A stretch of DNA of 44,789 bases, from sequence record PZ379181.1; one strand, 5' to 3'. Position numbers and translations under genes: made by a program. Every line of letters starts with the position of its first letter. Positions within the stretch are counted from its first letter, which is position 1. This document shows, one piece after another, positions 1 to 44,789 of the stretch. A model generated the notes under the pieces. That model saw only the letters and a program-made list of their open reading frames with translations. It had not been told where the DNA came from and ran no database searches. The stretch comes from a phage.

Positions 1-83
1 TGTTTAACCGCATAGTTCTGCATGATGGGTTAGGTTTTCGCATTTATCGTGAAACGCTTTCGCGTTTTTCGTGCGCCGCTTCA
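1..83. repeat. Left copy of 83-bp inverted repeat (partner 44677-44759)
   Basis: Reverse complement of 1-83 equals 44677-44759 at 82/83 positions (mismatch 7/44753); verified base by base. Confidence 0.9.
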
Positions 84-265
84 CCGTATAGCATTGATTC
101 CTTTGCGAAGAAGACGGCACGATAGTTGCTATACTGAGATTGACCATCTTTATCCTTGTAACGCTCACTTAAATCAACCGCGTACATCTTCCAACTGCCA
201 TTTGCATTCTGACCTTCTTTAGTGAACGGAGCGCGACGGATAACACCAGTGATTACATGACTCAT
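44..265 (-). CDS. SSB-like OB-fold protein, short (73 aa), possibly truncated
   Basis: ATG start; N-terminal pattern V.ITG...DKDG...YRAVFFAK resembles the first half of bacterial SSB; last 13 codons lie inside the inverted repeat. Confidence 0.4.
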   Translation of the reverse strand: MSHVITGVIRRAPFTKEGQNANGSWKMYAVDLSERYKDKDGQSQYSNYRAVFFAKESMLYGEAAHEKRESVSR

Positions 266-305
266 TTTCTTTCTCTCTTAATGTTGGGGCCGCAGCCCCG
301 TTAAA

Positions 306-956
306 TTAGAATGTGTCGATTTCTTGAGATTGTACTTCAACTTTTTCTTCTTGAACAGACTTTTGTGCAACCTGTTTAGGTTTTGCAGGATTGAAGCCGT
401 TAGTTGCATTAGCCTGAATTTCTGCCTTACGCTCAATGATGTGAGGTTCAATCACCAGCCAACCAGCTGAATCAAGAGACTGCTTGGCTTCTTTGTATAC
501 ATCACGCAGGTCATCAAGAGTGTTGCACTTAGCTAAATCTTTCTTAAATGAGTTGATACCCTTAACTGCAAGCTGACCATCATCATCTGCCTGGCTCAAT
601 CCTAATGCCGCTGTAATTGCATAACGGCGAGCATATGTAAGTGATGAGCCGTAACCTTGAGCATCTTGCTTGCTGATTGGGACGATTGTCAGGAAGCTGA
701 CCCACTCTCCAGATTCTGCATGATAGACAGTTGTTTCAACCTTAATTCTAGTTGTGGCTTCATCATCAATCATGCCTTGAAACATGACCAGGCCGCTATC
801 TGCAAGGCCAGGCTCTACAGCCGCCAGTACGTCTTCCAGGGTGGCGTACCTGTTCTTTAGGTGCGAGTTCTGCTTTGACTTTTCAGCCTTTGCAAACTTT
901 GATTTGGCCTCAAATAAAGCCTTCAATACTTGCTTGTTTTGATCTGAAGTTTTCAT
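306..956 (-). CDS. erf: Erf-family single-strand annealing recombinase
   Basis: 216 aa; NRYATLEDVL and GSSLTYARRYAITAALG motifs typical of the ERF family; sits with exonuclease and SSB-like genes. Confidence 0.7.
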   Translation of the reverse strand: MKTSDQNKQVLKALFEAKSKFAKAEKSKQNSHLKNRYATLEDVLAAVEPGLADSGLVMFQGMIDDEATTRIKVETTVYHAESGEWVSFLTIVPISKQDAQGYGSSLTYARRYAITAALGLSQADDDGQLAVKGINSFKKDLAKCNTLDDLRDVYKEAKQSLDSAGWLVIEPHIIERKAEIQANATNGFNPAKPKQVAQKSVQEEKVEVQSQEIDTF

Positions 957-1014
957 TAACTATCTCTCTTTCGTTTAAGTGGGGCAATCATACCTCACCT
1001 TTTGATTTTGTCTT

Positions 1015-1029
1015 TAGCAATTAGTGCTA
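1015..1029 (-). promoter_or_regulatory. TAGCA-N5-TGCTA operator/promoter module (upstream of erf)
   Basis: TAGCAattagTGCTA; contains the exonuclease stop TAG; TATGAT and AAACGAAAGAGAG leader follow on minus strand. Confidence 0.5.
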
Positions 1030-1998
1030 TTTTAGAAGTTCTTGATACTGCTTACTTACCCACTCAGGAATCATCAAATCTTGCTCTGTAATCCCATTGC
1101 TATACCCAGGCCATACATCAAGCTCCTTGCACTGTTTGTATGTTGCTAGTGCCTCACAATATTGTAAACGACCAATGCGAAGCTGTTCATCTGTAAGCGT
1201 GTAGCTCATTGGTAAGTAAGGCTCCGTTTTTTCCTGCGCCAGAAGTCGAACCACAACCTTACGCTTCTCGTTAAATGCCTTCACGAACAAGTCACGCTGA
1301 AGGCTCATTTTGCACAGGTATCCATGGTCATAAGCTGACTTGCCAAATCCTCTCGGGCTTGCGTCCGCCGTCGTCTTGTAGTCAGTAATGAAAACCACGC
1401 CATCAACAACATCCACGTGATCAAGCCTAACCTTAACACCACACCCAAGAATCTCACCAAAGATTGATAGCTCTTTCTGTGCTGTTGGTGAGTTAATAAT
1501 CGCATCGTAAGCTGGGATATTAGTAAGAACCTCGCGCATTGAGATTACCTTATCGTAATCTTTCGCAGTAACGAGCTCTTTGCCACTAATTAACGCCTCA
1601 GCGCTCTCCTGCTGCTCAATTAACCATTTAACAGGCCAATCCTCACCAGATTTATACATCATCTCCACGAGCTCGCTATATCCCTTCCCTGACGTGCCTG
1701 AAACTCCAACTTTTTTAAGCGCTGCGGATAAAGCCGTTTGGCTAGTAATCAATCCTTCCACTTCGTCAAAGTCAGTAGCTCGCATGTATGTTGAGTCAAA
1801 TACCTCGCGCTCTAGCATCATGCAGTGACTTAGTGTGCCAAATTTAAGTGCTGCGCTAGAGTTATTGCGCTGCTTAAACTTCCATTTAGCTGGTGAGGTA
1901 GCAAGAATCTCAGCCAGTGAAGAGCCAGAGATATGGTCTTGCTCTTCGTGATAGGATTCATTTGTTAGCTCGTCGTTCGTATAAACTTTAAATGTCAT
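1027..1998 (-). CDS. Recombination exonuclease (PD-(D/E)XK-like)
   Basis: 323 aa; D..D...DYK nuclease-like motif (VRLDHVDVVDGVVFITDYKT); directly upstream of erf. Confidence 0.55.
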   Translation of the reverse strand: MTFKVYTNDELTNESYHEEQDHISGSSLAEILATSPAKWKFKQRNNSSAALKFGTLSHCMMLEREVFDSTYMRATDFDEVEGLITSQTALSAALKKVGVSGTSGKGYSELVEMMYKSGEDWPVKWLIEQQESAEALISGKELVTAKDYDKVISMREVLTNIPAYDAIINSPTAQKELSIFGEILGCGVKVRLDHVDVVDGVVFITDYKTTADASPRGFGKSAYDHGYLCKMSLQRDLFVKAFNEKRKVVVRLLAQEKTEPYLPMSYTLTDEQLRIGRLQYCEALATYKQCKELDVWPGYSNGITEQDLMIPEWVSKQYQELLK

Positions 1999-2001
1999 GG
2001 T

Positions 2002-2196
2002 TCAATCCTTAATTTTAACAATCTTAACTGTTTTCAAATCTTCCTCAGTGAAGTACCCGGTCAGCAACTCCTTGGCCTCTTCCTTTGTCTCGAATTGGTC
2101 GGCTTCAGATTTGTTGGTAGTGTATCCAGCTGGGCCACCAAAGTAGCAGTCTCCGAACAGTGGGTTGTTTTTCTCTTTGATAATGTAGTAGGTCAT
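2002..2196 (-). CDS. hypothetical protein (64 aa)
   Basis: ATG start 4 nt upstream of exonuclease start; first gene after the divergent control region. Confidence 0.45.
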   Translation of the reverse strand: MTYYIIKEKNNPLFGDCYFGGPAGYTTNKSEADQFETKEEAKELLTGYFTEEDLKTVKIVKIKD

Positions 2197-2510
2197 TTCT
2201 GTATCTCTCTGTTTGCTTGCTTGCTTGCTTTCGATGGTTTAACTATATATTCAGCGCCGCACCCAGTCCAATTGGTTTCGCCAATCGTTGATTTAAGTTT
2301 ACGCGTGAATTCTTGTAATTCCGTGTGTACATTGGAACTAGTTACGTTTTTTGGTACCTGAGCCAAGCTATAGCTCAATGTAAATAGTGCGTATATCATG
2401 TATATCATTTATTGCTGAGGGTGCATTGGTATAGCTACCGCGCAATACTGTATAAATCCACATGATATTAAAATTATAACCGAAACACTCCATAAGAGCA
2501 GTTACATGAT

Positions 2511-2590
2511 ATACATAGTAATATATATAATAATAATAATAAGAGTAAAAGGTTGATATATATATATATTTTAATGTAACCAATGCGTAA
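2511..2590. repeat. AT-rich block with (ATA)n tract, copy A
   Basis: About 85 percent identical to 30296-30373, same orientation; both lie in divergent intergenic regions. Confidence 0.8.
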
Positions 2591-2666
2591 ATTGGCGTAA
2601 CATTGCGTATATCATTTTTCGCGGATGAGATTGCATACATCGAGTTACATCGGTTACGCGTAAACA

Positions 2667-2681
2667 TAGCACTAATTGCTA
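2667..2681 (+). promoter_or_regulatory. TAGCA-N5-TGCTA operator/promoter module (upstream of methyltransferase gene)
   Basis: TAGCActaatTGCTA followed by TATAGT-like -10 and ACAAACAACGAGAGAG leader. Confidence 0.5.
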
Positions 2682-2740
2682 AAACTGATCCGCAAAACCG
2701 GGTATAGTTAGCAACACAAACAACGAGAGAGAATTTTAAA

Positions 2741-3430
2741 ATGGTTATCTGGTCTTTATTTGATGGTTCTGGTCTGGCGGTAAAGGATTGGGCTGAAGCT
2801 GGCCACACTTGCTACTGTTTCAACTTTGATGAGTCTGACCACGGCAGCTACAGTGACTTAAATGCAAAGGTTGAGCATGAGAACATCACATACGTTAACG
2901 CATGGATAGATGCTGACTTCGATTTTGATGTGAAACCTGATTTTATAATGGCGTTCCCTCCATGCACTGACTTAGCCGTGAGCGGATCAAGACACTTTGA
3001 ACGCAAGTGTATAGCTAACCCTAACTTCCAAATTGAAGCTGCGGAGACGTGCAAGATTGCTTTTAATCTTGCTGAAAAATACGGAGTACCATACATGATC
3101 GAGAACCCAATCAGCGTACTGTCATCACTTTGGCGAAAACCTGATAACACCTTCCACCCATATGAATACGGAGGCTATTTGCCGGAAGATGATTTACACC
3201 CGTTTTTTAGCGACCTAATAAAGCCAAAAGACGCATATCCCAAGAAGACATGCATTTGGTATGGCAATGGGTTTAAATGGCCAGAGGCAATTCCAGTGGA
3301 CGTTAACGGTGGATTCTCTGACCAATACAAGAAGCTAGGCGGGAAGAGCAATAAGACAAAGGTAATTCGCAGCCTAACTCCTCGCGGTTTTGCAAAAGCC
3401 GTCTTCATTGCAAATAGCACCAATTGCTAA
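2741..3430 (+). CDS. DNA methyltransferase (SAM-dependent; class uncertain)
   Basis: 229 aa; FDGSG (FxGxG SAM motif), then FPPC and ENP in the order seen in C5-MTase motifs I/IV/VI; could equally be a T1 Dam-like enzyme. Confidence 0.5.
   Translation: MVIWSLFDGSGLAVKDWAEAGHTCYCFNFDESDHGSYSDLNAKVEHENITYVNAWIDADFDFDVKPDFIMAFPPCTDLAVSGSRHFERKCIANPNFQIEAAETCKIAFNLAEKYGVPYMIENPISVLSSLWRKPDNTFHPYEYGGYLPEDDLHPFFSDLIKPKDAYPKKTCIWYGNGFKWPEAIPVDVNGGFSDQYKKLGGKSNKTKVIRSLTPRGFAKAVFIANSTNC
3415..3429 (+). promoter_or_regulatory. TAGCA-N5-TGCTA operator/promoter module (upstream of lipoprotein gene)
   Basis: TAGCAccaatTGCTA; its TAA is the stop codon of the methyltransferase ORF. Confidence 0.5.
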
Positions 3431-3498
3431 AGACAAATCTCAAGGATGAGATATCATTACTCCATTGAAACGAAACACACCTTCTAAGGAATACGAAA

Positions 3499-3744
3499 AT
3501 GACTAACTTAATCAAACTTTCAATCATCGCAGCAGCAGCAATCATGATGGTGGGTTGTTCTTCTGCTCCGCGTCCTGACGGATGGTGTGCAACGCAAGCA
3601 AACGGCGTGTGCGTGGCTAAATGGGAAAATGGTGTGGTTGTACCGTCTGGTGAAGTTGATGTGCGATACGCTGGTATTGAGAGCAAGGCTGGCGGCGGTT
3701 ACGGTGGCTCTGTTGCTGACCATGGGTCTAAGGAGTGGAAATAA
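3499..3744 (+). CDS. Small lipoprotein, putative superinfection-exclusion (Cor/Llp-like)
   Basis: 81 aa; hydrophobic signal peptide with lipobox-like MVGC; immediately upstream of putative receptor-binding protein gene. Confidence 0.5.
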
Positions 3745-4706
3745 TGCCTCAAGGAATATTGATTGACCTTAATGATGGAAGGCCACCTATGGAAATAACG
3801 GCAGGATTAAGAGCGCCCGCTGTGACTGGCTCAATAAATACCAATGGACTTTCGACGCCAGCATCATCATGGGATTTTGGTTTAACCATGTCCCCAGGCT
3901 CAACAGCATTCTGCCTTCCAACAAAGGCTGTGCACGTTGACGCTTATGATGTTGTACCTGAAGTTTATTATATGAACGGGTTCCAGAAGGTAAATGACGG
4001 AACTGGCAGGATAACGCTTAGTGACTTCAATGGCGCAAGAGGTCGTATAATTGACTTTGCTGGAAATTGCTTTGAAATACTCCCAGCCTCGTCTTCATCA
4101 AGCCCAGGAATACTGGTTGAGAACTCAACTGACTTTTTGGCAATTTCAAGCAATTCGCGGTTAATGTCTGCGGCATGGGTTGGTGGAATACAGGTTAACG
4201 GCGCCGCCTCACTACCAGTCAGTGGGATTCCATTTGGTAAATGGGATAACCCAAACGTTTCTCTGGAGAGCGACGGTAATACAATTTGGTGCCGCAACAT
4301 AAACTACAGCGGCATAGATGACGTTGCAGCAAGTACTTACGTACAGTTAGTGATATTCAGGAATGACCCTCCAGTAGCTGGCCCAGGACTCACAATGTCT
4401 AATAGTTCTGGACAGATTGTTTTTTCAAGCGTCAGGCGACCGTTCGTGCTTGGTGGCTTTATACAAATAACCAATGGTTTCCAGTCAATAAATGGAGGGT
4501 TCTTCCCACTGCTCAGGTGCGGCGCTACAACAAGAGTTACTGGAGGGTATAACAACTTAAGGTACAAGGGAATATGCATGTCTGGTGGTGCCGTAAGGGC
4601 AGTTCCAGGCACTGTGATAGGGAACTACTCAACGCAGACGGGGGCCCAATTCCCATTCGACACAAACATATCAATGGCTCTACCATTCATACCAAACTTC
4701 TACTAA
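3744..4706 (+). CDS. Putative receptor-binding protein
   Basis: ATG at 3744 overlaps lipoprotein stop (TAATG) with AAGGAG RBS; 320 aa; convergent with and adjacent to the J-like gene, the usual position of the dedicated RBP in T1/T5-type siphoviruses. Confidence 0.4.
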   Translation: MPQGILIDLNDGRPPMEITAGLRAPAVTGSINTNGLSTPASSWDFGLTMSPGSTAFCLPTKAVHVDAYDVVPEVYYMNGFQKVNDGTGRITLSDFNGARGRIIDFAGNCFEILPASSSSSPGILVENSTDFLAISSNSRLMSAAWVGGIQVNGAASLPVSGIPFGKWDNPNVSLESDGNTIWCRNINYSGIDDVAASTYVQLVIFRNDPPVAGPGLTMSNSSGQIVFSSVRRPFVLGGFIQITNGFQSINGGFFPLLRCGATTRVTGGYNNLRYKGICMSGGAVRAVPGTVIGNYSTQTGAQFPFDTNISMALPFIPNFY

Positions 4707-4711
4707 AGAAA

Positions 4712-4729
4712 AGGCCCCGAAAGGGGCCT
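4712..4729. terminator. Bidirectional hairpin terminator between convergent RBP and J genes
   Basis: AGGCCCCGAAAGGGGCCT perfect hairpin with flanking A/T runs. Confidence 0.6.
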
Positions 4730-4735
4730 AATCAT

Positions 4736-7700
4736 TTACCACACTCCAACTACAACCCTTCCACCATTCGGTAAATTAACTGTAATTCCATTATTGTTAA
4801 TCTGAACAGTGTTGTTGGTTCCGTTAAACGCAAAGTTGCCGTTACTTGCGTACAGACTACCCCTTACAGTTGCATTGTTAAGTTCCGCACTGCCTGACTT
4901 ATCAATGGCCCAACCCTGAGAACCAGCCACGTAGTTATTAGATTGAATCCGGTTACCAATCTTCGCGTTAGTGATTGAACCATCCTGAATCACTGCGCTT
5001 TGAATGAATACCTGATTACCTTCAACTACGAAAGGCAATGACCACTGACCGGATCCAGAGCTAATGCCGTTACTGATTGCTAACCTGTTAGCATCAAAGA
5101 TGACCTGACTACGAACATTGCCATCAGAACCAGTTAGCTCCATACTCATGCCAGAACTGTACTCAACGCCATTGTATTTGAGGCCAAGTTTAATCCCGTA
5201 CTGAGCACCAATTGAATCGGCAGTAACGTAAGTGTCCAACTTCTCATTTAACGCAGCCTCATTATCACCTAGCCTTGCAGATAAAGCAGTGTCCGCAGTG
5301 GTCCTTGCTTGCGTCTCTTCCGCTAGCGCCGTATCAATCCTTGTCAATGAAGCTACAATCTCATCATCAATCTGCGCCTTAAGCTGCGTCAGAGCCTCTA
5401 CGCGAGCCCTTTCTTCATCGGCGATAAGATTCACAGCCTGAACAAATTCGGCCTTCCTCTTGCCGTTTTCCTTCGTCATTCTACGCACGTCACCATCATT
5501 AGCCAGGGCGTTCTCAATTATTGATTCCGCTTGCGCCTGAATAGCTCCGTTTGACTCAATGGCATTCTGTTGGAGATACTTGAACCCATCTGAGTTTTCT
5601 ATATCAACCTTAATATCACCAATGATTGACGACACATCATCGCTTGCCATACCCCTTACAAAATCAGTCCATGGTGAGACGTTACCAATCTTGTCAATCA
5701 GTCGCGCCCTGTACCAGATGACCTTTCCAGCAGGAAGTGTAGTATGCCAGTACTCGTAACTCGGGTAAGGCACCAGAGTCAGAAGGCTAGCATTCTCTGG
5801 TGTATAAGTACCATCACCATTGTCGGCTACTTGCTGCAATTCAGTGTATGACGTATCGGCTGAGTTTTCAGGAAATCCCCACTTAACCCTAATGCCGAAT
5901 ATTTCATCATCTGAAGCGGTGATTACTGTAGGTGAAGAAGGGGTCCCAATCTTGCCTGTGAGGCTTACTGAAACAATGTCAGACCATGCGGATACGTTTT
6001 CAGTATCAGAAACGGCCCTTACGCGAACCTGGTAAATTCCGGCATAGATACCTTCAATATCAACCTCTGTGCTTGCTGTGCGCGGCACGTTAATCCAGTT
6101 TCCGTTCTCCTTGCGCCACTGTACCGTGTAGGTTTTCGCGTACTGAACCTTGTCCCACGTGATTACCATTGTCTCAACTGATAAACCCTGAACAACCTTA
6201 CTGTAACTGCTAACCTGAACATTCTCGGGTGCCAGTAATGTATCTGGCTCCACGATTGAAGTTGGCCTGTCCTGAATGTTTACGCCGTAATCAATCTCGT
6301 CGTATTTGTTCGGGTCGTACTCAACTGCGGTAATCGTGTAACCAAACGCATCATCTCCATCGCTGTCTGCTTTTTGAATACCGGTCACAACATATTGCTG
6401 AAGAGCAAGATTTTCCTTATCAATCGCAAATACTGTGTCAGGCTGAGGAGTAAAGCTAAACGCTGTATTAAGTTGCAGCGTCATACCATCTTCAGATACA
6501 GATGCAATGGTCCTGTACTCCGGCATTCCATCAGGCTTGTTTATTAGAATCCTGTCGCCAGCAGTAGCATCAATCTTAAATGGCACAAAAACTTGCAACC
6601 CACTTACTGACTCGATACGACCAGAAAGGTTAAGGGTGTAGTTGCTAGACCATGCCTGGTCATTAACTGCAATAACCTCACCAATCATTGGAATCATACC
6701 TTCCAGACCAGTAGTGAAACTAATAGTCTCGCTGCGAATGTTCGTCTTTAATAACCAGCGCCCGCGGCGGTTTGCCTCACTCCTGCGAGTACATCCAATA
6801 GCTGTAAGGTCGACCGGGTTGTAACCAAAACGCCTTGTTGCCTCTAACTCGAATACTGGCTCAACATCCTGTTGGTATGAGTTTTCAACGTCATCAAACT
6901 GAACGTTGGCAACCGTGTAAAGTGACTTATCGCTACCAAATGTACGGTTGAACAATCCATCAACAACGTTGTCATTGGTGAATACGTACGATGGTTGACG
7001 CGGCTTATCGACAACAATCCCTATCTGCTCGCCGTCATAGAATGTCAGCCCACGGAAGATAGAGCAAATATCACGGATTACCTGATATGCTTCAACTTTC
7101 TGCTGAATGACAACATCACACAGGTAGCGCGGCTCAACTCCACCCTTACCATCTGGAACCATCTGGTCACAGAATTGCGCCGCCTCATACAGACCCCACT
7201 TATCAATAGTAATGCCAAGCTCTCGCTGGTCAAGTCCGTAACGCTGATTCGTCACCAAGTCGTAAAGAACCCACGCCGGGTTATTGGAATACGCCATCTT
7301 AAAGGTGCCGTTCCAGGTTCCGCTGTAAGTCCTTGTCTCTGGGTTGTAGTTAGTTGGAACGCGAATCAACTTCCACTTCTTCTTGATTGAAATCGTCGGG
7401 ATTCCGTTAGGGAAGAGGTCAGAACTGAACTCAACGTAAACCAGCGCTGTAAGTGGGTAGCGGAATTTCGCATCAATTACTTCCTGATAGGTCGTAATTT
7501 GCATATTGTTAACCAGCGTCGAACTTTCTGAATCTGCCGTGATCTTACGAACCCTCACCAACGCACTCGAGAACTCAGCAGGAAGGTTAACCCTGATACT
7601 TCTGTCGTACCCGCTAGTTGTCTTGCCATTAGCTACTCCGCGCGTGTACTCAGTGTATGTAGCGCCATCAACGGACAGGTCAATCGCATACTCGCAAGTG

Positions 7701-8161
7701 GTACCGTTAAGATCTCCGTTACTTTCCTGATTAATCAGACGAGGCCAAAACAGCTTAACCCTAATCGCTGATAGCTGGGTGTTATTAACAGCAATGATGT
7801 AAGGAGTTGAGTTTTTAATCTCCCTGTTCACTTGCACTTCCGAGTTAGCACCCTCTAGCCCGGCAATGTAATCCTGACTCTGTGTGCCAGGGCGAAACTC
7901 TGCCGTTACACCCTCGTAGTTGTATGTGCCATTCTGGTTCTGTACAGGAACGTCAGCAAGGTAAAGGTCCTTTAGGGAGAATGAGCTATCAACCTCACCA
8001 TCAGAAACAGCTAGCAAAACCTTAACCTTGTTTACGGATATCAGGTTATCAGGCTGCTCTACAGGTTGGTGCTGCTTTGGCTGTCCGCCCTTACTTCCAT
8101 AAATCTTAATTTCTTCCGCCATATCACATAGCTCCGCATTTGTTTTGACCATTTGTGCCAT
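4736..8161 (-). CDS. Central tail fibre / tail tip protein (lambda J-like)
   Basis: 1141 aa; last gene of tail operator after I/K/L/M; size and position match lambda J. Confidence 0.85.
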   Translation of the reverse strand: MAQMVKTNAELCDMAEEIKIYGSKGGQPKQHQPVEQPDNLISVNKVKVLLAVSDGEVDSSFSLKDLYLADVPVQNQNGTYNYEGVTAEFRPGTQSQDYIAGLEGANSEVQVNREIKNSTPYIIAVNNTQLSAIRVKLFWPRLINQESNGDLNGTTCEYAIDLSVDGATYTEYTRGVANGKTTSGYDRSIRVNLPAEFSSALVRVRKITADSESSTLVNNMQITTYQEVIDAKFRYPLTALVYVEFSSDLFPNGIPTISIKKKWKLIRVPTNYNPETRTYSGTWNGTFKMAYSNNPAWVLYDLVTNQRYGLDQRELGITIDKWGLYEAAQFCDQMVPDGKGGVEPRYLCDVVIQQKVEAYQVIRDICSIFRGLTFYDGEQIGIVVDKPRQPSYVFTNDNVVDGLFNRTFGSDKSLYTVANVQFDDVENSYQQDVEPVFELEATRRFGYNPVDLTAIGCTRRSEANRRGRWLLKTNIRSETISFTTGLEGMIPMIGEVIAVNDQAWSSNYTLNLSGRIESVSGLQVFVPFKIDATAGDRILINKPDGMPEYRTIASVSEDGMTLQLNTAFSFTPQPDTVFAIDKENLALQQYVVTGIQKADSDGDDAFGYTITAVEYDPNKYDEIDYGVNIQDRPTSIVEPDTLLAPENVQVSSYSKVVQGLSVETMVITWDKVQYAKTYTVQWRKENGNWINVPRTASTEVDIEGIYAGIYQVRVRAVSDTENVSAWSDIVSVSLTGKIGTPSSPTVITASDDEIFGIRVKWGFPENSADTSYTELQQVADNGDGTYTPENASLLTLVPYPSYEYWHTTLPAGKVIWYRARLIDKIGNVSPWTDFVRGMASDDVSSIIGDIKVDIENSDGFKYLQQNAIESNGAIQAQAESIIENALANDGDVRRMTKENGKRKAEFVQAVNLIADEERARVEALTQLKAQIDDEIVASLTRIDTALAEETQARTTADTALSARLGDNEAALNEKLDTYVTADSIGAQYGIKLGLKYNGVEYSSGMSMELTGSDGNVRSQVIFDANRLAISNGISSGSGQWSLPFVVEGNQVFIQSAVIQDGSITNAKIGNRIQSNNYVAGSQGWAIDKSGSAELNNATVRGSLYASNGNFAFNGTNNTVQINNNGITVNLPNGGRVVVGVW

Positions 8162-8170
8162 TCTACACTA

Positions 8171-8196
8171 AATAAAAAACCCGCACTAGGCGGGTC
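8171..8196 (-). terminator. Hairpin plus T-run between I-like and J-like genes
   Basis: ACCCGC...GCGGGT stem followed (minus strand) by TTTTTATT. Confidence 0.5.
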
Positions 8197-8201
8197 TTAA
8201 T

Positions 8202-8777
8202 TTAAGCGATATCTTCTGAGTAACTCCCAGCACTAAATACAGAGCCGCCAACACTTCGATAACCGTATGGCAAACATATTGGGTATCCAGCAGCTACAGT
8301 GTTAACAGCCGACCCGAATGCGTATGAAGCCCTGTTTTGCGCAGACTCCTGCGTCTTTAATCCAGTTGCTTGTGGGGAAAGTAACTGAGCTACACCGCCA
8401 GCAGCTAGTGAGATACCAGCACCAAGAACAGCGGTTGCAATACCACCAGTAAGGAAGAAGCTAGCACCAATGAGCGCCGCACCTAGTACTGTCTGGAATA
8501 ACCCTCCGCTTTTTCTTCCTTGAGGTATTGGCATAATACGAATCTCACCAACTGCCTTAAAATCCTTGATACGATGTTCATTAAGGTTCTTCCCGTCAGC
8601 AAATATTGCGAACCTAGTCCTTTGTCCAGCATGGCTTTGCATGAACTCTTTAAATGCTGGAATGTTTACCGATAATGCTCGAAGTGCTTCCGGTACAGAC
8701 TCCACGCACAACTCATGGACTTTCCCGTACCTTCTGCCAAGTGACAAGCCCAGCTTAACCTTAATCAGTCTCTGCAT
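8202..8777 (-). CDS. Tail assembly protein (lambda I-like)
   Basis: Start moved to ATG 8777 with AAGGAG RBS; N-terminus MQRLIKVKLGLSLGRR resembles lambda I; Gly/Ala-rich C-terminus. Confidence 0.65.
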   Translation of the reverse strand: MQRLIKVKLGLSLGRRYGKVHELCVESVPEALRALSVNIPAFKEFMQSHAGQRTRFAIFADGKNLNEHRIKDFKAVGEIRIMPIPQGRKSGGLFQTVLGAALIGASFFLTGGIATAVLGAGISLAAGGVAQLLSPQATGLKTQESAQNRASYAFGSAVNTVAAGYPICLPYGYRSVGGSVFSAGSYSEDIA

Positions 8778-9519
8778 TGTAATTTGCTCCTTCTGGTAAA
8801 TCTTTGTGGCGAACGATTCGAACGGTACGCTCACGCCAGTAATCACTATAGGTATCCACTTTACTCATCTTGCCGTAAAGATGGTGCAAGAACTTATTGT
8901 CTCCAATGTAGATTCCTGCGTGGTTTGTGGCCTCACTTTGAATCTGCATCATAATCATGGAGCCAACTGGAATATCATCAGTTTCGACTAGCTCAAATCC
9001 TTCCTTAATCCAGTTGTCATCATAGATATTTTCTCCATACTCCTTGTTCCACCATGGGTAATTAACGCGGTAGTCAGCCAGTTTGACGCCGTGCTTTGCG
9101 TGGAATGACATTATCAATCCCCAGCAATCGAAGCTACCCAAACCCCACGGTCTTCCTGCTAGCGGCATATCAACTGGTTCAAGGATTCGCAGATCTCCTT
9201 CCGGGTAACTAACGATGACATATGGAATCTCGCACTCATTGCAACTGCATATGTCTGCCGGGCTAGGCCTTGTAGTTGCACCATCTCCAGTGTGTGAGTG
9301 AGCTACGTAAACAATTGACTCGCTGTAGCCAAGATTAAAGACAATATTCATGTACTCACTGGCGTCAAGAATGAACTCATTTTCAGGGTCTTTCGATGCG
9401 TTGGTGATTCTATGGTATTTTTGTGCCATGCCTTTTTGGGTGACTACGCCGCAGCACTCGTTTGGGTAATCCTCTTTTGCGTGGCGCATGATTTCTAGTT
9501 TAACTTTTGGTGTAAGCAT
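8761..9519 (-). CDS. Tail tip assembly protein (lambda K-like; JAMM/MPN plus NlpC/P60)
   Basis: Start at ATG 9519 with AAGGAG RBS; ECCGVV and HSHTGDG metal-site motifs. Confidence 0.7.
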   Translation of the reverse strand: MLTPKVKLEIMRHAKEDYPNECCGVVTQKGMAQKYHRITNASKDPENEFILDASEYMNIVFNLGYSESIVYVAHSHTGDGATTRPSPADICSCNECEIPYVIVSYPEGDLRILEPVDMPLAGRPWGLGSFDCWGLIMSFHAKHGVKLADYRVNYPWWNKEYGENIYDDNWIKEGFELVETDDIPVGSMIMMQIQSEATNHAGIYIGDNKFLHHLYGKMSKVDTYSDYWRERTVRIVRHKDLPEGANYNAETD

Positions 9520-9529
9520 TTTATACTCC

Positions 9530-10285
9530 TTAGTTCTGGTTATTCTTGGCTTGCAAGCTAGCAGAGGCACAACCTCCAAATGATAGCTGGTTGTTTTCAC
9601 CAAACCTTAACTTACATGCATCAACAGTTCCGGCGCAGAAATCCAGGCCAGGGTCATCAACCGGATTATTGTCTTTATCAAAGTATCGATTCCCGGCATA
9701 ATCACAACCGTTACCACTACGATACCAGCCACGGGAAGCGAAGTAGCATACTGACTGGACTAACCTCGCTGGAATATAAATGCCATCCATATCAATTGGG
9801 CTAGATAACTCAAAAGAGGCAGTTTTGTAGTCAACCTGCTTTGGACGCTCAATAAAGTAAACCATCTTACGATAATCACCATCTGCAATGCTGCCGTCCT
9901 CATTGATATTATCCCTGATAGTAACCCAAATTGTCACCTTAGCCTTAACCATGCCATTATACTGACGTATTAGCGCGGAAACAGCCTGGTCTACGTTTGA
10001 TAAAATTAGCGTGAGCTTGTTTGCTTTGCCGTCAGAAGTAAGATTAATGCCGCTAATACCGAAAGGCCTGGCTCCATACTCTTCTCCACGGAAAGTGATT
10101 GTCTTGGATGGTAGTGGCTGGCCGGACGCTTGGGCTTGCATGATTTCTTCAGGCGTGTATGAGATGTTCTCCCCATGAAACCTGTAAACCCTTGCCCCGA
10201 ATTTACTTCCGTCAACCTCAATAAGCGTAACCACTTCACCAGGAAAAAGTGATTGAAGCTGGTTTTCAAACTTTAAACTTGCCAT
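9530..10285 (-). CDS. Minor tail protein (lambda L-like)
   Basis: 251 aa; position between M-like and K-like genes. Confidence 0.7.
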   Translation of the reverse strand: MASLKFENQLQSLFPGEVVTLIEVDGSKFGARVYRFHGENISYTPEEIMQAQASGQPLPSKTITFRGEEYGARPFGISGINLTSDGKANKLTLILSNVDQAVSALIRQYNGMVKAKVTIWVTIRDNINEDGSIADGDYRKMVYFIERPKQVDYKTASFELSSPIDMDGIYIPARLVQSVCYFASRGWYRSGNGCDYAGNRYFDKDNNPVDDPGLDFCAGTVDACKLRFGENNQLSFGGCASASLQAKNNQN

Positions 10286-10294
10286 ATTCTCTCC

Positions 10295-10319
10295 AATAAA
10301 AAAGGCCCTCTATGGGCCT
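10295..10319 (-). terminator. Hairpin plus T-run between M-like and L-like genes
   Basis: AGGCCCTCTATGGGCCT followed on minus strand by TTTTTTATT. Confidence 0.5.
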
Positions 10320-10323
10320 TAGT

Positions 10324-10674
10324 TTAACTCATTGAAGTAAAAACTTCAGTAAATTGCATGCTAACAGTCTGGACTTCTTTTGTGCTAGGAGTGACGCTGA
10401 TACTATCCTGCTGAATAACAAACAGCTTTAATTCACCCTGTGGCGTAGTCCATGCGAAAGGTTTTACAATGTGATCAAAGCAGAAGTTCATTACTGCCTC
10501 CCACTCACGACCAACGTAGCTAACCGTATACGTCCTTTTGTTTGTCCTGTATCCTCCAGTACCCCTTTGTTCAAAGCCGTTGCCAAAGGATACAATTCTA
10601 ACGTTGTTCTTGTTACTAAATAATGATCCACCGTTGAGAACGTTCAAGCACCAGTTAAATGTTTGCAATGCCAT
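10324..10674 (-). CDS. Minor tail protein (lambda M-like)
   Basis: 116 aa directly downstream of tape measure gene. Confidence 0.6.
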   Translation of the reverse strand: MALQTFNWCLNVLNGGSLFSNKNNVRIVSFGNGFEQRGTGGYRTNKRTYTVSYVGREWEAVMNFCFDHIVKPFAWTTPQGELKLFVIQQDSISVTPSTKEVQTVSMQFTEVFTSMS

Positions 10675-10686
10675 TTAAAATCCTTA

Positions 10687-10700
10687 GGGGCCGAAGCCCC
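10687..10700 (-). other. GC hairpin GGGGCCGAAGCCCC just after tape-measure stop
   Basis: Near-identical element at 286-299 after erf stop. Confidence 0.5.
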
Positions 10701-10705
10701 GTTAA

Positions 10706-13687
10706 TTAGTTGTAACCCCTCAGATAAGCAAAGGCTCTTCCGCCCTGCTGGAATGACTTGCTGATTTCCTCAGCAACGATAACCTTGACTCCAGATTCTA
10801 TCGCCTTAGCATCATTTCCGCCACCAATTCCAGAGTTTACGTTAACCGTCACGCCGCCAACACTGACATTCGTGCCACCAACAACTCCACCATTAGCATA
10901 GCCAGAGGGCCCACCAACAGCGCCGCCATTTGCATAACCTCGCATTAGCTTGTACAGGTTCTTAACGCCAATCCTGCTTGTAGCTTCTTTTGTGAATACA
11001 AACTCACCGCGGTGCACAGTTCCAGCAGGTTGATACTTCCCGCCGTCTCCAGTGTAGCCGCCACCAGCAAAGCCAATTGCTGACTTTATTGACTCAAAGG
11101 CACTACCTGCTCCAGTGTCACCACCAAAGCTCTTAATTGTAGATTCAATAGCCTTTACCAAAAGTAGCTGAGTTGCAATTTTCGCAATCATTTTCAGTAT
11201 GTTTGCCGTGAACTCCCTGAAATTAGTCTCTCCAGTGGTTACAAGGTTTGTAATCTGGTCGGTAATTCCATCAAAAGCTGCGACAGTCAAATCCTTAGCA
11301 ATTTGGTTGAAGTCAGTGTACTTCTCAGTTAAGTCAGCAAGCGTTGAAGTTACACCAGCTTGCCAGTCTGACCTTAGGTTATCTTCCTGCCTGTAGTATT
11401 CTTTTCTTGCTTCCAGCAGATTTTGGAAATCAACATCATTTACAGAGCCACCCTTGTTTACCTGATTGGACTCTAGCGCCTGAAGTTCTCCTGCCCTTTG
11501 CCGCTCCCTTTCGGATAGACCCGCAGCAAGTGAAACATTCTTCGCCTCATTGGTAATCTGTATTGTCTTCTTAAGGTTGTCATCAAGTAACTTGTTTGAC
11601 CTCTCCTGAAGCACAATCTGGTCACCAAGTTCAGCCTTCTGTTTAGCCTGTTCAAGAATGATATTCTTCTGCGCAAGTAGCTTAGCCTGTGATTTTGTAA
11701 GCGTACCATCCGCTTGTCTTTGTTCAAGTATTGCAAACTTCGCTTCTTCCTGGAATAACTGCTTTCTTTCATTGCTTATTACATCATTTATCGTTCTGTG
11801 CTCTTGTAAGACCTTTAACTGAGCCTGAAGTGCAAGAACGCCAGATTCATAAGATAAAGTTAAATCACTTTCTTCTTTTACAGCCTTTTTCCTCTCACTC
11901 CTTGCTTTCTTTATCGCATCATACTCATCGGCAAGAGCCTTCTTCCTTGCTGCAAACTCCTTATCGGTTGATGCATTATTGCCGCTAAGGTTGGTGTTAT
12001 TGTTGTTCTCGACATAACCAAGCTCACCCTTCCTGATTCTCGCATCTCGCTCAGCTATGCTTTTTGCTAACTCCTCATTTTGCTTCTTAGCTGCATCAAC
12101 AATCTTTTGCTGCTCAGCGATTGCTTCATTGCCTAAATCGCCAAGTCCAGGTATTGACTGAAGTGTCTTGGTTGCTGCTATTGCAAACTCGCCCAATAGG
12201 ATATCACCGGAGTTTATTAACGACCTTATCTGCTCAATAGTCCCAGCAACAACGTCAGTTATTAAGTTAAGCGCCCCAAGCGTCCTTTTGCTTATATCAT
12301 CCCAAATCTCACTTACAAACTTCCTGAAGCTATTCCATGCGCTCTCAAGAGGGTTAAGGCTTAGTGCTACGTCTGCTAGCCTGTTTTCCATAACGTTAGC
12401 GAATAGCTCAGTAGCTGCGGTTACAGCCTCTGTTTCTCCAGCCGTCTTCCTGATATTCTCAATGTATTTCAATTGCCCAGACTGAAGGAAGTTGAACTGC
12501 TTATCGAGTGCAATCAGACCTTGAATTGGGTCCTTTGTAATCTGATCAAAGTATCCAAGAATAGTTTTCGAGTCTGTTGATGTTACAGTTGCCCATTGTG
12601 CTGTCGCCTTGGTTATCTTATCTATCTGCGTAAGAGTCAGATTACCGTTTGCTACCAGGCTGTTAGCTATCTCCTGGATAAGTCCGCGCGTGGCTAGTGT
12701 TGAACTCTCAATTCCATCAACAACCTGATTTATCTGCGCTGTCGACGTGATAGTTGAGTTGCCAACCAATGTTATCGTTGATGCTAGTCCGCGAGTGTTC
12801 TTGTCAGCCTGATAAGCAGCAACACCAAGAGCGCCGAGGGCCAAGCCCAAAGTCCCAACAACTGCCGTTAATGGGTTAATGGCTGCCAGTGCGAACCTTG
12901 CGGTGTTAGCAATACCACCAAAGCTATCCTTAATCTGCCCACCCTGCTGAATTGCAATTAGCCAGATTGGGATACCACCAGCTAGAGAGGTTCCGATATC
13001 TGTAATCTGCGCTGGAAGCTGTCGAATTGCTTGCTTGTATTGACCGGCACTAAGCCCAGACTTAACAAAAGCGGAGCTTTGCTTCTGCAATTGTACCGCA
13101 GATGCCTCGGCAGCCTTTCCAATCCTGTCGATAATCGGTGCAGCCTGGTCACCAACTCCTAGCTGAGCAGCCTTAAGCTGAAGAAGTTCAGTCCTTGTCA
13201 GGCTTGCTGCATTCGCCTCGTTCTCAAGAGATTGAATGAACTTTTGCGCTGCTGTTGTTGCTTTCTCTTTATCTATTGATGCCTGTAGTGCAGCCCTGCC
13301 TTCTTCGCTAAGAGCGGCTTTAGACCTGTTTAGCTTATTGATTTGAGTTTCAATAACAGAGCCAAGCCTGAAGAATTCATCATCAGGAACTATCCCGGAT
13401 TCAAATGCTTTGTCCAAATCTGTTGCTGCTTTCTGCAACTTCAGGAATTTAGCAGCGGTTGGGTCTATGGCTTGCTGAAGTGATGCGAAAGATTTGCGCT
13501 GCTCCTCAAGCTGCCTTGCAGTGTCCCTTGCTTGAGTCTTGGCTACAAGTTCGGCGTTGACGAAGCTATTAATGCCTGTTGCAGCTTGCTCGTTTGCTTG
13601 CCTGAATTTCTGTAAGGATTGCGTACCCTTATCGACCTGAGCTACGTCGACGGCTAGCGTGATACCAGCAATTTCGTTAGTTGCCAT
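10706..13687 (-). CDS. Tail tape measure protein
   Basis: 993 aa, Ala/Gln-rich coiled-coil composition, Gly-rich C-terminal region; after G/GT chaperone genes. Confidence 0.85.
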   Translation of the reverse strand: MATNEIAGITLAVDVAQVDKGTQSLQKFRQANEQAATGINSFVNAELVAKTQARDTARQLEEQRKSFASLQQAIDPTAAKFLKLQKAATDLDKAFESGIVPDDEFFRLGSVIETQINKLNRSKAALSEEGRAALQASIDKEKATTAAQKFIQSLENEANAASLTRTELLQLKAAQLGVGDQAAPIIDRIGKAAEASAVQLQKQSSAFVKSGLSAGQYKQAIRQLPAQITDIGTSLAGGIPIWLIAIQQGGQIKDSFGGIANTARFALAAINPLTAVVGTLGLALGALGVAAYQADKNTRGLASTITLVGNSTITSTAQINQVVDGIESSTLATRGLIQEIANSLVANGNLTLTQIDKITKATAQWATVTSTDSKTILGYFDQITKDPIQGLIALDKQFNFLQSGQLKYIENIRKTAGETEAVTAATELFANVMENRLADVALSLNPLESAWNSFRKFVSEIWDDISKRTLGALNLITDVVAGTIEQIRSLINSGDILLGEFAIAATKTLQSIPGLGDLGNEAIAEQQKIVDAAKKQNEELAKSIAERDARIRKGELGYVENNNNTNLSGNNASTDKEFAARKKALADEYDAIKKARSERKKAVKEESDLTLSYESGVLALQAQLKVLQEHRTINDVISNERKQLFQEEAKFAILEQRQADGTLTKSQAKLLAQKNIILEQAKQKAELGDQIVLQERSNKLLDDNLKKTIQITNEAKNVSLAAGLSERERQRAGELQALESNQVNKGGSVNDVDFQNLLEARKEYYRQEDNLRSDWQAGVTSTLADLTEKYTDFNQIAKDLTVAAFDGITDQITNLVTTGETNFREFTANILKMIAKIATQLLLVKAIESTIKSFGGDTGAGSAFESIKSAIGFAGGGYTGDGGKYQPAGTVHRGEFVFTKEATSRIGVKNLYKLMRGYANGGAVGGPSGYANGGVVGGTNVSVGGVTVNVNSGIGGGNDAKAIESGVKVIVAEEISKSFQQGGRAFAYLRGYN

Positions 13688-13724
13688 GTTGTCTCCATAA
13701 TAAAAAAGCCACCCCGAAGGATGG

Positions 13725-14353
13725 CTATTTCTTGGCGTTCATCATATCTAAGGCTTTACCCTCAAGTATTCTGATGTCGTTAAGTACCATTTCGTCATCA
13801 TCTATTTTATAGACTTTGAACAAGAATGGAAGGCAATTATAATCAAGGCCTGTGGCACCGCAAGCCCCTACTCGCCATTGAGTTGACATGGCACAGTACA
13901 CATCCCAGCTTTGCATCATTGTTTCATCGAAGTATAACTCTTCAGGCTCATCACCTTCATAATCGGAACGTTTCATTCCGATAGCTTCGAGTTCAGCATC
14001 CGTTGGCGGTGACTGGTATTGTAAGTATACTGCGCGTTTTAGTTTTTTACTCGCTGACCTGCTAGCGCTTTCATGTAGCTATCCATCAGTGATGGAACGG
14101 CACCAGGGAAAAGGTTGGCAAACTCATCTACGTTCTCATCGGTAAATGGTTCTTCTAAATCCCAGTCAGAGCAGATTTCGTTAATCAATTCTTTAGTGCT
14201 GAAGTTTTCACGATTAAGAATCTCCTGAAGTTCAGATGATTTCTTGTGCTTAACTGTTAGTACCACCTCTGCATCTTCACCATTCGCTAACTGAAACTTA
14301 ACCGGAAGTTTAAAGTCAGGCAGCGCCTTAAGTGAAAGTTTAAATTTTGCCAT
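13725..14353 (-). CDS. Tail assembly chaperone G and G-T fusion via -1 frameshift
   Basis: G frame 14039-14353 (104 aa); T frame open from 14048 to stop at 13725; slippery A AAA AAC at 14042-14048 just before G stop. Confidence 0.65.
14042..14048 (-). other. Programmed -1 ribosomal frameshift slippery heptamer A-AAA-AAC
   Basis: Plus strand GTTTTTT; -1 frame verified open by hand translation into the T ORF. Confidence 0.6.
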
Positions 14354-14388
14354 CTCGTTATCTCCTTTGTTTGTGTTGAATGATTATA

Positions 14389-14637
14389 TTACTTTGATTC
14401 GTTTTTTACAATGTTGTGAGCAACTTCGGTGCACACTTCACGACCATAGTGCAGAATCTGGTTTGTCTTATCGCCAGCTACTTTTTCACAATGCGAGTAT
14501 GCACTATTAAATTCATGTTCATACTTTATTGCATCAGAGTTTGCGGTTTCGCCACCAGTTGGGTTAACAATCTGAATTGCCAGGTAGAAAGCACCAAGAG
14601 CAGCAGCAAGTTTGATGATGTTTTTAACGTTGTTCAT
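14389..14637 (-). CDS. Small secreted/membrane protein (82 aa), moron-like
   Basis: N-terminal hydrophobic segment IIKLAAALGAFYLAIQI; own operator module upstream and terminator before it. Confidence 0.5.
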   Translation of the reverse strand: MNNVKNIIKLAAALGAFYLAIQIVNPTGGETANSDAIKYEHEFNSAYSHCEKVAGDKTNQILHYGREVCTEVAHNIVKNESK

Positions 14638-14698
14638 TTCACTAATATCTCATTTCGTTTCGATGAATGAACTATACAGCAATCCGCGATTTGGTCTT

Positions 14699-14713
14699 TA
14701 ACAAAAAGTGCTA
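14699..14713 (-). promoter_or_regulatory. Operator/promoter module (degenerate half TAACA) upstream of 82-aa gene
   Basis: TAACAaaaagTGCTA with downstream TATAGTT...CATCGAAACGA leader. Confidence 0.45.
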
Positions 14714-14718
14714 TCAAT

Positions 14719-14742
14719 AAAAAACCCTCCGAAGAGGGTTTA
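14719..14742 (-). terminator. Rho-independent terminator after major tail protein gene
   Basis: AACCCTCTTCGGAGGGTT hairpin followed by T6 on minus strand. Confidence 0.7.
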
Positions 14743-14745
14743 TAT

Positions 14746-15423
14746 TTATGACAGTTCAGAAGCTACAGAACTCAACCTACCACGGATAGATACCGCGATG
14801 GATACCGTTTCGATTTCGTTAACACCAATGCTTGGGGTGTCGTTGAAAGCGATAGTGCCAGACTGGAGACGCATCTCGCTAGCTCGAGGTACGAACAGAC
14901 GAATAGCAACAACAGTACCAGCTTCGTCATAGTTACGCAGAATCGGATATACCGGGTTGGTGTATTCGTGCGCAAACGTGTAGGTGTTGGTTACCGCAGA
15001 CTTATAAGTTGGAATCTGCTGCTCACGATCATCAGATAAACACTGGAAGTTAACGAACTGCTGTTCGCCGCCATCAGTGGATACGTCCTGAACACAAGGA
15101 ACTTCAAACCAAGTAAGAATCTTAACAACTTCACCAGTTAAGCCAGCTGGTAACTTAGTGGTGTTGGAGGTATCAATACCTTCAACAGTTACGGTTGAAC
15201 CAGATACCTCGGTAACGCGAACTTGCTTATCAGCCAGCAGGGTCGAAGCTGAGCTGGTAAATAGCAGGTAATCACCGCGTGCAATATCGGCAACGCTGGA
15301 CAAAGTTAAAACAGGAGTAACAGCATTGGAAATTGCAGTTACGTCGATAGCAGCTCCCCTAGTGCCTTCTACGAAGACCTGAGTGCCGTTTGATAAATGA
15401 GCAATAATACACCTCCAAATCAA
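14746..15423 (-). CDS. Major tail protein
   Basis: 225 aa between tail-terminator-like gene and G/GT chaperone; no in-frame ATG, apparent TTG start at 15423 (internal GGAGGTG SD-like sequence). Confidence 0.6.
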   Translation of the reverse strand: MIWRCIIAHLSNGTQVFVEGTRGAAIDVTAISNAVTPVLTLSSVADIARGDYLLFTSSASTLLADKQVRVTEVSGSTVTVEGIDTSNTTKLPAGLTGEVVKILTWFEVPCVQDVSTDGGEQQFVNFQCLSDDREQQIPTYKSAVTNTYTFAHEYTNPVYPILRNYDEAGTVVAIRLFVPRASEMRLQSGTIAFNDTPSIGVNEIETVSIAVSIRGRLSSVASELS

Positions 15424-15427
15424 TGAC

Positions 15428-15937
15428 TTAAGATACGTGCCTTTCTCGGCTTGCGTGATTTATGTGATAACCAAGTGATACCTCAGCAACAATTCTTGCT
15501 TCGCATGCGGATATGAAACTCTTATAGTGACCAAGACTAATTTTCTTGCCATTATCTGATATCATCGCATGCCAAAGGTTATCACGATTATTGTAGTTTA
15601 CACCATTAACGCCTGGGAATGAACGTTTTCTAGTGCCTTGATTCCTTCTATTTTCAGTTGCAGTAACACACCTTAAATTCTCAATGCGATTATCACTTCG
15701 ATTTCCGTTTAAGTGATCAATTTGCATGCCTTCAGGAATATCTCCATTATGCATCGTCCAAACAATCCTGTGGATATACATCTTACCAGTCTTTGATACG
15801 TAAGTCTTTACGTATCCGTTACTAGAACCATAACCAGCAGGATTGCCTTTTCCTTTTTTAAAGATTTGACCATCACGATAATCGTAAAGAGAATTCAAGA
15901 ACTCTTTCATTTGCAACCTTTTAGTCAAGACGAACAT
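15428..15937 (-). CDS. HNH homing endonuclease with AP2-type DNA-binding domain
   Basis: IHRIVW...IDHLNGNRSDNRIENLR HNH motif; inserted between tail genes. Confidence 0.8.
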   Translation of the reverse strand: MFVLTKRLQMKEFLNSLYDYRDGQIFKKGKGNPAGYGSSNGYVKTYVSKTGKMYIHRIVWTMHNGDIPEGMQIDHLNGNRSDNRIENLRCVTATENRRNQGTRKRSFPGVNGVNYNNRDNLWHAMISDNGKKISLGHYKSFISACEARIVAEVSLGYHINHASRERHVS

Positions 15938-16319
15938 AGAAACGAACTGGAATAAACCAGCCAGATTTTGACTTCACGACTGGGTGAACTACTCCGCCCT
16001 TATAAATGTAGCCTGTGTCAAGCATTGTACCATCAAGCATTGATTCTGCCAATTGATTCGCTAATCTCCTTGCACTGTCGACACCATCACCTGGTGAGAA
16101 AAAGACGGATACCTGAACCATGCCAACATAGTACTTACACTTGCGACTCAGGCTGTAGGTTACGGTATCTGCCTCTGTGTAATCGTATTTCAGCCACATA
16201 CCACCATTATTGGGAGGAGAGAAGGCTACGTTTTCATAGGAAATTGGATACCTGACTGGAAACGTTTCAACCAAATCAGTCACAAACCTCCTTGCTGCTA
16301 AGGATAGCTCATACTGCAT
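15921..16319 (-). CDS. Putative tail terminator / tail completion protein
   Basis: 132 aa; position immediately before major tail protein gene. Confidence 0.45.
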   Translation of the reverse strand: MQYELSLAARRFVTDLVETFPVRYPISYENVAFSPPNNGGMWLKYDYTEADTVTYSLSRKCKYYVGMVQVSVFFSPGDGVDSARRLANQLAESMLDGTMLDTGYIYKGGVVHPVVKSKSGWFIPVRFYVRLD

Positions 16320-16756
16320 TATCTTTTACTCCTTGCTTCGGCAACTGCCTCTTCGAAGTATCTTCCTAACCTGATATTCACAACGCCAAGGACACCTGCT
16401 GGAGCTTGTCGTGACGCTCCATACTCAAGGTCAGAGGCGTAATCAAGCCTGTTAGTTATGTAGATAACCTTTGTCGCTGGTGAATTAGCCACAGCTCGAG
16501 CTTGCCTTGCCAGATACCTTTTTGTATCTCCACCTGTTTTGTCGTAATCATTCAGAGACTGAGCGGCTGGGGAGTTCGCTGTAATCTGCCAGTTAGCCTT
16601 AAACCTACCAGTATCAACAGGCGATAAATCAACGATGGCGTTAGCAGCCTTAATTACAGTGCCAGAAACAATATCAGAGAAGTTATCATCAGCTCTATCA
16701 ATCCAATCAGCAATACTATTCGTAAATGTAGCCAACCCACCAATATTTCTAGCCAT
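16319..16756 (-). CDS. Neck protein (HK97 gp10-like)
   Basis: Start moved to ATG 16756; GRFKANW motif; position in head-tail joining block. Confidence 0.45.
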   Translation of the reverse strand: MARNIGGLATFTNSIADWIDRADDNFSDIVSGTVIKAANAIVDLSPVDTGRFKANWQITANSPAAQSLNDYDKTGGDTKRYLARQARAVANSPATKVIYITNRLDYASDLEYGASRQAPAGVLGVVNIRLGRYFEEAVAEARSKR

Positions 16757-17120
16757 AGGTAGCAACCCTCCTTAGAATTGGTCTGTAAGCCACTATAGTT
16801 CCTGTTGGTTTGACTGGCCTCGGGTCGACTACAGTGTAAGTTTCATCTTCAACTATAATCCTGTAGCCCTGCAAGATTGGGACTTCAGAAGTGAAAATTC
16901 CACGCTTGTCACCAAACTGGATATATTCGCCATCAATATCTCTGGTTTTAATCTCCCTCACCAGCCCCTTGATTAATGCAGTGCCGCCAGCTACAGGAAC
17001 CTCAACGCCGTCAACAATTTCGACACCACCTTTACCAGTATTCATCGTGAATGTACCATCGCCATCACTAAAGATATTGATGCCCGTGCGCATTAATGAT
17101 TCTACTTGGGAGTAATTCAT
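16749..17120 (-). CDS. Head closure / head-tail adaptor protein
   Basis: Start at ATG 17120 (ATGA overlap with upstream stop); position. Confidence 0.4.
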   Translation of the reverse strand: MNYSQVESLMRTGINIFSDGDGTFTMNTGKGGVEIVDGVEVPVAGGTALIKGLVREIKTRDIDGEYIQFGDKRGIFTSEVPILQGYRIIVEDETYTVVDPRPVKPTGTIVAYRPILRRVATYG

Positions 17121-17512
17121 TGGCAACCGCACTCACGCCCAGCGGACGTAATCAAGCCAAATCCGCCGCCTTTCTTGCGCAGGAGATTCCAGTAAAGTCG
17201 GCCCCACGGCGTAGCTGTCAATGATGATTGAGTTTGCGAGGTGGATTCATAGCTGATAGAAAATTCACCGCTCAGGGAGTAACTTGCCACCTTCTTGCCA
17301 TAATCATCCAGCGACTCATTCTGCTTAAGCGCGCCATCAAGAAAGGCAATGTGCAGAGTGTATAGCGACAGCGCTTTATAAGCATCATCACCAAACTTAC
17401 TGGTGCAGATGTATAGCTTAGCTAACTCAAGCCATACGTCCAGCGTTTCATCTGGAATATTCTTAAGAGCAGGAACCAGCGACTTCATAAAGGCTAATGC
17501 TTGTTCGTTCAT
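17117..17512 (-). CDS. Head-tail connector protein
   Basis: Start at ATG 17512 with GGAGG RBS; position after capsid genes. Confidence 0.4.
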   Translation of the reverse strand: MNEQALAFMKSLVPALKNIPDETLDVWLELAKLYICTSKFGDDAYKALSLYTLHIAFLDGALKQNESLDDYGKKVASYSLSGEFSISYESTSQTQSSLTATPWGRLYWNLLRKKGGGFGLITSAGRECGCQ

Positions 17513-17553
17513 AAAACCTCCATACAAAAACGGACGCCTAAGCGCCCATTTGG

Positions 17554-17799
17554 TTATTTATATTCCTGACCAGTCTGAGCTTCGTCAATGGTCTTCGGTT
17601 CTTTGCGCTTAGATTTTGATTTAACCTCTGCGATAATCTCTTTGGTTGCCTTCGCGTCTCCATCAACCTGCAAGCGACCTTCTGCAATGAGGCTTTTAAG
17701 TCCAGCGTTGATTTCCTCAACCTCAATGAATTCACCTGGCATGTAATTCACTCCACGAAAGGTAATCATGCACGCGCCAGTGTGTTCTAAACGAATCAT
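17554..17799 (-). CDS. hypothetical protein (81 aa)
   Basis: ATG start; TATAAT-like -10 and AAGGAGAG RBS upstream; after the capsid terminator. Confidence 0.45.
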   Translation of the reverse strand: MIRLEHTGACMITFRGVNYMPGEFIEVEEINAGLKSLIAEGRLQVDGDAKATKEIIAEVKSKSKRKEPKTIDEAQTGQEYK

Positions 17800-17863
17800 T
17801 TATTGCTCTCCTTTTATTAATTGATGGTTGATTATAACCCATCATATCATTTTGGTACAGGCG

Positions 17864-17886
17864 AAAAAAACCCTCCGTAGAGGGCG
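17864..17886 (-). terminator. Rho-independent terminator after major capsid gene
   Basis: CCCTCTACGGAGGG hairpin followed by T7 on minus strand. Confidence 0.75.
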
Positions 17887-18037
17887 ATTTATTAGGCGTA
17901 GGTAATGCCCTTCAGTACTGATACAGTTAGCGGCCTATAGATGATCAAGCCCGTCGCTTTAGAGGTTACCGGGTACTTGAAATGCAAATCCTTCGGCTGG
18001 CCAGGTAGCACGTTCGTCACTTCCGGAATCTCAATAC

Positions 18038-18832
18038 TCAGGTTGAGCGGATTTTTTCAAATGCCAGTGCAGCTTTGCCACCAGCACCGTCGTAGTTATC
18101 CAGGAATTGCAGATAACGCAGAGTGATGCCGGAGTTATTGGTTGCAAACAACTGCGCGTAGCTGATAGAGGTGTTCGGCACCAGTTCTTGCATCAGGCGG
18201 CGAGCGGAAGCAGGCAGCAGGATATCAGTCGCGGTGTGAGCACCATTGGTAGCTGTTTCGATAGCATCGATAAGCGCTGTGATATCAGTCATAGCAGCAG
18301 CCGCGGAGTTCCAAGTACCAGCAACAACCTGGTTAACGTTCGGCGCATTGAATACGCCAGGAATGCCGTGCGGTGCAGAGCCAGACCATACCAGTTTATC
18401 GAGCAGGTTGTCATGAGCTTCAAAAGCCAAAGCCTGTTTACGAGCTGACAGTGACTGACCAGTTGCTGCGCCAGCTTTGATTTCGTCGGTGGAAATCAGG
18501 AACGCGTTACCAAAACGGAAAACTTTGCCTTGCTTCTCGGTCATGAACGCATCAACCAGCGGAAGGTCATCAGAGTAATCAGCGATAATCTGTGCGATTG
18601 CCGTTCCGTCAAACTCAGGGTACTCAAAATACTTTGCATGGGCCGGGATTTCGTTAGTTACTGGGAAGATATTAACTACGGAGTTTTCCGGATATTCTGC
18701 TTCGTACGCACGCGCCAGGTTGGCGGTCAACTGCTTGACGGTCCAGATACCAGCAGCATCAGCTTTATCTACACCCATTTGCTCAAGGTGAGCGGTGATT
18801 TTTGCTTGTTCTGCATCAAATTTAATGGCCAT
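18038..18832 (-). CDS. Major capsid protein
   Basis: 264 aa; strong terminator downstream; position after scaffold/protease and decoration-like genes. Confidence 0.65.
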   Translation of the reverse strand: MAIKFDAEQAKITAHLEQMGVDKADAAGIWTVKQLTANLARAYEAEYPENSVVNIFPVTNEIPAHAKYFEYPEFDGTAIAQIIADYSDDLPLVDAFMTEKQGKVFRFGNAFLISTDEIKAGAATGQSLSARKQALAFEAHDNLLDKLVWSGSAPHGIPGVFNAPNVNQVVAGTWNSAAAAMTDITALIDAIETATNGAHTATDILLPASARRLMQELVPNTSISYAQLFATNNSGITLRYLQFLDNYDGAGGKAALAFEKIRST

Positions 18833-18940
18833 TCTTGTTTATTCCTTTTCAGTTAGGTATGTACGAGTCAATTATACACGACTTTGTGGTTGTTACAATA
18901 GCATCATACATGAGGCTTAAATCTGGATGGCAAAAGACAC

Positions 18941-18962
18941 AAAAAACCTCCCGAAGGAGGCT
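18941..18962 (-). terminator. Rho-independent terminator after 176-aa head gene
   Basis: CCTCCTTCGGGAGG hairpin followed by T6 on minus strand. Confidence 0.7.
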
Positions 18963-18983
18963 TATTCATGCATTCAAATATTG

Positions 18984-19514
18984 TTAAGCAGTAGCTAATA
19001 CCGAATCTGCGGATTGAATCAATTGAACTTCAACCAGAGCGCCGTCGTAGCTCTCACCTTGCTTGATATGGTCGCTTCCGGGAGCGTAACCAGAAAGGAA
19101 ACCACCAGCGAACTTGTAACCAGTTTCCCAAGTTTTAGTAGCTGCTTTAGCTGTCACAACACCAGAAGCATTTACGTAAACTTTATCGCCAAATGCCGGA
19201 GCCGCAGACAGAGTGGTGCGAACCCAAATACGGCCAGAGGTCATGATGTTAACTGCTTCAAGGCCGCGAGCCTGACCATCCGGAGTCTCGTAGTGAGAAC
19301 GAACAACAACACCGTAAGGTTTAATTGCAGTCCCTGATACGGCTGGAAGGGCGACAACCTTGTGACCATCTACAGGCTGAGCGGTGCTAACACCCACGAA
19401 TGTGCCAACAGGGATACGTGTGGCGGCAGTACCGTCAACTACACAAGCGCCATCGATATTGTACAGGGAAGTATCAGCCACCATACCTGCCAGTGCTACA
19501 GAACGAATTGCCAT
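18984..19514 (-). CDS. Putative capsid decoration / head protein
   Basis: 176 aa between scaffold/protease and major capsid genes; own terminator. Confidence 0.4.
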   Translation of the reverse strand: MAIRSVALAGMVADTSLYNIDGACVVDGTAATRIPVGTFVGVSTAQPVDGHKVVALPAVSGTAIKPYGVVVRSHYETPDGQARGLEAVNIMTSGRIWVRTTLSAAPAFGDKVYVNASGVVTAKAATKTWETGYKFAGGFLSGYAPGSDHIKQGESYDGALVEVQLIQSADSVLATA

Positions 19515-19525
19515 TATCTATCTCC

Positions 19526-20632
19526 TTACTTTTTAATTTTTGCTAAACGAGCGCGCGGGTCTAATTTCTTAGGTGCGTCGGCAGCATCAGATTTGTCGGA
19601 AGCTGCGGTTGCCTTGCGAACTTCAGCCATTTTATCAGAATCTTTGGCAATGTCGAACGCTGCATCGATGTATGCGTCGGACTTCTCGGAAACATCAAGG
19701 CCGGAAACTTCTTTAACGTATAATACCTTAATGCCTTTAGCATCCAGGCCATCAGTCTTAACACCAGCTTCAGTGGCTACAGTAACCAGAGCGGCAAGTG
19801 CTTCAGCGTCAGCTTTGGCAGCTTTGACTGCTTTCTCGATTTCAGCGGGCATTGCGTCTACTTTGGCTTTCAGTGCGTCACGCTCAGCTTCGATGGAATC
19901 AACCTTAGCTTTCTGTGCTTCAACAGCGGAGTTAATTTTGGAGATGTGGTCTGCAACCTCTTTAGACACCTCAACTTCAACAGAGTCAATCTTAATCTTA
20001 ACTGTCATTTTGTTTTCCTTAGTATTTAAATCAACGTTGTCAGTATACGGGTTTTCTTGCTGCCCGTCCATATTTAGCTTAGCAATTCCAGCCCTACCCC
20101 TGAAGACCATAGCTAAATGGTTTACCTTAATGTCTCTCTGGATTGCGTCGAACTCTTGCCAGTCAGGGGGTATATCCAAACCCTGCGTGTTGTCAGTCCT
20201 AAGAATGTACTTACCAGTTGCCGGGTCGCCCCAACCTGGAGTTTCATCAAGAACTGCCGAGTAACCTACAGATAATTCCTTAGCGTTACCTGAGCGAGCC
20301 TCGTCAATAGCTTCTTGAGAGTATACGACAATTGGCGCAATTACCGTACTTCCTAGAGCCTCAGCTTTACCAGTTACCGAGCCGACCACTACGTCTTTAG
20401 CGTTATCGGAGTTTACAAAGACGTGGTCAAGAGTCATTGGCTTACCCTGGTAACTGGCTAGCGACTCCTCTTTGAAGACTTCTTCTGCTGGCCTGAACTC
20501 TCGAACAGTCGAACCATCCTCTGTGAAATAAACCTGCACACCAACCCTTGCTACTACTGGCGTATCGACGAGAAAACCATTCTCGTCAATGGTGGCTTTG
20601 AATGTTGCTGTATCAAAGCGATTCTTATACAT
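19526..20632 (-). CDS. Putative prohead protease / scaffolding protein
   Basis: Start at ATG 20632 with GAGGAG RBS; C-terminal half is coiled-coil-like (KAKVDSIEAERDALKAKVDAMPAEIEKAVKAAKADAEALAAL). Confidence 0.45.
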   Translation of the reverse strand: MYKNRFDTATFKATIDENGFLVDTPVVARVGVQVYFTEDGSTVREFRPAEEVFKEESLASYQGKPMTLDHVFVNSDNAKDVVVGSVTGKAEALGSTVIAPIVVYSQEAIDEARSGNAKELSVGYSAVLDETPGWGDPATGKYILRTDNTQGLDIPPDWQEFDAIQRDIKVNHLAMVFRGRAGIAKLNMDGQQENPYTDNVDLNTKENKMTVKIKIDSVEVEVSKEVADHISKINSAVEAQKAKVDSIEAERDALKAKVDAMPAEIEKAVKAAKADAEALAALVTVATEAGVKTDGLDAKGIKVLYVKEVSGLDVSEKSDAYIDAAFDIAKDSDKMAEVRKATAASDKSDAADAPKKLDPRARLAKIKK

Positions 20633-20680
20633 CCCAATTCTCCTCACTAAAATCCATCGAATTCATCTTTCATCCTCATG

Positions 20681-21409
20681 TTATGACTCCCAATCCGGCA
20701 CAGCCCAACAACGACAGCCGTATTCCTGACCAGGGAAGAGATCGTTACCGCCCAACCTGAAGCTTAGGCCCTCTTTCTTGAAATGGGTCATTCGCTCCCT
20801 TTCATCAAGCATGCCGTGCCAAATGTAATGTGTAACACCAGCATCCTCTAGCCTCCTGCGCATGAACGTAGAGTTAATACTGGACGTGATGCCTGAGGCT
20901 ATATTAGCAGTTCTCTTGCGGTAAATCTTGTACCTTTCGTTAATCTTAAGGTAGTCACCACTCTGTATGATTGATGCAGACTGAATAAAGTCGTCCTTGA
21001 TATTGTTGAGTAACTTTTCAACGGACTTATTTGATGTGTAAAGCCACTGGTTTAAATCCGGCTGATACCAATCTTCATCTCCATTTATACCGTTAAGTCT
21101 CAAGTCCATAACTGACTGGACCGAGCCGCCACCAGTCTTGATTGCCAGCACAAGAAACTGCGATGAATTATACCTGTATATTGACGCTCCAATTGCCGGA
21201 AGTGTAGCTACAACAGAAGCTATAAGCGCTGCTATGATTGCGTCGAGATAATTATCTTCCTGCTCTAGCTCCTCGGCAGTGTCAATCTTAAGCCGCGTAG
21301 CTGATTCTTTCATTGCAGATATTAGCTCAGTTACCGCAACGCTAAGGTTGCGGTTTACCTGATTCTCAATTGTCTGCGGGTACTTCCAGCGGGTCTTCAC
21401 TGGTTTCAT
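20681..21409 (-). CDS. Head morphogenesis protein (Mu F / SPP1 gp7-like)
   Basis: 242 aa; C-terminal GCRCW motif; immediately after portal gene. Confidence 0.6.
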   Translation of the reverse strand: MKPVKTRWKYPQTIENQVNRNLSVAVTELISAMKESATRLKIDTAEELEQEDNYLDAIIAALIASVVATLPAIGASIYRYNSSQFLVLAIKTGGGSVQSVMDLRLNGINGDEDWYQPDLNQWLYTSNKSVEKLLNNIKDDFIQSASIIQSGDYLKINERYKIYRKRTANIASGITSSINSTFMRRRLEDAGVTHYIWHGMLDERERMTHFKKEGLSFRLGGNDLFPGQEYGCRCWAVPDWES

Positions 21410-22643
21410 TGATTGTTACCTCTGTCTCAATTGAACCTTCACCAATCTTAACCTCAGGGGCTAATGCGCGCAAGGTATCTCGTGCTTCGTCTGCATCCAT
21501 CACGCCGTTAGTGATAAGAGCAGTAATTGAATCAACGTTATTCTTCAGTACTTCAGCGCGGTCTTTCTTCGATTCCTGAGCTAGAGGGTTAAACTCAACT
21601 GACCATTCTTGCTCGGTTGTGACGAACGGGATTAAGAACCCAAGAACTGGAAGTAGCTCTTCGTTACGCTTGCGGTCAATCAACTTATGGAATGTCTCTA
21701 GCGCTGTGTTTTGGCTAGATGATAACCCGCCAACGTTACGACCTTTGAGAATGATTTCATGGATACCGCTCAGAGCAACAATTCTGTCGAACTTCTTATC
21801 GAGGAATCCATCAATCCCACCAATATCCGAGTTAAGAACGCTGTACTCTTCAGCTTCAGCGTCGATACCAATCGCGCGACCAACGCCAGAGTTATCATCA
21901 ACCTGGGCAAGCCTCAACCTGGCCGCACCAAAACCTTCCGCGTCGTCACACAGTTCAGCAAGGCCTTTAGCCTTCCACACCGCCTGCTGCTTGCGGCGCA
22001 ATAACTGAGTTGCCAGTTTCTCACACGTCTGATAATCCTTGATTGATTCAAGCAGGTCAGGAACCAGAACGCTAGCACCCCACCCGTCATTACCGCGACG
22101 CAATGAACTAGGAATCTTCTCGCCATCCATAATGTGAACTCGCGAGTAGTGCACATCATAAAACATGGCGCCACCTTCTGGCGTGATGCGGTACGTTAAT
22201 GGCTTACCGAATCGCACATTGCGAGGGTTTTCCTCCTTAGTCTGAACTCTTACCTGGCTACGCTCATAAACGCGAAGTGATTCAAGTTCCGCGCCTTCAC
22301 GTACCGGGCTAGTTAGCGCACGATTGTCCTTAGCGATAGCCACAATTGCAGAGCCGCCAAATAACCTCGCCCATGACCATGCGTCAGAGATTGACTCGTT
22401 AACCTTCAGGTAATCCCACCTGGACCAGAATTCACCTTCGTCATCAATACCATCGATATGGAAACCTGCGGCGATTGCTGTCTCCGGTATGGTGTCGACG
22501 ATGCGGCGTACAATTGAGTTTGATGCGTACAGTGAATCAGCGAAAGGAGGTGTAAGATACGTGTTGCCAAAGTGCCCGTAAATCTCGCTACCATCACTGG
22601 AGCCACCAAGAAATTGCGTGGCGTATGAATCTGCTTTTACCAT
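21366..22643 (-). CDS. Portal protein
   Basis: Start moved to ATG 22643 (TGGAG RBS) because the longer ORF runs into the upstream terminator; about 425 aa; position after terminase. Confidence 0.8.
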   Translation of the reverse strand: MVKADSYATQFLGGSSDGSEIYGHFGNTYLTPPFADSLYASNSIVRRIVDTIPETAIAAGFHIDGIDDEGEFWSRWDYLKVNESISDAWSWARLFGGSAIVAIAKDNRALTSPVREGAELESLRVYERSQVRVQTKEENPRNVRFGKPLTYRITPEGGAMFYDVHYSRVHIMDGEKIPSSLRRGNDGWGASVLVPDLLESIKDYQTCEKLATQLLRRKQQAVWKAKGLAELCDDAEGFGAARLRLAQVDDNSGVGRAIGIDAEAEEYSVLNSDIGGIDGFLDKKFDRIVALSGIHEIILKGRNVGGLSSSQNTALETFHKLIDRKRNEELLPVLGFLIPFVTTEQEWSVEFNPLAQESKKDRAEVLKNNVDSITALITNGVMDADEARDTLRALAPEVKIGEGSIETEVTINETSEDPLEVPADN

Positions 22644-22656
22644 TTTATTTGCTCCA

Positions 22657-22680
22657 ATAAAAAGCCCCATTTAGGGGCTT
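22657..22680 (-). terminator. Hairpin plus T-run between 117-aa gene and portal gene
   Basis: AGCCCCTAAATGGGGCT followed by TTTTTATT on minus strand. Confidence 0.55.
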
Positions 22681-22701
22681 AGTTTAGCATAGCTTTTATG
22701 G

Positions 22702-23055
22702 TTACTCGAATTTTACTTCGAACTTGATTGATGATGTTTTCACTCCATTAAGTGTTAACTGGCGAACCTCCCTTCTGACTTCATAAAATGCCTCTTTAGT
22801 TACTATGTCTTTGTTGATGAAGTATTTAATCCCAGCCTTTTCAACTTTAAAATTATCACCTTTAACGACAAAATCGGTAGGCTCTATAACTTCGAAATCA
22901 TAAACACTAAGATTAATTACGCCCACATAGCCTTTATCATCCTTAACTTTGACGTATTCATTATTACTTTCAGACGTTCTTGATAAGTCATAAATCTTAC
23001 CAACGGTAAATTCAAAATAACCATATTTTTTATACCCTTTAAATACTGCTTTCAT
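22702..23055 (-). CDS. hypothetical protein (117 aa)
   Basis: ATG start; own operator module upstream; between terminase and portal genes. Confidence 0.5.
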   Translation of the reverse strand: MKAVFKGYKKYGYFEFTVGKIYDLSRTSESNNEYVKVKDDKGYVGVINLSVYDFEVIEPTDFVVKGDNFKVEKAGIKYFINKDIVTKEAFYEVRREVRQLTLNGVKTSSIKFEVKFE

Positions 23056-23112
23056 TTTTTACTCCTCTCGTTTGCGTGAAGTAACTATAAGCCATCCTTG
23101 GCGGCACGTCTT

Positions 23113-23127
23113 TAGCAAAACGTGCTA
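23113..23127 (-). promoter_or_regulatory. TAGCA-N5-TGCTA operator/promoter module (upstream of 117-aa gene)
   Basis: TAGCAaaacgTGCTA; its TAG is the terminase large-subunit stop codon. Confidence 0.5.
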
Positions 23128-24696
23128 TTTGATGCCAGCGAGGCGCATCATCCTCGATTTAGGGTCTTCTGCAATGTTCAGTACCAGGTTTACGGCCATT
23201 GTCAAACAGTCTATCTGGTCATCGTGAACATGTGAATCATCTGCCGTGAATGCCGCAATCTCCGTTAGCAAGCCATTAAGCCAAGTAGCAGACTCCGGAA
23301 GGATTACGTTACCAGCTTTAATCTGCGGCAATGCACTCATTACGCGAGTCAGCTTATCGTTATCCGGAACGTACGGCTCGATAGGCGTTCGCATAACCCT
23401 TCCGGCTGATTGAATCAGGCCAATACCAGAGGCTTTCTTCTCGATGATGATTTTACGAAGGATGCCATCTATCTGATTGGATGCCCTAGCCATCTTCTCG
23501 AAATCCAATAACTCAGCCTCGAGCTCAGGAGCTTCAAATTTACCGCGCCGCTGGTCAAGCAGATAAATCTTCCCATCCTTATAACCCCATAGCTGCATGA
23601 CGCTAAAGTCGCTGTAACTTTTGGTTGTCATCGCAGTATCAAGGACCATAAACCTGTAATCGTACTTAGCTGGCGGTCGCAGAGTGTCGCTAATGCGTTG
23701 AAGCCAGTCTACGTTAATCAGGTTGCCGCCAAGTGCTACTGGTTCTTGCTGATACTGGCTAAGGAATGTATAGCTATCAGAATCCCACATTGCAACTAGG
23801 TCGTGAACAGATTCCTTGCCAGGGAAATAGCTATAGTACCTAACACCATCACGCTCAATATATTCGCTTGATAGAACGTCATCAATGAATTGCCGCTTAA
23901 TCCAGTCAGGAAGCGTGTCGACGTAATCCTCAGTTACGAGCGCCGGTATCTTAATCAAGTCGAAGCTAATACCCATACCGCCATTCATCATGAACCACGT
24001 ACTATCATTCACATGAAGGCGCTGTTGGATAGAGATAATCGGCGTCGCCTTTCCTTTTACGGAGCTCGCCCTACGAGAGCGTATTGTATTCTTTAGCATC
24101 ACGTGATTGTTAGCGCGAAAAACAGCAGAAAGCATGTCGGCTGGTTTGTCAAAATCATCTAACAGAACCGCTCCGCTATATGAATCCGTTATATATCCAC
24201 CCCTTGCGCCGGTTATTTGGCCTCCAGCAGCCTTAGATATTGACTCAAACCGAACCTTACCAGACTCATCCAGAACTTGAAGCTCATCATCCTTGCACGT
24301 ACCGAACTTGCATGGGAATAACTCCTGGAACTCAACAGACTTAATCAGGTCCCGAACTCGCTTGGAGTTACGCTTAACAAGTGAGTCGGCAAACGAGATG
24401 TTCAGGTTCCTGACCTTCTTTAGCTTAACCATCGAGTAGGCCGGGAAGTGAATTGAAGCTATCTCTGTTTTTCCACTTCCTGGAGCGATGTTAATGATTG
24501 TGTCCTTGCGCTCACCAGCGATAATCTCGTCAATGATTCGACACAGGTATTTGTGATGCCAGTTAGGGATGTATCGCTCGCCCTGGGTAAGTTGGAACCA
24601 CACCCGCAAGAATCCCTCGAAACTATGAGTGGATATAGCCTTAACTGCCATCTTTTCTGCTGGCGTCATTTCTTCCCATACTAATGTTTCACTCAT
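23125..24696 (-). CDS. Terminase large subunit
   Basis: Start at ATG 24696 with GGAGAG RBS; Walker A NIAPGSGKTE; about 523 aa. Confidence 0.9.
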   Translation of the reverse strand: MSETLVWEEMTPAEKMAVKAISTHSFEGFLRVWFQLTQGERYIPNWHHKYLCRIIDEIIAGERKDTIINIAPGSGKTEIASIHFPAYSMVKLKKVRNLNISFADSLVKRNSKRVRDLIKSVEFQELFPCKFGTCKDDELQVLDESGKVRFESISKAAGGQITGARGGYITDSYSGAVLLDDFDKPADMLSAVFRANNHVMLKNTIRSRRASSVKGKATPIISIQQRLHVNDSTWFMMNGGMGISFDLIKIPALVTEDYVDTLPDWIKRQFIDDVLSSEYIERDGVRYYSYFPGKESVHDLVAMWDSDSYTFLSQYQQEPVALGGNLINVDWLQRISDTLRPPAKYDYRFMVLDTAMTTKSYSDFSVMQLWGYKDGKIYLLDQRRGKFEAPELEAELLDFEKMARASNQIDGILRKIIIEKKASGIGLIQSAGRVMRTPIEPYVPDNDKLTRVMSALPQIKAGNVILPESATWLNGLLTEIAAFTADDSHVHDDQIDCLTMAVNLVLNIAEDPKSRMMRLAGIK

Positions 24697-24712
24697 CCTA
24701 CTCTCCAAACTA

Positions 24713-25237
24713 TTACAGCTTACTAATCACAGACTCCAGCGCTTCCTTCATCGTATCGACGTCGTTAGCTGAAGAGTTGTTGCTGATGGTAATCTCCTGC
24801 GGCTTGTCGATTCCAAGCTCTTTGGAAATCATGCCAGGGTTAATGATGCCAGATGCTGCAAGCTGGTATTTCTGCTCGCGAATCACGGAATCAATGAACG
24901 CAATCACCTCATCATAACCAGCCGACTTCCTCCATTTCTCGATGGCGCTATGGGTGACACCGCAGTAAAGGCAGAATCCGGTTAGCGTGAAGACTCGTGG
25001 TTTGTGCACCAGGCTCTCTTTTACCACACCCTGGAAGCTGGCTGTCTCGATTGCCTTGATTGCCTGGTTCTCAGCCCATGAGAAGTATTTCACGGCGAAT
25101 TCAAATAGCTGTTCGGGTGTCATGCTTCGGTTTTTGGCTAGCGTTGTAATGTCTGAGTACTTTTTATTGTACATGGCTTTAAAGTTGCCAGAGCGGACCT
25201 TTTCTTGCGCCTGACTGGTGAAGTTTTCGTCTTTCAT
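24713..25237 (-). CDS. Terminase small subunit
   Basis: 174 aa immediately upstream of large subunit; AGGAGG RBS. Confidence 0.6.
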   Translation of the reverse strand: MKDENFTSQAQEKVRSGNFKAMYNKKYSDITTLAKNRSMTPEQLFEFAVKYFSWAENQAIKAIETASFQGVVKESLVHKPRVFTLTGFCLYCGVTHSAIEKWRKSAGYDEVIAFIDSVIREQKYQLAASGIINPGMISKELGIDKPQEITISNNSSANDVDTMKEALESVISKL

Positions 25238-25284
25238 TTTGTTACCTCCTTTGTTTAGAGATGCATTATATCATATAGCAAACG

Positions 25285-25308
25285 AAAAAAAGCCCTCAAG
25301 AAGAGGGC
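25285..25308 (-). terminator. Rho-independent terminator upstream of terminase operon
   Basis: GCCCTCTTCTTGAGGGC hairpin followed by T7 on minus strand. Confidence 0.7.
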
Positions 25309-25361
25309 GAAGTATCGAACAACAACGAGAGATATGAAACAAACAGAGAGTAGAACTTCTT

Positions 25362-25550
25362 TTACTTTCGCTCACGAACGTAAGCTACTAGGAATTTGTG
25401 GTAATCCGGGTCGGCACCAGACATTACCTTAACTTTCGCTACTGCTTCCTCTGAGGACTTAGCAGTAACCGACGCGATAAATTCTTGAGTGCAACTTTTG
25501 CAACTACGACCCATTAATCGGATTGAAAGCTTAACATCCCAGAGCTGCAT
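25362..25550 (-). CDS. hypothetical protein (62 aa)
   Basis: ATG start; terminator downstream. Confidence 0.4.
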   Translation of the reverse strand: MQLWDVKLSIRLMGRSCKSCTQEFIASVTAKSSEEAVAKVKVMSGADPDYHKFLVAYVRERK

Positions 25551-25743
25551 TTTTTATCTTCCCGCTCTGATTGCTATAGTTTTGAGTTTCTCTTTCAAGC
25601 TCGAGATAGCCTTTAATATCCGCGCTAACTGAAACCCCGCCAATCACACCCTTTAAGCATTTATGTTCACGGTCAAGTGTTGCGTTGAATTTTTGGGAAG
25701 TGCCGCTTTCAATATCTTTTACGATGATTGTTACTTTTTTCAT
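25531..25743 (-). CDS. hypothetical protein (70 aa)
   Basis: ATG start. Confidence 0.4.
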   Translation of the reverse strand: MKKVTIIVKDIESGTSQKFNATLDREHKCLKGVIGGVSVSADIKGYLELERETQNYSNQSGKIKNAALGC

Positions 25744-25774
25744 TTAATCCCCCAGGATTATTGGTTTCTTAATT

Positions 25775-25850
25775 TGGTGTTCCGCACTGGACTCGAACCA
25801 GTAACTAAGACTTAGGAGGTCTTTGCGTTATCCTGTTACGCCAGCAGAAC
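25775..25850 (-). tRNA. tRNA-Arg (anticodon CCU)
   Basis: 76 nt folded by hand: 7-bp acceptor stem GTTCTGC/GCGGAAC, D arm GCGT/ACGC, anticodon loop CTCCTAA, T arm ACTGG-TTCGAGT-CCAGT, discriminator A, encoded CCA. Confidence 0.85.
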
Positions 25851-26038
25851 AAATCCTTGAGTAGCGATTGCGCTATTGAAGGATTGCTGGTTACGCTTCC
25901 AGCGTCGAGTTTCTCGACCGATTTCGCCATATACGCTGCTTAGTGAGCTATGGACTTTGTGTTGCGCTCCGTGCGCCGTTGCCACTTGGTGGCCTCGTCT
26001 GTCTACAGTTGTTAATGTACCAGTCAGGGTTAGATGTG

Positions 26039-26236
26039 TCAACTTACTCTTTCGAATTTCCCATAATTCTGGTCATACGGGTAGTCAATGCTCACCAATT
26101 CGCCATTATCGCTGTAGCAGAATACGTGGCCAGTCTTCGATACCTTTTCGACCTGGTAATCGCATCCATCCATGAAGTCATCAGATACCGCCTTTGTGCA
26201 CTTGATAGCATCGCCTTTCTTAATAATTTTATTCAT
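26039..26236 (-). CDS. hypothetical protein (65 aa)
   Basis: Start at ATG 26236 (track start was TTG). Confidence 0.4.
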   Translation of the reverse strand: MNKIIKKGDAIKCTKAVSDDFMDGCDYQVEKVSKTGHVFCYSDNGELVSIDYPYDQNYGKFERVS

Positions 26237-26451
26237 CAAAACTCCTCAGTTATAAGCATCTTGCCACAATCTTTGCACTCGTAGAATGAACAGCTTTCAC
26301 CAACAAATAGACTTTGTTTTGTTGACTCATGGTACTTGTCGTTTAGCGCTTTAATGTCAAAATCGTTAATATTTGATGTGAACACGTAAACGTAGCGATG
26401 CTTGTGATTGATTTCTTTATTATTCATAAAGGCTATTCCCATTCTGATCAT
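26236..26451 (-). CDS. hypothetical protein (71 aa), Cys-rich
   Basis: ATG start; contains C..C...C..C pattern (possible zinc ribbon). Confidence 0.4.
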   Translation of the reverse strand: MIRMGIAFMNNKEINHKHRYVYVFTSNINDFDIKALNDKYHESTKQSLFVGESCSFYECKDCGKMLITEEF

Positions 26452-26656
26452 GGCCTACGCGACATTTTCTATAACCAGCAATCCACACAAATTTGTCTCG
26501 AGCAATTAGTGTCGAAACCGGCCCCCACACTTGAGTAATCAGCGCTGCCACTACCTTATCATCTTTCTTCTTTGCGCCAAGTTTGCCGTACTCTTCATTC
26601 AGCTTATCAGCCTGGCGCTTGACTGCGTTAAAGTATGCGTCGTTTAATCCGAACAT
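26420..26656 (-). CDS. hypothetical protein (78 aa)
   Basis: ATG start. Confidence 0.4.
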   Translation of the reverse strand: MFGLNDAYFNAVKRQADKLNEEYGKLGAKKKDDKVVAALITQVWGPVSTLIARDKFVWIAGYRKCRVGHDQNGNSLYE

Positions 26657-26793
26657 TATTCATCATCCTCCTGCATCCATGAGACTTCGCGATTATCACC
26701 ATCGCAAATGAATTCGGTACCTTGTTTTTCGTGGAAGTAAATCAAGTCATCAATGAATTCAAATTCGTAAGGGAACCATCTCATTCGTTTCAT
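26656..26793 (-). CDS. hypothetical small protein (45 aa)
   Basis: Hand-translated; below ORF-track size cutoff; TAATG overlap with downstream gene. Confidence 0.3.
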   Translation of the reverse strand: MKRMRWFPYEFEFIDDLIYFHEKQGTEFICDGDNREVSWMQEDDE

Positions 26794-26852
26794 ATCTCTA
26801 TCTCTCTTCGTTGTTTGATGGGTTAATTATATGGCATCCATGCCTGTCATGT

Positions 26853-26993
26853 TTAGCAATTCGTGCTATCCATTTTATCTTCACGCTCTTTCCATAGATT
26901 CATTAGCTCGAAGTACATCATGGCAACCTCGCCAGTCTTAGCCTCATCCATCATCCGTTTAGCCCACTGGCTTGGTGTTTCGTAGTTATCCAT
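26853..26993 (-). CDS. hypothetical small protein (46 aa)
   Basis: Hand-translated; stop codon lies inside operator module. Confidence 0.3.
   Translation of the reverse strand: MDNYETPSQWAKRMMDEAKTGEVAMMYFELMNLWKEREDKMDSTNC
26854..26868 (-). promoter_or_regulatory. TAGCA-N5-TGCTA operator/promoter module
   Basis: TAGCAattcgTGCTA with hairpin, TATAATTA and CCCATCAAACAACGAAGAGAG leader before ATG 26793. Confidence 0.5.
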
Positions 26994-27154
26994 TAGTAAA
27001 CAAGAGCCTCGTGGTTTGCTATGTAAAGCTCCTCATCGTGCTTGTTTTTAATGAAGTACCCATTGCCATCTTCGCTAGGCTCTGCATAGAATACGTCACC
27101 ATGCTTCAAACAAGCCATATAATCATCCTCACCAATGAATACGATCTTAATCAT
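26993..27154 (-). CDS. hypothetical small protein (53 aa)
   Basis: Hand-translated; below ORF-track cutoff. Confidence 0.3.
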   Translation of the reverse strand: MIKIVFIGEDDYMACLKHGDVFYAEPSEDGNGYFIKNKHDEELYIANHEALVY

Positions 27155-27317
27155 GTAATCACCTCTTTTAAATTATTGTTCGTTAGGATCGCTTTTAGCG
27201 TCATCTACGGCTGCTGAAATCATGTAAATAATCATGAAGCCCAATGACCAGAGTAACCATGGCAATGCTTCAACCAGAACTTCACCCATCACTAACCCAG
27301 TATGCATTTCTCTATCC

Positions 27318-27740
27318 TCAGATTTTGTTAATTTGCTCAAACTTCTCAAACCAGAAAACAACTGGATCCTCAACTATGGAGATGAGGCCGAACCGCTCTG
27401 CCGTGCGAAAATTCATGCTGCTCTTACGCCCGCGAGCGACTTGAAGAGACACCTGTTCCCTGAACATTTCAAGGGAATAGCAAGTTTTCATGAGGTTGCA
27501 TGGAGCACATGCAGGGTAAAGGTTTTCCATTCGATCAGCTTGTGGTCGATTAAACTCACCTGTCGCCTTCAGCTTGAAAGTTCCTTTCTCCGCTGACTTC
27601 ATGCATACCTCAGATTTACGTAGCACCGGTTCAACATGGTCAGCATGCCAGCCTTTCTCAGGTAGTTCACACCCACAATAAGCGCAGCGACCACCGAACT
27701 TGCCCTTCAACTCTTCCCTTTGAGATTTGCTTAATTTCAT
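27318..27740 (-). CDS. HNH endonuclease (zinc-finger type)
   Basis: 140 aa; CAYCGC...HADHV...CAPCN motif. Confidence 0.7.
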   Translation of the reverse strand: MKLSKSQREELKGKFGGRCAYCGCELPEKGWHADHVEPVLRKSEVCMKSAEKGTFKLKATGEFNRPQADRMENLYPACAPCNLMKTCYSLEMFREQVSLQVARGRKSSMNFRTAERFGLISIVEDPVVFWFEKFEQINKI

Positions 27741-27750
27741 TTTATAAACC

Positions 27751-27930
27751 TTAAATTTTATTCAATTGATCAAGAATCTCGAAAGCCAGTTCTCGAGCTT
27801 GCTCTTCATTTAAGTGGATAGTATGAACCTTAGGTTCATCATGCAAACCGAAAGCCTGGGCGATGATAAATGTTGTGTAACCATCGAAGTTGTTAGCCTG
27901 GAGCTTAGGGTTACTTTGCTGTAATTTCAT
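27751..27930 (-). CDS. hypothetical small protein (59 aa)
   Basis: Hand-translated; ATGA overlap with upstream gene. Confidence 0.3.
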   Translation of the reverse strand: MKLQQSNPKLQANNFDGYTTFIIAQAFGLHDEPKVHTIHLNEEQARELAFEILDQLNKI

Positions 27931-28139
27931 TCTTCGACCACCTTGTACTCGCCTTCTTCAAAACTAACCATCTGTCCTATTGATACTAACTCAGTATCAC
28001 GAATCGCTCGAGCTGATAAGCTACCACACCCGAACCGACCGGTTACTTCTAATACGTCACCAACCTTAAACCCGCATTCTTCAAGTGTCAGAACGCCTTC
28101 TTCTGGTATGTAGTTCACGTCGATAATTTTAATTTTCAT
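27927..28139 (-). CDS. hypothetical protein (70 aa)
   Basis: Start moved to ATG 28139 downstream of the operator module (track start 28193 is TTG inside the module). Confidence 0.45.
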   Translation of the reverse strand: MKIKIIDVNYIPEEGVLTLEECGFKVGDVLEVTGRFGCGSLSARAIRDTELVSIGQMVSFEEGEYKVVEE

Positions 28140-28198
28140 ATCTATACTCCATCTCGTTGTCGATGTGGTAATTATGCCGGATTTCTCCGGCAATTGTT

Positions 28199-28213
28199 TA
28201 GCAATTCATGCTA
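28199..28213 (-). promoter_or_regulatory. TAGCA-N5-TGCTA operator/promoter module (exemplar)
   Basis: In gene orientation: ATAGCATGAATTGCTAAAC, hairpin GCCGGAGAAATCCGGC, ATAATTA, CCACATCGACAACGAG, GGAG, ATG 28139. Confidence 0.55.
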
Positions 28214-28363
28214 TTCACCGATTTCATCACGAAGAACATAACACTCAACACCCCCTCCAAGAACGTCCAGCTGAGATTTTGCATCTTCGTAACACTCATA
28301 AGCCCGAATATGCTTAACGCTGTTGAATTTTCCCGTATAGTATGTGTGAACGTAATAAATCAT
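28211..28363 (-). CDS. hypothetical small protein (50 aa)
   Basis: Hand-translated; stop TAG inside operator; ATGA overlap upstream. Confidence 0.3.
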   Translation of the reverse strand: MIYYVHTYYTGKFNSVKHIRAYECYEDAKSQLDVLGGGVECYVLRDEIGE

Positions 28364-28593
28364 TTCTTTGTCGCCTTATCCCAGTTAGTGAGGTAGCCAG
28401 CATTCTGGATGCTTAGAGCTTCGTACTGGCGAGATGACTCGAAGTCTGATACGTCGAACTGCTGATTGTTGATTTGCGCGCTAGTCTCTTTTACGACACG
28501 CATCTGCTCAAAGGTGAGCGTAGAGTACATCGGCTTCATTATGATCGATTTAAGGATTGCTGCATCTTTCTCTGACAGGTTAATTGTAATCAT
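28360..28593 (-). CDS. hypothetical protein (77 aa)
   Basis: ATG start. Confidence 0.4.
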   Translation of the reverse strand: MITINLSEKDAAILKSIIMKPMYSTLTFEQMRVVKETSAQINNQQFDVSDFESSRQYEALSIQNAGYLTNWDKATKK

Positions 28594-28820
28594 TTCGTTT
28601 GTTCCAGGTAAGTTTTCATCTTGTTCAGTGAGTCTATTGCGTCATCAAGGTCAGTAATTACGTCCTTGTGGCCTCGCAAACCCATGCATAGAAGCTTTTT
28701 AATTGCATGCTGACACGCCGGGTCTGTAACGTTGAACGCTGATAGCGTGCGATACACATCAACAATAGCACGCTCGCCATTAAGCCCGATAATCTCTCTT
28801 TCATATTTGCTCCTTTCCAT
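28590..28820 (-). CDS. hypothetical protein (76 aa)
   Basis: Start at ATG 28820; operator module upstream. Confidence 0.4.
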   Translation of the reverse strand: MERSKYEREIIGLNGERAIVDVYRTLSAFNVTDPACQHAIKKLLCMGLRGHKDVITDLDDAIDSLNKMKTYLEQTK

Positions 28821-28880
28821 CACATCCTCTTTTGCTTTGCTTCAATAAGGCCACTATATCAAATGGCCTTGCGGAAGGTT

Positions 28881-28895
28881 TAGCAATTCGTGCTA
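28881..28895 (-). promoter_or_regulatory. TAGCA-N5-TGCTA operator/promoter module
   Basis: TAGCAattcgTGCTA; downstream GATATAGT -10-like and AAAGAGGATGTG leader. Confidence 0.5.
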
Positions 28896-28896
28896 T

Positions 28897-29082
28897 TCAA
28901 AACTTAACATCAATTATGACTTCAACCATCTCCTGCCCAAGCCGGTAGGAGTCGCCCCAAAGAAGTAGTCCCATAAACTCATCCTTACTAAAAGTGTTGG
29001 CATTTACAGTTCTAAGATAGCCACGATGGATAACAGTATCGCCAATCTTAACTTCGCTCTTATGTACCATTTTAGTTTTCAT
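28897..29082 (-). CDS. hypothetical protein (61 aa)
   Basis: ATG start. Confidence 0.4.
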   Translation of the reverse strand: MKTKMVHKSEVKIGDTVIHRGYLRTVNANTFSKDEFMGLLLWGDSYRLGQEMVEVIIDVKF

Positions 29083-29137
29083 GCTGTTTCTCCAGTTGTC
29101 TTATTGAGGCACCCCGCGAGATGCCTTGTAAGATAAC

Positions 29138-29326
29138 TCAGTAGCAGGTAGCCAGGAAGTCGGCGATACCTTTTGAGGTTGCTTCCGGCATACTACGTAC
29201 TGCAACATCGTAACCAGCCTCAACCTTTGCAATCGCTGACTCTTCGTTGTATCCGAACATTGTCAGGATGGTGATTACGTTTTCTTTATTCAGGACTTTA
29301 AGTTCTTTAGTGATGCGCTTAGCCAT
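29138..29326 (-). CDS. hypothetical protein (62 aa)
   Basis: Start moved to ATG 29326 after AAGGAAAACGAAA; longer track ORF begins inside the promoter hairpin. Confidence 0.4.
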   Translation of the reverse strand: MAKRITKELKVLNKENVITILTMFGYNEESAIAKVEAGYDVAVRSMPEATSKGIADFLATCY

Positions 29327-29391
29327 TTTCGTTTTCCTTTGTGCCTCTCGTTTCGATGAGATAATTATGCCATCCATGGCATTATTGCGTT

Positions 29392-29406
29392 AGGCAAAAA
29401 GTGCTA
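29392..29406 (-). promoter_or_regulatory. Operator/promoter module (degenerate half AGGCA)
   Basis: AGGCAaaaagTGCTA followed by hairpin ATGCCATGGATGGCAT, ATAATTAT, CTCATCGAAACGAGAGG. Confidence 0.45.
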
Positions 29407-29514
29407 TTTCCATTCAGTAGTAATTTAGCTTTCCGATATAAATCCATAGCCACCCCAACCTCATCCTCATCCTCACTGTACCGCGGATGGTATGGTAGTA
29501 GACTACCATACCCA

Positions 29515-30036
29515 CTATTTAGTCTCCTTAATCATTTCTTGGTATGCGTTAATCATTGATACTGCACCCTTAAGTTCATCACCTTCAAGACCAGCGACGC
29601 TTGGTGATAGTTTCAACAATCGAGCCTTGAACCTTTCAATGGTAGCCCCCTCCTTCTCTTGCTCTGCTTTGCTTCTTGAGCCGGATTTTACAGCGCCAGG
29701 AACCAGGCTAAGTGATGCGCAGTATGTCTCACTCTCGCCCTCAAAGTCGGTAAAACTAAGTGAGAACCTTGAGCGCACGTCAGCCGCCTTAATCTCAGGC
29801 ATTCGGCTTACGGTGTTTGAAACGTATGACGCTTTTAGTTTTGGCATGTGGTATTCACCACCAGGTAGAAACTCCTCACCACTTAGCGATACGAACGTCT
29901 CACGACTCATGCCGAAGTATTGACGAGCAATCATGGTCACAGGGACTGTGCACACTTTGTCTTCTGACTTGAGCGCCTGACTCGCCATGTATCGAATGAT
30001 TTCACCCAAACTTACTGCTTCTTTATGTTCTGACAT
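29515..30036 (-). CDS. hypothetical protein (173 aa), first gene of early minus-strand operon
   Basis: ATG start; TATATTCATGA...CATCTTAACGAAGAG leader upstream. Confidence 0.5.
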   Translation of the reverse strand: MSEHKEAVSLGEIIRYMASQALKSEDKVCTVPVTMIARQYFGMSRETFVSLSGEEFLPGGEYHMPKLKASYVSNTVSRMPEIKAADVRSRFSLSFTDFEGESETYCASLSLVPGAVKSGSRSKAEQEKEGATIERFKARLLKLSPSVAGLEGDELKGAVSMINAYQEMIKETK

Positions 30037-30295
30037 ATTCGTTACTCCTGATTGGTTGCTCTTCGTTAAGATGAAACCATGGTATCATGAATATACGCGT
30101 TATCAAGTGTTATGTTGTGTTTATATCTGCATTGGTTACGCTTTTTGACCTCTCAGCCCAGCTATAGCTGGTGTAATTACCCTGTGTAAGATTTTACGCG
30201 GATTCGCCGGGGGTATGCATATGTATCTATATAGATAAAATTAGTAGTTTTCATAGAAAAACTATCGACCCATCCATACGACCAATCTACACCAT

Positions 30296-30373
30296 ATACA
30301 TACATATATATAATAATAATAATAATATAGTAAAAGGTTGATATATATAGATATTATTATGTAACCATTGCGT
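30296..30373. repeat. AT-rich block with (ATA)n tract, copy B
   Basis: About 85 percent identical to 2511-2590. Confidence 0.8.
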
Positions 30374-30521
30374 AATCTAGCGTGGTAGGCGTGTATGATT
30401 CTTCGGAAGCGCACCTCATATACACACCATAACTTCGATAACGTGTATATCCAAATTGGCTCAGCAAGAATCAAAATCAACTTGTATGGTAGTCCATCCA
30501 CCATTCATTCACCCCACATCG

Positions 30522-30622
30522 ATCATTGCAAATTCTGCAACAATCAAAAACATCATTGCATTCGATGCAATATTGCTATATGTGCAATAATGAGATGAAT
30601 CATTGCAATAGCTGCAACAATC
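30522..30622. repeat. Iteron-like cluster of seven TGCAA/CATTGCA sites
   Basis: ATCATTGCA x3 and TGCAA(C/T)AAT(C/G) x4 within 100 bp, both orientations. Confidence 0.6.
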
Positions 30623-30637
30623 TATAAATCCAACGAA

Positions 30638-30652
30638 TAGCACTTTTTGCTA
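30638..30652 (+). promoter_or_regulatory. TAGCA-N5-TGCTA operator/promoter module (plus-strand operon)
   Basis: TAGCActtttTGCTA followed by TATGTATTCATCGAAACGG. Confidence 0.5.
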
Positions 30653-30883
30653 ATGCACAATCATTAGTAAGTTGCTACTATGTATTCATCGAAACGGTGC
30701 TGGACTCTGAGTCACTTCCGAAAGGAACCAAAAGAGTGAACGACACCGCGCAATGTGAGGAAGCGTTACCTTACCCACCAAAGCGCCTTGCGGGTCCTTT
30801 TGATAGGATGCCGGGCCGGGTTTAAAATCCCGAGTTGTAGTGAGTACGTTGAAGAGATTTCGATAACAAGAAAACATAGAGAG

Positions 30884-31054
30884 ATGACAGTGATGACAGA
30901 AAAAACAGTTGGTTACAGTTACAGTAATGGTCATTGGGTTGTTGAGTTAAAAGGGTTTCACAAGTACCCAAAATTAAGTTTCTTCATGACAGAAGATGAT
31001 GCAAAGTCTTGGGTTCAGGTTCTTAAAGAAAGGTGGTTTAAAAATGAAACTTAA
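30884..31054 (+). CDS. hypothetical protein (56 aa); start uncertain
   Basis: Frame is open from 30755 but first ATG with upstream GAGAG is 30884/30893. Confidence 0.35.
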   Translation: MTVMTEKTVGYSYSNGHWVVELKGFHKYPKLSFFMTEDDAKSWVQVLKERWFKNET

Positions 31055-31229
31055 AGACGAAGCATTTGAGCAATTAAAGCAGGAATGTGCGCTGACTGGA
31101 TTGAACAGTGACTATACTGATATGGTTTTACGCGGACGCATCGATATCGACCTTGCTAAGCAATTCCAGTCAGATGATGAATATCTGTGCTGCGATGGCC
31201 TTGGCTGCGACGAATGTTTACCCTGGTAA
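31044..31229 (+). CDS. hypothetical protein (61 aa), Cys-rich C-terminus
   Basis: ATG 31044; CCDGLGCDEC motif. Confidence 0.4.
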   Translation: MKLKDEAFEQLKQECALTGLNSDYTDMVLRGRIDIDLAKQFQSDDEYLCCDGLGCDECLPW

Positions 31230-31240
31230 GGAGCCGAATA

Positions 31241-31432
31241 ATGAAAGTTAAGTGCTTAAATAATCTTAATGATGGAACCTGGGAATTCAGTAGTGGAAAG
31301 CATTACAGTTATGATGAAATTTATGGTTACGTAGTTGGTGATAACTTCAAGCCAGTTTACTGCTACATTGAAAATGGCCTTGTTATTGCCGCTGTTAAGC
31401 GTCGATTGATTTTTGAAATTTTAGAGGATTAA
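31241..31432 (+). CDS. hypothetical protein (63 aa)
   Basis: ATG 31241 with GGAG RBS. Confidence 0.4.
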   Translation: MKVKCLNNLNDGTWEFSSGKHYSYDEIYGYVVGDNFKPVYCYIENGLVIAAVKRRLIFEILED

Positions 31433-31433
31433 C

Positions 31434-31637
31434 ATGAAACTTCTTTGCACTAACATAATTAAAGACTTTAACGACGCCTTCAATAAGGGCTCTGAATACA
31501 ACGCTACCGAGTTTAAAGATGATATGTGCCTTGTTACCGGCGAACGTCCACACAAGCATCACGACACGTTCCAGGCGCTTAAATGCCTTGATTACGTAAT
31601 CATCCACGGCATCGCAACTTTTAAGGTGATTGAATAA
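31434..31637 (+). CDS. hypothetical protein (67 aa)
   Basis: ATG start, compact spacing. Confidence 0.4.
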   Translation: MKLLCTNIIKDFNDAFNKGSEYNATEFKDDMCLVTGERPHKHHDTFQALKCLDYVIIHGIATFKVIE

Positions 31638-31801
31638 TGCTTTTACCATCTGATATAAACTATTTCGATCTGGAAATAATTAGTGCTTACAGCGGAAAGG
31701 GTTGGCCTTGCGGGGACTGGTTTAACGAGGACCTGCTTGAGTCTCACGAGATTATGTTGAAGGCAATTGAGAAGGCCAGAAAAAATAGCACTAATTGCTA
31801 A
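31637..31801 (+). CDS. hypothetical small protein (54 aa)
   Basis: Hand-translated; TAATG overlap upstream; stop TAA inside operator motif. Confidence 0.3.
   Translation: MLLPSDINYFDLEIISAYSGKGWPCGDWFNEDLLESHEIMLKAIEKARKNSTNC
31786..31800 (+). promoter_or_regulatory. TAGCA-N5-TGCTA operator/promoter module
   Basis: TAGCActaatTGCTA followed by GTATATTTACTCCATCGAAACGAAAGAGAG and ATG 31861. Confidence 0.5.
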
Positions 31802-31860
31802 AACTCACCGCCACGGATGGCGTATATTTACTCCATCGAAACGAAAGAGAGCAAGAGATC

Positions 31861-31980
31861 ATGTTCGACAACTTTTATGACGAGATGGAAGAGGCGGTTT
31901 TCATGGCGTCGCTAGATGGTAAGATTTACGGTTTAGTTCAGAAGTTTGATAAGATTGTTGTGCGTATTGTGCGCAAATAA
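31861..31980 (+). CDS. hypothetical small protein (39 aa)
   Basis: First ATG after module. Confidence 0.3.
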   Translation: MFDNFYDEMEEAVFMASLDGKIYGLVQKFDKIVVRIVRK

Positions 31981-32021
31981 GTACCAAACAAATTCATGTG
32001 GAAAACTAAGAGATTAAAATA

Positions 32022-32411
32022 ATGACTACTACGATAACCAAAAATTTCATTAGCAACGACAACAAGCTATTTAAAGCTCGCGTTAAAAAGATTCACCAGT
32101 GGGTTAACGGTGTCGCTGAGGAAGTTGAATTTGAGCAAATCAAAAAAGACGGCAAATGGATCAACCTGGAAGAACGTGGAAAATACATTAAAACCAAAAC
32201 TCTTTACTGCACAAAGGTTAACCATAAGTCTGGCGTTAAGAAAGACTTCAAAGAAGGTAAGCGATACCAGGTCAACATGCATAGCGGACTTGGTCAGTCA
32301 GCTGGATACATTTACGATGAAGATGGCAACGCCTGGCAGCTATATCGCAGCGAAGATGTTGGCTTTTATACGTTGTGTGAAACTTACCACTTTGAGGCTC
32401 AATACAAATGA
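32022..32411 (+). CDS. hypothetical protein (129 aa)
   Basis: ATG start. Confidence 0.45.
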   Translation: MTTTITKNFISNDNKLFKARVKKIHQWVNGVAEEVEFEQIKKDGKWINLEERGKYIKTKTLYCTKVNHKSGVKKDFKEGKRYQVNMHSGLGQSAGYIYDEDGNAWQLYRSEDVGFYTLCETYHFEAQYK

Positions 32412-32578
32412 AATTATACATTGTAAGTGGTTGCACACACTATGATGGAAGCGAAGTGATTGCCGCTTTCGATGAAGAATTCAAAGCACAGGAGTTTAAA
32501 TATAACAAAGAAATATCTTCAGAAAATCACTTTGACTACTACAAGATAGATTGCATCTTACTAAATAGCACTAATTGA
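32408..32578 (+). CDS. hypothetical small protein (56 aa)
   Basis: ATGA overlap upstream; stop inside operator motif. Confidence 0.3.
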   Translation: MKLYIVSGCTHYDGSEVIAAFDEEFKAQEFKYNKEISSENHFDYYKIDCILLNSTN

Positions 32579-32580
32579 TA
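32566..32580 (+). promoter_or_regulatory. Operator/promoter module (degenerate right half TGATA)
   Basis: TAGCActaatTGATA, then TATAAT at +23 and GCGGAGAGAAG before ATG 32639. Confidence 0.45.
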
Positions 32581-32638
32581 ATGCATTATAAGCGGCTATT
32601 GATATAATGGCCGCTCAGAAACAATGCGGAGAGAAGTA

Positions 32639-34222
32639 ATGTTTGATTTCAATGAAGATAAACTATCTGTTGAGCAAGTTATGGCGATCGCTGCCAATGA
32701 CAACCTACCACCGCTTCGCGTGGCTATTAATGCCAATGGCTATCGACAGTCTCAATCGTTCTGGAAAGCACCTGTCGAGATTGATACAGGTAATGATAAG
32801 TATCCAGTAATCTCACTCGGTAATGATATTGATGTTGTTGGTAAGCTATCGGCTAATATCGCTCGCTCGGTTCAGTTCCCTGAGTCGTCAGCTTACATGC
32901 ACTTTCTTGGTTGTGTTTCTGCTGCAATGCTTGGGCGTTTTACTGTCGAGTATCATGGAACCCAACAGCCAACATCTTTGTACGTGGTAACAAGTCAGCC
33001 GCCTTCAACTGGTAAATCAGCCATTAACTCGCTATCAATTGCGCCGATGATTGCTGAGACTGAGCGGTTGAATGAAGTACGTAAACGTGATCGAAAAAAG
33101 ATTATGGCTAAACTGTCCGCTCTGGCTAAAGAGATGAAGCAGGAGAAATCACCTTCTGAAATGGCTTCACTTTTTGAGGAGAAGGAGGATTTAGAGGAGA
33201 AGCTCGAGAAGCTATGCGATATAGTATTCCCTGTCTCCGATACTACTCCGGAAGGTCTTGCGCGAATCAACAATCGCCAGGGTAATTTTGCGGTAATCTC
33301 TGATGAGGCTACTAGCGTCAACTCACTGTTAGGCATGACTTACGGTGATGGCTCGAAGAAAACGAACAGCGAGCTCGTGCTGAAAGCATGGGATGCAGGT
33401 AATGTGTCAATTGCCCGTGCGAACGCAGAAAATAACATGAGCTTTGTGGCTATGGGATGCATCTCCGTAATTGCTCAGGATGAAACAATCAATGCCATTA
33501 TGAATGCTGGTGCGCGTGGTATTGGTGTATCTGAGCGTTTCCTTCTGGTGCGTGAAAAATCATTTCTTGGCGACCGTGTATTTGTTGATGAAAATGGTGA
33601 TTCAACCTATGAGGCTATTGATGGCGGCCTGAAAGCAGACTATTTCCGTCTTGTTCATGAGATTATGAATGAAGTTGAAGTGAAACTTACTGTAAGCGCG
33701 TCATCAATGCGTTACCTTAACCGCGCTCGTCAAGAGATGGAGCCTCATCTTGGTGATGGTGGCAAGTATTCTCACACAATGTTGCGCGGTGCTCTTGGTA
33801 AGTTTGATAAGCAAGCAATCCGCATCGCTTCTGTTCTGCACGTAATTCGTAACTGGTTCTCACCAGCCGGATCCAGCCCTCAAAAGTCAAGAGAGATTGA
33901 ACTGGATACAATGCAGGAAGCGGTTATGATTTTCAACGAACTAAGCAAGACTTATTTATCATCCGCTAGTGCTGCTGGTCATGCTGGTGACAATGCCGAG
34001 ATGAACAAGCTGGTTGATATCCTGATTAAGCAGGGCAAGAATGGTAAAGGTGTTGTTGGTGTTCGCTCGTTGTATGAGGCTGCACGCAAGGTTAAACCTT
34101 TTGAAGCTCAGGCTGGAATTATGACTCGCATTAAGGACCACTTGATTCCTATGCTTGATGAGAAAAACTACACATGCCTGATTGGTGATAAAATTTACAT
34201 TAATCCACGATTGCTGGGGTAA
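32639..34222 (+). CDS. Putative replication-associated P-loop protein
   Basis: Start at ATG 32639; 527 aa; Walker-A-like SQPPSTGKS; sits in replication region. Confidence 0.4.
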   Translation: MFDFNEDKLSVEQVMAIAANDNLPPLRVAINANGYRQSQSFWKAPVEIDTGNDKYPVISLGNDIDVVGKLSANIARSVQFPESSAYMHFLGCVSAAMLGRFTVEYHGTQQPTSLYVVTSQPPSTGKSAINSLSIAPMIAETERLNEVRKRDRKKIMAKLSALAKEMKQEKSPSEMASLFEEKEDLEEKLEKLCDIVFPVSDTTPEGLARINNRQGNFAVISDEATSVNSLLGMTYGDGSKKTNSELVLKAWDAGNVSIARANAENNMSFVAMGCISVIAQDETINAIMNAGARGIGVSERFLLVREKSFLGDRVFVDENGDSTYEAIDGGLKADYFRLVHEIMNEVEVKLTVSASSMRYLNRARQEMEPHLGDGGKYSHTMLRGALGKFDKQAIRIASVLHVIRNWFSPAGSSPQKSREIELDTMQEAVMIFNELSKTYLSSASAAGHAGDNAEMNKLVDILIKQGKNGKGVVGVRSLYEAARKVKPFEAQAGIMTRIKDHLIPMLDEKNYTCLIGDKIYINPRLLG

Positions 34223-34225
34223 TTT

Positions 34226-34561
34226 ATGTACCTGCTCGACCTGTATAATTTCTGCGAAGGATACAAGAACTTCAACCGCCAGCACCTGGCAAGATTCATC
34301 TATAAGCACAAGGATTGCGCAAGGATGGCCAAGGCTGCCGGGGTTGATGAAAGGTATTTTGCCTCAAGTTGCTCGAAGGAGTTTATGGCGAGAATGCTTA
34401 CGGCTGGGTATCTTGATGGAGTTAATGGAGTGTACTGGTGTAAGGGTTCAATTAAGCGACCATTTCAGTTTGAATTCATGAGCCTTGAAGGTAGGTCCAG
34501 TGATTACGTCAGTGAGATGATGAACATAGCCAACATGAGTGATGACGAATTGTTTGCATAA
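34226..34561 (+). CDS. hypothetical protein (111 aa)
   Basis: ATG start; terminator downstream. Confidence 0.45.
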   Translation: MYLLDLYNFCEGYKNFNRQHLARFIYKHKDCARMAKAAGVDERYFASSCSKEFMARMLTAGYLDGVNGVYWCKGSIKRPFQFEFMSLEGRSSDYVSEMMNIANMSDDELFA

Positions 34562-34564
34562 AAA

Positions 34565-34590
34565 TAGCCCCATTACGGGGCTTTTTTGTT
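34565..34590. terminator. Bidirectional rho-independent terminator
   Basis: AGCCCCATTACGGGGCT hairpin with T6 on plus strand and A/T run on the other side; overlaps last spanin codons. Confidence 0.7.
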
Positions 34591-34959
34591 TTTCCTGAAT
34601 ATCATTAAGAGCAGAATGATGATGACGCAAAACATGATTCCACTCCCAATCCACGGGATTGCAGACGAATCATTGTTGGTGATTTCAATCTTCTCAGCCG
34701 TGATTGTTGATGCCTTGATTGAGTTATCAGAAGTCTTTTTACCGCTTGAACTATCAAGAGTGTCAACCTTAGAGTTCTTCACTTCAGCCTTTGCGCTGGA
34801 ACTTGAATCAACCTTATTAGTTATCCCCACTCCAACCTTGTTATTCTCCGCACCTGCTTGAGCGCTAATCTCTGGCCTACTACCAATCAACCCGGTCAGC
34901 GCAGATGTTGCCGAGCAACCAGAAAGTATAATTACCGCAGCAATTAACGCAGCCTTCAT
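34573..34959 (-). CDS. Unimolecular spanin (outer-membrane lipoprotein with C-terminal TMD)
   Basis: 128 aa; lipobox LSGC near N-terminus, C-terminal hydrophobic IPWIGSGIMFCVIIILLLMIF then RKNKK; same architecture as T1 gp11. Confidence 0.7.
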   Translation of the reverse strand: MKAALIAAVIILSGCSATSALTGLIGSRPEISAQAGAENNKVGVGITNKVDSSSSAKAEVKNSKVDTLDSSSGKKTSDNSIKASTITAEKIEITNNDSSAIPWIGSGIMFCVIIILLLMIFRKNKKAP

Positions 34960-35441
34960 TTACCCACCCCACTTAAGCATAATTTAATCTCCTCGTTGCG
35001 CCTGTTGACGAGGCCTTTAACAACTTTTAGCTTGCCATTTACTCGAGCTTTATTCCAGGAGGCGAGAGCATTACAACCCTCTTCAATCTTGCCCTGATTA
35101 ATCAGCCTTACTGCCGTTGACTTCCTCATTGCAGCGCCACCAACGTTGTAGCTAAAGCTGATTAACGCCGCCCTTGTCTGTGGAGAGATTGGGTAAGTTA
35201 CTGCATCCTGCACATACTTTCCATGAATCTGGATGTGTTTCTCCAGTAAGTTCCTGCACTCCCTTGCACTGTACTTTTTACCCCACACCACATCAGGACC
35301 AGTGATACCTGAACAAACCGTAGGAATGCCTGCAATGTCCATGTAAGGCTTGTATTCCACACCTTCTACTAGCTCAATAATCGGCGCTGCGATGTATATT
35401 GCCACAGCCGTCGCTGCACTAATTACCAGCTTCTGCTTCAT
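34956..35441 (-). CDS. Endolysin (GH24 lysozyme, possible SAR signal-anchor)
   Basis: 161 aa; E-x8-D-x5-T catalytic spacing (ELVEG...YMDIAG...PTVCSGIT) like T4 lysozyme; N-terminal Ala-rich hydrophobic segment. Confidence 0.75.
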   Translation of the reverse strand: MKQKLVISAATAVAIYIAAPIIELVEGVEYKPYMDIAGIPTVCSGITGPDVVWGKKYSARECRNLLEKHIQIHGKYVQDAVTYPISPQTRAALISFSYNVGGAAMRKSTAVRLINQGKIEEGCNALASWNKARVNGKLKVVKGLVNRRNEEIKLCLSGVGK

Positions 35442-35656
35442 TACTTACTCCTAATATTGATAGCTGTCTTTAAATCACCCGACTCTAGAGCCTTCCTGAT
35501 TGCCTGACTGTCCTTAAACTTCCAATATGCTCCCCACAGCCCGAAAACAACAAGAGCCACAAGGCTGATTATTGCTATAGTCATTTGACCAGTTGCGGCA
35601 CCAGTTACAGCGGCTCCGCCGGTTGATGCCGTGGCGGCGTTAATTACTTCCCTCAT
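35441..35656 (-). CDS. Holin
   Basis: Start at ATG 35656 with AAAGGTG RBS (longer form from 35704 possible); single TMD MTIAIISLVALVVFGLWGAYW; immediately upstream of endolysin. Confidence 0.6.
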   Translation of the reverse strand: MREVINAATASTGGAAVTGAATGQMTIAIISLVALVVFGLWGAYWKFKDSQAIRKALESGDLKTAINIRSK

Positions 35657-35730
35657 GTGATCACCTTTAAATCCTAATTTGTCAATACATAGTGCAAATA
35701 TCATACATTAGGCGGTGGCAAATTATAAGC

Positions 35731-35758
35731 AAAAAAGGGGAGCCAAAAGGCCCCCCGC
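35731..35758 (-). terminator. Hairpin plus T-run upstream of lysis cassette
   Basis: GGGGGGCCTTTTGGCTCCCC then TTTTTT on minus strand. Confidence 0.55.
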
Positions 35759-35782
35759 ATGCAAATCTATGTTTTTGATGTG

Positions 35783-35956
35783 TTAATCTGCGATAATAAA
35801 TTCCACCAAAGAGCCATCAATCGGCGCAAGGATGTGAGTCATATCGTCACCGTAAACTTTGTAGTAACCGTCACCTAGAGACTCTGCGCTGTACGGCTGG
35901 TTTTCGGTGAACGGCAGTGTCTTTGAGTTGTTTTTAACGCAGTATAATTTAGTCAT
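35783..35956 (-). CDS. hypothetical small protein (57 aa)
   Basis: Hand-translated; operator module and GAGGA RBS upstream. Confidence 0.35.
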   Translation of the reverse strand: MTKLYCVKNNSKTLPFTENQPYSAESLGDGYYKVYGDDMTHILAPIDGSLVEFIIAD

Positions 35957-36014
35957 TTTTGAATCCTCTGTTGTTTTCGATGTAGTAATTATGCCGGATT
36001 ACTCCGGCGATTGT

Positions 36015-36568
36015 TTAGCAATTCGTGCTATTTATTACGTGCATTACCAAAGCAGAGGTTCCATCAATATCACCATCTACAACATGAACGTCAATTTCTC
36101 TTGCGCAGACACCGCGAATGTAGGAGCGGCTATCTCCATCAAAAGTATAGCCAGGCCTAAAAAGTCTAATCAAAGTAACTTCAACCCCTGAATCAATGAG
36201 AGTATTAATCTCGCTAGCGAAGCCACCATCAGCACAGATATAGCAACCATCACCAAGTGATTGCGCTAGCCTTTTACCGAAAACATCATCACCAAAGACT
36301 GGCTTCATAACTGACTCACTAATCCAAATCATAAATTCACGAACCGTCATTCCACCAAGAAATTCATGTGGTGATTCTTTGTACTCTCGGTCATCGTAAT
36401 TCTTAATAAATTCATCAAACTCATCGCTTGATAGTATTCCTTTTGCAACATTAAACATTGGTGACTTGAATGAAACCTTATCCTTGCAAATTCCAAGATT
36501 AACAATGATATCTGCAACTGTATCTTTTCCAGCACCAGGGGTGCATTAAGGATGATTAACTTTTTCAT
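36015..36568 (-). CDS. dNMP kinase-like P-loop kinase, frameshifted
   Basis: N-terminus MKKLIILNAP; P-loop PGAGKDT and the rest of the protein are in the -1 frame after a 4-nt run (plus-strand GGGG 36538-36541); resembles T4 gp1 dNMP kinase. Confidence 0.55.
36016..36030 (-). promoter_or_regulatory. TAGCA-N5-TGCTA operator/promoter module
   Basis: TAGCAattcgTGCTA; contains the kinase stop codon; hairpin GCCGGAGTAATCCGGC and CATAAT at +23. Confidence 0.55.
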
Positions 36569-36569
36569 T

Positions 36570-37043
36570 TTATTCTCCGTGAGATTCGCAGTCTTTTGGT
36601 AATTCTTTATATTCACAAACTGACATTACAGTATATCCGCAATTCCTTAGGTGACTGATAACATTAGGATTATCCTCAAAGATTATCACACTTGCTTTGT
36701 CACCATTACACAAATCATTTAGCCACATCTCTTTAATGATATAGTCATTTCTGTTATCCAATCTACTCCTCATATATATTCCATCATAATTAATATTATT
36801 ATACTGAAGCCATTCAAGCGTCATACATTCGACTTCGTCACTTCTTGAAGTCATGATGTAAACTGGCGATAACTCAGCTAACGCATTCATCATGTTTATC
36901 ATTGGAATTATCGGTGAATCTCCAGAACAGGCTCTATTGTAATCACTCCAACTTGAAGTCAAGTGAAGGTCACTAGATGGTAAGAGGTGGCTTCTATGTT
37001 CATTGTTAGCAATAGTTCCATCAATATCAAACACGTAAATCAT
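36570..37043 (-). CDS. HAD-family phosphatase
   Basis: 157 aa; N-terminal FDIDGT motif (DxDGT); ends 1 nt before kinase start. Confidence 0.65.
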   Translation of the reverse strand: MIYVFDIDGTIANNEHRSHLLPSSDLHLTSSWSDYNRACSGDSPIIPMINMMNALAELSPVYIMTSRSDEVECMTLEWLQYNNINYDGIYMRSRLDNRNDYIIKEMWLNDLCNGDKASVIIFEDNPNVISHLRNCGYTVMSVCEYKELPKDCESHGE

Positions 37044-37101
37044 TACAACTCCTCATCTCGTTATCGTTTATTCATTTTGCCTCAATCCTTTGAGGCTTTA
37101 T

Positions 37102-37116
37102 TAACAAAAAATGCTA
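37102..37116 (-). promoter_or_regulatory. Operator/promoter module (TAACA variant)
   Basis: TAACAaaaaaTGCTA; hairpin GCCTCAAAGGATTGAGGC; RBS GAGGAG before ATG 37043. Confidence 0.45.
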
Positions 37117-38250
37117 TTACTTAAACATTTCAGGTCGGCAAGTGAATCGACCAACTTCACCGTACTCTGAGCTATAGATAATTACTGAGGCCTGACGATA
37201 AGAGCGATACCCTCCGTTTGCGCTGTACGCATCTTTAGCACCCAACTGACCGTGTGACTCATCAATTCCAAGATTACCCTCAGTAACCGTCTGATGATGA
37301 TAATGGCCACTATGTGTATAAACGTATTCAGCATTACCAAATGCTTTGCGATGGTCGCGCGCAAGAGTTGAAAGACGAGTGTCAGGCTTTCGCAATTCAT
37401 GACCATGGCAGTAACCCAACAATGTTTTACCAAACTCCGTCACGTGAAGAGCGGCTGGTGAGGCATCAACATTTACACGAGGCTCATCCATGTAGAAGGC
37501 AGCCATTGCAGCTCGAAGCCAAATCATCCCAGAAAGGTCGTGGTTGCCTGGTATAATCTGAACCTCAACCTCTTTATGCTTGTCAAGCATCTTACTGACG
37601 GCGCGGCGAGTTGCACGAACAGCTACGTAGACAAGTTTATGATAACGGCTATCTTGATCAAGTACGTGCTTGCTGGTTGGAGTTACAGCTTCCATTCCAT
37701 CCGAGTGAAGGAAGTCTCCACCAATCAGTAATACGGCTTTTGATGAATTCGGGGCCTTAGCAACTGCATAATCAAAGTATTGGTTAAGCACTCGCTCTGC
37801 AATTTCTGTACTGTAGTTCTCCCCACACTCTGCATGGTGAGCCATTGCGCCAATATGCATATCAAACACGGGGTAGAGGCTCAAGGTGTCCTCATAGCTT
37901 GATTCACTGAGTGGTTTCGGAGTCTCTCGAGGGAGCTCATCTGTAAGCGCCTGAACAATCTGCTGAAGCATCTCTTCTTGTTTCTGTTCGTCGATGGAAG
38001 TTTTAACCCAGCGAAGCTTCTCATTACCATCCGCATCAATCATTGTTGAAGTGCCTTTAACAAGATAGCCATCAGGAACTAGCTTCTTGATGCCTTCATT
38101 ACCATGCCCAACCCCACTCTTAGCCAACTTGCTACGACGAAGCTCAACGTTTCGAATGTTCATTCCGTACTTCTCTGCAATCGCCTTGTTAGTCAGGCCG
38201 TTTTTCAGTTCTTCGATCAACTGCTCGGTGGTAATTTTTGCTGCTGCCAT
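37117..38250 (-). CDS. Metallophosphoesterase with N-terminal HTH domain
   Basis: 377 aa; DMH, GDFLHSDG, GNHD, GHEL, HSGHYHH motifs (calcineurin-like); N-terminal TNKAIAEKYGMNIRNVELRR is HTH-like. Confidence 0.65.
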   Translation of the reverse strand: MAAAKITTEQLIEELKNGLTNKAIAEKYGMNIRNVELRRSKLAKSGVGHGNEGIKKLVPDGYLVKGTSTMIDADGNEKLRWVKTSIDEQKQEEMLQQIVQALTDELPRETPKPLSESSYEDTLSLYPVFDMHIGAMAHHAECGENYSTEIAERVLNQYFDYAVAKAPNSSKAVLLIGGDFLHSDGMEAVTPTSKHVLDQDSRYHKLVYVAVRATRRAVSKMLDKHKEVEVQIIPGNHDLSGMIWLRAAMAAFYMDEPRVNVDASPAALHVTEFGKTLLGYCHGHELRKPDTRLSTLARDHRKAFGNAEYVYTHSGHYHHQTVTEGNLGIDESHGQLGAKDAYSANGGYRSYRQASVIIYSSEYGEVGRFTCRPEMFK

Positions 38251-38331
38251 TTTTAAGTCCTTAGTTCATCACGATAAAATATAAGATAGTAAAGCTAACC
38301 AGTGGTGCTAATGCTACTAGGGCTACATATT

Positions 38332-38583
38332 TCATTCAACCTCTTTCAACCAAAAGTCCAACAAAGTAGCACAAATTGCTAATTTCTTGTCCAGGTCAGT
38401 CATGCACAGGTTTCCACATGATGGTGAATAATAAATCTGTACCCACTTGCCATCTTTAGTCTTCGCATTAACATCTACGTAGTCAGGAGGAAACCAGTCA
38501 GAAATAGGGATTGCTCTAAACTTATTCCCACTACTACCATGTACTAAGTCATAATGCCCAGGCTGAAAATCTAATCCCAACAT
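38332..38583 (-). CDS. hypothetical protein (83 aa)
   Basis: ATG start. Confidence 0.4.
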   Translation of the reverse strand: MLGLDFQPGHYDLVHGSSGNKFRAIPISDWFPPDYVDVNAKTKDGKWVQIYYSPSCGNLCMTDLDKKLAICATLLDFWLKEVE

Positions 38584-38585
38584 AA

Positions 38586-38828
38586 CTAAACCTTCGTTAT
38601 CTTAAATTTGAATCCCTGTTCTTTCAGGAACTCATTCGTGTTTATCGTGACGCCAGGTTTAACACTGACATACTTGCGCGGCCTTTCATCCATGTACGTA
38701 AACTTACCGTTGAAGATGACACTGATATCTTTTATATCGAAGTACTTAGATATCATCTTAATGTCGTCCTGAATGCCAGCCTCTGCGCAGTGGGCCCAGA
38801 CTGCGGCCCGTCCTGTTTCAACTATCAT
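38586..38828 (-). CDS. hypothetical protein (80 aa)
   Basis: ATG start. Confidence 0.4.
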   Translation of the reverse strand: MIVETGRAAVWAHCAEAGIQDDIKMISKYFDIKDISVIFNGKFTYMDERPRKYVSVKPGVTINTNEFLKEQGFKFKITKV

Positions 38829-38950
38829 AAGCCGTATGCCAATTTCAGGTATTCACGCGCACACATCCAATGCTCTTCTGATTGAAACTCAACTGCAAAC
38901 TCAGTAAAATGTTGGGCAATCCTAAACATCTCCTTATCTACGATTTTCAT
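38825..38950 (-). CDS. hypothetical small protein (41 aa)
   Basis: Hand-translated; overlaps both neighbours by 1-4 nt. Confidence 0.3.
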   Translation of the reverse strand: MKIVDKEMFRIAQHFTEFAVEFQSEEHWMCAREYLKLAYGL

Positions 38951-39171
38951 TATTCAAAATCCTCCGGGCAATCTTTTTTCATTTCCGCAATGTCTGCAAC
39001 CATGCGTTCGCGCCATGTTTCGATGTCCGTTCGCAAGTAATCTTCTTCAAAGCTGTAATCAAGGCATCCTGCTAAAAACCATGAGTCACCTTTATAACCA
39101 GCATTGTGTAGCTCCTGAACCCCCATTGCCTGAAATAGTTCCCATTGTTTGTCAAATGTTAAAATTGCCAT
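38950..39171 (-). CDS. hypothetical protein (73 aa)
   Basis: ATG start. Confidence 0.4.
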   Translation of the reverse strand: MAILTFDKQWELFQAMGVQELHNAGYKGDSWFLAGCLDYSFEEDYLRTDIETWRERMVADIAEMKKDCPEDFE

Positions 39172-39176
39172 TACTC

Positions 39177-39371
39177 TTATACCTCATCAAATTTTTCGCC
39201 GAATTCGTTTTTAACAGTTTCCAGATCATATCTGTAAGTTGGGCTAACTTCGAATGCATATGTGCAGTCTTCAATGTCAACCAAAACATAACCATCTTCA
39301 GTTACTTGCATCTCGTAGATGTAGCCAGTCTTGCGTGATTCGTAGAATTTACCAGTATAGATAGTAGCCAT
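39177..39371 (-). CDS. hypothetical protein (64 aa)
   Basis: ATG start; operator module upstream. Confidence 0.4.
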   Translation of the reverse strand: MATIYTGKFYESRKTGYIYEMQVTEDGYVLVDIEDCTYAFEVSPTYRYDLETVKNEFGEKFDEV

Positions 39372-39437
39372 TTTCTTTCTCTCTTTGTGTGTTTCGTTTC
39401 GATGAGTTGATAATACACCAACTCACCAATTCGTCTT

Positions 39438-39452
39438 TAGCAATTCGTGCTA
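39438..39452 (-). promoter_or_regulatory. TAGCA-N5-TGCTA operator/promoter module
   Basis: TAGCAattcgTGCTA; contains the VRR-NUC gene stop codon. Confidence 0.5.
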
Positions 39453-39869
39453 TTTTCTTATCATCTCTGCGAATGCCGCAAGAAAACCCTCTCTTCCATA
39501 AGCCACCGCTGCGAAACCGCCTGATTCCCTTACGCTTTTTAGGAATGACTTTTGCTCATTGCTAACTGGGCTTGCTTGCGTTTTACCAGCCCTCTTTAAC
39601 TCTATGGCGCCAAATGGATAACCGCCACGCAATGACTCAGGTATCAGAAATAAGCAGTCTGACACACCTTTGAGAAGCCCCTTGGCTTGGTCTTTTCTTG
39701 CTTGACCAATGCTCTTTTTATTTTCGTTAATCGTGTGCCAGTAAACAATCTGCGGATAGTTGTATTTCACCCAATCAGAGCAGAAGATTTGTTCATCGTC
39801 TTCCTTTGGGCATGACTTCACCGGTCCGCCATAGAACTCGAGGTAATCACCTTTGTCTGTGATTTTCAT
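39450..39869 (-). CDS. VRR-NUC domain nuclease
   Basis: 139 aa; GVSDCLFLIP...GAIELKRAG matches the PD-(D/E)XK VRR-NUC pattern; directly downstream of helicase. Confidence 0.6.
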   Translation of the reverse strand: MKITDKGDYLEFYGGPVKSCPKEDDEQIFCSDWVKYNYPQIVYWHTINENKKSIGQARKDQAKGLLKGVSDCLFLIPESLRGGYPFGAIELKRAGKTQASPVSNEQKSFLKSVRESGGFAAVAYGREGFLAAFAEMIRK

Positions 39870-39870
39870 A

Positions 39871-41865
39871 TCAATCCTCCATCGTAAATGATTTGTTGGC
39901 GATAATATCTTGCGACTTCTGATTCTTGCGGTGCGTAATCCTTAGCGGCGCACGGAAAAGATGTGCATTTGTCATAATCATTTTAGCATTACGCAATCTG
40001 CCAATCCTAAAAGCCTCAGTCCTGTTCTCGATGTGAGTTGAGCAAAACGCCTTCCATTTGACAGAACAAACACGATGGTCTGACTCCGGGAAGAATGTTT
40101 CATAAGCTCGGAACTTATCTCCACTATGAGCCATTACCTCATATGAAGCAACGATCCCTGACTGGTTCTTTGTTAACCCAATCTTGAAGTCATAAACTCG
40201 CAACCAGTCCCCCTTACGATACATTTTTCCTGATAACTTAGCATTCGGGTCTATGAGCATCTCACCACAGCATCTGCAATTCTTAGCTGCAATATCATTC
40301 TTCTCACCGCATCCTTTCTTAATGATAGCTTTGGTCTGTGGGTCCGCTATATCTTCACACAGTCTAAACTGAAAGAAGTGCTCACAGCGCTTCCAGTCAA
40401 TTACGTTATTGCAGCGCCTGGCTAATTGAGAGTTCACATAAGAGCATGCCGGACAGATTCTTGGCTTATCACCACGCTTTCTTGCTGACCTAAATTTCTG
40501 GTCTTGTACCTCTTCTATAATTGGGTCGAAGTAAAGTTCAGCCATATCATCAAGCGTTCCAGCAAAATCAAGAACAACATGGTCATCTTTTACCATTCCA
40601 GCTTCTTTGTGCTTCTTCTTAAGGATACGCATACCACGACCAAGCAACTGAATGAGTAGAGTAATGCTACCAACCTTCCTCAGGATAATGCTTGTATCCC
40701 ACGGGGGGCAGTTTACGCCAGTTGTGAGGCAACCAATCTGAAATATGAACTTATATTCTCCGTTGGCTGCCTTCTCAAGTATCTCTCTACGCTTCTTCTC
40801 ACCAGTGGAGTTGGTAACTATCGCCCAAGTAACACCTTCTGGAAGTGCGGCTGCCGCCTCCTCGCAATGCTGTTTGCCAGCGCAAGTTACCAATGCAGCA
40901 TTCCTTGTTTCCATAAACTTAGCAGCAAATCCCATTATCTTTTGTGTCATCGTTTGGTTTTCGTGAATCTTTGCAGCCATCGCATCCATTTCTTTCTTGC
41001 TGAAGTCCTTAACCCCATCACTTCCATCAGGAGTGAACTCACTAAGGTCGTAGCCCAAATCACCAACTTCACCGTAGACAGTAGGAACAACGAACCCCAA
41101 GTCAACAAGGTAGCTGGTTGGCACTTGCATTACAGTTTTGCGCCAGAATCCACGGACATTTGGGTTACTAACTACAATGTGGTCGTTGTTACGGTACGGG
41201 CTGCCAGTCAAACCGAAGATGCGTAGTTCGCGACCATACTTCTCTTTGCAGCGTCTCTTCATCTCAGTAATGATTAGCGTGTACTGCGCACGACCAGTTC
41301 CGAGCAATCCGGTATTCACTCCATCCTTGAAAACCATCTCACCCTTCTTCGTGCTCATCTGCTCGAATGTTTCCTCGTTCTCTTCAGCTTCTACGATATC
41401 CATATGGTCAACCATATGACATTCATCTATCGCAATAACGGCAGGAACATAGTCACCAAGGCCCTTAAACAAGCCGTTAGCAGCCGTGCCCTCACTAGCC
41501 ACTATGGTTGGGTAGTAAACTGATTTAACGTTAAGGCCAGCGCAATAGACGCTATTACGGATGCCGAAGTTACGAAGCTCTTCAGCGTTCTGGCTGATAA
41601 TTTCTGACTGGCGAGAAAGCACCATGTAAGGAAGCCCAAGCTGTTCCATGCGCTTTCCAATCATGGCAAGAATAATTGTCTTACCAGCAGATACAGACAG
41701 GTCTGCGATGAATGGGGCCTCGTACTTTCCAATAGCCTTCCCAATTGCATCAAATGTCACACACTGGAATGGGTAAGGAGTGATTTCTCCAAACTGGTAA
41801 TCTCTCTGAATCTGCTTAATCTTCTCTTGATCGAAGTTGGCTACTAAGCGCTCTACTGGAAGCAT
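39871..41865 (-). CDS. Superfamily 2 ATP-dependent DNA helicase
   Basis: 664 aa; Walker A SAGKT, DECH box (AIDECHMV); Cys-rich C-terminal region. Confidence 0.8.
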   Translation of the reverse strand: MLPVERLVANFDQEKIKQIQRDYQFGEITPYPFQCVTFDAIGKAIGKYEAPFIADLSVSAGKTIILAMIGKRMEQLGLPYMVLSRQSEIISQNAEELRNFGIRNSVYCAGLNVKSVYYPTIVASEGTAANGLFKGLGDYVPAVIAIDECHMVDHMDIVEAEENEETFEQMSTKKGEMVFKDGVNTGLLGTGRAQYTLIITEMKRRCKEKYGRELRIFGLTGSPYRNNDHIVVSNPNVRGFWRKTVMQVPTSYLVDLGFVVPTVYGEVGDLGYDLSEFTPDGSDGVKDFSKKEMDAMAAKIHENQTMTQKIMGFAAKFMETRNAALVTCAGKQHCEEAAAALPEGVTWAIVTNSTGEKKRREILEKAANGEYKFIFQIGCLTTGVNCPPWDTSIILRKVGSITLLIQLLGRGMRILKKKHKEAGMVKDDHVVLDFAGTLDDMAELYFDPIIEEVQDQKFRSARKRGDKPRICPACSYVNSQLARRCNNVIDWKRCEHFFQFRLCEDIADPQTKAIIKKGCGEKNDIAAKNCRCCGEMLIDPNAKLSGKMYRKGDWLRVYDFKIGLTKNQSGIVASYEVMAHSGDKFRAYETFFPESDHRVCSVKWKAFCSTHIENRTEAFRIGRLRNAKMIMTNAHLFRAPLRITHRKNQKSQDIIANKSFTMED

Positions 41866-41933
41866 TTTAAATATCCCGACATTTTGTTAGTTCGTTGCAT
41901 TGCTGTATAATAACAACTATCGACCCTATTGTT

Positions 41934-41948
41934 TAACAAAAAATGCTA
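41934..41948 (-). promoter_or_regulatory. Operator/promoter module (TAACA variant) between divergent helicase and HTH genes
   Basis: TAACAaaaaaTGCTA, 14 nt upstream of the HTH gene ATG and upstream of helicase gene. Confidence 0.45.
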
Positions 41949-41961
41949 TTGAGGTAATGAG

Positions 41962-42435
41962 ATGTGTGAAATTGACAAGCGAACTATCAACGGCAATAAC
42001 GGAACCATCCGCACGCAAGACAAGAAACAGCGCAAACGACCGTCAGGCTACTACGTATTGAAAGATGAAGTAAAGGCTGGGCTAAGAGCTCGTCTGGAGA
42101 TGGTTCTTGACTTCTACGGCACGAAGGCCAATATCGCCAAGCAGTTAAATGTATCTCACCAGACTGTAGAACAATGGTTTGATCGCGGTATGATTTCGGC
42201 TCGAGGCGCCCAGCGAGCACATAATGCGTACAAGAGAAATAAGGGAGGGTTCCGAGCTACTTTCTGCCGACCAGACCTGCAATTTGACGGTAACGGTAAG
42301 CCTCTGACGCTTAGATGCAAGAAGCGCCACATGCTACGCGTGGTTACTGAGGCTGAACTAGCAACAAAGCCACCTTGTCGACCGTGGCGCAAGAATAAGA
42401 TTGCCAACGAAGCCGCACGAAAAGCTAAAGAGTAA
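41962..42435 (+). CDS. HTH DNA-binding protein (Cro/YdaS-like), candidate regulator
   Basis: 157 aa; TKANIAKQLNVSHQTVEQWFDRG helix-turn-helix; basic C-terminus. Confidence 0.55.
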   Translation: MCEIDKRTINGNNGTIRTQDKKQRKRPSGYYVLKDEVKAGLRARLEMVLDFYGTKANIAKQLNVSHQTVEQWFDRGMISARGAQRAHNAYKRNKGGFRATFCRPDLQFDGNGKPLTLRCKKRHMLRVVTEAELATKPPCRPWRKNKIANEAARKAKE

Positions 42436-42486
42436 ATAATTGGATGTGCCATAATCGGTACATCCTTTTTTATTGGAGAGAAGAAA

Positions 42487-42966
42487 ATGAACTGGCATGA
42501 TTATTTTTACTATGTAGATGGCAAATTGCATTGGAAGATTAGCACTGCAAGACGTGTTAAGGTTGGCGATGAGTGCAACTCACTATCTACATCTGGCTAT
42601 TACAAAGTGTCTGTTAATGGCTTTAGGACTTATGTACATAGAGTTGTGTGGGAGATGTTTAATGGAGAACTTCAAAATGGCGACTACATTGATCATATAA
42701 ACCATAACAAATTAGATAACAGAATAGAAAACCTAAGAGTAACAACAAATCAAGGTAACTCAAGAAATTGCAAGCTTAGCGTTTTATCAACAACTGGTTA
42801 TTGTGGAGTGGCAAAGCTAAATCACGGAAAATTTAAGGCTCACATCAAGGTTGACGGCAAGCAGCTACACCTTGGGAACTTCGATACTCCAGAGCGGGCG
42901 TATAAAGTAAGAATTGAAGCAGAGGGAAAATACAACTTTCACGAAAATCACGGGTTAAGCAAATGA
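42487..42966 (+). CDS. HNH homing endonuclease with AP2-type domain
   Basis: YVHRVVW...IDHINHNKLDNRIENLR; GGAGAG RBS; ATGA overlap with primase start. Confidence 0.8.
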   Translation: MNWHDYFYYVDGKLHWKISTARRVKVGDECNSLSTSGYYKVSVNGFRTYVHRVVWEMFNGELQNGDYIDHINHNKLDNRIENLRVTTNQGNSRNCKLSVLSTTGYCGVAKLNHGKFKAHIKVDGKQLHLGNFDTPERAYKVRIEAEGKYNFHENHGLSK

Positions 42967-43886
42967 ATTACGATAAGAATGAAGTTATACCTAAGATGGC
43001 CGGATTGTGGAAATCATTTTATGCAAAGGAACTTGGTTGGAATGATAGACACCTAAGTAAGAAGCACGGACCATGCCCATACTGCTTTGGCACTGACAGA
43101 TTCAGATTTACCGACGAAATAGGCAGTGAAAAAGGAAATGGCGCGGCAGTTTGTTCGAAATGCGGAAGTGACTCCGGTATAGGATGGGTCATGAAGTGCA
43201 CTGGATTGTCCTTCGCTGATTCAGTAAATTTGCTTGGTGACTGGCTGAACTTAATACCAATTGAGGTTATAGTTAAAGCAAACAAGCAAGCATCAAGAAC
43301 GCAGCGTTATAAAATTTGCGCTCAAGTAGACCACAAGAAAGTTCTTGAGGTCATGGAGAGGACTCAGCGAGTTGAATCTAGTCCACTCACGACATACGAG
43401 GGTATTTATGACGAGTTTGGTTTTGATGTTGGTATAGCTAAAAATTGTTCAATGATTCACGCAATCCCTTGTTCGATGGTTTATGAAGATGGGCTTAGTG
43501 ATGAGTTCTGTAACGTAATGTTTATTGATGAGGATTCAAATGTTAAGTTCCTTGCTGGTGATTACACTCGTGATTCTGTTTCCGTTATTGGTTCTAAGCT
43601 GGATGATAGTTATACTTATGTTGTTGACAATTATATTGATGGCATACGTGTTCACCTTGCTACTGGTGGGCGCGAAGTGTTTGTTGCTTTCTCCTGTTAC
43701 AATATGGAGATGGTTATCCACCGCGACAAGTCAAGGAAGTTCAGAATTGCTTGCCGTGATTCTGATAGCGATATACTCGCTGTTGCTGACGATAGGGGTG
43801 TTGATGTTGTAGTTCCTAATGACGGTGAGTCATTTAAAACAGGCATACGAAAGAAAGTGTACAAAGCAAACGACTTGCTAAACTAA
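42963..43886 (+). CDS. DNA primase (zinc-ribbon type)
   Basis: 307 aa; CPYCFGTDRFRF...CSKCG zinc-binding motif near N-terminus; next to helicase region. Confidence 0.6.
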   Translation: MNYDKNEVIPKMAGLWKSFYAKELGWNDRHLSKKHGPCPYCFGTDRFRFTDEIGSEKGNGAAVCSKCGSDSGIGWVMKCTGLSFADSVNLLGDWLNLIPIEVIVKANKQASRTQRYKICAQVDHKKVLEVMERTQRVESSPLTTYEGIYDEFGFDVGIAKNCSMIHAIPCSMVYEDGLSDEFCNVMFIDEDSNVKFLAGDYTRDSVSVIGSKLDDSYTYVVDNYIDGIRVHLATGGREVFVAFSCYNMEMVIHRDKSRKFRIACRDSDSDILAVADDRGVDVVVPNDGESFKTGIRKKVYKANDLLN

Positions 43887-43908
43887 CCTCCTTCGGGAGG
43901 TTTTTTAT
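43887..43908 (+). terminator. Rho-independent terminator after primase gene
   Basis: CCTCCTTCGGGAGG hairpin followed by T6. Confidence 0.75.
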
Positions 43909-43934
43909 TGCCTGAAAGATGGTAGAATGAATTT

Positions 43935-43949
43935 TGGCAATTAGTGCTA
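43935..43949 (+). promoter_or_regulatory. Operator-like palindrome upstream of tail fibre gene
   Basis: TGGCAattagTGCTA, 22 nt before ATG 43972. Confidence 0.4.
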
Positions 43950-43971
43950 CTTTACAAATGGAGACTTTACA

Positions 43972-44679
43972 ATGGCAATTTATGACTTAGGAACAGCATC
44001 ACTAGCCTCAAATGGCGAGGTTACTGGCGTAGGTACTACATGGAAAGCACCTCTTACACTGATTCGTGTAGGTGCTACTATCATTTTCAAAACCAGCCCT
44101 CTGAAAATTTACACCATCTCTGAAATCATCAGCGATACTCAGGTTAATGTTTATAATCCAAGTTCTGAAACTGTTCCCGCTGGTACTGGTTACGCAATTC
44201 TTGCTCATGATGGAATTACTGTTCAGGGGTTGGCGCAGGATGTTGCGGAAACATTGCGTTACTACCAGTCAAAAGAGACTTCTATTGAAAGTCTACTGCA
44301 ATTTATCGGGCAAGATACTTTCGATTGGCCTCGCTTCGAGCAGCTTGCAACCCAATCAACCACTGGGGCTGCTGAGGCGCTAGCTAGTCAGATCGCTGCC
44401 GCTGAAAGTGCGAGTGCAGCCGCCTCAGCAAGAGACGCTACGACAGAGGCACGCGATGCTACTATTAGCGCAATTAATAATGCTGGTGACGCCGGAACAT
44501 TAGCAACGCTTGCATCTTACAATATAGCAAACTCAGTAGCAATTAGAGCTACCTCATTTGATTGGCAAACTTACGCATTTAAAAACGGCTCAAAAGTTTT
44601 AGTGTCAAAGTCAGCAATGGTAAACACTCCTTCTAGTGTAAATGACCTTATATCAAGTGCCGGTGCTAGTAAAAGCTGA
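43972..44679 (+). CDS. Tail fibre protein, N-terminal part only (235 aa)
   Basis: Ala/Ser-rich fibre-like N-terminal region; stop codon TGA 44677-44679 is the first 3 nt of the inverted repeat. Confidence 0.5.
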   Translation: MAIYDLGTASLASNGEVTGVGTTWKAPLTLIRVGATIIFKTSPLKIYTISEIISDTQVNVYNPSSETVPAGTGYAILAHDGITVQGLAQDVAETLRYYQSKETSIESLLQFIGQDTFDWPRFEQLATQSTTGAAEALASQIAAAESASAAASARDATTEARDATISAINNAGDAGTLATLASYNIANSVAIRATSFDWQTYAFKNGSKVLVSKSAMVNTPSSVNDLISSAGASKS

Positions 44680-44759
44680 AGCGGCGCACGAAAAACGCGA
44701 AAGCGTTTCACGATAAATGCGAAAACCTAACCCATCATGCAGAACTATGCGGCTAAACA
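44677..44759. repeat. Right copy of 83-bp inverted repeat (partner 1-83)
   Basis: See left copy; 30 nt of unique sequence (44760-44789) follows. Confidence 0.9.
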
Positions 44760-44789
44760 CCATCGAAATTATCTCATAACTGAACGAAG

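What the first reader, a model, noticed from the sequence alone, without database searches (positions are those of the whole stretch)
36015..36568. dNMP-kinase-like gene needs a -1 shift in a 4-nt homopolymer to encode its P-loop
From ATG 36568 the frame reads MKKLIILNAPLVLEK and stops early. Shifting -1 at the CCCC run (plus-strand GGGG 36538-36541) gives MKKLIILNAPPGAGKDTVAD and a continuous ~183-aa protein resembling T4 gp1 dNMP kinase. This is a sequencing error, a true inactivating mutation, or (less likely) recoding.
Basis: seen in the sequence. Interest (0 to 1): 0.55.

Follow-up and report, generated by a model that had tools for sequence, protein, structure and literature searches.

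The report
Homopolymer sequencing error breaks kinase gene
A T1-like coliphage gene for a small nucleotide-kinase-type protein looks broken only because one C is missing from a run of five, almost certainly a base-calling error, since the same assembly also breaks its essential capsid gene in the same way.

Summary
On the minus strand, ATG 36568 opens a gene whose frame is broken at CCCC (36541-36538). Adding one base restores a 184-aa P-loop protein. Every relative examined is intact there, including a contig 99.8% identical over 953 nt whose only gap against the window is this run (CCCCC). Closest protein relatives read CCT CCA or CCC GCT, so no slippery site is conserved. There is no X XXY YYZ heptamer and no downstream structure. 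dN/dS in the cut-off frame is 0.08-0.18. The same window carries a second 1-nt homopolymer contraction (A7 to A6, 18057-18052). It truncates the essential major capsid protein from 313 to 264 aa, while the two halves are 100% identical to an intact capsid protein elsewhere. Several intergenic runs are also one base shorter than in close relatives. Best explanation: homopolymer under-calling in this assembly (about 0.87). A true recent knockout of a dispensable gene comes second (about 0.10) and recoding last (about 0.02). The protein belongs to PHROG 139 with T4 gp1 dNMP kinase, and its model's best PDB match is 1DEK. This is ordinary and of low interest.

The parts
36015..36568 (-). dNMP-kinase-like P-loop gene (PHROG 139). 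As written it is split into a 73-codon out-of-frame N-terminal ORF and a 175-codon -1-frame body. One added base gives a 184-aa protein.
   Evidence: sequence and translations; 79-87% identity to five annotated 184-aa orthologues; more than 120 intact homologue clusters, best 97%; PHROG 139, E=6e-42.
36538..36541 (-). CCCC run where one base is missing. Near-identical relatives have CCCCC. More distant ones have CCTCC, CCCGC or CCAGC.
   Evidence: L015 (99.8% identical over 953 nt) differs from the window by a single gap, at this run.
36575..36578 (-). GGAG Shine-Dalgarno sequence 6 nt upstream of ATG 36568. It lies inside the end of the upstream gene, so the expression signals of the broken gene are intact.
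   Evidence: sequence CACGGAGAATAAAATG. SU57 and OzMSK records annotate an RBS at the equivalent place.
36570..37043 (-). Upstream gene for a HAD-type polynucleotide kinase/phosphatase (157 aa). It is intact. Its TAA stop (36572-36570) sits 1 nt before the kinase ATG, so the two genes are tightly coupled.
   Evidence: ORF; the exact product occurs on 8 other contigs, Pfam PF25109 HAD_PNKP, always followed by an intact 184-aa gene where the contig extends far enough.
36015..36458 (-). Longest ORF a gene caller would find in the kinase frame (147 aa from internal ATG, MFNVAKG...). It lacks the P-loop.
   Evidence: No gene with exactly this product is on record elsewhere.
17892..18832 (-). Major capsid protein gene with a second frame break in the same assembly. 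As written it yields 264 aa instead of 313.
   Evidence: The two halves are 100% identical to the intact 313-aa capsid protein of ERR6460395 (L016).
18052..18057 (-). A6 run inside the capsid gene. The nearest relatives have A7 (TTT GAA AAA AAT CCG).
   Evidence: L020 is 99.5% identical over 1684 nt, and L016, L017 and L019 are 95.4-97.6% identical. All four have A7, as does the more distant L018 (90.0%).

Best explanation
The frame break is an artefact of sequencing or assembly. A run of five C (coding Pro-Pro in NAPPGAGKDT) was called as four. The phage, a Braunvirinae (T1/Rtp-like) coliphage, most likely encodes a normal 184-aa P-loop kinase of the T4 gp1 dNMP-kinase type. That gene would be translationally coupled to the upstream HAD polynucleotide kinase/phosphatase gene. 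Shown: the window is one base short relative to all relatives, the cut-off frame is under purifying selection, and the same assembly has another homopolymer contraction in an essential gene. Inferred: the missing base is absent from the record rather than from the phage DNA.
For: (1) Five annotated relatives have five nucleotides where the window has four, and all have an intact 555-nt gene. (2) Contig SRR10499980_42425 (L015) is 99.8% identical to window 37477-36526, with 1 mismatch and 1 gap. The gap is this run, CCCCC against CCCC. DRR502069 and SRR32022333 also read CCCCC. (3) 123 homologues have E<=0.001 in a 5.8-billion-protein search. The 22 closest (60-97% identity) are full-length, 21 of them 184 aa and one 198 aa. 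The only truncated hit among the stronger matches is P0032. The window's truncated 147-aa product is on record nowhere. (4) dN/dS of the repaired frame against five relatives is 0.08-0.18, including the part downstream of the break. The frame was therefore being selected until essentially now. (5) A six-frame comparison with 10 related loci finds exactly two real genes with frame switches, this one and the major capsid protein. The capsid break is A7 to A6 relative to contigs 90.0-99.5% identical, and both halves match an intact 313-aa capsid protein at 100%. A phage lacking the C-terminal 49 residues of its HK97-type capsid protein should not be viable, so that break is very probably an error, which shows that this error process operates in the assembly. 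(6) At the other isolated 1-nt gaps in or beside homopolymers, the window is the shorter sequence: 4708, 17871, 22659, 35731-35737 and 42466. The one exception is 37106. (7) The window has 2 runs of 7 or more against 31 runs of exactly 6. Three relatives together have 22 against 77 (Fisher p=0.03-0.04). (8) Homopolymer indels that create false frameshifts in phage assemblies are well documented (PMC10438801; PMC8785237).
Against: No reads are available, so the missing base cannot be shown to be absent only from the record. A run of 4-5 C is short for classical 454, Ion Torrent or Nanopore homopolymer errors, which worsen with run length. The total number of isolated 1-nt indels against relatives (8-9 per comparison) is close to that between other pairs of related phages (6-12), so the assembly is not grossly error-ridden. 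The gene module is dispensable, because phage phiA2-1 lacks both the PNK and kinase genes. A real knockout would therefore be tolerated.
Confidence: 0.87

Rival explanations
1. This is a genuine, very recent 1-nt deletion by replication slippage in the C5 run. It knocks out a non-essential kinase gene in this phage isolate. The phage would then make a 73-aa nonsense peptide and possibly a P-loop-less 147-aa fragment.
For: The PNK plus kinase module is absent from the related phage phiA2-1, so it is dispensable. Homopolymer slippage is a common natural mutation. The overall count of isolated indels is no higher than between other relatives.
Against: There is no further decay. dN/dS is 0.08-0.18 and there are no extra stops or indels in 175 codons. 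A 99.8%-identical contig is intact. No other genome or metagenome contig carries the break. The same assembly has the same kind of lesion in the essential capsid gene, which cannot be a viable mutation.
Confidence: 0.1
2. This is programmed recoding. A -1 ribosomal frameshift or transcriptional slippage at the C run would yield the full-length kinase from the sequence as written.
For: The required shift is -1 and lies in a short homopolymer. The start codon, Shine-Dalgarno sequence and coupling to the upstream gene are intact.
Against: The zero-frame context A CCC CUG is not an X XXY YYZ heptamer. A P-site tRNA-Pro slipping -1 would have to pair with ACC. Four C is far below the run lengths known to give transcriptional slippage (established knowledge). 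The 106 nt from the site onward fold no better than shuffled sequence (z=+0.53). Neither the break nor the homopolymer is conserved: the closest protein relatives read CCT CCA, and others read CCC GCT or CCA GCT. All homologues are encoded in one frame.
Confidence: 0.02
3. The functional product is the P-loop-less 147-aa protein started at internal ATG 36458, and the N-terminal part is dispensable.
For: An ATG-initiated ORF of 147 aa exists.
Against: N8, P10, G14, K15 and D16 of the P-loop are invariant across 62 aligned homologues. No database protein has this truncated form. A kinase fold without its Walker A motif cannot bind ATP (established knowledge).
Confidence: 0.01

Closest known systems
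Bacteriophage T4 gp1 deoxynucleoside monophosphate kinase (PDB 1DEK) and the PHROG 139 family
   Same: Both have an N-terminal Walker A loop directly after strand 1 (NAPPGAGKDT here, SGVKRSGKDT in T4). Both match the same part of the PHROG 139 profile: positions 82-260 at E=6e-42 for the repaired protein, and 83-261 at E=1.8e-65 for T4 gp1 as I recalled its sequence. The AlphaFold model of the 97%-identical orthologue (pLDDT 93) has 1DEK_A as its best PDB match, with E=5.8e-6 and TMq 0.66.
   Different: The protein is 184 aa against 241 aa for T4 gp1, with only about 18% identity in the structural alignment. A profile of 62 homologues does not find 1DEK by sequence at E<=1. No Pfam family reaches its cut-off. 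Substrate specificity is untested. The next-best fold matches are adenylate, shikimate and gluconate kinases, so 'nucleotide or small-molecule kinase' is safer than 'dNMP kinase'.
Annotated dNMP kinase or ATPase of T1-like phages (TLS Gp14, T1p62-like, ACG-M12 gp15, TR1 ATPase)
   Same: These are orthologous genes in the same position, between the PNK/phosphatase gene and the small DUF7244 gene with the lysis cassette. The TLS reannotation calls its counterpart a dNMP kinase with an N-terminal GXXGXGK motif (PMC11447400).
   Different: All of those are intact. Only the window's copy has the one-base gap.
Homopolymer indel artefacts in phage genome assemblies
   Same: This is a one-base length change in a mononucleotide run that splits a conserved gene. 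It is found by comparison with homologous phages, and more than one occurs per assembly (PMC10438801; PMC8785237).
   Different: Not shown at read level here. The C run is short (5 to 4).
Programmed -1 frameshifts of phages (lambda G/GT, T7 10A/10B)
   Same: A -1 shift would be needed at both broken sites of the window.
   Different: Those sites have conserved slippery heptamers and are conserved among relatives. Here the relatives are in frame, and there is no heptamer and no stimulator.

Membership tests
T4 gp1-type dNMP kinase (PHROG 139) | Significant match to the family profile over most of its length | tested here: met
   The repaired 184-aa protein matches phrog_139 at E=6e-42 over residues 1-179. 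T4 gp1, with its sequence recalled from memory, matches the same profile region at 1.8e-65.
T4 gp1-type dNMP kinase (PHROG 139) | N-terminal Walker A / P-loop GxxGxGK[T/D] following strand 1 | tested here: met
   PPGAGKDT is present, but only in the -1 frame or after repair. G14, K15 and D16 are invariant in 62 homologues. As literally written, the gene does not join the P-loop to a start codon.
T4 gp1-type dNMP kinase (PHROG 139) | Fold of T4 dNMP kinase (P-loop nucleotide kinase core with lid) | tested here: met
   The model of P0001 (97% identical, pLDDT 93.2) has 1DEK_A as its best PDB match, with E=5.8e-6 and TMq 0.66.
T4 gp1-type dNMP kinase (PHROG 139) | Curated Pfam or PDB sequence-level membership | tested here: inconclusive
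   No Pfam-A family is above its cut-off; the best is AAA_18 at 15 bits against a 29.4-bit cut-off. The profile search of PDB sequences does not retrieve 1DEK at E<=1.
T4 gp1-type dNMP kinase (PHROG 139) | Phosphorylation of dNMPs to dNDPs | not testable with these tools
   This needs an enzyme assay.
Programmed -1 ribosomal frameshift site | Slippery heptamer X XXY YYZ in the zero frame | tested here: not met
   The zero-frame context is GCA CCC CUG, giving the heptamer A CCC CUG.
Programmed -1 ribosomal frameshift site | Downstream stimulatory RNA structure | tested here: not met
   The MFE is -18.7 kcal/mol against a shuffle mean of -20.4, z=+0.53.
Programmed -1 ribosomal frameshift site | Frame break conserved in relatives | tested here: not met
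   All relatives are in one frame, and the homopolymer itself is not conserved.
Homopolymer sequencing/assembly artefact | One-base length difference in a mononucleotide run relative to near-identical sequences | tested here: met
   C4 against C5 in L015 (99.8%), L012 and L013.
Homopolymer sequencing/assembly artefact | Further events of the same kind in the same assembly, including in genes that cannot be broken | tested here: met
   The capsid gene has A6 against A7. Intergenic runs at 17871, 35731-35737, 42466, 22659 and 4708 are shorter in the window. Runs of 7 or more are depleted.
Homopolymer sequencing/assembly artefact | Reads or resequencing show the longer run | not testable with these tools
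   No reads or platform information are available for the window.

The most novel reading that the evidence does not exclude
The four-C sequence is real, and the phage still makes some full-length kinase by low-efficiency, non-canonical -1 slippage at CCC-C. That would be a newly arisen, leaky recoding event tuning expression of a nucleotide-kinase gene. The A6 site in the capsid gene would have to work similarly, through tRNA-Lys slippage on A AAA AAU.
Probability: 0.015. Interest if true: 0.4.

Novelty: not a real feature. Interest (0 to 1): 0.07.

Why it matters
Mainly as quality control. The record should be corrected or flagged at 36538-36541 and at 18052-18057 before annotation. Otherwise a conserved kinase gene and the major capsid gene will be annotated as fragments or pseudogenes. 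If reads were to prove the four-C state real, it would be a minor example of loss of a dispensable nucleotide-metabolism gene in a T1-like phage. Nothing here bears on an open biological question.

Tried and rejected
(1) An exact-pattern scan of IMG/VR viral contigs for the site with 4 or 5 C found no match. (2) I looked for the window's own record through its truncated products. The 147-aa kinase fragment and the 264-aa capsid fragment are not on record. The 176-aa cement/decoration protein also had no exact match. (3) A sequence-profile search of PDB with 62 homologues gave only generic P-loop hits and did not find 1DEK. The fold search was needed. (5) Recoding was considered and rejected for lack of a heptamer, a structure and conservation. 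(6) A +1 slip on CCC-C was considered. It leads to the wrong frame (UGG UGC UGG AAA AGA ...), which soon terminates, so it was rejected from the sequence itself. (7) The genome-wide comparison of isolated 1-nt indels against ES, TR1 and phiA2-1 showed only a modest excess of 'shorter in window' (6:3, 6:1 and 7:1, against 4:2, 4:3 and 5:7 in controls). This is supportive but not decisive on its own. (8) Other apparent frame switches at about 4700, 17900, 30500, 35800 and 37100 come from spurious or antisense ORFs crossing intergenic indels, not from genes.

Full report
**What the window is.** The window is a T1/Rtp-like siphophage of E. coli (Drexlerviridae, Braunvirinae). The nearest deposited genomes are Escherichia phages ES and AN_ECEAS, at 88.8% identity over the 801 bp around the finding and 90-92% over the larger blocks, followed by the Christensenvirus phages TR1 and TR2. 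The local gene order on the minus strand is as follows:
- a 377-aa metallophosphatase-like protein
- a HAD-type polynucleotide kinase/phosphatase (36570-37043)
- the gene in question (36015-36568)
- a small DUF7244 gene
- holin, endolysin and spanin

**The observation.** It is correct.
- The ATG is at 36568, preceded by GGAG at 36578-36575. The upstream gene's TAA stop lies 1 nt before the ATG.
- The sequence then reads AAT GCA CCC CTG GTG CTG GAA AAG. The CCCC run is at 36541-36538.
- Frame 0 gives MKKLIILNAPLVLEK..., continues for 73 codons and stops at 36349-36347.
- The -1 frame is open from 36539 to the TAA at 36017-36015 and starts PGAGKDTVAD.
- The -1 frame has a TAA three codons upstream of the P-loop and no start codon until ATG 36458. 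The P-loop cannot be translated without a shift.
- One added base gives a 184-aa protein.

**Comparison with relatives.**
- Five annotated relatives (ES, TR2, SU57, OzMSK, ACG-M12) all carry an intact 552-555-nt gene. They have five nucleotides where the window has four: CCCCC, CCCGC or CCAGC.
The 22 closest (60-97% identity) are full-length, 21 of them 184 aa and one 198 aa.
- The closest protein relatives (P0001, 97% identity) are encoded as GCA CCT CCA GGT, with no homopolymer at all.
- The exact product of the neighbouring PNK gene occurs on eight other assembled contigs. One of them, SRR10499980_42425, is 99.8% identical to window 37477-36526. It differs by one mismatch and one gap, and the gap is this run: CCCCC there, CCCC here.
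- Contigs from DRR502069 (95.9% identical over 6.5 kb) and SRR32022333 also read CCCCC.
- The window's truncated 147-aa product is on record nowhere.

**Selection.** With one base restored, dN/dS against five relatives is 0.08-0.18, both for the whole gene and for the part downstream of the break. There are no other stops or indels. The cut-off frame has therefore been under purifying selection up to the present. The break is either extremely recent or not real.

**Recoding.**
- The zero-frame context A CCC CUG is not an X XXY YYZ heptamer. A -1 slip of the P-site tRNA-Pro would land on ACC.
- A +1 slip on CCC-C enters the wrong frame.
- Four C is far too short for transcriptional slippage (established knowledge).
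- The 106 nt from the site onward fold no better than shuffled sequence (z=+0.53).
- Neither the break nor the homopolymer is conserved.

Recoding is therefore not supported.

**A second break in the same assembly.** I compared six-frame ORFs of ten related loci with the window. Only two real genes switch frame: this one and the major capsid protein.
- The capsid ORF (18832 to 18038) ends after 264 aa at ...ALAFEKIRST. The remaining 49 residues lie in the -1 frame, down to 17892.
- The nearest contigs read TTT GAA AAA AAT CCG (A7). These are SRR32022307 at 99.5% over 1684 nt, DRR232302 at 97.6%, and ERR6460395 and ERZ27253577 at about 95.5%. The more distant SRR32022333 contig (90.0%) also reads A7.
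- The window has A6 at 18057-18052.
- Both halves of the window's capsid protein are 100% identical to the intact 313-aa protein of ERR6460395.
- The repaired protein aligns full-length in a single place, covering at least 80% of the query, in 1254 phage records.

A virulent siphophage cannot propagate without the C-terminal 49 residues of its HK97-type capsid protein (inference from established knowledge). That break is therefore almost certainly an error in the record.

**Other homopolymer differences.**
- Against the closest contigs, the other gaps are also one-base contractions in the window at or beside runs: 17871 (a C next to T7, or T7 against T8) and 35731-35737 (T6 against T7 or T8).
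- Against TR1, ES and phiA2-1 the same holds at 42466 (T6 against T7), 22659 (A5 against A6) and 4708 (A3 against A4).
- The single counter-example is 37106.
- The window has only 2 runs of 7 or more against 31 runs of exactly 6. ES, TR1 and phiA2-1 together have 22 against 77 (Fisher p=0.03-0.04).
- Isolated 1-nt indels are biased towards 'shorter in window' at 6:3, 6:1 and 7:1. Control pairs give 4:2, 4:3 and 5:7.
- The absolute number of such events is small, so the assembly is good apart from a handful of under-called runs.

False frameshifts of this kind are a documented problem in phage assemblies (PMC10438801; PMC8785237).

**What the gene encodes.**
- The repaired protein matches PHROG 139, 'deoxynucleoside monophosphate kinase', at E=6e-42.
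- T4 gp1, with its sequence recalled from memory, matches the same region of that profile at 1.8e-65.
- Pfam gives nothing above its cut-offs, and a profile search of PDB sequences gives only generic P-loop hits.
- The AlphaFold model of the 97%-identical orthologue P0001 has mean pLDDT 93.2. Its best PDB match is T4 dNMP kinase 1DEK_A (E=5.8e-6, TMq 0.66, 18% identity), followed by adenylate, shikimate and gluconate kinases.
- Across 62 homologues the invariant residues are N8, P10, G14, K15 and D16 (P-loop), R77, S84, E85, K89, D114, G116, E120, D146, S147 and R148.
- The TLS reannotation calls the T1-like counterpart a dNMP kinase with an N-terminal GXXGXGK motif (PMC11447400).

Activity is untested. 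'P-loop nucleotide kinase of the T4 gp1 type' is the supported description.

**Dispensability.** Phage phiA2-1 has two small unrelated ORFs in place of the PNK and kinase genes. The module is therefore not essential. This is why a true knockout cannot be excluded from sequence alone.

**Verdict.**

| Explanation | Probability |
|---|---|
| Sequencing or assembly under-call of a C5 run | about 0.87 |
| Genuine recent deletion in a dispensable gene | about 0.10 |
| Recoding | about 0.02 |
| Functional P-loop-less product | about 0.01 |

The finding is ordinary and is useful mainly as an annotation and quality flag, together with the capsid-gene break at 18052-18057.

Noticed in passing
window 17892-18832 (-), A6 run at 18052-18057: The major capsid protein gene is frame-broken, giving 264 aa instead of 313. 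The cause is an A7-to-A6 contraction relative to contigs 90.0-99.5% identical. Both halves are 100% identical to an intact capsid protein elsewhere. This is almost certainly an error in the record and should be corrected.
   Followed up: yes
window 17871, 35731-35737, 42466, 22659, 4708: Intergenic, terminator-like mononucleotide runs are one (in one case two) bases shorter in the window than in close relatives. The direction is the same as for the two coding breaks. The single opposite case is at 37106.
   Followed up: partly
L011 (phiA2-1, OR861626.1) 32056-32492: This related phage lacks both the HAD-PNK gene and the kinase gene and has two small ORFs (52 and 65 aa) in their place. The two-gene module is therefore an exchangeable, dispensable cassette within Braunvirinae.
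   Followed up: partly
L001 (phage ES, OR466728.1) locus 2168-2715: In the ES record, only a 64-aa CDS is annotated where the 157-aa PNK/phosphatase gene is expected, leaving about 350 nt unannotated. Many ES product names also look misassigned, such as 'tail tip protein' for the 57-aa DUF7244 gene. ES may have its own frameshift or annotation problem.
   Followed up: no
window 36570-37043 / 36015-36568 (-): The HAD-type PNK/phosphatase gene and the kinase gene are separated by a single base (TAA A ATG), with the kinase Shine-Dalgarno sequence inside the PNK gene. The pair is adjacent in every relative that has either gene, which suggests a coupled nucleotide-salvage or end-processing function.
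   Followed up: no
window 30430-30660: This stretch is conserved against unannotated regions of TR1 and phiA2-1 and has several compensated 1-nt indels. It corresponds to the region TR1 annotates near its pac site, and it is probably non-coding.
   Followed up: no

What the first reader, a model, noticed from the sequence alone, without database searches (positions are those of the whole stretch)
37117..38250. Metallophosphoesterase fused to an N-terminal HTH domain
A 377-aa protein carries all calcineurin-like phosphoesterase metal-binding motifs behind an HTH-like N-terminal domain. The fusion is unusual and could be a DNA-targeted nuclease or phosphatase, a second candidate operator-binding regulator, or a cyclic-nucleotide phosphodiesterase acting against host signalling-based defence.
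Basis: inference. Interest (0 to 1): 0.45.

Follow-up and report, generated by a model that had tools for sequence, protein, structure and literature searches.

The report
HTH-tethered phage metallophosphoesterase, probable DNA nuclease
This gene is the T1-like-phage version of a very common, already catalogued phage protein that joins a small DNA-binding domain to a metal-dependent enzyme most like DNA-cutting repair nucleases; it is ordinary as a sequence, though its exact job has never been measured.

Summary
Window 37117..38250 (-) encodes a 377-aa protein with an N-terminal three-helix HTH and all five calcineurin-like metallophosphoesterase (MPE) motifs.

The claim that the fusion is unusual is wrong. 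The window is a T1-like siphovirus (Drexlerviridae), and the gene is the orthologue of T1 gene 16, Rtp gp61 and Bas01_0050. It matches PHROG 704 ("DNA repair exonuclease") end to end. Homologues occur in 2,046 phage records and 4,697 50%-identity clusters, and most members tested carry the same N-terminal module.

The metal ligands are invariant across 130 sequences down to about 30% identity. The nearest folds are DNA exonucleases (PolD DP1, Mre11, SbcD). The two non-ligand histidines needed for DNA cleavage in P. putida MPE are conserved here (H182, H237). There is no capping domain and no Rad50/SbcC partner.

A 2026 preprint reports that the 65%-identical orthologue Bas01_0050 is toxic in E. 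coli, and that missense or frameshift mutations in it let the phage escape the DRT7/UG10 defence.

Best reading: an HTH-tethered, metal-dependent DNA nuclease that is dispensable in the lab, possibly the T1-family host-DNA-degrading enzyme. A cyclic-nucleotide phosphodiesterase or a pure regulator is poorly supported. No biochemistry exists for this family.

The parts
37117..38250 (-). Complete CDS, 377 aa plus stop (about 42 kDa): HTH-MPE protein, orthologue of T1 gene 16, Rtp gp61 and Bas01_0050
   Evidence: ORF listing. PHROG 704 E 4.9e-150 over the full length. 65% identity, full length and syntenic with bas01_0050. T1 ST16 is also 377 aa.
38258..38262 (-). Shine-Dalgarno-like AAGGA, 7 nt upstream of the ATG
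   Evidence: Sequence read directly.
38101..38250 (-). N-terminal three-helix HTH (residues 1-50, pI 9.9), LuxR/GerE/resolvase-like
38071..38100 (-). Flexible linker (residues 51-60)
   Evidence: pLDDT drops to 67-68 in both models.
37993..38070 (-). Conserved beta-hairpin (residues 61-86; K65-G66-x-S68-T69, G75, W81-V-K83), the most conserved element family-wide, also present in homologues that lack the HTH
   Evidence: AF2 strands 62-71 and 77-86. W81 in 126/130 and K83 in 114/130. 44% median identity in distant representatives against 37% for the core. Retained in the HTH-less Ruegeria homologue.
37936..37992 (-). Connecting amphipathic helix (residues 87-105), poorly conserved in sequence
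   Evidence: AF2 helix 88-103. 21-26% median identity.
37120..37896 (-). Calcineurin-like metallophosphoesterase core (residues 119-377), with no separate capping domain
37855..37863 (-). Motif I, D130-M-H132 (metal ligands)
   Evidence: Invariant in 130/130. Coordinates checked.
37699..37719 (-). Motif II, G178-D179-F-L-H182-S-D184, the GDxxH form shared with Mre11/SbcD and P. putida MPE
   Evidence: D179 in 130/130, H182 in 127/130. Aligned to TmMre11 GDLLHS. P. putida MPE His81 (Asp78+3) is essential for DNA cleavage.
37537..37548 (-). Motif III, G235-N236-H237-D238 (H237 is the putative general acid)
   Evidence: N236 and H237 in 130/130. The equivalent His113 of P. putida MPE is essential for nuclease activity.
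37399..37407 (-). Motif IV, H282-G-H
   Evidence: H282 in 130/130.
37297..37308 (-). Motif V, G315-H316-Y-H318
   Evidence: G315 and H318 invariant; H316 in 126/130, the rest D.
36570..37043 (-). Downstream neighbour: HAD-type PNKP 3'-phosphatase (157 aa), a recurrent but facultative partner gene
   Evidence: Pfam HAD_PNKP E 8.6e-15. Directly downstream of the MPE in 18 of 80 viral loci across 4 of 24 lineages, including Kagunavirus. Located elsewhere in T1 and not adjacent in Bas01.
36015..36569 (-). Next gene: P-loop (Walker A) 184-aa family, T1 ST62-like, probably the kinase half of a split PNKP; frameshifted in this window
   Evidence: Translations in three frames. CCCC in the window against CCCCC in phage ES. 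Adjacent in 16 loci across 3 lineages.
39450..41865 (-). Upstream genes of the same leftward gene block: ATP-dependent helicase (39871..41865) and VRR-NUC nuclease (39450..39869)
   Evidence: Pfam Helicase_C and VRR_NUC. Upstream of the MPE in 21 loci across 6 lineages. Same order in T1, ACG-M12 and Bas01.
35737..35756 (-). Terminator-like hairpin that probably ends the leftward gene block containing the MPE gene
   Evidence: 8-bp stem with 7 GC pairs followed by a T-run. No promoter-like site lies immediately upstream of the MPE gene.

Best explanation
The gene encodes a two-metal (probably Mn2+) phosphodiesterase that acts on DNA. It is a stripped-down Mre11/SbcD/DP1-like nuclease core with no capping domain and no Rad50/SbcC partner. 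It appears to be brought to its substrate by a basic LuxR/resolvase-type HTH on a flexible linker, followed by a family-specific beta-hairpin.

It is made from the phage's DNA-metabolism gene block (helicase, VRR-NUC, small ORFs, MPE), just upstream of the lysis genes. It damages or processes DNA in the infected cell. It is dispensable for plaque formation in the laboratory, toxic on its own, and its activity exposes the phage to the DRT7/UG10 defence.

The most likely biological role is degradation or end-processing of host DNA. T1 is known to degrade the host chromosome, and T5's metallophosphatase A1 offers a functional parallel. The nearby PNKP phosphatase and kinase, where present, may heal 3'-phosphate/5'-OH ends.

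**Shown:** the domain architecture, invariance of the active-site residues, fold relationships, orthology to Bas01_0050, and the gene neighbourhood.

**Taken from the literature on an orthologue:** toxicity, dispensability and the DRT7 escape phenotype.

**Inferred:** DNA as the substrate, the HTH as a DNA tether, and the host-DNA role.
For: **Active site under selection.** Seven metal-ligand positions are invariant in 130 sequences spanning 29-93% identity.

**Nuclease-type features.**
- Motif II is GDxxH (H182 in 127/130) and motif III is GNH (H237 in 130/130). These correspond to P. putida MPE His81 and His113, which are essential for ssDNA cleavage but not for bis-pNPP hydrolysis (PMC7826289).
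- The family profile's best PDB hit is T. maritima Mre11/SbcD, aligned through motifs I-II (E 0.009).

**DNA tether.**
- The N-terminus has an HTH fold and pI 9.9.
- 84 of 100 held-out representatives hit the HTH model, and at least one member has a Cys-rich module in its place.

**Genetics of the orthologue.** Bas01_0050 is 65% identical and syntenic. It is toxic in E. coli, and missense or frameshift mutants escape DRT7 (bioRxiv 10.64898/2026.02.16.706125).

**Context.**
- The gene lies in the helicase/VRR-NUC block in the window, T1, ACG-M12 and Bas01.
- The window encodes no DNA polymerase and no SbcC.

**Analogues.**
- T5 A1, a predicted metallophosphatase, is necessary and sufficient for host DNA degradation, is toxic, and is an escape locus for Retron-Ec67 and Vesta.
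- Mycobacteriophage A10ZJ24 Gp48, an MPE, degrades host DNA in vitro and in vivo.
- T1 degrades the host chromosome (references cited in PMC11447400).
Against: - No member of this family has been assayed biochemically.
- The profile-to-PDB E-values are weak, at 0.009 or worse.
- No homology to T5 A1 beyond a motif-III patch (hhalign probability 16%). A1 is a different PHROG. The mycobacteriophage enzyme has no N-terminal extension (D10 is in motif I).
- Toxicity does not identify the substrate.
- The T1 host-degradation genes defined by classical genetics have not been mapped to this ORF in anything I could read.
- The MPE-PNKP adjacency is absent from most lineages, being found in 18 of 80 loci and 4 of 24 lineages.
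Confidence: 0.6

Rival explanations
1. It is a phage-DNA end-processing nuclease rather than a host-DNA degrader. In this reading it is an SbcD-like enzyme that trims ends, hairpins or flaps of replicating or recombining T1-type concatemers, working with RecE/Erf, the helicase and VRR-NUC. Toxicity would then be a side effect of overexpression.
For: - It is co-linear with helicase and VRR-NUC in 21 loci across 6 lineages.
- The window also encodes a RecE-like PDDEXK exonuclease and Erf.
- The closest folds are repair or proofreading exonucleases.
- Dispensability in the lab fits an accessory recombination function.
Against: - There is no SbcC/Rad50 and no capping domain.
- The helicase/VRR-NUC linkage was found in only 6 of 24 lineages.
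- Strong toxicity on its own, and the fact that its loss lets the phage escape DRT7, both suggest a substantial effect on cellular DNA.
- The HTH is more conserved than the core among unrelated enterobacterial phages. This fits a host-side target somewhat better than a phage-specific one.
Confidence: 0.22
2. It is an end-healing phosphoesterase (2',3'-cyclic phosphodiesterase or 3'-phosphatase) that forms an RNA or DNA repair cassette with the adjacent HAD PNKP phosphatase and P-loop kinase, for example to repair tRNAs or DNA cut by host defence nucleases. Bacterial Pnkp uses a metallophosphoesterase domain in this way.
For: - The trio MPE, HAD_PNKP, P-loop is directly adjacent and on the same strand in the window, in Kagunavirus (as an island inside tail genes) and in two other lineages.
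- Bacterial Pnkp healing domains are binuclear metallophosphoesterases (established knowledge, not tested here).
Against: - Adjacency is found in only 4 of 24 lineages. T1 keeps the PNK genes about 35 kb away, and in Bas01 they are not adjacent to the MPE.
- A repair enzyme is not expected to be toxic.
- The HAD PNKP domain already supplies a 3'-phosphatase.
- The P-loop gene is frameshifted in this window while the MPE is intact.
Confidence: 0.08
3. It is a small-molecule phosphodiesterase that destroys nucleotide second messengers or other nucleotide-derived signals of host defence systems.
For: - The MPE fold is catalytically promiscuous (established knowledge).
Against: - A DNA-binding HTH is conserved family-wide.
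- The protein is toxic in E. coli K-12.
- Losing the gene helps the phage against DRT7 rather than hurting it.
- There are no PADLOC or anti-defence family matches.
- The nuclease-type histidines are conserved.
Confidence: 0.05
4. It is primarily an HTH transcription factor (a second operator-binding regulator), and its enzyme domain is vestigial or serves only as a sensor.
For: - The N-terminus has an HTH fold of the LuxR/GerE class, which is typical of transcription factors.
- Some records name the protein sigma-70 region 4 or wHTH domain-containing.
Against: - All catalytic residues are invariant across the family.
- The HTH is absent from some members, such as the Ruegeria N4-like phage, while the core and hairpin persist.
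- A separate Cro-like regulator is encoded at 41962..42435.
- I did not search for operator-like repeats near the gene.
Confidence: 0.03

Closest known systems
PHROG 704 'DNA repair exonuclease': T1 gene 16 (ST16), Rtp gp61, ACG-M12 gp18, Bas01_0050, bas03_0050
   Same: Same full-length architecture, length (376-378 aa) and synteny. Identity is 65% to Bas01_0050 and 97.6% to phage ES.
   Different: Nothing of substance; this is an orthologue. The family's name is a prediction and no enzymology exists. The only experimental data are toxicity and DRT7 escape for Bas01_0050.
Mre11 / SbcD nuclease subunits
   Different: No capping domain, no C-terminal Rad50-binding region and no Rad50/SbcC gene in the window. 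Has an N-terminal HTH and beta-hairpin instead. Only 12-19% identity.
Archaeal PolD small subunit DP1 (3'-5' proofreading exonuclease)
   Different: No DP2 partner and no polymerase gene of any kind found in the window. 13% identity. The N-terminal domains are not comparable.
Pseudomonas putida MPE / PdeM (ligase-associated ssDNA endonuclease)
Phage T5 A1 (predicted metallophosphatase, host DNA degradation)
   Same: A toxic, phage-encoded MPE-type protein. An escape locus for defence systems (Retron-Ec67, Vesta). A short shared motif-III patch, NHDL..S.WL.
   Different: Not detectably homologous beyond the superfamily (hhalign probability 16%; separate PHROG 1745). 556 aa. Essential in T5, whereas Bas01_0050 frameshift mutants are viable.
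Mycobacteriophage A10ZJ24 Gp48 (cluster A MPE)
   Same: A phage MPE with the five motifs. Toxic, and degrades host genomic DNA in vitro and in vivo.
   Different: No N-terminal HTH or hairpin (motif I begins at D10). Its sequence relationship to PHROG 704 was not tested here.

Membership tests
Calcineurin-like metallophosphoesterase superfamily (PF00149) | Five motifs: DxH, GDxx(D/H), GNH(D/E), H, GHxH | tested here: met
   D130/H132, G178-D179..H182, G235-N236-H237-D238, H282, G315-H316-x-H318, verified by coordinate. Invariant or at least 97% conserved in 130 homologues.
Calcineurin-like metallophosphoesterase superfamily (PF00149) | Beta-sandwich alpha/beta MPE fold | tested here: met
Calcineurin-like metallophosphoesterase superfamily (PF00149) | Score above Pfam's gathering threshold | tested here: not met
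   19.7 bits against a 21.5-bit cut-off. This is a divergent branch of the superfamily. It is a threshold failure for the single sequence, not a missing motif.
PHROG 704 (phage 'DNA repair exonuclease') | Full-length match to the family HMM | tested here: met
   E 4.9e-150, residues 4-376 on profile positions 2-389 of 390. Divergent Vibrio and Ruegeria homologues also fall in PHROG 704.
Mre11/SbcD | MPE motifs with GDxxH (motif II) and GNHD (motif III) | tested here: met
Mre11/SbcD | Capping domain C-terminal to the phosphodiesterase domain | tested here: not met
Mre11/SbcD | Rad50/SbcC SMC-like ATPase partner encoded alongside | tested here: not met
   None among the neighbouring and non-structural ORFs scanned against Pfam. 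The remaining ORFs of 500 aa or more lie in the block syntenic with T1's tape-measure, tail and terminase genes and were not scanned.
Mre11/SbcD | Homodimer; Mn2+-dependent exo- and endonuclease activity | not testable with these tools
   Needs biochemistry or multimer modelling.
PolD DP1 | Obligate DP2 catalytic partner | tested here: not met
   No polymerase gene among the non-structural ORFs scanned.
PolD DP1 | OB-fold domain preceding the phosphodiesterase domain | tested here: inconclusive
   The predicted N-terminus is an HTH plus a beta-hairpin and a helix, with no OB fold apparent. No direct comparison with the DP1 OB domain was made.
PdeM / P. putida MPE clade (TIGR04123) | Equivalog HMM score | tested here: not met
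PdeM / P. putida MPE clade (TIGR04123) | Nuclease-essential His81 and His113 equivalents | tested here: met
   H182 (D179+3) and H237 (N236+1).
LuxR/GerE/resolvase-type HTH DNA-binding domain | Three- to four-helix HTH fold | tested here: met
LuxR/GerE/resolvase-type HTH DNA-binding domain | Significant sequence match to an HTH family | tested here: inconclusive
   The window sequence alone gives HTH_24 E 0.14 and FixJ E 0.015. Homologous N-termini give Sigma70_r4_2 1.8e-10 and GerE 4.6e-9, with HTH_23 in 12 of 47. No single HTH family is shared by all members.
LuxR/GerE/resolvase-type HTH DNA-binding domain | Actual DNA binding, and its specificity | not testable with these tools
   Needs EMSA, ChIP or similar.
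T5 A1 family (PHROG 1745) | Sequence homology to A1 | tested here: not met
   hhalign probability 16%, 19 columns around motif III. A1 hits only PHROG 1745.
Known anti-phage or anti-defence phosphoesterases (PADLOC models; Acb1/Apyc1-type second-messenger nucleases) | Match to a catalogued defence or anti-defence family | tested here: not met
   No PADLOC hit at E up to 1. NCBIfam DS9_1 anti-phage phosphoesterase scores only 14 bits against a 420-bit cut-off. From general knowledge, Acb1 (2H fold) and Apyc1 (MBL fold) have different folds, but no direct comparison was run.

The most novel reading that the evidence does not exclude
The HTH-MPE may be the so far unassigned T1-family nuclease that attacks the host chromosome, making it a non-homologous counterpart of T5 A1.

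In this reading its HTH recognises a host-side target. That would explain why the HTH is better conserved than the catalytic core between unrelated enterobacterial phages, yet unrecognisable in phages of other hosts.

The resulting DNA damage, or disturbance of RecBCD, would be what reverse-transcriptase defences such as DRT7 detect. Where present, the adjacent PNKP phosphatase and kinase would heal the 3'-phosphate/5'-OH ends left by an ambidextrous MPE-type cut.
Probability: 0.25. Interest if true: 0.55.

Novelty: already known. Interest (0 to 1): 0.27.

Why it matters
As a sequence feature it does not matter much. It is one more copy of a gene present in about two thousand sequenced phages and already binned and named.

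The family itself deserves biochemical work, for four reasons:
- It is very widespread, with 4,697 50%-identity clusters.
- It is toxic to the host.
- It has never been assayed.
- It is now linked genetically to sensing by a reverse-transcriptase defence system.

Showing that it is the T1-type host-DNA nuclease would do two things. It would assign a function first described genetically in 1981. It would also give a second, independent example, after T5 A1, of a phage metallophosphoesterase whose activity both exploits the host and exposes the phage to host immunity.

Tried and rejected
1. Sequence search of the single protein against PDB chains found nothing. Only the family profile gave weak hits.

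2. Homology to T5 A1 was rejected: hhalign probability 16% and a different PHROG.

3. The Metis and PUA-Cal-HAD papers, which paired 'phosphoesterase' with 'escape', concern host defence proteins and T-even denA, not this gene.

4. The idea that MPE plus PNKP is an obligatory module was rejected. The genes are adjacent in 18 of 80 loci and 4 of 24 lineages, and separated in T1 and Bas01.

5. The PADLOC scan gave no match.

6. The search for related loci with the 130-sequence alignment failed because no stretch was conserved enough. It was rerun with the 6-sequence alignment.

7. The Pfam scan of the whole of A2 exceeded the size limit. It was replaced by a scan of 47 N-terminal segments.

8. 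I looked for the exact Bas01_0050 escape mutations to map onto the motifs, but they are not in the text or the held supplement.

9. Literature searches for T1p16, rtp61 and 'DNA repair exonuclease' with 'escaper' found no further functional data.

10. Model coordinates are not exposed to scripts. I could not measure how the hairpin or the HTH sits relative to the active site.
Full report
**What is there.** The window carries an ATG-initiated ORF at exactly 37117..38250 on the minus strand, 377 aa. An AAGGA ribosome-binding site lies 7 nt upstream. The surrounding genes identify the window as a T1-like siphovirus: holin, endolysin, helicase, VRR-NUC, primase, Erf and a RecE-like exonuclease. 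Its nearest relatives are Escherichia phages ES and AN_ECEAS, Drexlerviridae, at about 92% nucleotide identity over 36000-40000.

All five calcineurin-like metallophosphoesterase motifs are present:
- Motif I: D130-M-H132
- Motif II: G178-D179-F-L-H182-S-D184
- Motif III: G235-N236-H237-D238
- Motif IV: H282-G-H
- Motif V: G315-H316-Y-H318

In an alignment of 130 homologues from 93% down to about 30% identity, D130, H132, G178, D179, N236, H237, H282, G315 and H318 never change. H182 is kept in 127/130 and H316 in 126/130. AlphaFold2 with this alignment gives a confident model (mean pLDDT 92.7). In order, it shows three N-terminal helices (8-16, 21-28, 32-44), a low-confidence linker (about 45-60), a beta-hairpin (62-86), a helix (88-103), and an MPE core from about residue 119 to the end.

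**The HTH is real, but only on family-level evidence.**
- The window's own sequence is sub-threshold in Pfam. Metallophos scores 19.7 bits against a 21.5-bit cut-off, and HTH_24 has E 0.14.
- When the N-termini of 47 family members are scanned individually, every one of the top 25 families is an HTH family. The best are Sigma70_r4_2 at 1.8e-10 and GerE at 4.6e-9.
- The HTH segment is basic, with pI 9.9.

**The fusion is not unusual.**
- The protein matches PHROG 704, "DNA repair exonuclease", from residue 4 to 376 with E 4.9e-150.
- tblastn finds it in 2,046 phage records, 1,964 of them covering at least 80% of the query. These span Drexlerviridae, Guernseyvirinae (Kagunavirus and Salmonella phages), Klebsiella and Vibrio phages, and N4-like roseophages.
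- An exhaustive search of 1.84 billion cluster representatives returns 4,697 clusters at E up to 1e-3 and 1,042 at E up to 1e-30. Almost all of the best 150 are 360-420 aa.
- Of the 149 representatives examined, 140 have at least 100 residues before motif I. An HTH model trained on some members detects the module in 84 of 100 held-out members.
- Several non-hits still look HTH-like by eye. One has a Cys-rich N-terminus instead, and a few lack the module altogether, as does the Ruegeria N4-like homologue.
- The orthologues are T1 gene 16 (ST16, also 377 aa), Rtp gp61, ACG-M12 gp18 and BASEL bas01_0050 and bas03_0050.

**What kind of enzyme.**
- Foldseek against the PDB puts T. maritima and M. 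jannaschii Mre11 and the PolD DP1 proofreading exonuclease on top.
- As a sequence-level check, the family profile's best PDB hit is T. maritima Mre11/SbcD. It aligns through motifs I and II ("tDyHlGmlAw...GDflHyD" against "SDWHLGVTSW...GDLLHS"), but only at E 0.009.
- The most specific argument is at residue level. In P. putida MPE the metal ligands include Asp78 and Asn112. The non-ligand His81 (Asp78+3) and His113 (Asn112+1) are essential for DNA cleavage yet dispensable for bis-pNPP hydrolysis (PMC7826289). The same positions here are H182 and H237, conserved in 127/130 and 130/130.
- The protein is nevertheless not an Mre11/SbcD. Only 59 residues follow motif V, so there is no capping domain. 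No Rad50/SbcC-like gene was found in the window.
- It is not a PdeM (18 bits against a 150-bit cut-off). It is not related to T5 A1 beyond the superfamily (hhalign probability 16%; different PHROG).

**Experimental evidence on an orthologue.** A 2026 preprint on DRT7/UG10 reverse transcriptases reports three things about phage Bas1 (bioRxiv 10.64898/2026.02.16.706125):
- Spontaneous Bas1 escape mutants carry missense or frameshift mutations in Bas01_0050, "a nucleic acid-targeting phosphoesterase".
- Expression of Bas01_0050 alone is toxic in E. coli.
- Lambda escapers of the same system map to gam, the RecBCD inhibitor.

I confirmed that bas01_0050 (MZ501051 38005..39135) is the syntenic, full-length, 65%-identical orthologue of the window protein. 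So a member of this family is toxic and dispensable for plaque formation, and its loss lets the phage escape a defence system.

Two functional analogues exist:
- T5 A1 is a predicted metallophosphatase. It is necessary and sufficient for host DNA degradation, is toxic, and is an escape locus for Retron-Ec67 and Vesta.
- Mycobacteriophage A10ZJ24 Gp48 is an MPE without an N-terminal extension. It degrades host DNA in vitro and in vivo.

T1 is known to degrade the host chromosome, according to 1981 papers cited in PMC11447400. I found nothing that maps that function to this ORF.

**Context.**
- No promoter-like site lies directly upstream of the gene. The leftward gene block appears to run from the divergent region near 41.9 kb to a strong terminator-like hairpin at 35756-35737.
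- Across 80 viral loci in 24 lineages, these are the recurrent neighbours:

| Neighbour | Position relative to MPE | Loci | Lineages |
|---|---|---|---|
| Endolysin | just downstream | 29 | 11 |
| Helicase plus VRR-NUC | upstream | 21 | 6 |
| HAD_PNKP phosphatase | directly downstream | 18 | 4 |
| P-loop 184-aa gene | downstream | 16 | 3 |

- In Kagunavirus the MPE, HAD and P-loop trio forms a plus-strand island inside minus-strand tail genes. In T1 the PNK genes are about 35 kb away, and in Bas01 they are not adjacent to the MPE. The PNKP link is therefore recurrent but facultative.
- It would make sense if the nuclease, like P. putida MPE, leaves some 3'-phosphate/5'-OH ends. This is inference.

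**Domain-wise conservation.** Median identity to the window protein, by region:

| Comparison group | HTH | Hairpin | MPE core |
|---|---|---|---|
| Drexlerviridae | 82% | 85% | 66% |
| Kagunavirus-type | 58% | 58% | 46% |
| Distant representatives | 14% | 44% | 37% |

The beta-hairpin is the best-conserved element family-wide, and it persists in HTH-less members. The HTH behaves like an exchangeable targeting module. Its target appears to be shared among phages of enterobacteria. That is compatible with a host-side DNA or protein target, but whole-gene transfer between these phage groups could also contribute.

**Verdict.**
DNA-targeted nuclease is the best of the three options. The claim that the fusion is unusual is wrong. 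The regulator and cyclic-nucleotide phosphodiesterase readings lack support.
- My best explanation is an HTH-tethered, two-metal DNA phosphodiesterase of the Mre11/SbcD/DP1 branch. It works without a Rad50-type partner and acts on DNA in the infected cell. I put about 0.6 on the statement as worded. Within it, host-chromosome degradation as the specific role (about 0.25) is not clearly more probable than phage-DNA end processing, scored separately as a rival at 0.22.
- As a genomic feature it is already known and annotated. What remains open is its biochemistry.

Noticed in passing
window 36015..36569 (-), indel at about 36540: The P-loop (Walker A 'ILNxPPGAGKDT') 184-aa gene downstream of the PNKP phosphatase is frameshifted. 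The window has CCCC where phage ES has CCCCC, which leaves only a 147-aa remnant ORF (36015..36458). This is either a homopolymer sequencing error or a real inactivation.
   Followed up: yes
L089 (phage ES, OR466728.1) 763..954 compared with window 36570..37043: The situation is reciprocal in the nearest relative. ES has an intact P-loop gene (555 nt), but its HAD PNKP phosphatase is annotated as only a 63-aa fragment. In the window the phosphatase is intact (157 aa).
   Followed up: partly
window 36015..38250; L008 6001..8170 (Kagunavirus-type contig): The three-gene cassette MPE, HAD_PNKP phosphatase, P-loop protein recurs in unrelated phage lineages. In Kagunavirus it forms a plus-strand island embedded in minus-strand tail genes, which suggests a mobile accessory module. 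In T1, an HNH gene (ST63) lies between the PNK phosphatase and P-loop genes. In ACG-M12, an HNH gene lies between the MPE and the PNK gene.
   Followed up: partly
window 38261..38335 (-): A 24-codon ORF encodes a strongly hydrophobic peptide (MKYVALVALAPLVSFTILYFIVMN). It fills the gap between the upstream 83-aa gene and the MPE gene, and its ATG overlaps the upstream stop codon (TGAATG). It may be a small membrane peptide. It was not compared with other phages.
   Followed up: no
window 38101..38250 compared with 37120..37896: Among enterobacterial phages the HTH is more conserved than the catalytic core: 82% against 66% in Drexlerviridae, and 58% against 46% in Kagunavirus. In distant homologues it is almost unrecognisable (14%). 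This is an unusual conservation gradient for a 'tether' domain.
   Followed up: partly
P0375 (50%-cluster representative), N-terminus: One family member replaces the HTH with a Cys-rich segment (CKSCGEV...YRCKPC) that looks like a zinc ribbon. Others (P0309, P0358) start directly at the beta-hairpin. This points to modular exchange of the N-terminal targeting domain.
   Followed up: no
Phage records PP134917.1 (Pseudomonas phage PsgS01F), MG065688.1 (Campylobacter phage A110b) and others: Records labelled as Pseudomonas or Campylobacter phages carry MPE genes 96.5-96.8% identical to those of E. coli T1-like phages. PsgS01F has exactly the same length (44,679 bp) as Escherichia phage vB_EcoS_UALMA_PCEc3. 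These are probably T1-like laboratory contaminants or mislabelled hosts.
   Followed up: no
window 35783..35956 (-) and 34956..35704 (-): The MPE gene block is followed by a DUF7244 mini-protein and then the lysis cassette. An endolysin lies within about 0.6 kb downstream of the MPE gene in 11 of 24 lineages. This makes it the most widely conserved neighbour, more so than any DNA-metabolism gene.
   Followed up: partly

What the first reader, a model, noticed from the sequence alone, without database searches (positions are those of the whole stretch)
41934..42435. Cro-like HTH gene is the best candidate regulator of the operator regulon
The 157-aa protein has a classic helix-turn-helix (TKANIAKQLNVSHQTVEQWF) and a basic tail. 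Its gene starts 14 nt after an operator copy that also serves the divergent helicase promoter, an arrangement typical of autoregulated phage regulators.
Basis: inference. Interest (0 to 1): 0.5.

Follow-up and report, generated by a model that had tools for sequence, protein, structure and literature searches.

The report
Phage T1 Pir-type regulator gene
This gene is the counterpart of Pir, the known transcription regulator of phage T1. It is the best (still unproven) candidate for the factor acting at a 21-base repeat that T1-like phages carry in front of most genes; that repeat looks like an activator site, not a repressor operator.

Summary
The ORF is real: 41962-42435, + strand, 157 aa. 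Position 41934 is the start of the adjacent repeat copy, not of the gene. The window is an almost complete T1-like (Drexlerviridae) coliphage.

The protein is the sequence and positional ortholog of T1 Orf23/Pir. Pir was shown experimentally to activate Pdam and Phol and to repress its own promoter. An AlphaFold model (pLDDT 88.5) has an all-alpha Cro-type HTH core.

The "operator" is the directional 21-bp repeat aaATAGCACnnnTTGnTAAAA, already described in T1, TLS and Stevie, with its function listed as an open question. In 14 of 18 window copies it ends 21-23 nt (mostly 22) upstream of a TAnnnT -10 box. That puts its centre near -42 of promoters that lack a -35 box, the position of a class II activator site.

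The copy next to pir serves the helicase promoter. That promoter's -10 overlaps the -10 of pir's own sigma-70 promoter on the other strand, and the repeat lies at about +16 to +30 of the pir transcript. This would give autorepression.

Caveats:
- Pir's recognition helix is hypervariable while the repeat is invariant from coliphages to a vibriophage.
- T1 Porf65 has a perfect repeat but did not respond to Pir.

Verdict: partly supported. The gene is known; the link between regulator and repeat is new and testable.

The parts
41962..42435 (+). pir-type regulator gene (157 aa): disordered conserved N-terminal arm (aa 1-25), Cro-type HTH core (helices 35-52, 55-62, 66-75, 80-93), small C-terminal module, non-conserved basic tail
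   Evidence: 54% identity to T1 ST23; PHROG 2856, E 1.6e-81
41884..41911 (+). pir's own sigma-70 type promoter, TTGTTA-N16-TATAAT (10/12). It has no upstream repeat. Predicted start is about 41918.
   Evidence: An equivalent TTGnnn-N16/17-TAnnAT is conserved in T1, Sushi, Stevie, Vc1 and EC3a.
41934..41948 (-). Repeat copy, read on the minus strand as TAGCATTTTTTGTTA. Centre is about -42 of the helicase promoter. On the plus strand it lies at about +16 to +30 of the pir leader, 13 nt before the ATG.
   Evidence: It is the only block conserved in the intergenic region of 6 phages, and it sits at the same place in L007 and L129.
41907..41912 (-). -10 box (TATTAT) of the helicase promoter. It overlaps the pir -10 (41906-41911) on the other strand by 5 of 6 bp.
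41951..41954 (+). Shine-Dalgarno GAGG of pir
42442..42473 (+). Intrinsic terminator after pir (9-bp stem, then TTTTTTATT). HNH (42487-42966) and primase (42963-43886) follow with no promoter of their own visible.
   Evidence: Terminators are annotated at the same place in T1, EC3a, Sushi and Stevie.
39871..41865 (-). Helicase gene (664 aa) driven by the repeat-type promoter that diverges from pir
1015..1029 (-). Repeat-type promoter (22 nt to TATGAT), upstream of the erf gene
2667..2681 (+). Repeat-type promoter (21 nt to TATAGT), upstream of the methylase-like gene at 2741
3415..3429 (+). Repeat-type promoter (22 nt to TATCAT)
14699..14713 (-). Repeat-type promoter (22 nt to TATAGT), tail gene block
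23113..23127 (-). Repeat-type promoter (23 nt to TATAGT), head gene block
26854..26868 (-). Repeat-type promoter (22 nt to TATAAT), small ORF block
28199..28213 (-). Repeat-type promoter (22 nt to CATAAT)
28881..28895 (-). Repeat-type promoter (22 nt to TATAGT)
30638..30652 (+). Repeat-type promoter (23 nt to TACTAT)
31786..31800 (+). Repeat-type promoter (22 nt to TATATT)
32566..32580 (+). Repeat-type promoter (22 nt to TATAAT), upstream of the 532-aa gene at 32624
36016..36030 (-). Repeat-type promoter (22 nt to CATAAT), upstream of the lysis cassette
37102..37116 (-). Weaker repeat-type promoter (22 nt to CAAAAT), upstream of the pnk-like gene
39438..39452 (-). Repeat-type promoter (22 nt to TATTAT)
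43935..43949 (.). Repeat copy in reverse orientation, 22 nt before the tail-fibre ATG (43972) and just after the primase terminator. It has no -10 box in either direction, so it may be a true operator or roadblock.
   Evidence: Same arrangement in T1 (34903) and EC3a (32079).

Best explanation
The gene encodes the Pir-type regulator of a T1-like virulent phage.

What the sequence shows:
- pir is transcribed early by unmodified host RNA polymerase from its own sigma-70 promoter (41884-41911). It forms a short unit closed by a terminator, with read-through towards HNH and primase.
- The repeated element ATAGCAC-N3-TTG(C/T)TAAA lies at -49 to -35 of at least 14 promoters that have a good -10 box but no -35 box.

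What is inferred:
- Pir, probably as a dimer, works through this element as a class II-type activator, in the way lambda cI at OR2 activates PRM. This turns on the replication, recombination, lysis and structural units.
- At its own locus, the one repeat copy that activates the helicase promoter lies at +16 to +30 of the pir transcript, and the two divergent promoters use overlapping -10 boxes. Occupancy by Pir plus polymerase in the helicase direction would therefore shut off pir. This is negative autoregulation by promoter competition and roadblock.

What was shown elsewhere: in T1, Pir activates Pdam, a repeat-type promoter, and represses its own promoter. Direct binding of Pir to the repeat has not been shown anywhere.
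For: 1. Orthology to T1 Pir. There is 54% identity over 134 aa. Synteny between primase and divergent helicase is the same in T1, EC3a, Sushi, Stevie, Vc1, L007, L008 and L129. It matches PHROG 2856, 'transcriptional regulator', E 1.6e-81.
2. T1 experiments (PMC6737242). Pir alone in E. coli activates Pdam and represses Ppir. In T1, Pdam carries the repeat 22 nt upstream of CATTAT, and Ppir has the repeat 13 nt from the ATG.
3. Promoter architecture. 14 of 18 window copies have a TAnnnT-type box 21-23 nt downstream in one orientation, against 12% of random positions. The figures are 15/21 in T1, 13/13 in Sushi, 18/20 in EC3a and 5/7 in Vc1. The consensus of the 51 sites across six genomes that have the spacing of exactly 22 nt is aaATAGCAC.aaTTGcTAAA-N-TATaaT-tacc.cAtcgAaac. 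A start codon follows about 35 nt later.
4. Intergenic alignment of 6 phages. The repeat is the only conserved block, the -10 boxes overlap, and pir has its own -35/-10.
5. Few other canonical sigma-70 promoters exist in the window. Only three were found in TLS (PMC11447400).
6. Fold: Cro/cI-type HTH.
7. Phyletic match. Pir is in 825 phage records. The repeat is present in every Pir-encoding genome I examined.
8. Rival candidates do not match. Orf65 is in 67 records only and is absent here. The HTH-phosphoesterase also occurs in Dhillonvirus mckay, which has 0 repeat copies and no Pir.
9. No other HTH was found among 36 further window ORFs scanned.
10. The pir leader RNA is unstructured (MFE -1.2 kcal/mol, z +2.1), so the copy acts as DNA, not as an RNA hairpin.
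Against: 1. The positions of helix 3 expected to touch bases (aa 65-67, 70, 71, by alignment to P22 c2/Cro) are hypervariable across the family: VSHQTVEQ, VSNQTVQG, VTPKTVFG, VCCVRLTN, FKRHRVAR. Yet the repeat is identical in coliphages, Klebsiella and Citrobacter phages, a vibriophage and distant metagenomic relatives.
2. The best conserved part of Pir is a disordered N-terminal arm (DKRxINGNNGTxRGxD). One relative (P0118, L129) lacks it and still has the repeat.
3. In T1, Porf65 has a perfect repeat at the standard position, yet it was reported independent of Pir and activated by Orf65.
4. In T1, Pir also changed two promoter fragments that carry no full repeat, PrecE and Phol.
5. Repeat-type reporters had measurable activity in uninfected cells. 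Host polymerase can therefore use them to some degree.
6. The element is directional and only partly symmetric, which is not what a simple homodimer site looks like.
Confidence: 0.5

Rival explanations
1. The repeat is read by conserved host machinery: RNA polymerase holoenzyme itself, or a DNA-binding protein conserved across gamma-proteobacteria. It then acts as a surrogate for the missing -35 box, a UP-like or enhancer element. Pir regulates by other means, through lineage-specific operators read by its variable HTH or by binding polymerase through its conserved arm.
For: - The repeat is invariant across phages of Escherichia, Klebsiella, Citrobacter and Vibrio, while the Pir recognition helix is not conserved.
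- T1 Porf65 (perfect repeat) is active and independent of Pir, and reporters work in uninfected cells.
- Nearly all presumed early small-ORF units also use repeat promoters. That is simplest if host polymerase can start them unaided.
- The TLS authors suggested a UP-like role.
- Pir changes T1 promoters that have no repeat.
Against: - From my own knowledge, I can match no E. coli factor or sigma specificity to ATAGCAC-N3-TTGCTA.
- The TTGCTA half lies 22 nt from the -10 box, 5 bp too far for sigma region 4.
- The sequence is not A/T-rich like a UP element.
- Reverse-oriented copies in the leaders of pir and of the tail-fibre gene make no sense as promoter elements.
- Pdam, a repeat-type promoter, does respond to Pir alone.
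Confidence: 0.25
2. Another phage protein binds the repeat. Candidates are an uncharacterised small early protein, or the sigma-region-4/LuxR-like HTH at the N-terminus of the 376-aa metallophosphatase (37117-38250). Pir would be a separate local regulator.
For: - The phosphatase HTH is well conserved from coliphages to the vibriophage.
- In Sushi it passes the Pfam threshold for Sigma70_r4_2: 27.8 bits against 25.7.
- Many small ORFs have no recognisable domain.
- In T1, Orf65 behaves like a repeat binder. It activates its own repeat-type promoter and represses Ppir.
Against: - The phosphatase with the same HTH is full length in Dhillonvirus mckay, which has no repeat copy (0 found, 0.86 expected) and no Pir.
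- Its gene is itself behind a repeat-type promoter.
- Orf65 is confined to 67 Tunavirus-like records, has no homologue in this window and has no known domain.
- Pir alone suffices to activate T1 Pdam.
Confidence: 0.15
3. The repeat copies are repressor operators or 'stoperators', as in mycobacteriophage L5. The HTH protein would silence the whole set.
For: - The copies are directional, intergenic and oriented with transcription, which is the resemblance noted in the Stevie and TLS papers.
- Pir represses its own promoter and PrecE in T1.
- Reverse copies lie in two leaders.
Against: - The copies lie upstream of the -10 boxes at one fixed distance, not inside transcribed regions at varied positions.
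- These promoters lack -35 boxes and so need help, not silencing.
- Pir activates Pdam.
- The phage family is essentially virulent. No cI-type partner or integrase is annotated in T1, EC3a, Sushi or Stevie.
Confidence: 0.07

Closest known systems
Phage T1 Orf23 / Pir ('prophage induction regulator', Laganenka et al. 2019, PMC6737242)
   Same: Ortholog: 54% identity, the same place between primase and divergent helicase, the same repeat copy 13 nt before the start codon, and the same terminator after the gene.
   Different: The C-terminus differs: T1 lacks the basic tail. An HNH gene is inserted before primase here. The window phage lacks Orf65, the second T1 regulator that represses pir. Pir's DNA site was never defined in the paper (no mention of a binding site).
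Intergenic 21/22-bp direct repeats of T1-like phages (T1, Stevie PMC4319613, TLS PMC11447400)
   Same: This is the same element: consensus aaATAGCACnnnTTGnTAAAA, oriented with transcription, about 76 nt before start codons.
   Different: The papers leave the function open (stoperator, enhancer site or UP element). Here a fixed 22-nt distance to a -10 box, the absence of a -35 box and a conserved leader are documented.
Lambda cI at OR2/PRM and other class II activators (CRP, FNR at -41.5)
   Different: There is no lysogeny switch, no cooperative operator triplet and no cI C-terminal domain. The site is directional. Contact with sigma region 4 is untested.
All-alpha Cro proteins (P22 Cro, N15 Cro, Xfaso1 Cro; Pfam PF14549)
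   Different: The score is below the Pfam threshold. Pir is 157 aa, with an extra conserved N-terminal arm and a C-terminal FCRPDLxFDxNGK module. It is not paired with a repressor gene and acts mainly as an activator.
T4 MotA/AsiA middle promoters and Mu Mor/C late activators
   Same: A virulent or lytic programme in which an early phage protein redirects host sigma-70 polymerase to promoters with a good -10 box and a phage-specific box in place of -35.
   Different: The MotA box is centred at -30 and needs the co-factor AsiA. Mor and C bind dyads centred at about -43.5 but belong to another family. No sequence or fold relation to Pir was found.
Mycobacteriophage L5 gp71 stoperators
   Same: Many asymmetric copies of one short site, oriented with transcription.
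   Different: Stoperators lie within transcription units of a temperate phage and block elongation. Here the copies are at a fixed promoter position in a virulent phage.

Membership tests
T1 Pir (Orf23) orthologous group / PHROG 2856 | Full-length sequence similarity to T1 ST23 | tested here: met
   tblastn 54% identity over 134 aa, E 4e-42; global alignment; PHROG 2856 E 1.6e-81 over aa 1-157
T1 Pir (Orf23) orthologous group / PHROG 2856 | Conserved gene neighbourhood: divergent from the helicase gene, upstream of primase, own terminator | tested here: met
T1 Pir (Orf23) orthologous group / PHROG 2856 | Acts as a transcription regulator (activates Pdam/Phol, represses its own promoter) | not testable with these tools
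   Shown only for T1 Pir in reporter assays (PMC6737242)
Cro/cI-type (XRE) helix-turn-helix proteins; Pfam P22_Cro PF14549 | Score above the curated Pfam threshold | tested here: not met
   P22_Cro 23.2 bits against 30.2; YdaS_toxin 20.4 against 30; Phage_CI_repr 16.3 against 22
Cro/cI-type (XRE) helix-turn-helix proteins; Pfam P22_Cro PF14549 | Five-helix all-alpha HTH fold | tested here: met
Cro/cI-type (XRE) helix-turn-helix proteins; Pfam P22_Cro PF14549 | Recognition helix conserved together with its operator among orthologues | tested here: not met
   Helix 3 is hypervariable while the repeat is invariant
Cro of a lysis-lysogeny switch | Paired with a divergent cI-type repressor gene and shared tripartite operators | tested here: not met
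   The divergent gene is a helicase. No repressor or integrase is annotated in the related records.
Class II activator-dependent promoters (functional class) | Activator site centred near -41.5, overlapping a weak or absent -35 box, with a good -10 box | tested here: met
   Repeat end to -10 distance is 22 nt in most of about 65 sites, which puts the centre at about -42. The sequence at the -35 position is AAAAC or AAGAC. Transcript starts are inferred, not mapped.
Class II activator-dependent promoters (functional class) | Activator protein bound at the site and contacting RNA polymerase | not testable with these tools
   No binding or interaction data exist for Pir
L5-type stoperators | Sites inside transcribed regions at varied positions, bound by the prophage repressor to stop elongation | tested here: not met
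   The sites are at a fixed distance upstream of -10 boxes. No prophage repressor is annotated in the related records.

The most novel reading that the evidence does not exclude
Pir is not a conventional operator-reading HTH repressor or activator. It is a polymerase-directed factor of a new kind. Its invariant, disordered N-terminal arm (DKRxINGNNGTxRGxD) and FCRPDLxFD module dock on conserved host RNA polymerase, at sigma region 4 or the flap. This re-spaces promoter recognition so that the TTGCTA half of the repeat, 5 bp further upstream than a normal -35 box, together with ATAGCAC, is read by the complex. It would be a one-protein analogue of T4 AsiA/MotA sigma appropriation. That would also explain why canonical -35/-10 promoters (Ppir, PrecE) go down when Pir is made.
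Probability: 0.12. Interest if true: 0.8.

Novelty: new member of a known kind. Interest (0 to 1): 0.45.

Why it matters
T1-like phages (Drexlerviridae) are among the most common coliphages and Klebsiella phages, and they are frequent laboratory contaminants. How they programme host RNA polymerase is still unknown. The 2024 TLS paper lists the function of the 21-base intergenic repeat among four open questions for the family.

Three things together make this a concrete, cheap experiment:
- the repeat sits at a fixed class II activator position of promoters without a -35 box;
- the only family-wide HTH regulator (Pir) sits at the one locus where a repeat copy can both activate a divergent promoter and shut off the regulator's own promoter;
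- published T1 reporter data partly fit this picture.

The experiment is EMSA or footprinting, in vitro transcription, and 5'-end mapping. The mismatch between an invariant site and a hypervariable recognition helix is a real puzzle. It could point to an unusual mode of promoter recognition.

For annotation, it gives a usable promoter model for more than 800 sequenced phages, whose promoters are currently predicted with generic sigma-70 tools.

Tried and rejected
1. Covariation between the Pir recognition helix and the repeat across distant lineages (T1, Sushi, Stevie, Vc1, L007, L129). The repeat never changes, so covariation cannot be scored. The result became a caveat instead.
2. A search for an alternative Pir site shared by the four Pir-responsive T1 promoter fragments and absent from Porf65. 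No significant shared word was found.
3. Sigma-54 reading of TAGCAC-N3-TTGC. Rejected: the spacing is N3, not N5; the sequence is AG, not GG; and a -10 box lies 22 nt downstream (sequence inspection, own knowledge).
4. TTGCTA as an ordinary -35 box. Rejected: there is no -10-like hexamer 16-18 nt downstream, and the conserved box is at 22 nt.
5. An RNA hairpin formed by the palindrome in the pir leader. Rejected: MFE -1.2 kcal/mol, less stable than shuffled sequences.
6. A zinc site in the C-terminal part. Rejected: of the cysteines, only C119 is invariant (in the 24-sequence alignment) and C102 nearly so, and T1 has Leu at the position of C102.
7. T1 Orf65 as the general repeat binder. Rejected on distribution.
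8. The HTH-phosphoesterase as binder. Made unlikely by Dhillonvirus mckay.
9. A scan of IMG/VR for the repeat.
10. A literature search for mapped transcription starts in Drexlerviridae, or for a defined Pir site. Neither was found.

Full report
**What the window is.** The region 41500-43000 matches T1-like coliphages at 88-92% identity (phiA2-1, TR1, IME542, CEB_EC3a). The gene order (VRR-NUC, helicase, regulator, HNH, primase, tail fibre) is that of the Drexlerviridae. The 44.8-kb window is essentially one phage genome.

**Check of the observation.**
- The ORF runs 41962..42435 on the + strand, starts with ATG, encodes 157 aa, and contains the quoted HTH string.
- The finding's start, 41934, is the first base of the neighbouring repeat copy TAACAAAAAATGCTA (41934-41948). 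This copy is a one-mismatch variant of TAGCA-N5-TGCTA.
- The gap to the ATG is 13 nt and holds the SD GAGG.
- The palindrome is highly over-represented: 12 exact copies against 0.11 expected, and 18 with at most one mismatch against 2.25 expected.
- All Pfam hits to the HTH are below threshold: P22_Cro 23.2 bits against 30.2, plus YdaS and CI.
- An AlphaFold2 model built on 85 homologues is confident (pLDDT 88.5). It shows a helical core at aa 31-93 and a disordered first 25 residues.
- 'Cro-like HTH' is therefore right at the fold level. The basic tail is real but not conserved; T1 lacks it.

**Identity of the gene.**
- The protein is the ortholog of T1 ST23/Orf23, with 54% identity (alignment).
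- It lies at the same place, between primase and a divergently transcribed helicase, followed by a terminator. This holds in T1, CEB_EC3a, Klebsiella phage Sushi, Citrobacter phage Stevie, Vibrio phage Vc1 and three metagenomic relatives.
- It matches PHROG 2856, 'transcriptional regulator', at E 1.6e-81.
- T1 Orf23 was named Pir by Laganenka et al. 2019 (PMC6737242). Expressed alone in E. coli, it activated the hol and dam promoter fusions and repressed its own promoter and that of recE. A second T1 protein, Orf65, repressed pir and activated its own promoter, which Pir did not affect.
- No binding site is defined in that paper. I found no later work that defines one.
- The family is small: 825 phage records, and only 11 cluster representatives at E < 1e-30 among 1.8 billion proteins.

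**Identity of the 'operator'.** The palindrome is the symmetric core of a longer, directional element that is already in the literature.
- The Stevie genome announcement reports 16 copies of VWATAGCAYKWWTTGYTAAAAV and about 20 in T1, and states that their role is unknown (PMC4319613). The Stevie record annotates them as repeat regions.
- The 2024 TLS paper reports 18 intergenic copies of aaATAGCACnnnTTGnTAAAA, oriented with transcription and about 76 nt before start codons. It proposes stoperators, enhancer sites or UP elements, and lists the function as an open question (PMC11447400).
- I find the same element in every Pir-encoding genome examined: T1 (21 copies with at most one mismatch), CEB_EC3a (20), Sushi (13), Stevie (20), a 20-kb piece of Vc1 (7), and the distant contigs L007 and L129.

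**What the element looks like functionally.**
- When each copy is read in the orientation TAGCAC...TTGCTA, a TAnnnT hexamer of good quality lies 21-23 nt (overwhelmingly 22) downstream.
- This holds for 14 of 18 window copies, against 12% of random positions. It also holds for 15/21 copies in T1, 13/13 in Sushi, 18/20 in EC3a and 5/7 in Vc1.
- The consensus of the 51 sites across six genomes that have the spacing of exactly 22 nt is aaATAGCAC.aaTTGcTAAA, a non-conserved spacer, TATaaT, then a conserved leader tacc.cAtcgAaac.aaa. An SD and a start codon follow about 35 nt after the hexamer. This reproduces the ~76 nt reported for TLS.
- If the hexamer is the -10 box, the repeat covers about -49 to -35, with its centre near -42. 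The sequence at the normal -35 position (AAAAC, AAGAC) does not resemble TTGACA.
- The TTGCTA half is 5 bp too far upstream to serve as a -35 box.
- This is the geometry of class II activator-dependent promoters, not of repressor operators. The transcript starts are inferred, not mapped; I found no 5'-end data for this family.
- Canonical sigma-70 promoters are rare in the window, as in TLS.

**The pir locus.**
- pir has its own sigma-70 promoter, TTGTTA-N16-TATAAT (41884-41911), and an intrinsic terminator (42442-42473).
- In an alignment of the helicase-pir intergenic region from six phages, the repeat with its TTT flank is the only conserved block. It lies 11-13 nt before the pir start codon.
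- Each phage keeps a TTGnnn-N16/17-TAnnAT promoter for pir. The -10 box of that promoter overlaps, on the opposite strand, the -10 box that lies 21-22 nt from the repeat in the helicase direction. In the window these are 41906-41911 and 41907-41912.
- The single repeat copy is thus at about -42 of the helicase promoter and at about +16 to +30 of the pir transcript, and the two promoters cannot be occupied together.
- A factor that recruits polymerase through the repeat would therefore switch transcription from pir to helicase. This matches the negative autoregulation measured for T1 Pir.
- The leader RNA has no structure, so the copy acts as DNA.

**Is Pir the factor? Evidence for.**
- Pir alone activates T1 Pdam, which has the repeat 22 nt before CATTAT. 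Pir represses Ppir, which has the repeat in its leader.
- Pir is made from one of the few promoters that need no repeat.
- It is the only recognisable HTH protein whose distribution matches the repeat.
- T1 Orf65 occurs in only 67 records, has no known domain and has no homologue in this window.
- The other conserved HTH is a sigma-region-4/LuxR-like motif at the N-terminus of the 376-aa metallophosphatase (37117-38250). It passes the Pfam threshold in Sushi and is well conserved.
- That phosphatase also occurs, full length and with the same HTH, in Dhillonvirus mckay. That phage has no repeat copy (0 found, 0.86 expected) and no Pir.
- Pfam scans of 36 further window ORFs found no other HTH.

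**Is Pir the factor? Evidence against.**
- The positions of helix 3 that should touch bases vary freely across the family, while the repeat is invariant from coliphages to a vibriophage. The conserved residues lie elsewhere: the disordered N-terminal arm DKRxINGNNGTxRGxD, helix 1, W72/R75/G76/I78/S79, and FCRPDLxFDxNGK.
- One relative (P0118) lacks the NGNNG arm and still has the repeat at the same place.
- T1 Porf65 carries a perfect repeat at the standard distance but was Pir-independent.
- Pir also altered two T1 fragments without a full repeat, PrecE and Phol.
- The reporters were active in uninfected cells.

These points keep open two alternatives: that host machinery reads the repeat, or that Pir acts partly through RNA polymerase. 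I put direct action of Pir through the repeat at about 0.5.

**Comparison with known systems.**
- As a gene, this is a new member of the known Pir group.
- As a fold, it is a Cro/cI-type HTH. It fails the Pfam threshold, has two extra conserved modules, and is not part of a Cro/cI switch.
- As a mechanism, the closest analogues are lambda cI at PRM and other class II activators. At the level of phage strategy, the closest are T4 MotA/AsiA and Mu Mor/C.
- The L5 stoperator analogy raised in the literature fits the orientation bias but not the fixed position upstream of -10 boxes.

**Verdict.** The gene is indeed the best candidate regulator, and it is already known as Pir in T1. The 'operators' are better read as activator sites, the site is a known repeat of unknown function, and direct binding remains unproven with a real structural caveat. 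The link between Pir and the repeat is new as far as I could find. It makes an explicitly posed open question directly testable.

Noticed in passing
window 43935-43949 (also L002 34903-34917, L001 32079-32093): A repeat copy in reverse orientation lies 22 nt before the tail-fibre start codon (43972) and directly after the primase terminator (43885-43902). It has no -10 box at the standard distance in either direction. The arrangement is conserved in T1 and EC3a. It could be a true operator or roadblock that keeps early read-through out of the late fibre gene.
   Followed up: partly
window 2512-2620 and 30297-30405: An AT-rich segment of about 110 bp is present twice, nearly identical. It contains (ATA)n/(AT)n runs and the sequence GTAACCAaTGCGTAA. 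Each copy lies in a region from which genes diverge. The equivalent T1 region upstream of recE has about 8 copies of TGTAACA. These may be replication-origin iterons or sites for another DNA-binding protein.
   Followed up: partly
window, the 22-nt spacers after repeat copies at e.g. 28199, 31786, 36016; terminator features in L001-L004: The non-conserved spacer between the repeat and the -10 box often holds a short GC hairpin, such as CCGGAgaaaTCCGG or CGCCAcggaTGGCG. In T1, EC3a, Sushi and Stevie records these are annotated as rho-independent terminators. A terminator for the upstream unit and the promoter for the next unit are therefore interleaved, with the T-rich -10 box doubling as the terminator tail.
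   Followed up: partly
window, about 5-20 nt after each -10 box of repeat-type promoters (e.g. 14640-14655, 31835-31850, 39375-39392): A leader sequence, (c)CATCGAAACGAAA, is conserved at the predicted transcript starts across window, T1, Sushi, EC3a and Vc1. Its function is unknown. It could be an initial transcribed sequence, a translation enhancer or a second protein site.
   Followed up: no
window 37117-38250 (-): This 376-aa protein joins an N-terminal sigma-region-4/LuxR-like HTH to an Mre11/SbcD-like metallophosphatase. It is found in 2046 phage records, including Dhillonvirus and Salmonella phages outside the Drexlerviridae. What its HTH binds is unknown.
   Followed up: partly
window 42487-42966 (+): An HNH_3 homing-endonuclease gene sits between the pir terminator and the primase gene and overlaps the primase start by 4 nt. 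T1 has no gene at this position. No promoter for HNH or primase is visible, so both probably depend on read-through of the pir terminator.
   Followed up: no
L129 6519-6983 (protein P0118): This natural Pir variant lacks the otherwise nearly invariant DKRxINGNNG arm, but keeps the repeat 11 nt before its start codon and at least four further copies in 7 kb. It is a useful natural control for the role of the arm.
   Followed up: partly
L002 36445-36530 (T1 pir promoter): Two copies of a GTAA(A)CGTTT(AC) palindrome flank the -10 box of T1 Ppir (output). They are absent from the window's pir promoter. They may be lineage-specific operators, which would fit the variable HTH, or a site for a host LacI-family protein.
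   Followed up: no
window 38367-38381: An exact repeat copy (TAGCACAAATTGCTA) lies inside, and antisense to, the minus-strand ORF 38332-38583, with no -10 box downstream. It appears to be an orphan copy.
   Followed up: no

What the first reader, a model, noticed from the sequence alone, without database searches (positions are those of the whole stretch)
43972..44679. Tail fibre gene appears truncated to 235 aa
The ORF has a fibre-like N-terminal region but ends at the first stop inside the inverted repeat, far shorter than typical lateral tail fibres. The phage may have lost its distal fibre domain, or the locus is mis-assembled. An operator-like palindrome lies inside the ORF at 44537-44551.
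Basis: partly seen in the sequence, partly recalled or inferred. Interest (0 to 1): 0.55.

Follow-up and report, generated by a model that had tools for sequence, protein, structure and literature searches.

The report
Untrimmed nanopore adapter truncates fibre gene
The "235-aa tail fibre" is the first quarter of a normal long tail-fibre gene of a T1-like coliphage; the contig ends there, and the stop codon and the "inverted repeat" belong to leftover Oxford Nanopore rapid-barcoding adapter, so this is an assembly artefact and not biology.

Summary
The ORF is real at 43972-44679, and its N-terminus is a lateral-tail-fibre anchor. Its stop codon, TGA at 44677-44679, is not phage DNA. It is the first three bases of the 50-nt phage Mu right end, which is the MuA transposase substrate in Oxford Nanopore rapid kits.

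Both window ends (1-83 and 44677-44789) carry the same adapter pointing outward: ONT barcode-flank, barcode BC24, then the Mu end. Phage DNA is only 84-44676.

The phage is a T1-like siphovirus (Drexlerviridae, Braunvirinae). In five relatives the order primase, fibre, ssb (convergent), Erf recombinase, exonuclease is contiguous. The window is that circle opened inside the fibre gene on the right and inside ssb on the left, where about 60 of about 143 codons remain. Collinear relatives imply 1.9-2.4 kb is missing.

The 235 residues match positions 1-225 of a 939-position fibre profile and are collinear with 789-943-aa fibres. No distal part lies elsewhere in the window.

The palindrome at 44537-44551 is a 1-mismatch copy of a real recurring intergenic 15-mer, but it is not conserved and lacks the canonical context.

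Verdict: artefact, low interest. The record needs trimming and gap closure.

The parts
1..83 (+). Left-end sequencing adapter. 1-9 is the tail of the ONT barcode-flanking sequence (..TGTTTAACC), 10-33 is ONT barcode BC24 (GCATAGTTCTGCATGATGGGTTAG), and 34-83 is the 50-nt phage Mu right end ending ..CGCCGCTTCA-3', joined to phage DNA.
   Evidence: 83/83 identity to the expected flank + BC24 + Mu-end layout. BC24 is listed in PMC9229804. The flank GCTTGGGTGTTTAACC is called 'SQK-RBK114 MuA cargo'. The Mu right-end adaptor used with MuA is given in PMC4005685. The 50-mer equals the last 50 bp of phage Mu.
44677..44789 (-). Right-end sequencing adapter, reverse complement of the same layout. 44677-44726 is the Mu right end, 44727-44750 is BC24, and 44751-44789 is a noisy barcode flank followed by 13 nt of the ONT adapter top strand (CTTCGTTCAGTTA).
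   Evidence: Exact 50-mer. The alignment to the expected layout has errors only upstream of the barcode flank. The ONT Y-adapter top and bottom sequences are given in PMC9965538.
44677..44679 (+). False stop codon TGA of the 235-aa ORF. It is the complement of the terminal ..TCA-3' of the Mu end and is not phage sequence.
43972..44676 (+). 5' fragment (codons 1-235, all phage-derived and in frame) of a long-form lateral tail fibre / tailspike gene. Residues 1-100 are the conserved virion-attachment module.
   Evidence: phrog_24092 positions 1-225 of 939, E = 6.9e-102. Collinear with the 816, 943, 936 and 789-aa fibres of OzMSK, G8, EC3a and 12210I. N-terminal conservation is described in PMC8594841.
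84..265 (-). 5' fragment (60 codons + 2 nt of about 143 codons) of the single-stranded-DNA-binding protein gene. It is cut by the left adapter, and its frame then runs about 12 more codons through adapter sequence to a stop.
   Evidence: Translation, phrog_44 match, and full-length ssb of 138-144 aa in relatives.
43885..43910 (+). Intrinsic-terminator-like hairpin plus T-run after the primase gene, upstream of the fibre gene.
   Evidence: (I8). A terminator is annotated at the same place in EC3a.
43935..43949 (+). Copy of the recurring 15-mer (TGGCAATTAGTGCTA), 22 nt before the fibre ATG. A copy is present upstream of the fibre gene in all five relatives.
44537..44551 (+). It is a 1-mismatch copy of the recurring 15-mer but lacks the conserved flanks and the downstream -10-like hexamer, and it is not present in relatives.

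Best explanation
The truncated fibre is an artefact of library preparation and assembly. The DNA was prepared with an Oxford Nanopore rapid barcoding kit. In that kit MuA transposase cuts the DNA and joins to each new 5' end an oligonucleotide made of a barcode flank, a 24-nt barcode (here BC24) and the 50-nt Mu right end. Reads starting at phage position 84 (+ strand) and 44676 (- strand) defined the two ends of a linear contig, and their adapters were not trimmed. The phage is a T1-like siphovirus whose genome map is circular. The contig is that circle opened between codon 235 of the lateral tail fibre gene and codon 61 of the convergent ssb gene, and the DNA between them is missing. An ORF finder reading the fibre frame runs into the adapter, whose first three bases are TGA, and reports a 235-aa protein.

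Shown: the identity and orientation of the adapter at both ends, the collinearity of the ORF with long fibres, the truncation of ssb, the synteny in relatives, and the absence of the distal parts elsewhere in the window.

Inferred: that the real phage carries a full-length fibre of roughly 790-940 aa, that about 1.9-2.4 kb is missing, and why the assembler failed to close the circle (unknown).
For: (1) The 50-mer at 44677-44726 (+) and 34-83 (-) is exact at both ends, with 0 expected by chance. It equals the last 50 bp of phage Mu (36668-36717 of 36717), and the similarity stops exactly there. PMC4005685 gives it as the 'Mu right-end adaptor' for MuA.

(2) Directly outside it on both sides lies GCATAGTTCTGCATGATGGGTTAG, which is ONT BC24. 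Next comes the tail of GCTTGGGTGTTTAACC, the 'SQK-RBK114 MuA cargo' flank. At the right end there are also 13 nt of the ONT adapter top strand. The left end matches the expected layout 83/83.

(3) Both adapters point outward, with ..TTCA-3' abutting phage DNA. This is the geometry of a tagmented fragment.

(4) Another public phage record, PQ065999, carries the same layout of Mu end, a 24-nt barcode and the reverse-complemented flank.

(5) In phiA2-1, EC3a, OzMSK, G8 and 12210I the fibre gene is followed directly by convergent ssb; four of them also show Erf recombinase, and two of those the exonuclease (12210I reaches its record end after ssb). That matches the window's right and left ends.

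(6) The ORF matches phrog_24092 positions 1-225 of 939 and residues 1 to about 224 of the 789-943-aa fibres, which then continue.

(7) ssb at the left end keeps about 60 of about 143 codons.

(8) tblastn with the relatives' full fibres and ssb finds no distal part anywhere else in the window.
Against: No reads are available, so the missing 1.9-2.4 kb is inferred from relatives and was not observed. The fibre locus is hypervariable, and short natural alleles exist at 151-410 aa, so the true length of this phage's fibre is unknown. I cannot explain why the assembler did not circularise a genome that should be circularly permuted.
Confidence: 0.96

Rival explanations
1. A genuine Mu or mini-Mu transposon insertion, natural or from in-vitro MuA mutagenesis, interrupts the fibre gene, so the phage really has a disrupted lateral fibre.
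For: The 50-nt sequence is an authentic Mu right end. MuA mini-transposons use exactly this end at both termini, as an inverted repeat.
Against: The sequence outside the Mu ends is an ONT barcode and ONT flank or adapter, not transposon cargo or Mu DNA. The two ends face outward at the contig termini and do not enclose an element. There is no 5-bp target duplication (AAAGC against CCGTA). The two junctions lie in different genes, fibre codon 235 and ssb codon 61, which are about 2 kb apart in relatives.
Confidence: 0.01
2. The phage naturally encodes a short fibre-anchor protein, like T1's 151-aa or phiA2-1's 362-aa protein, or has a real deletion running from the fibre into ssb, and the adapter merely happens to sit near the true end.
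For: Short natural homologues exist: T1 at 151 aa, EC147 at 173 aa, several at 290-410 aa, and phiA2-1 at 362 aa with a PF25670 C-terminal domain. Lateral fibres are thought to be dispensable on rough laboratory hosts (PMC8594841).
Against: The short natural forms diverge from this ORF after about residue 100 and end at their own stop codons. This ORF stays collinear with the 789-943-aa class up to about residue 224 and has no phage-encoded stop. The left end cuts ssb at codon 61, removing more than half of a conserved replication and recombination protein. Both junctions are transposase-adapter junctions, so they are cut sites and not natural ends.
Confidence: 0.03

Closest known systems
Oxford Nanopore rapid barcoding (SQK-RBK) adapter: MuA transposome cargo made of the flank GCTTGGGTGTTTAACC, a 24-nt barcode and the 50-nt Mu R1-R2 end
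   Same: The order, orientation and sequence of all three elements at both contig ends. The barcode is BC24. The terminal ..TTCA-3' abuts the insert.
   Different: The left copy is cut after 9 nt of the flank because the contig starts there. The right copy has basecalling noise in and upstream of the flank.
Long-form lateral tail fibre / tailspike of Braunvirinae T1-like phages (phrog_24092; for example OzMSK XLM52761 at 816 aa with a pectate-lyase-like domain, G8 XKC19997 at 943 aa, EC3a AQN32354 at 936 aa)
   Same: An N-terminal 100-aa anchor that is almost invariant, collinearity to about residue 224 at 70-81% identity, the same position after the primase with the same upstream terminator and 15-mer.
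   Different: Only the first 235 codons are in the window. The receptor-binding or enzymatic distal part is not present and so cannot be compared.
Natural short alleles at the same locus (T1 'tail fibers protein' at 151 aa; EC147 at 173 aa; phiA2-1 GP32 at 362 aa with PF25670)
   Same: The same N-terminal anchor module and the same locus.
   Different: They diverge after about residue 100 and terminate at phage-encoded stop codons. The window ORF follows the long-form sequence and terminates in adapter.
Adapter contamination in other deposited phage genomes (Proteus phage vB_PmiA_PM1 PQ065999; Streptococcus phage 36L PQ621707)
   Same: The same Mu-end sequence at or near record ends. In PM1 it is followed by a 24-nt barcode and the reverse-complemented ONT flank, and it lies inside an annotated hypothetical CDS.
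   Different: Different barcode. In PM1 the adapter is 129 nt inside the record and not at its very end.

Membership tests
ONT rapid-barcoding adapter (MuA cargo) | 50-nt Mu right end (R1-R2) with its terminal ..CA-3' joined to the insert DNA | tested here: met
   Exact at 34-83 and 44677-44726. Identical to Mu 36668-36717. Given as the MuA adaptor in PMC4005685.
ONT rapid-barcoding adapter (MuA cargo) | A 24-nt ONT barcode immediately outside the Mu end | tested here: met
   GCATAGTTCTGCATGATGGGTTAG at 10-33, and its reverse complement at 44727-44750. This is BC24 in PMC9229804.
ONT rapid-barcoding adapter (MuA cargo) | The barcode-flanking sequence GCTTGGGTGTTTAACC outside the barcode | tested here: met
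   Left end: the last 9 nt are exact, then the contig ends. Right end: present, with one mismatch and insertions in and upstream of it. An intact copy of most of the flank is seen in the same layout in PQ065999.
ONT rapid-barcoding adapter (MuA cargo) | ONT sequencing-adapter top strand further outside | tested here: met
   CTTCGTTCAGTTA, 13 nt exact, at the extreme right end (reverse complement). Compare the Y-adapter top ..TACTTCGTTCAGTTACG.. in PMC9965538. It is not present at the left end, where the contig is shorter.
Genuine Mu / mini-Mu transposon insertion | 5-bp target-site duplication flanking the element | tested here: not met
   AAAGC at 44672-44676 against CCGTA at 84-88.
Genuine Mu / mini-Mu transposon insertion | Two ends enclosing transposon cargo or Mu DNA | tested here: not met
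   The ends face outward at the contig termini. Similarity to Mu stops at 50 nt. What follows is ONT barcode and flank.
Drexlerviridae lateral tail fibre (long form, phrog_24092) | Conserved N-terminal attachment module (about 100 aa, ending ..VAETLRYYQS) | tested here: met
   40 invariant columns across 13 sequences, all within residues 1-100. phrog_24092 E = 6.9e-102. The literature describes the same pattern.
Drexlerviridae lateral tail fibre (long form, phrog_24092) | Position between the primase and the convergent ssb and recombination genes | tested here: met
   The primase lies directly upstream, and ssb, Erf and exonuclease lie at the other end of the window. These genes are contiguous in the relatives.
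Drexlerviridae lateral tail fibre (long form, phrog_24092) | Distal receptor-binding or depolymerase part (about 550-700 further residues) | not testable with these tools
   The DNA is not in the window. Reads or a gap-spanning PCR are needed.
Natural short fibre-anchor alleles (T1-type, 151-410 aa) | A phage-encoded stop codon, and divergence from the long forms soon after the anchor module | tested here: not met
   The stop is adapter-derived. The ORF stays collinear with the long forms to about residue 224, whereas the short alleles diverge at about residue 100.

The most novel reading that the evidence does not exclude
Two readings are not excluded. (a) The roughly 2 kb that is missing could hold a fibre distal domain unlike any in the relatives, because this locus is hypervariable. 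(b) The recurring 15-mer TAGCAC-N-AATTGCTA could be the binding site of a phage regulator, for example the T1 gp23-like HTH protein at 41962-42435. In about ten canonical copies its centre sits near -42 relative to a -10-like hexamer, the position typical of a class-II activator site. Under that reading the copy 22 nt before the fibre ATG, and possibly the intragenic copy at 44537, would act as operators. Neither reading rescues the 'truncated fibre' itself as biology.
Probability: 0.1. Interest if true: 0.3.

Novelty: not a real feature. Interest (0 to 1): 0.05.

Why it matters
It matters mainly for data quality. The record contains 196 nt of non-biological adapter. It lacks about 2 kb, including most of the host-range-determining lateral fibre and more than half of ssb, and it would yield two false protein predictions: a 235-aa 'tail fibre' and a chimeric ssb fragment running into adapter. 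Anyone inferring host range, fibre loss or 'terminal inverted repeats' from this sequence would be misled. The same contamination is present in other deposited phage genomes. A screen for the Mu-end 50-mer is therefore a cheap and useful filter for first-stage findings located at contig ends.

Tried and rejected
1. Real Mu or mini-Mu insertion. Rejected: there is no 5-bp duplication, the ends face outward, and ONT barcode and flank follow the Mu ends instead of cargo.

2. Natural terminal inverted repeats of the phage. Rejected: the repeat is 100% adapter. The 7 extra 'complementary' positions of the 90-nt arms are only 4/7 matched.

3. Natural short allele. Considered because T1 (151 aa), EC147 (173 aa) and phiA2-1 (362 aa) exist. 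Rejected because those diverge at about residue 100 and have their own stops.

4. Rearrangement, with the distal part elsewhere in the window. Rejected: tblastn with five full fibres and two ssb proteins found nothing beyond the terminal fragments.

5. Pfam on the 235-aa ORF gave no family. PHROGs was informative instead.

6. An exact-protein look-up in public assemblies found no record of this 235-aa product, so I could not trace the source or find a better assembly.

7. A literature search for the 15-mer motif gave no hits. The KanT1 Drexlerviridae paper does not mention promoters.

8. The sigma-70 scan around the fibre start found nothing above the shuffle expectation. Its minus-strand 'terminator' at 44696-44712 lies inside the adapter.

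9. One search failed because of a file layout problem, and searches used the wrong ssb frame. These were corrected.

Full report
**Observation.** The window has an ATG ORF at 43972-44679 on the + strand, 235 aa. The bases from its stop codon onward read TGAAGCGGCGCACGAAAAACGCGAAAGCGTTTCACGATAAATGCGAAAAC. This 50-mer occurs exactly twice in the window, at 44677-44726 (+) and 34-83 (-), with 0 matches expected by chance. It is the core of a terminal inverted repeat, arms 1-90 and 44670-44759. The ORF's TGA at 44677-44679 is therefore the first three bases of the repeat. All 235 sense codons (43972-44676) lie before it.

**What the repeat is.** The 50-mer is identical to the last 50 bp of phage Mu (AF083977, 36668-36717 of 36717), and the similarity ends exactly there. 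PMC4005685 gives the same sequence as the 'Mu right-end adaptor' used with MuA transposase. Directly outside the Mu end on both sides is GCATAGTTCTGCATGATGGGTTAG, listed as Oxford Nanopore barcode BC24 (PMC9229804). Outside that is the tail of GCTTGGGTGTTTAACC, described as the barcode-flanking sequence of the 'SQK-RBK114 MuA cargo' in a preprint that also states the rapid barcoding kit uses MuA transposase.

The left end matches the expected layout of flank, BC24 and Mu end at 83 of 83 positions. The right end matches it as a reverse complement, with errors only in and upstream of the flank. It finishes with 13 exact bases of the ONT adapter top strand. Both copies point outward, with the Mu ..TTCA-3' abutting the insert, which is the geometry of a tagmented fragment. 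The two junctions share no 5-bp target duplication (AAAGC against CCGTA). Another public record, Proteus phage PM1, carries the same layout of Mu end, 24-nt barcode and reverse-complemented flank. The 'inverted repeat' is therefore untrimmed ONT rapid-barcoding adapter, and phage DNA spans only 84-44676.

**What the phage DNA is.** The window is a T1-like siphovirus (Drexlerviridae, Braunvirinae), about 76-90% identical to its nearest relatives in the phage collection. It has terminase small and large subunits at 24713-25237 and 23125-24708 (both on the - strand), a central fibre J at 4736-8161, a primase at 42963-43886 and a gp23-like regulator at 41962-42435.

In phiA2-1, EC3a, OzMSK, G8 and 12210I the order is helicase(-), regulator, [HNH endonuclease], primase, fibre(+), then convergent ssb(-); Erf recombinase(-) follows in four of them and the exonuclease(-) in two of those, while the 12210I record ends just after ssb. 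The window's right end stops in the fibre gene. Its left end starts inside ssb, with 60 codons plus 2 nt of about 143, followed by Erf and the exonuclease. The window is thus the circular map opened between fibre codon 235 and ssb codon 61. Neither end is near the terminase/pac region.

**Is the ORF a natural short fibre?** Its first 225 residues match positions 1-225 of the 939-position profile phrog_24092, E = 6.9e-102. tblastn shows it is collinear with residues 1 to about 224 of the 816, 943, 936 and 789-aa fibres, at 70-81% identity, and those proteins then continue.

Short natural alleles of this locus do exist: T1 at 151 aa, EC147 at 173 aa, several at 290-410 aa, and phiA2-1 at 362 aa with PF25670. 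They share only the roughly 100-aa N-terminal anchor, which ends ..VAETLRYYQS and is invariant at 40 positions. After that they diverge and end at their own stop codons. This agrees with Maffei et al. 2021, who describe the Drexlerviridae lateral-fibre locus as hypervariable apart from the far N-terminus, the part thought to attach to the virion.

No distal fibre part and no ssb C-terminus is encoded anywhere else in the window, so the DNA is absent and has not been rearranged. Anchoring both window ends in the collinear relatives gives a missing stretch of 1945 bp (12210I), 2037 bp (OzMSK), 2385 bp (EC3a) or 2391 bp (G8). That would make the genome about 46.5-47 kb, within the family range of 43-52 kb.

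**Mechanism.** Shown: adapter at both ends, and both terminal genes truncated at adapter junctions. Inferred: MuA tagmentation attached flank, BC24 and Mu end to fragment 5' ends. Reads beginning at 84 (+) and 44676 (-) set the ends of a linear contig. The adapters were not trimmed and the circle was not closed. The ORF caller then read the fibre frame into the adapter and met TGA. The same thing happens on the other strand, where the ssb frame runs about 12 codons into the adapter before a stop. I cannot tell why the assembler failed to bridge the gap.

**The palindrome.** TAGCAATTAGAGCTA at 44537-44551 is a 1-mismatch copy of TAGCAATTAGTGCTA. That 15-mer occurs 12 times with at most 1 mismatch (0.00 expected) and 14 times with at most 2 mismatches (0.29 expected). 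Thirteen of the 14 copies are intergenic or at gene boundaries.

About ten copies share a fixed layout when read on the sense strand of the downstream gene: the 15-mer, 'aa', 22 nt, a -10-like hexamer, 'catcgaaacgaaagagag', an RBS and the ATG. This places the palindrome centre near -42 (inference). The copy 22 nt before the fibre ATG (43935-43949) is in the opposite orientation, but a copy is present upstream of the fibre gene in all five relatives.

The intragenic copy lacks the flanks and the -10 element. It has a mismatch in one arm, and it is absent at the homologous position in all four collinear relatives. It is statistically unlikely as a pure chance match, but nothing indicates that it functions. 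I leave it as unexplained and of low priority.

**Comparison, novelty and verdict.** The terminal repeats pass every testable defining feature of the ONT rapid-barcoding adapter. They fail the defining features of a real Mu insertion, namely a target duplication and enclosed cargo. The ORF is a member of the long-form Drexlerviridae lateral-fibre family by its N-terminal module and its position, but its distal part cannot be tested. The 'truncated fibre' is not a real feature. Interest is low and is limited to record curation and to a general warning about findings located at contig ends.

Noticed in passing
window 1015, 2667, 3415, 26854, 28199, 28881, 31786, 32566, 36016, 39438 (canonical copies); 30638, 38367, 43935, 44537 (non-canonical copies): A recurring near-palindromic 15-mer, TAGCAC-N-AATTGCTA (12 copies with at most 1 mismatch, 0.00 expected). 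The canonical copies have a fixed downstream layout: 22 nt, a -10-like hexamer, 'catcgaaacgaaagagag', an RBS and the ATG. The palindrome centre then falls near -42, which suggests a phage regulator site or a phage promoter class. Copies are also present in all five relatives. The literature search for the sequence found nothing.
   Followed up: partly
window 44-265 (- strand): The ssb gene is cut by the left adapter after 60 codons plus 2 nt (relatives have 138-144 aa). Its frame reads about 12 further codons of adapter before a stop, giving a second false, chimeric ORF of about 73 aa.
   Followed up: yes
L006 (PQ065999.1, Proteus phage vB_PmiA_PM1) 130-215; PQ621707.1 (Streptococcus phage 36L) 1-29: Other deposited phage genomes contain the same Mu-end adapter. 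In PM1 it is followed by a different 24-nt barcode and the reverse-complemented ONT flank, it lies 129 nt from the record end, and it sits inside an annotated 'hypothetical protein' CDS. The 36L record begins with 29 nt of the Mu end.
   Followed up: partly
window 42487-42966 (+): A 159-aa HNH-type homing endonuclease lies between the regulator and the primase. A corresponding gene is annotated in phiA2-1 and EC3a but is absent from OzMSK, G8 and 12210I, so it looks like a mobile insertion.
   Followed up: no
window 2503-2598 and 30288-30383: A 96-nt, very AT-rich direct repeat (76% identity), made of (TA)n and (TAA)n-like tracts followed by GTAACCA-TGCGTAA. Function unknown.
   Followed up: no
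window 44696-44712 (- strand): The terminator-like hit from the consensus scan lies entirely within the Mu-end adapter (CGTGAAACGCTTTCGCG followed by a T-run). It is a false positive created by the contamination.
   Followed up: yes
whole window: No record in the phage collection is more than about 90% identical over the regions tested (fibre region, recombination region, 12 kb of the structural module). The phage is probably a distinct Braunvirinae species that is not in that collection.
   Followed up: partly
P0001-P0003 (ENA contigs of 1.7-2.3 kb): The closest database homologues of the ORF (78-84% identity, 218-286 aa) all sit on very short contigs. They are probably truncated by contig ends too, so their short lengths should not be read as natural.
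   Followed up: no
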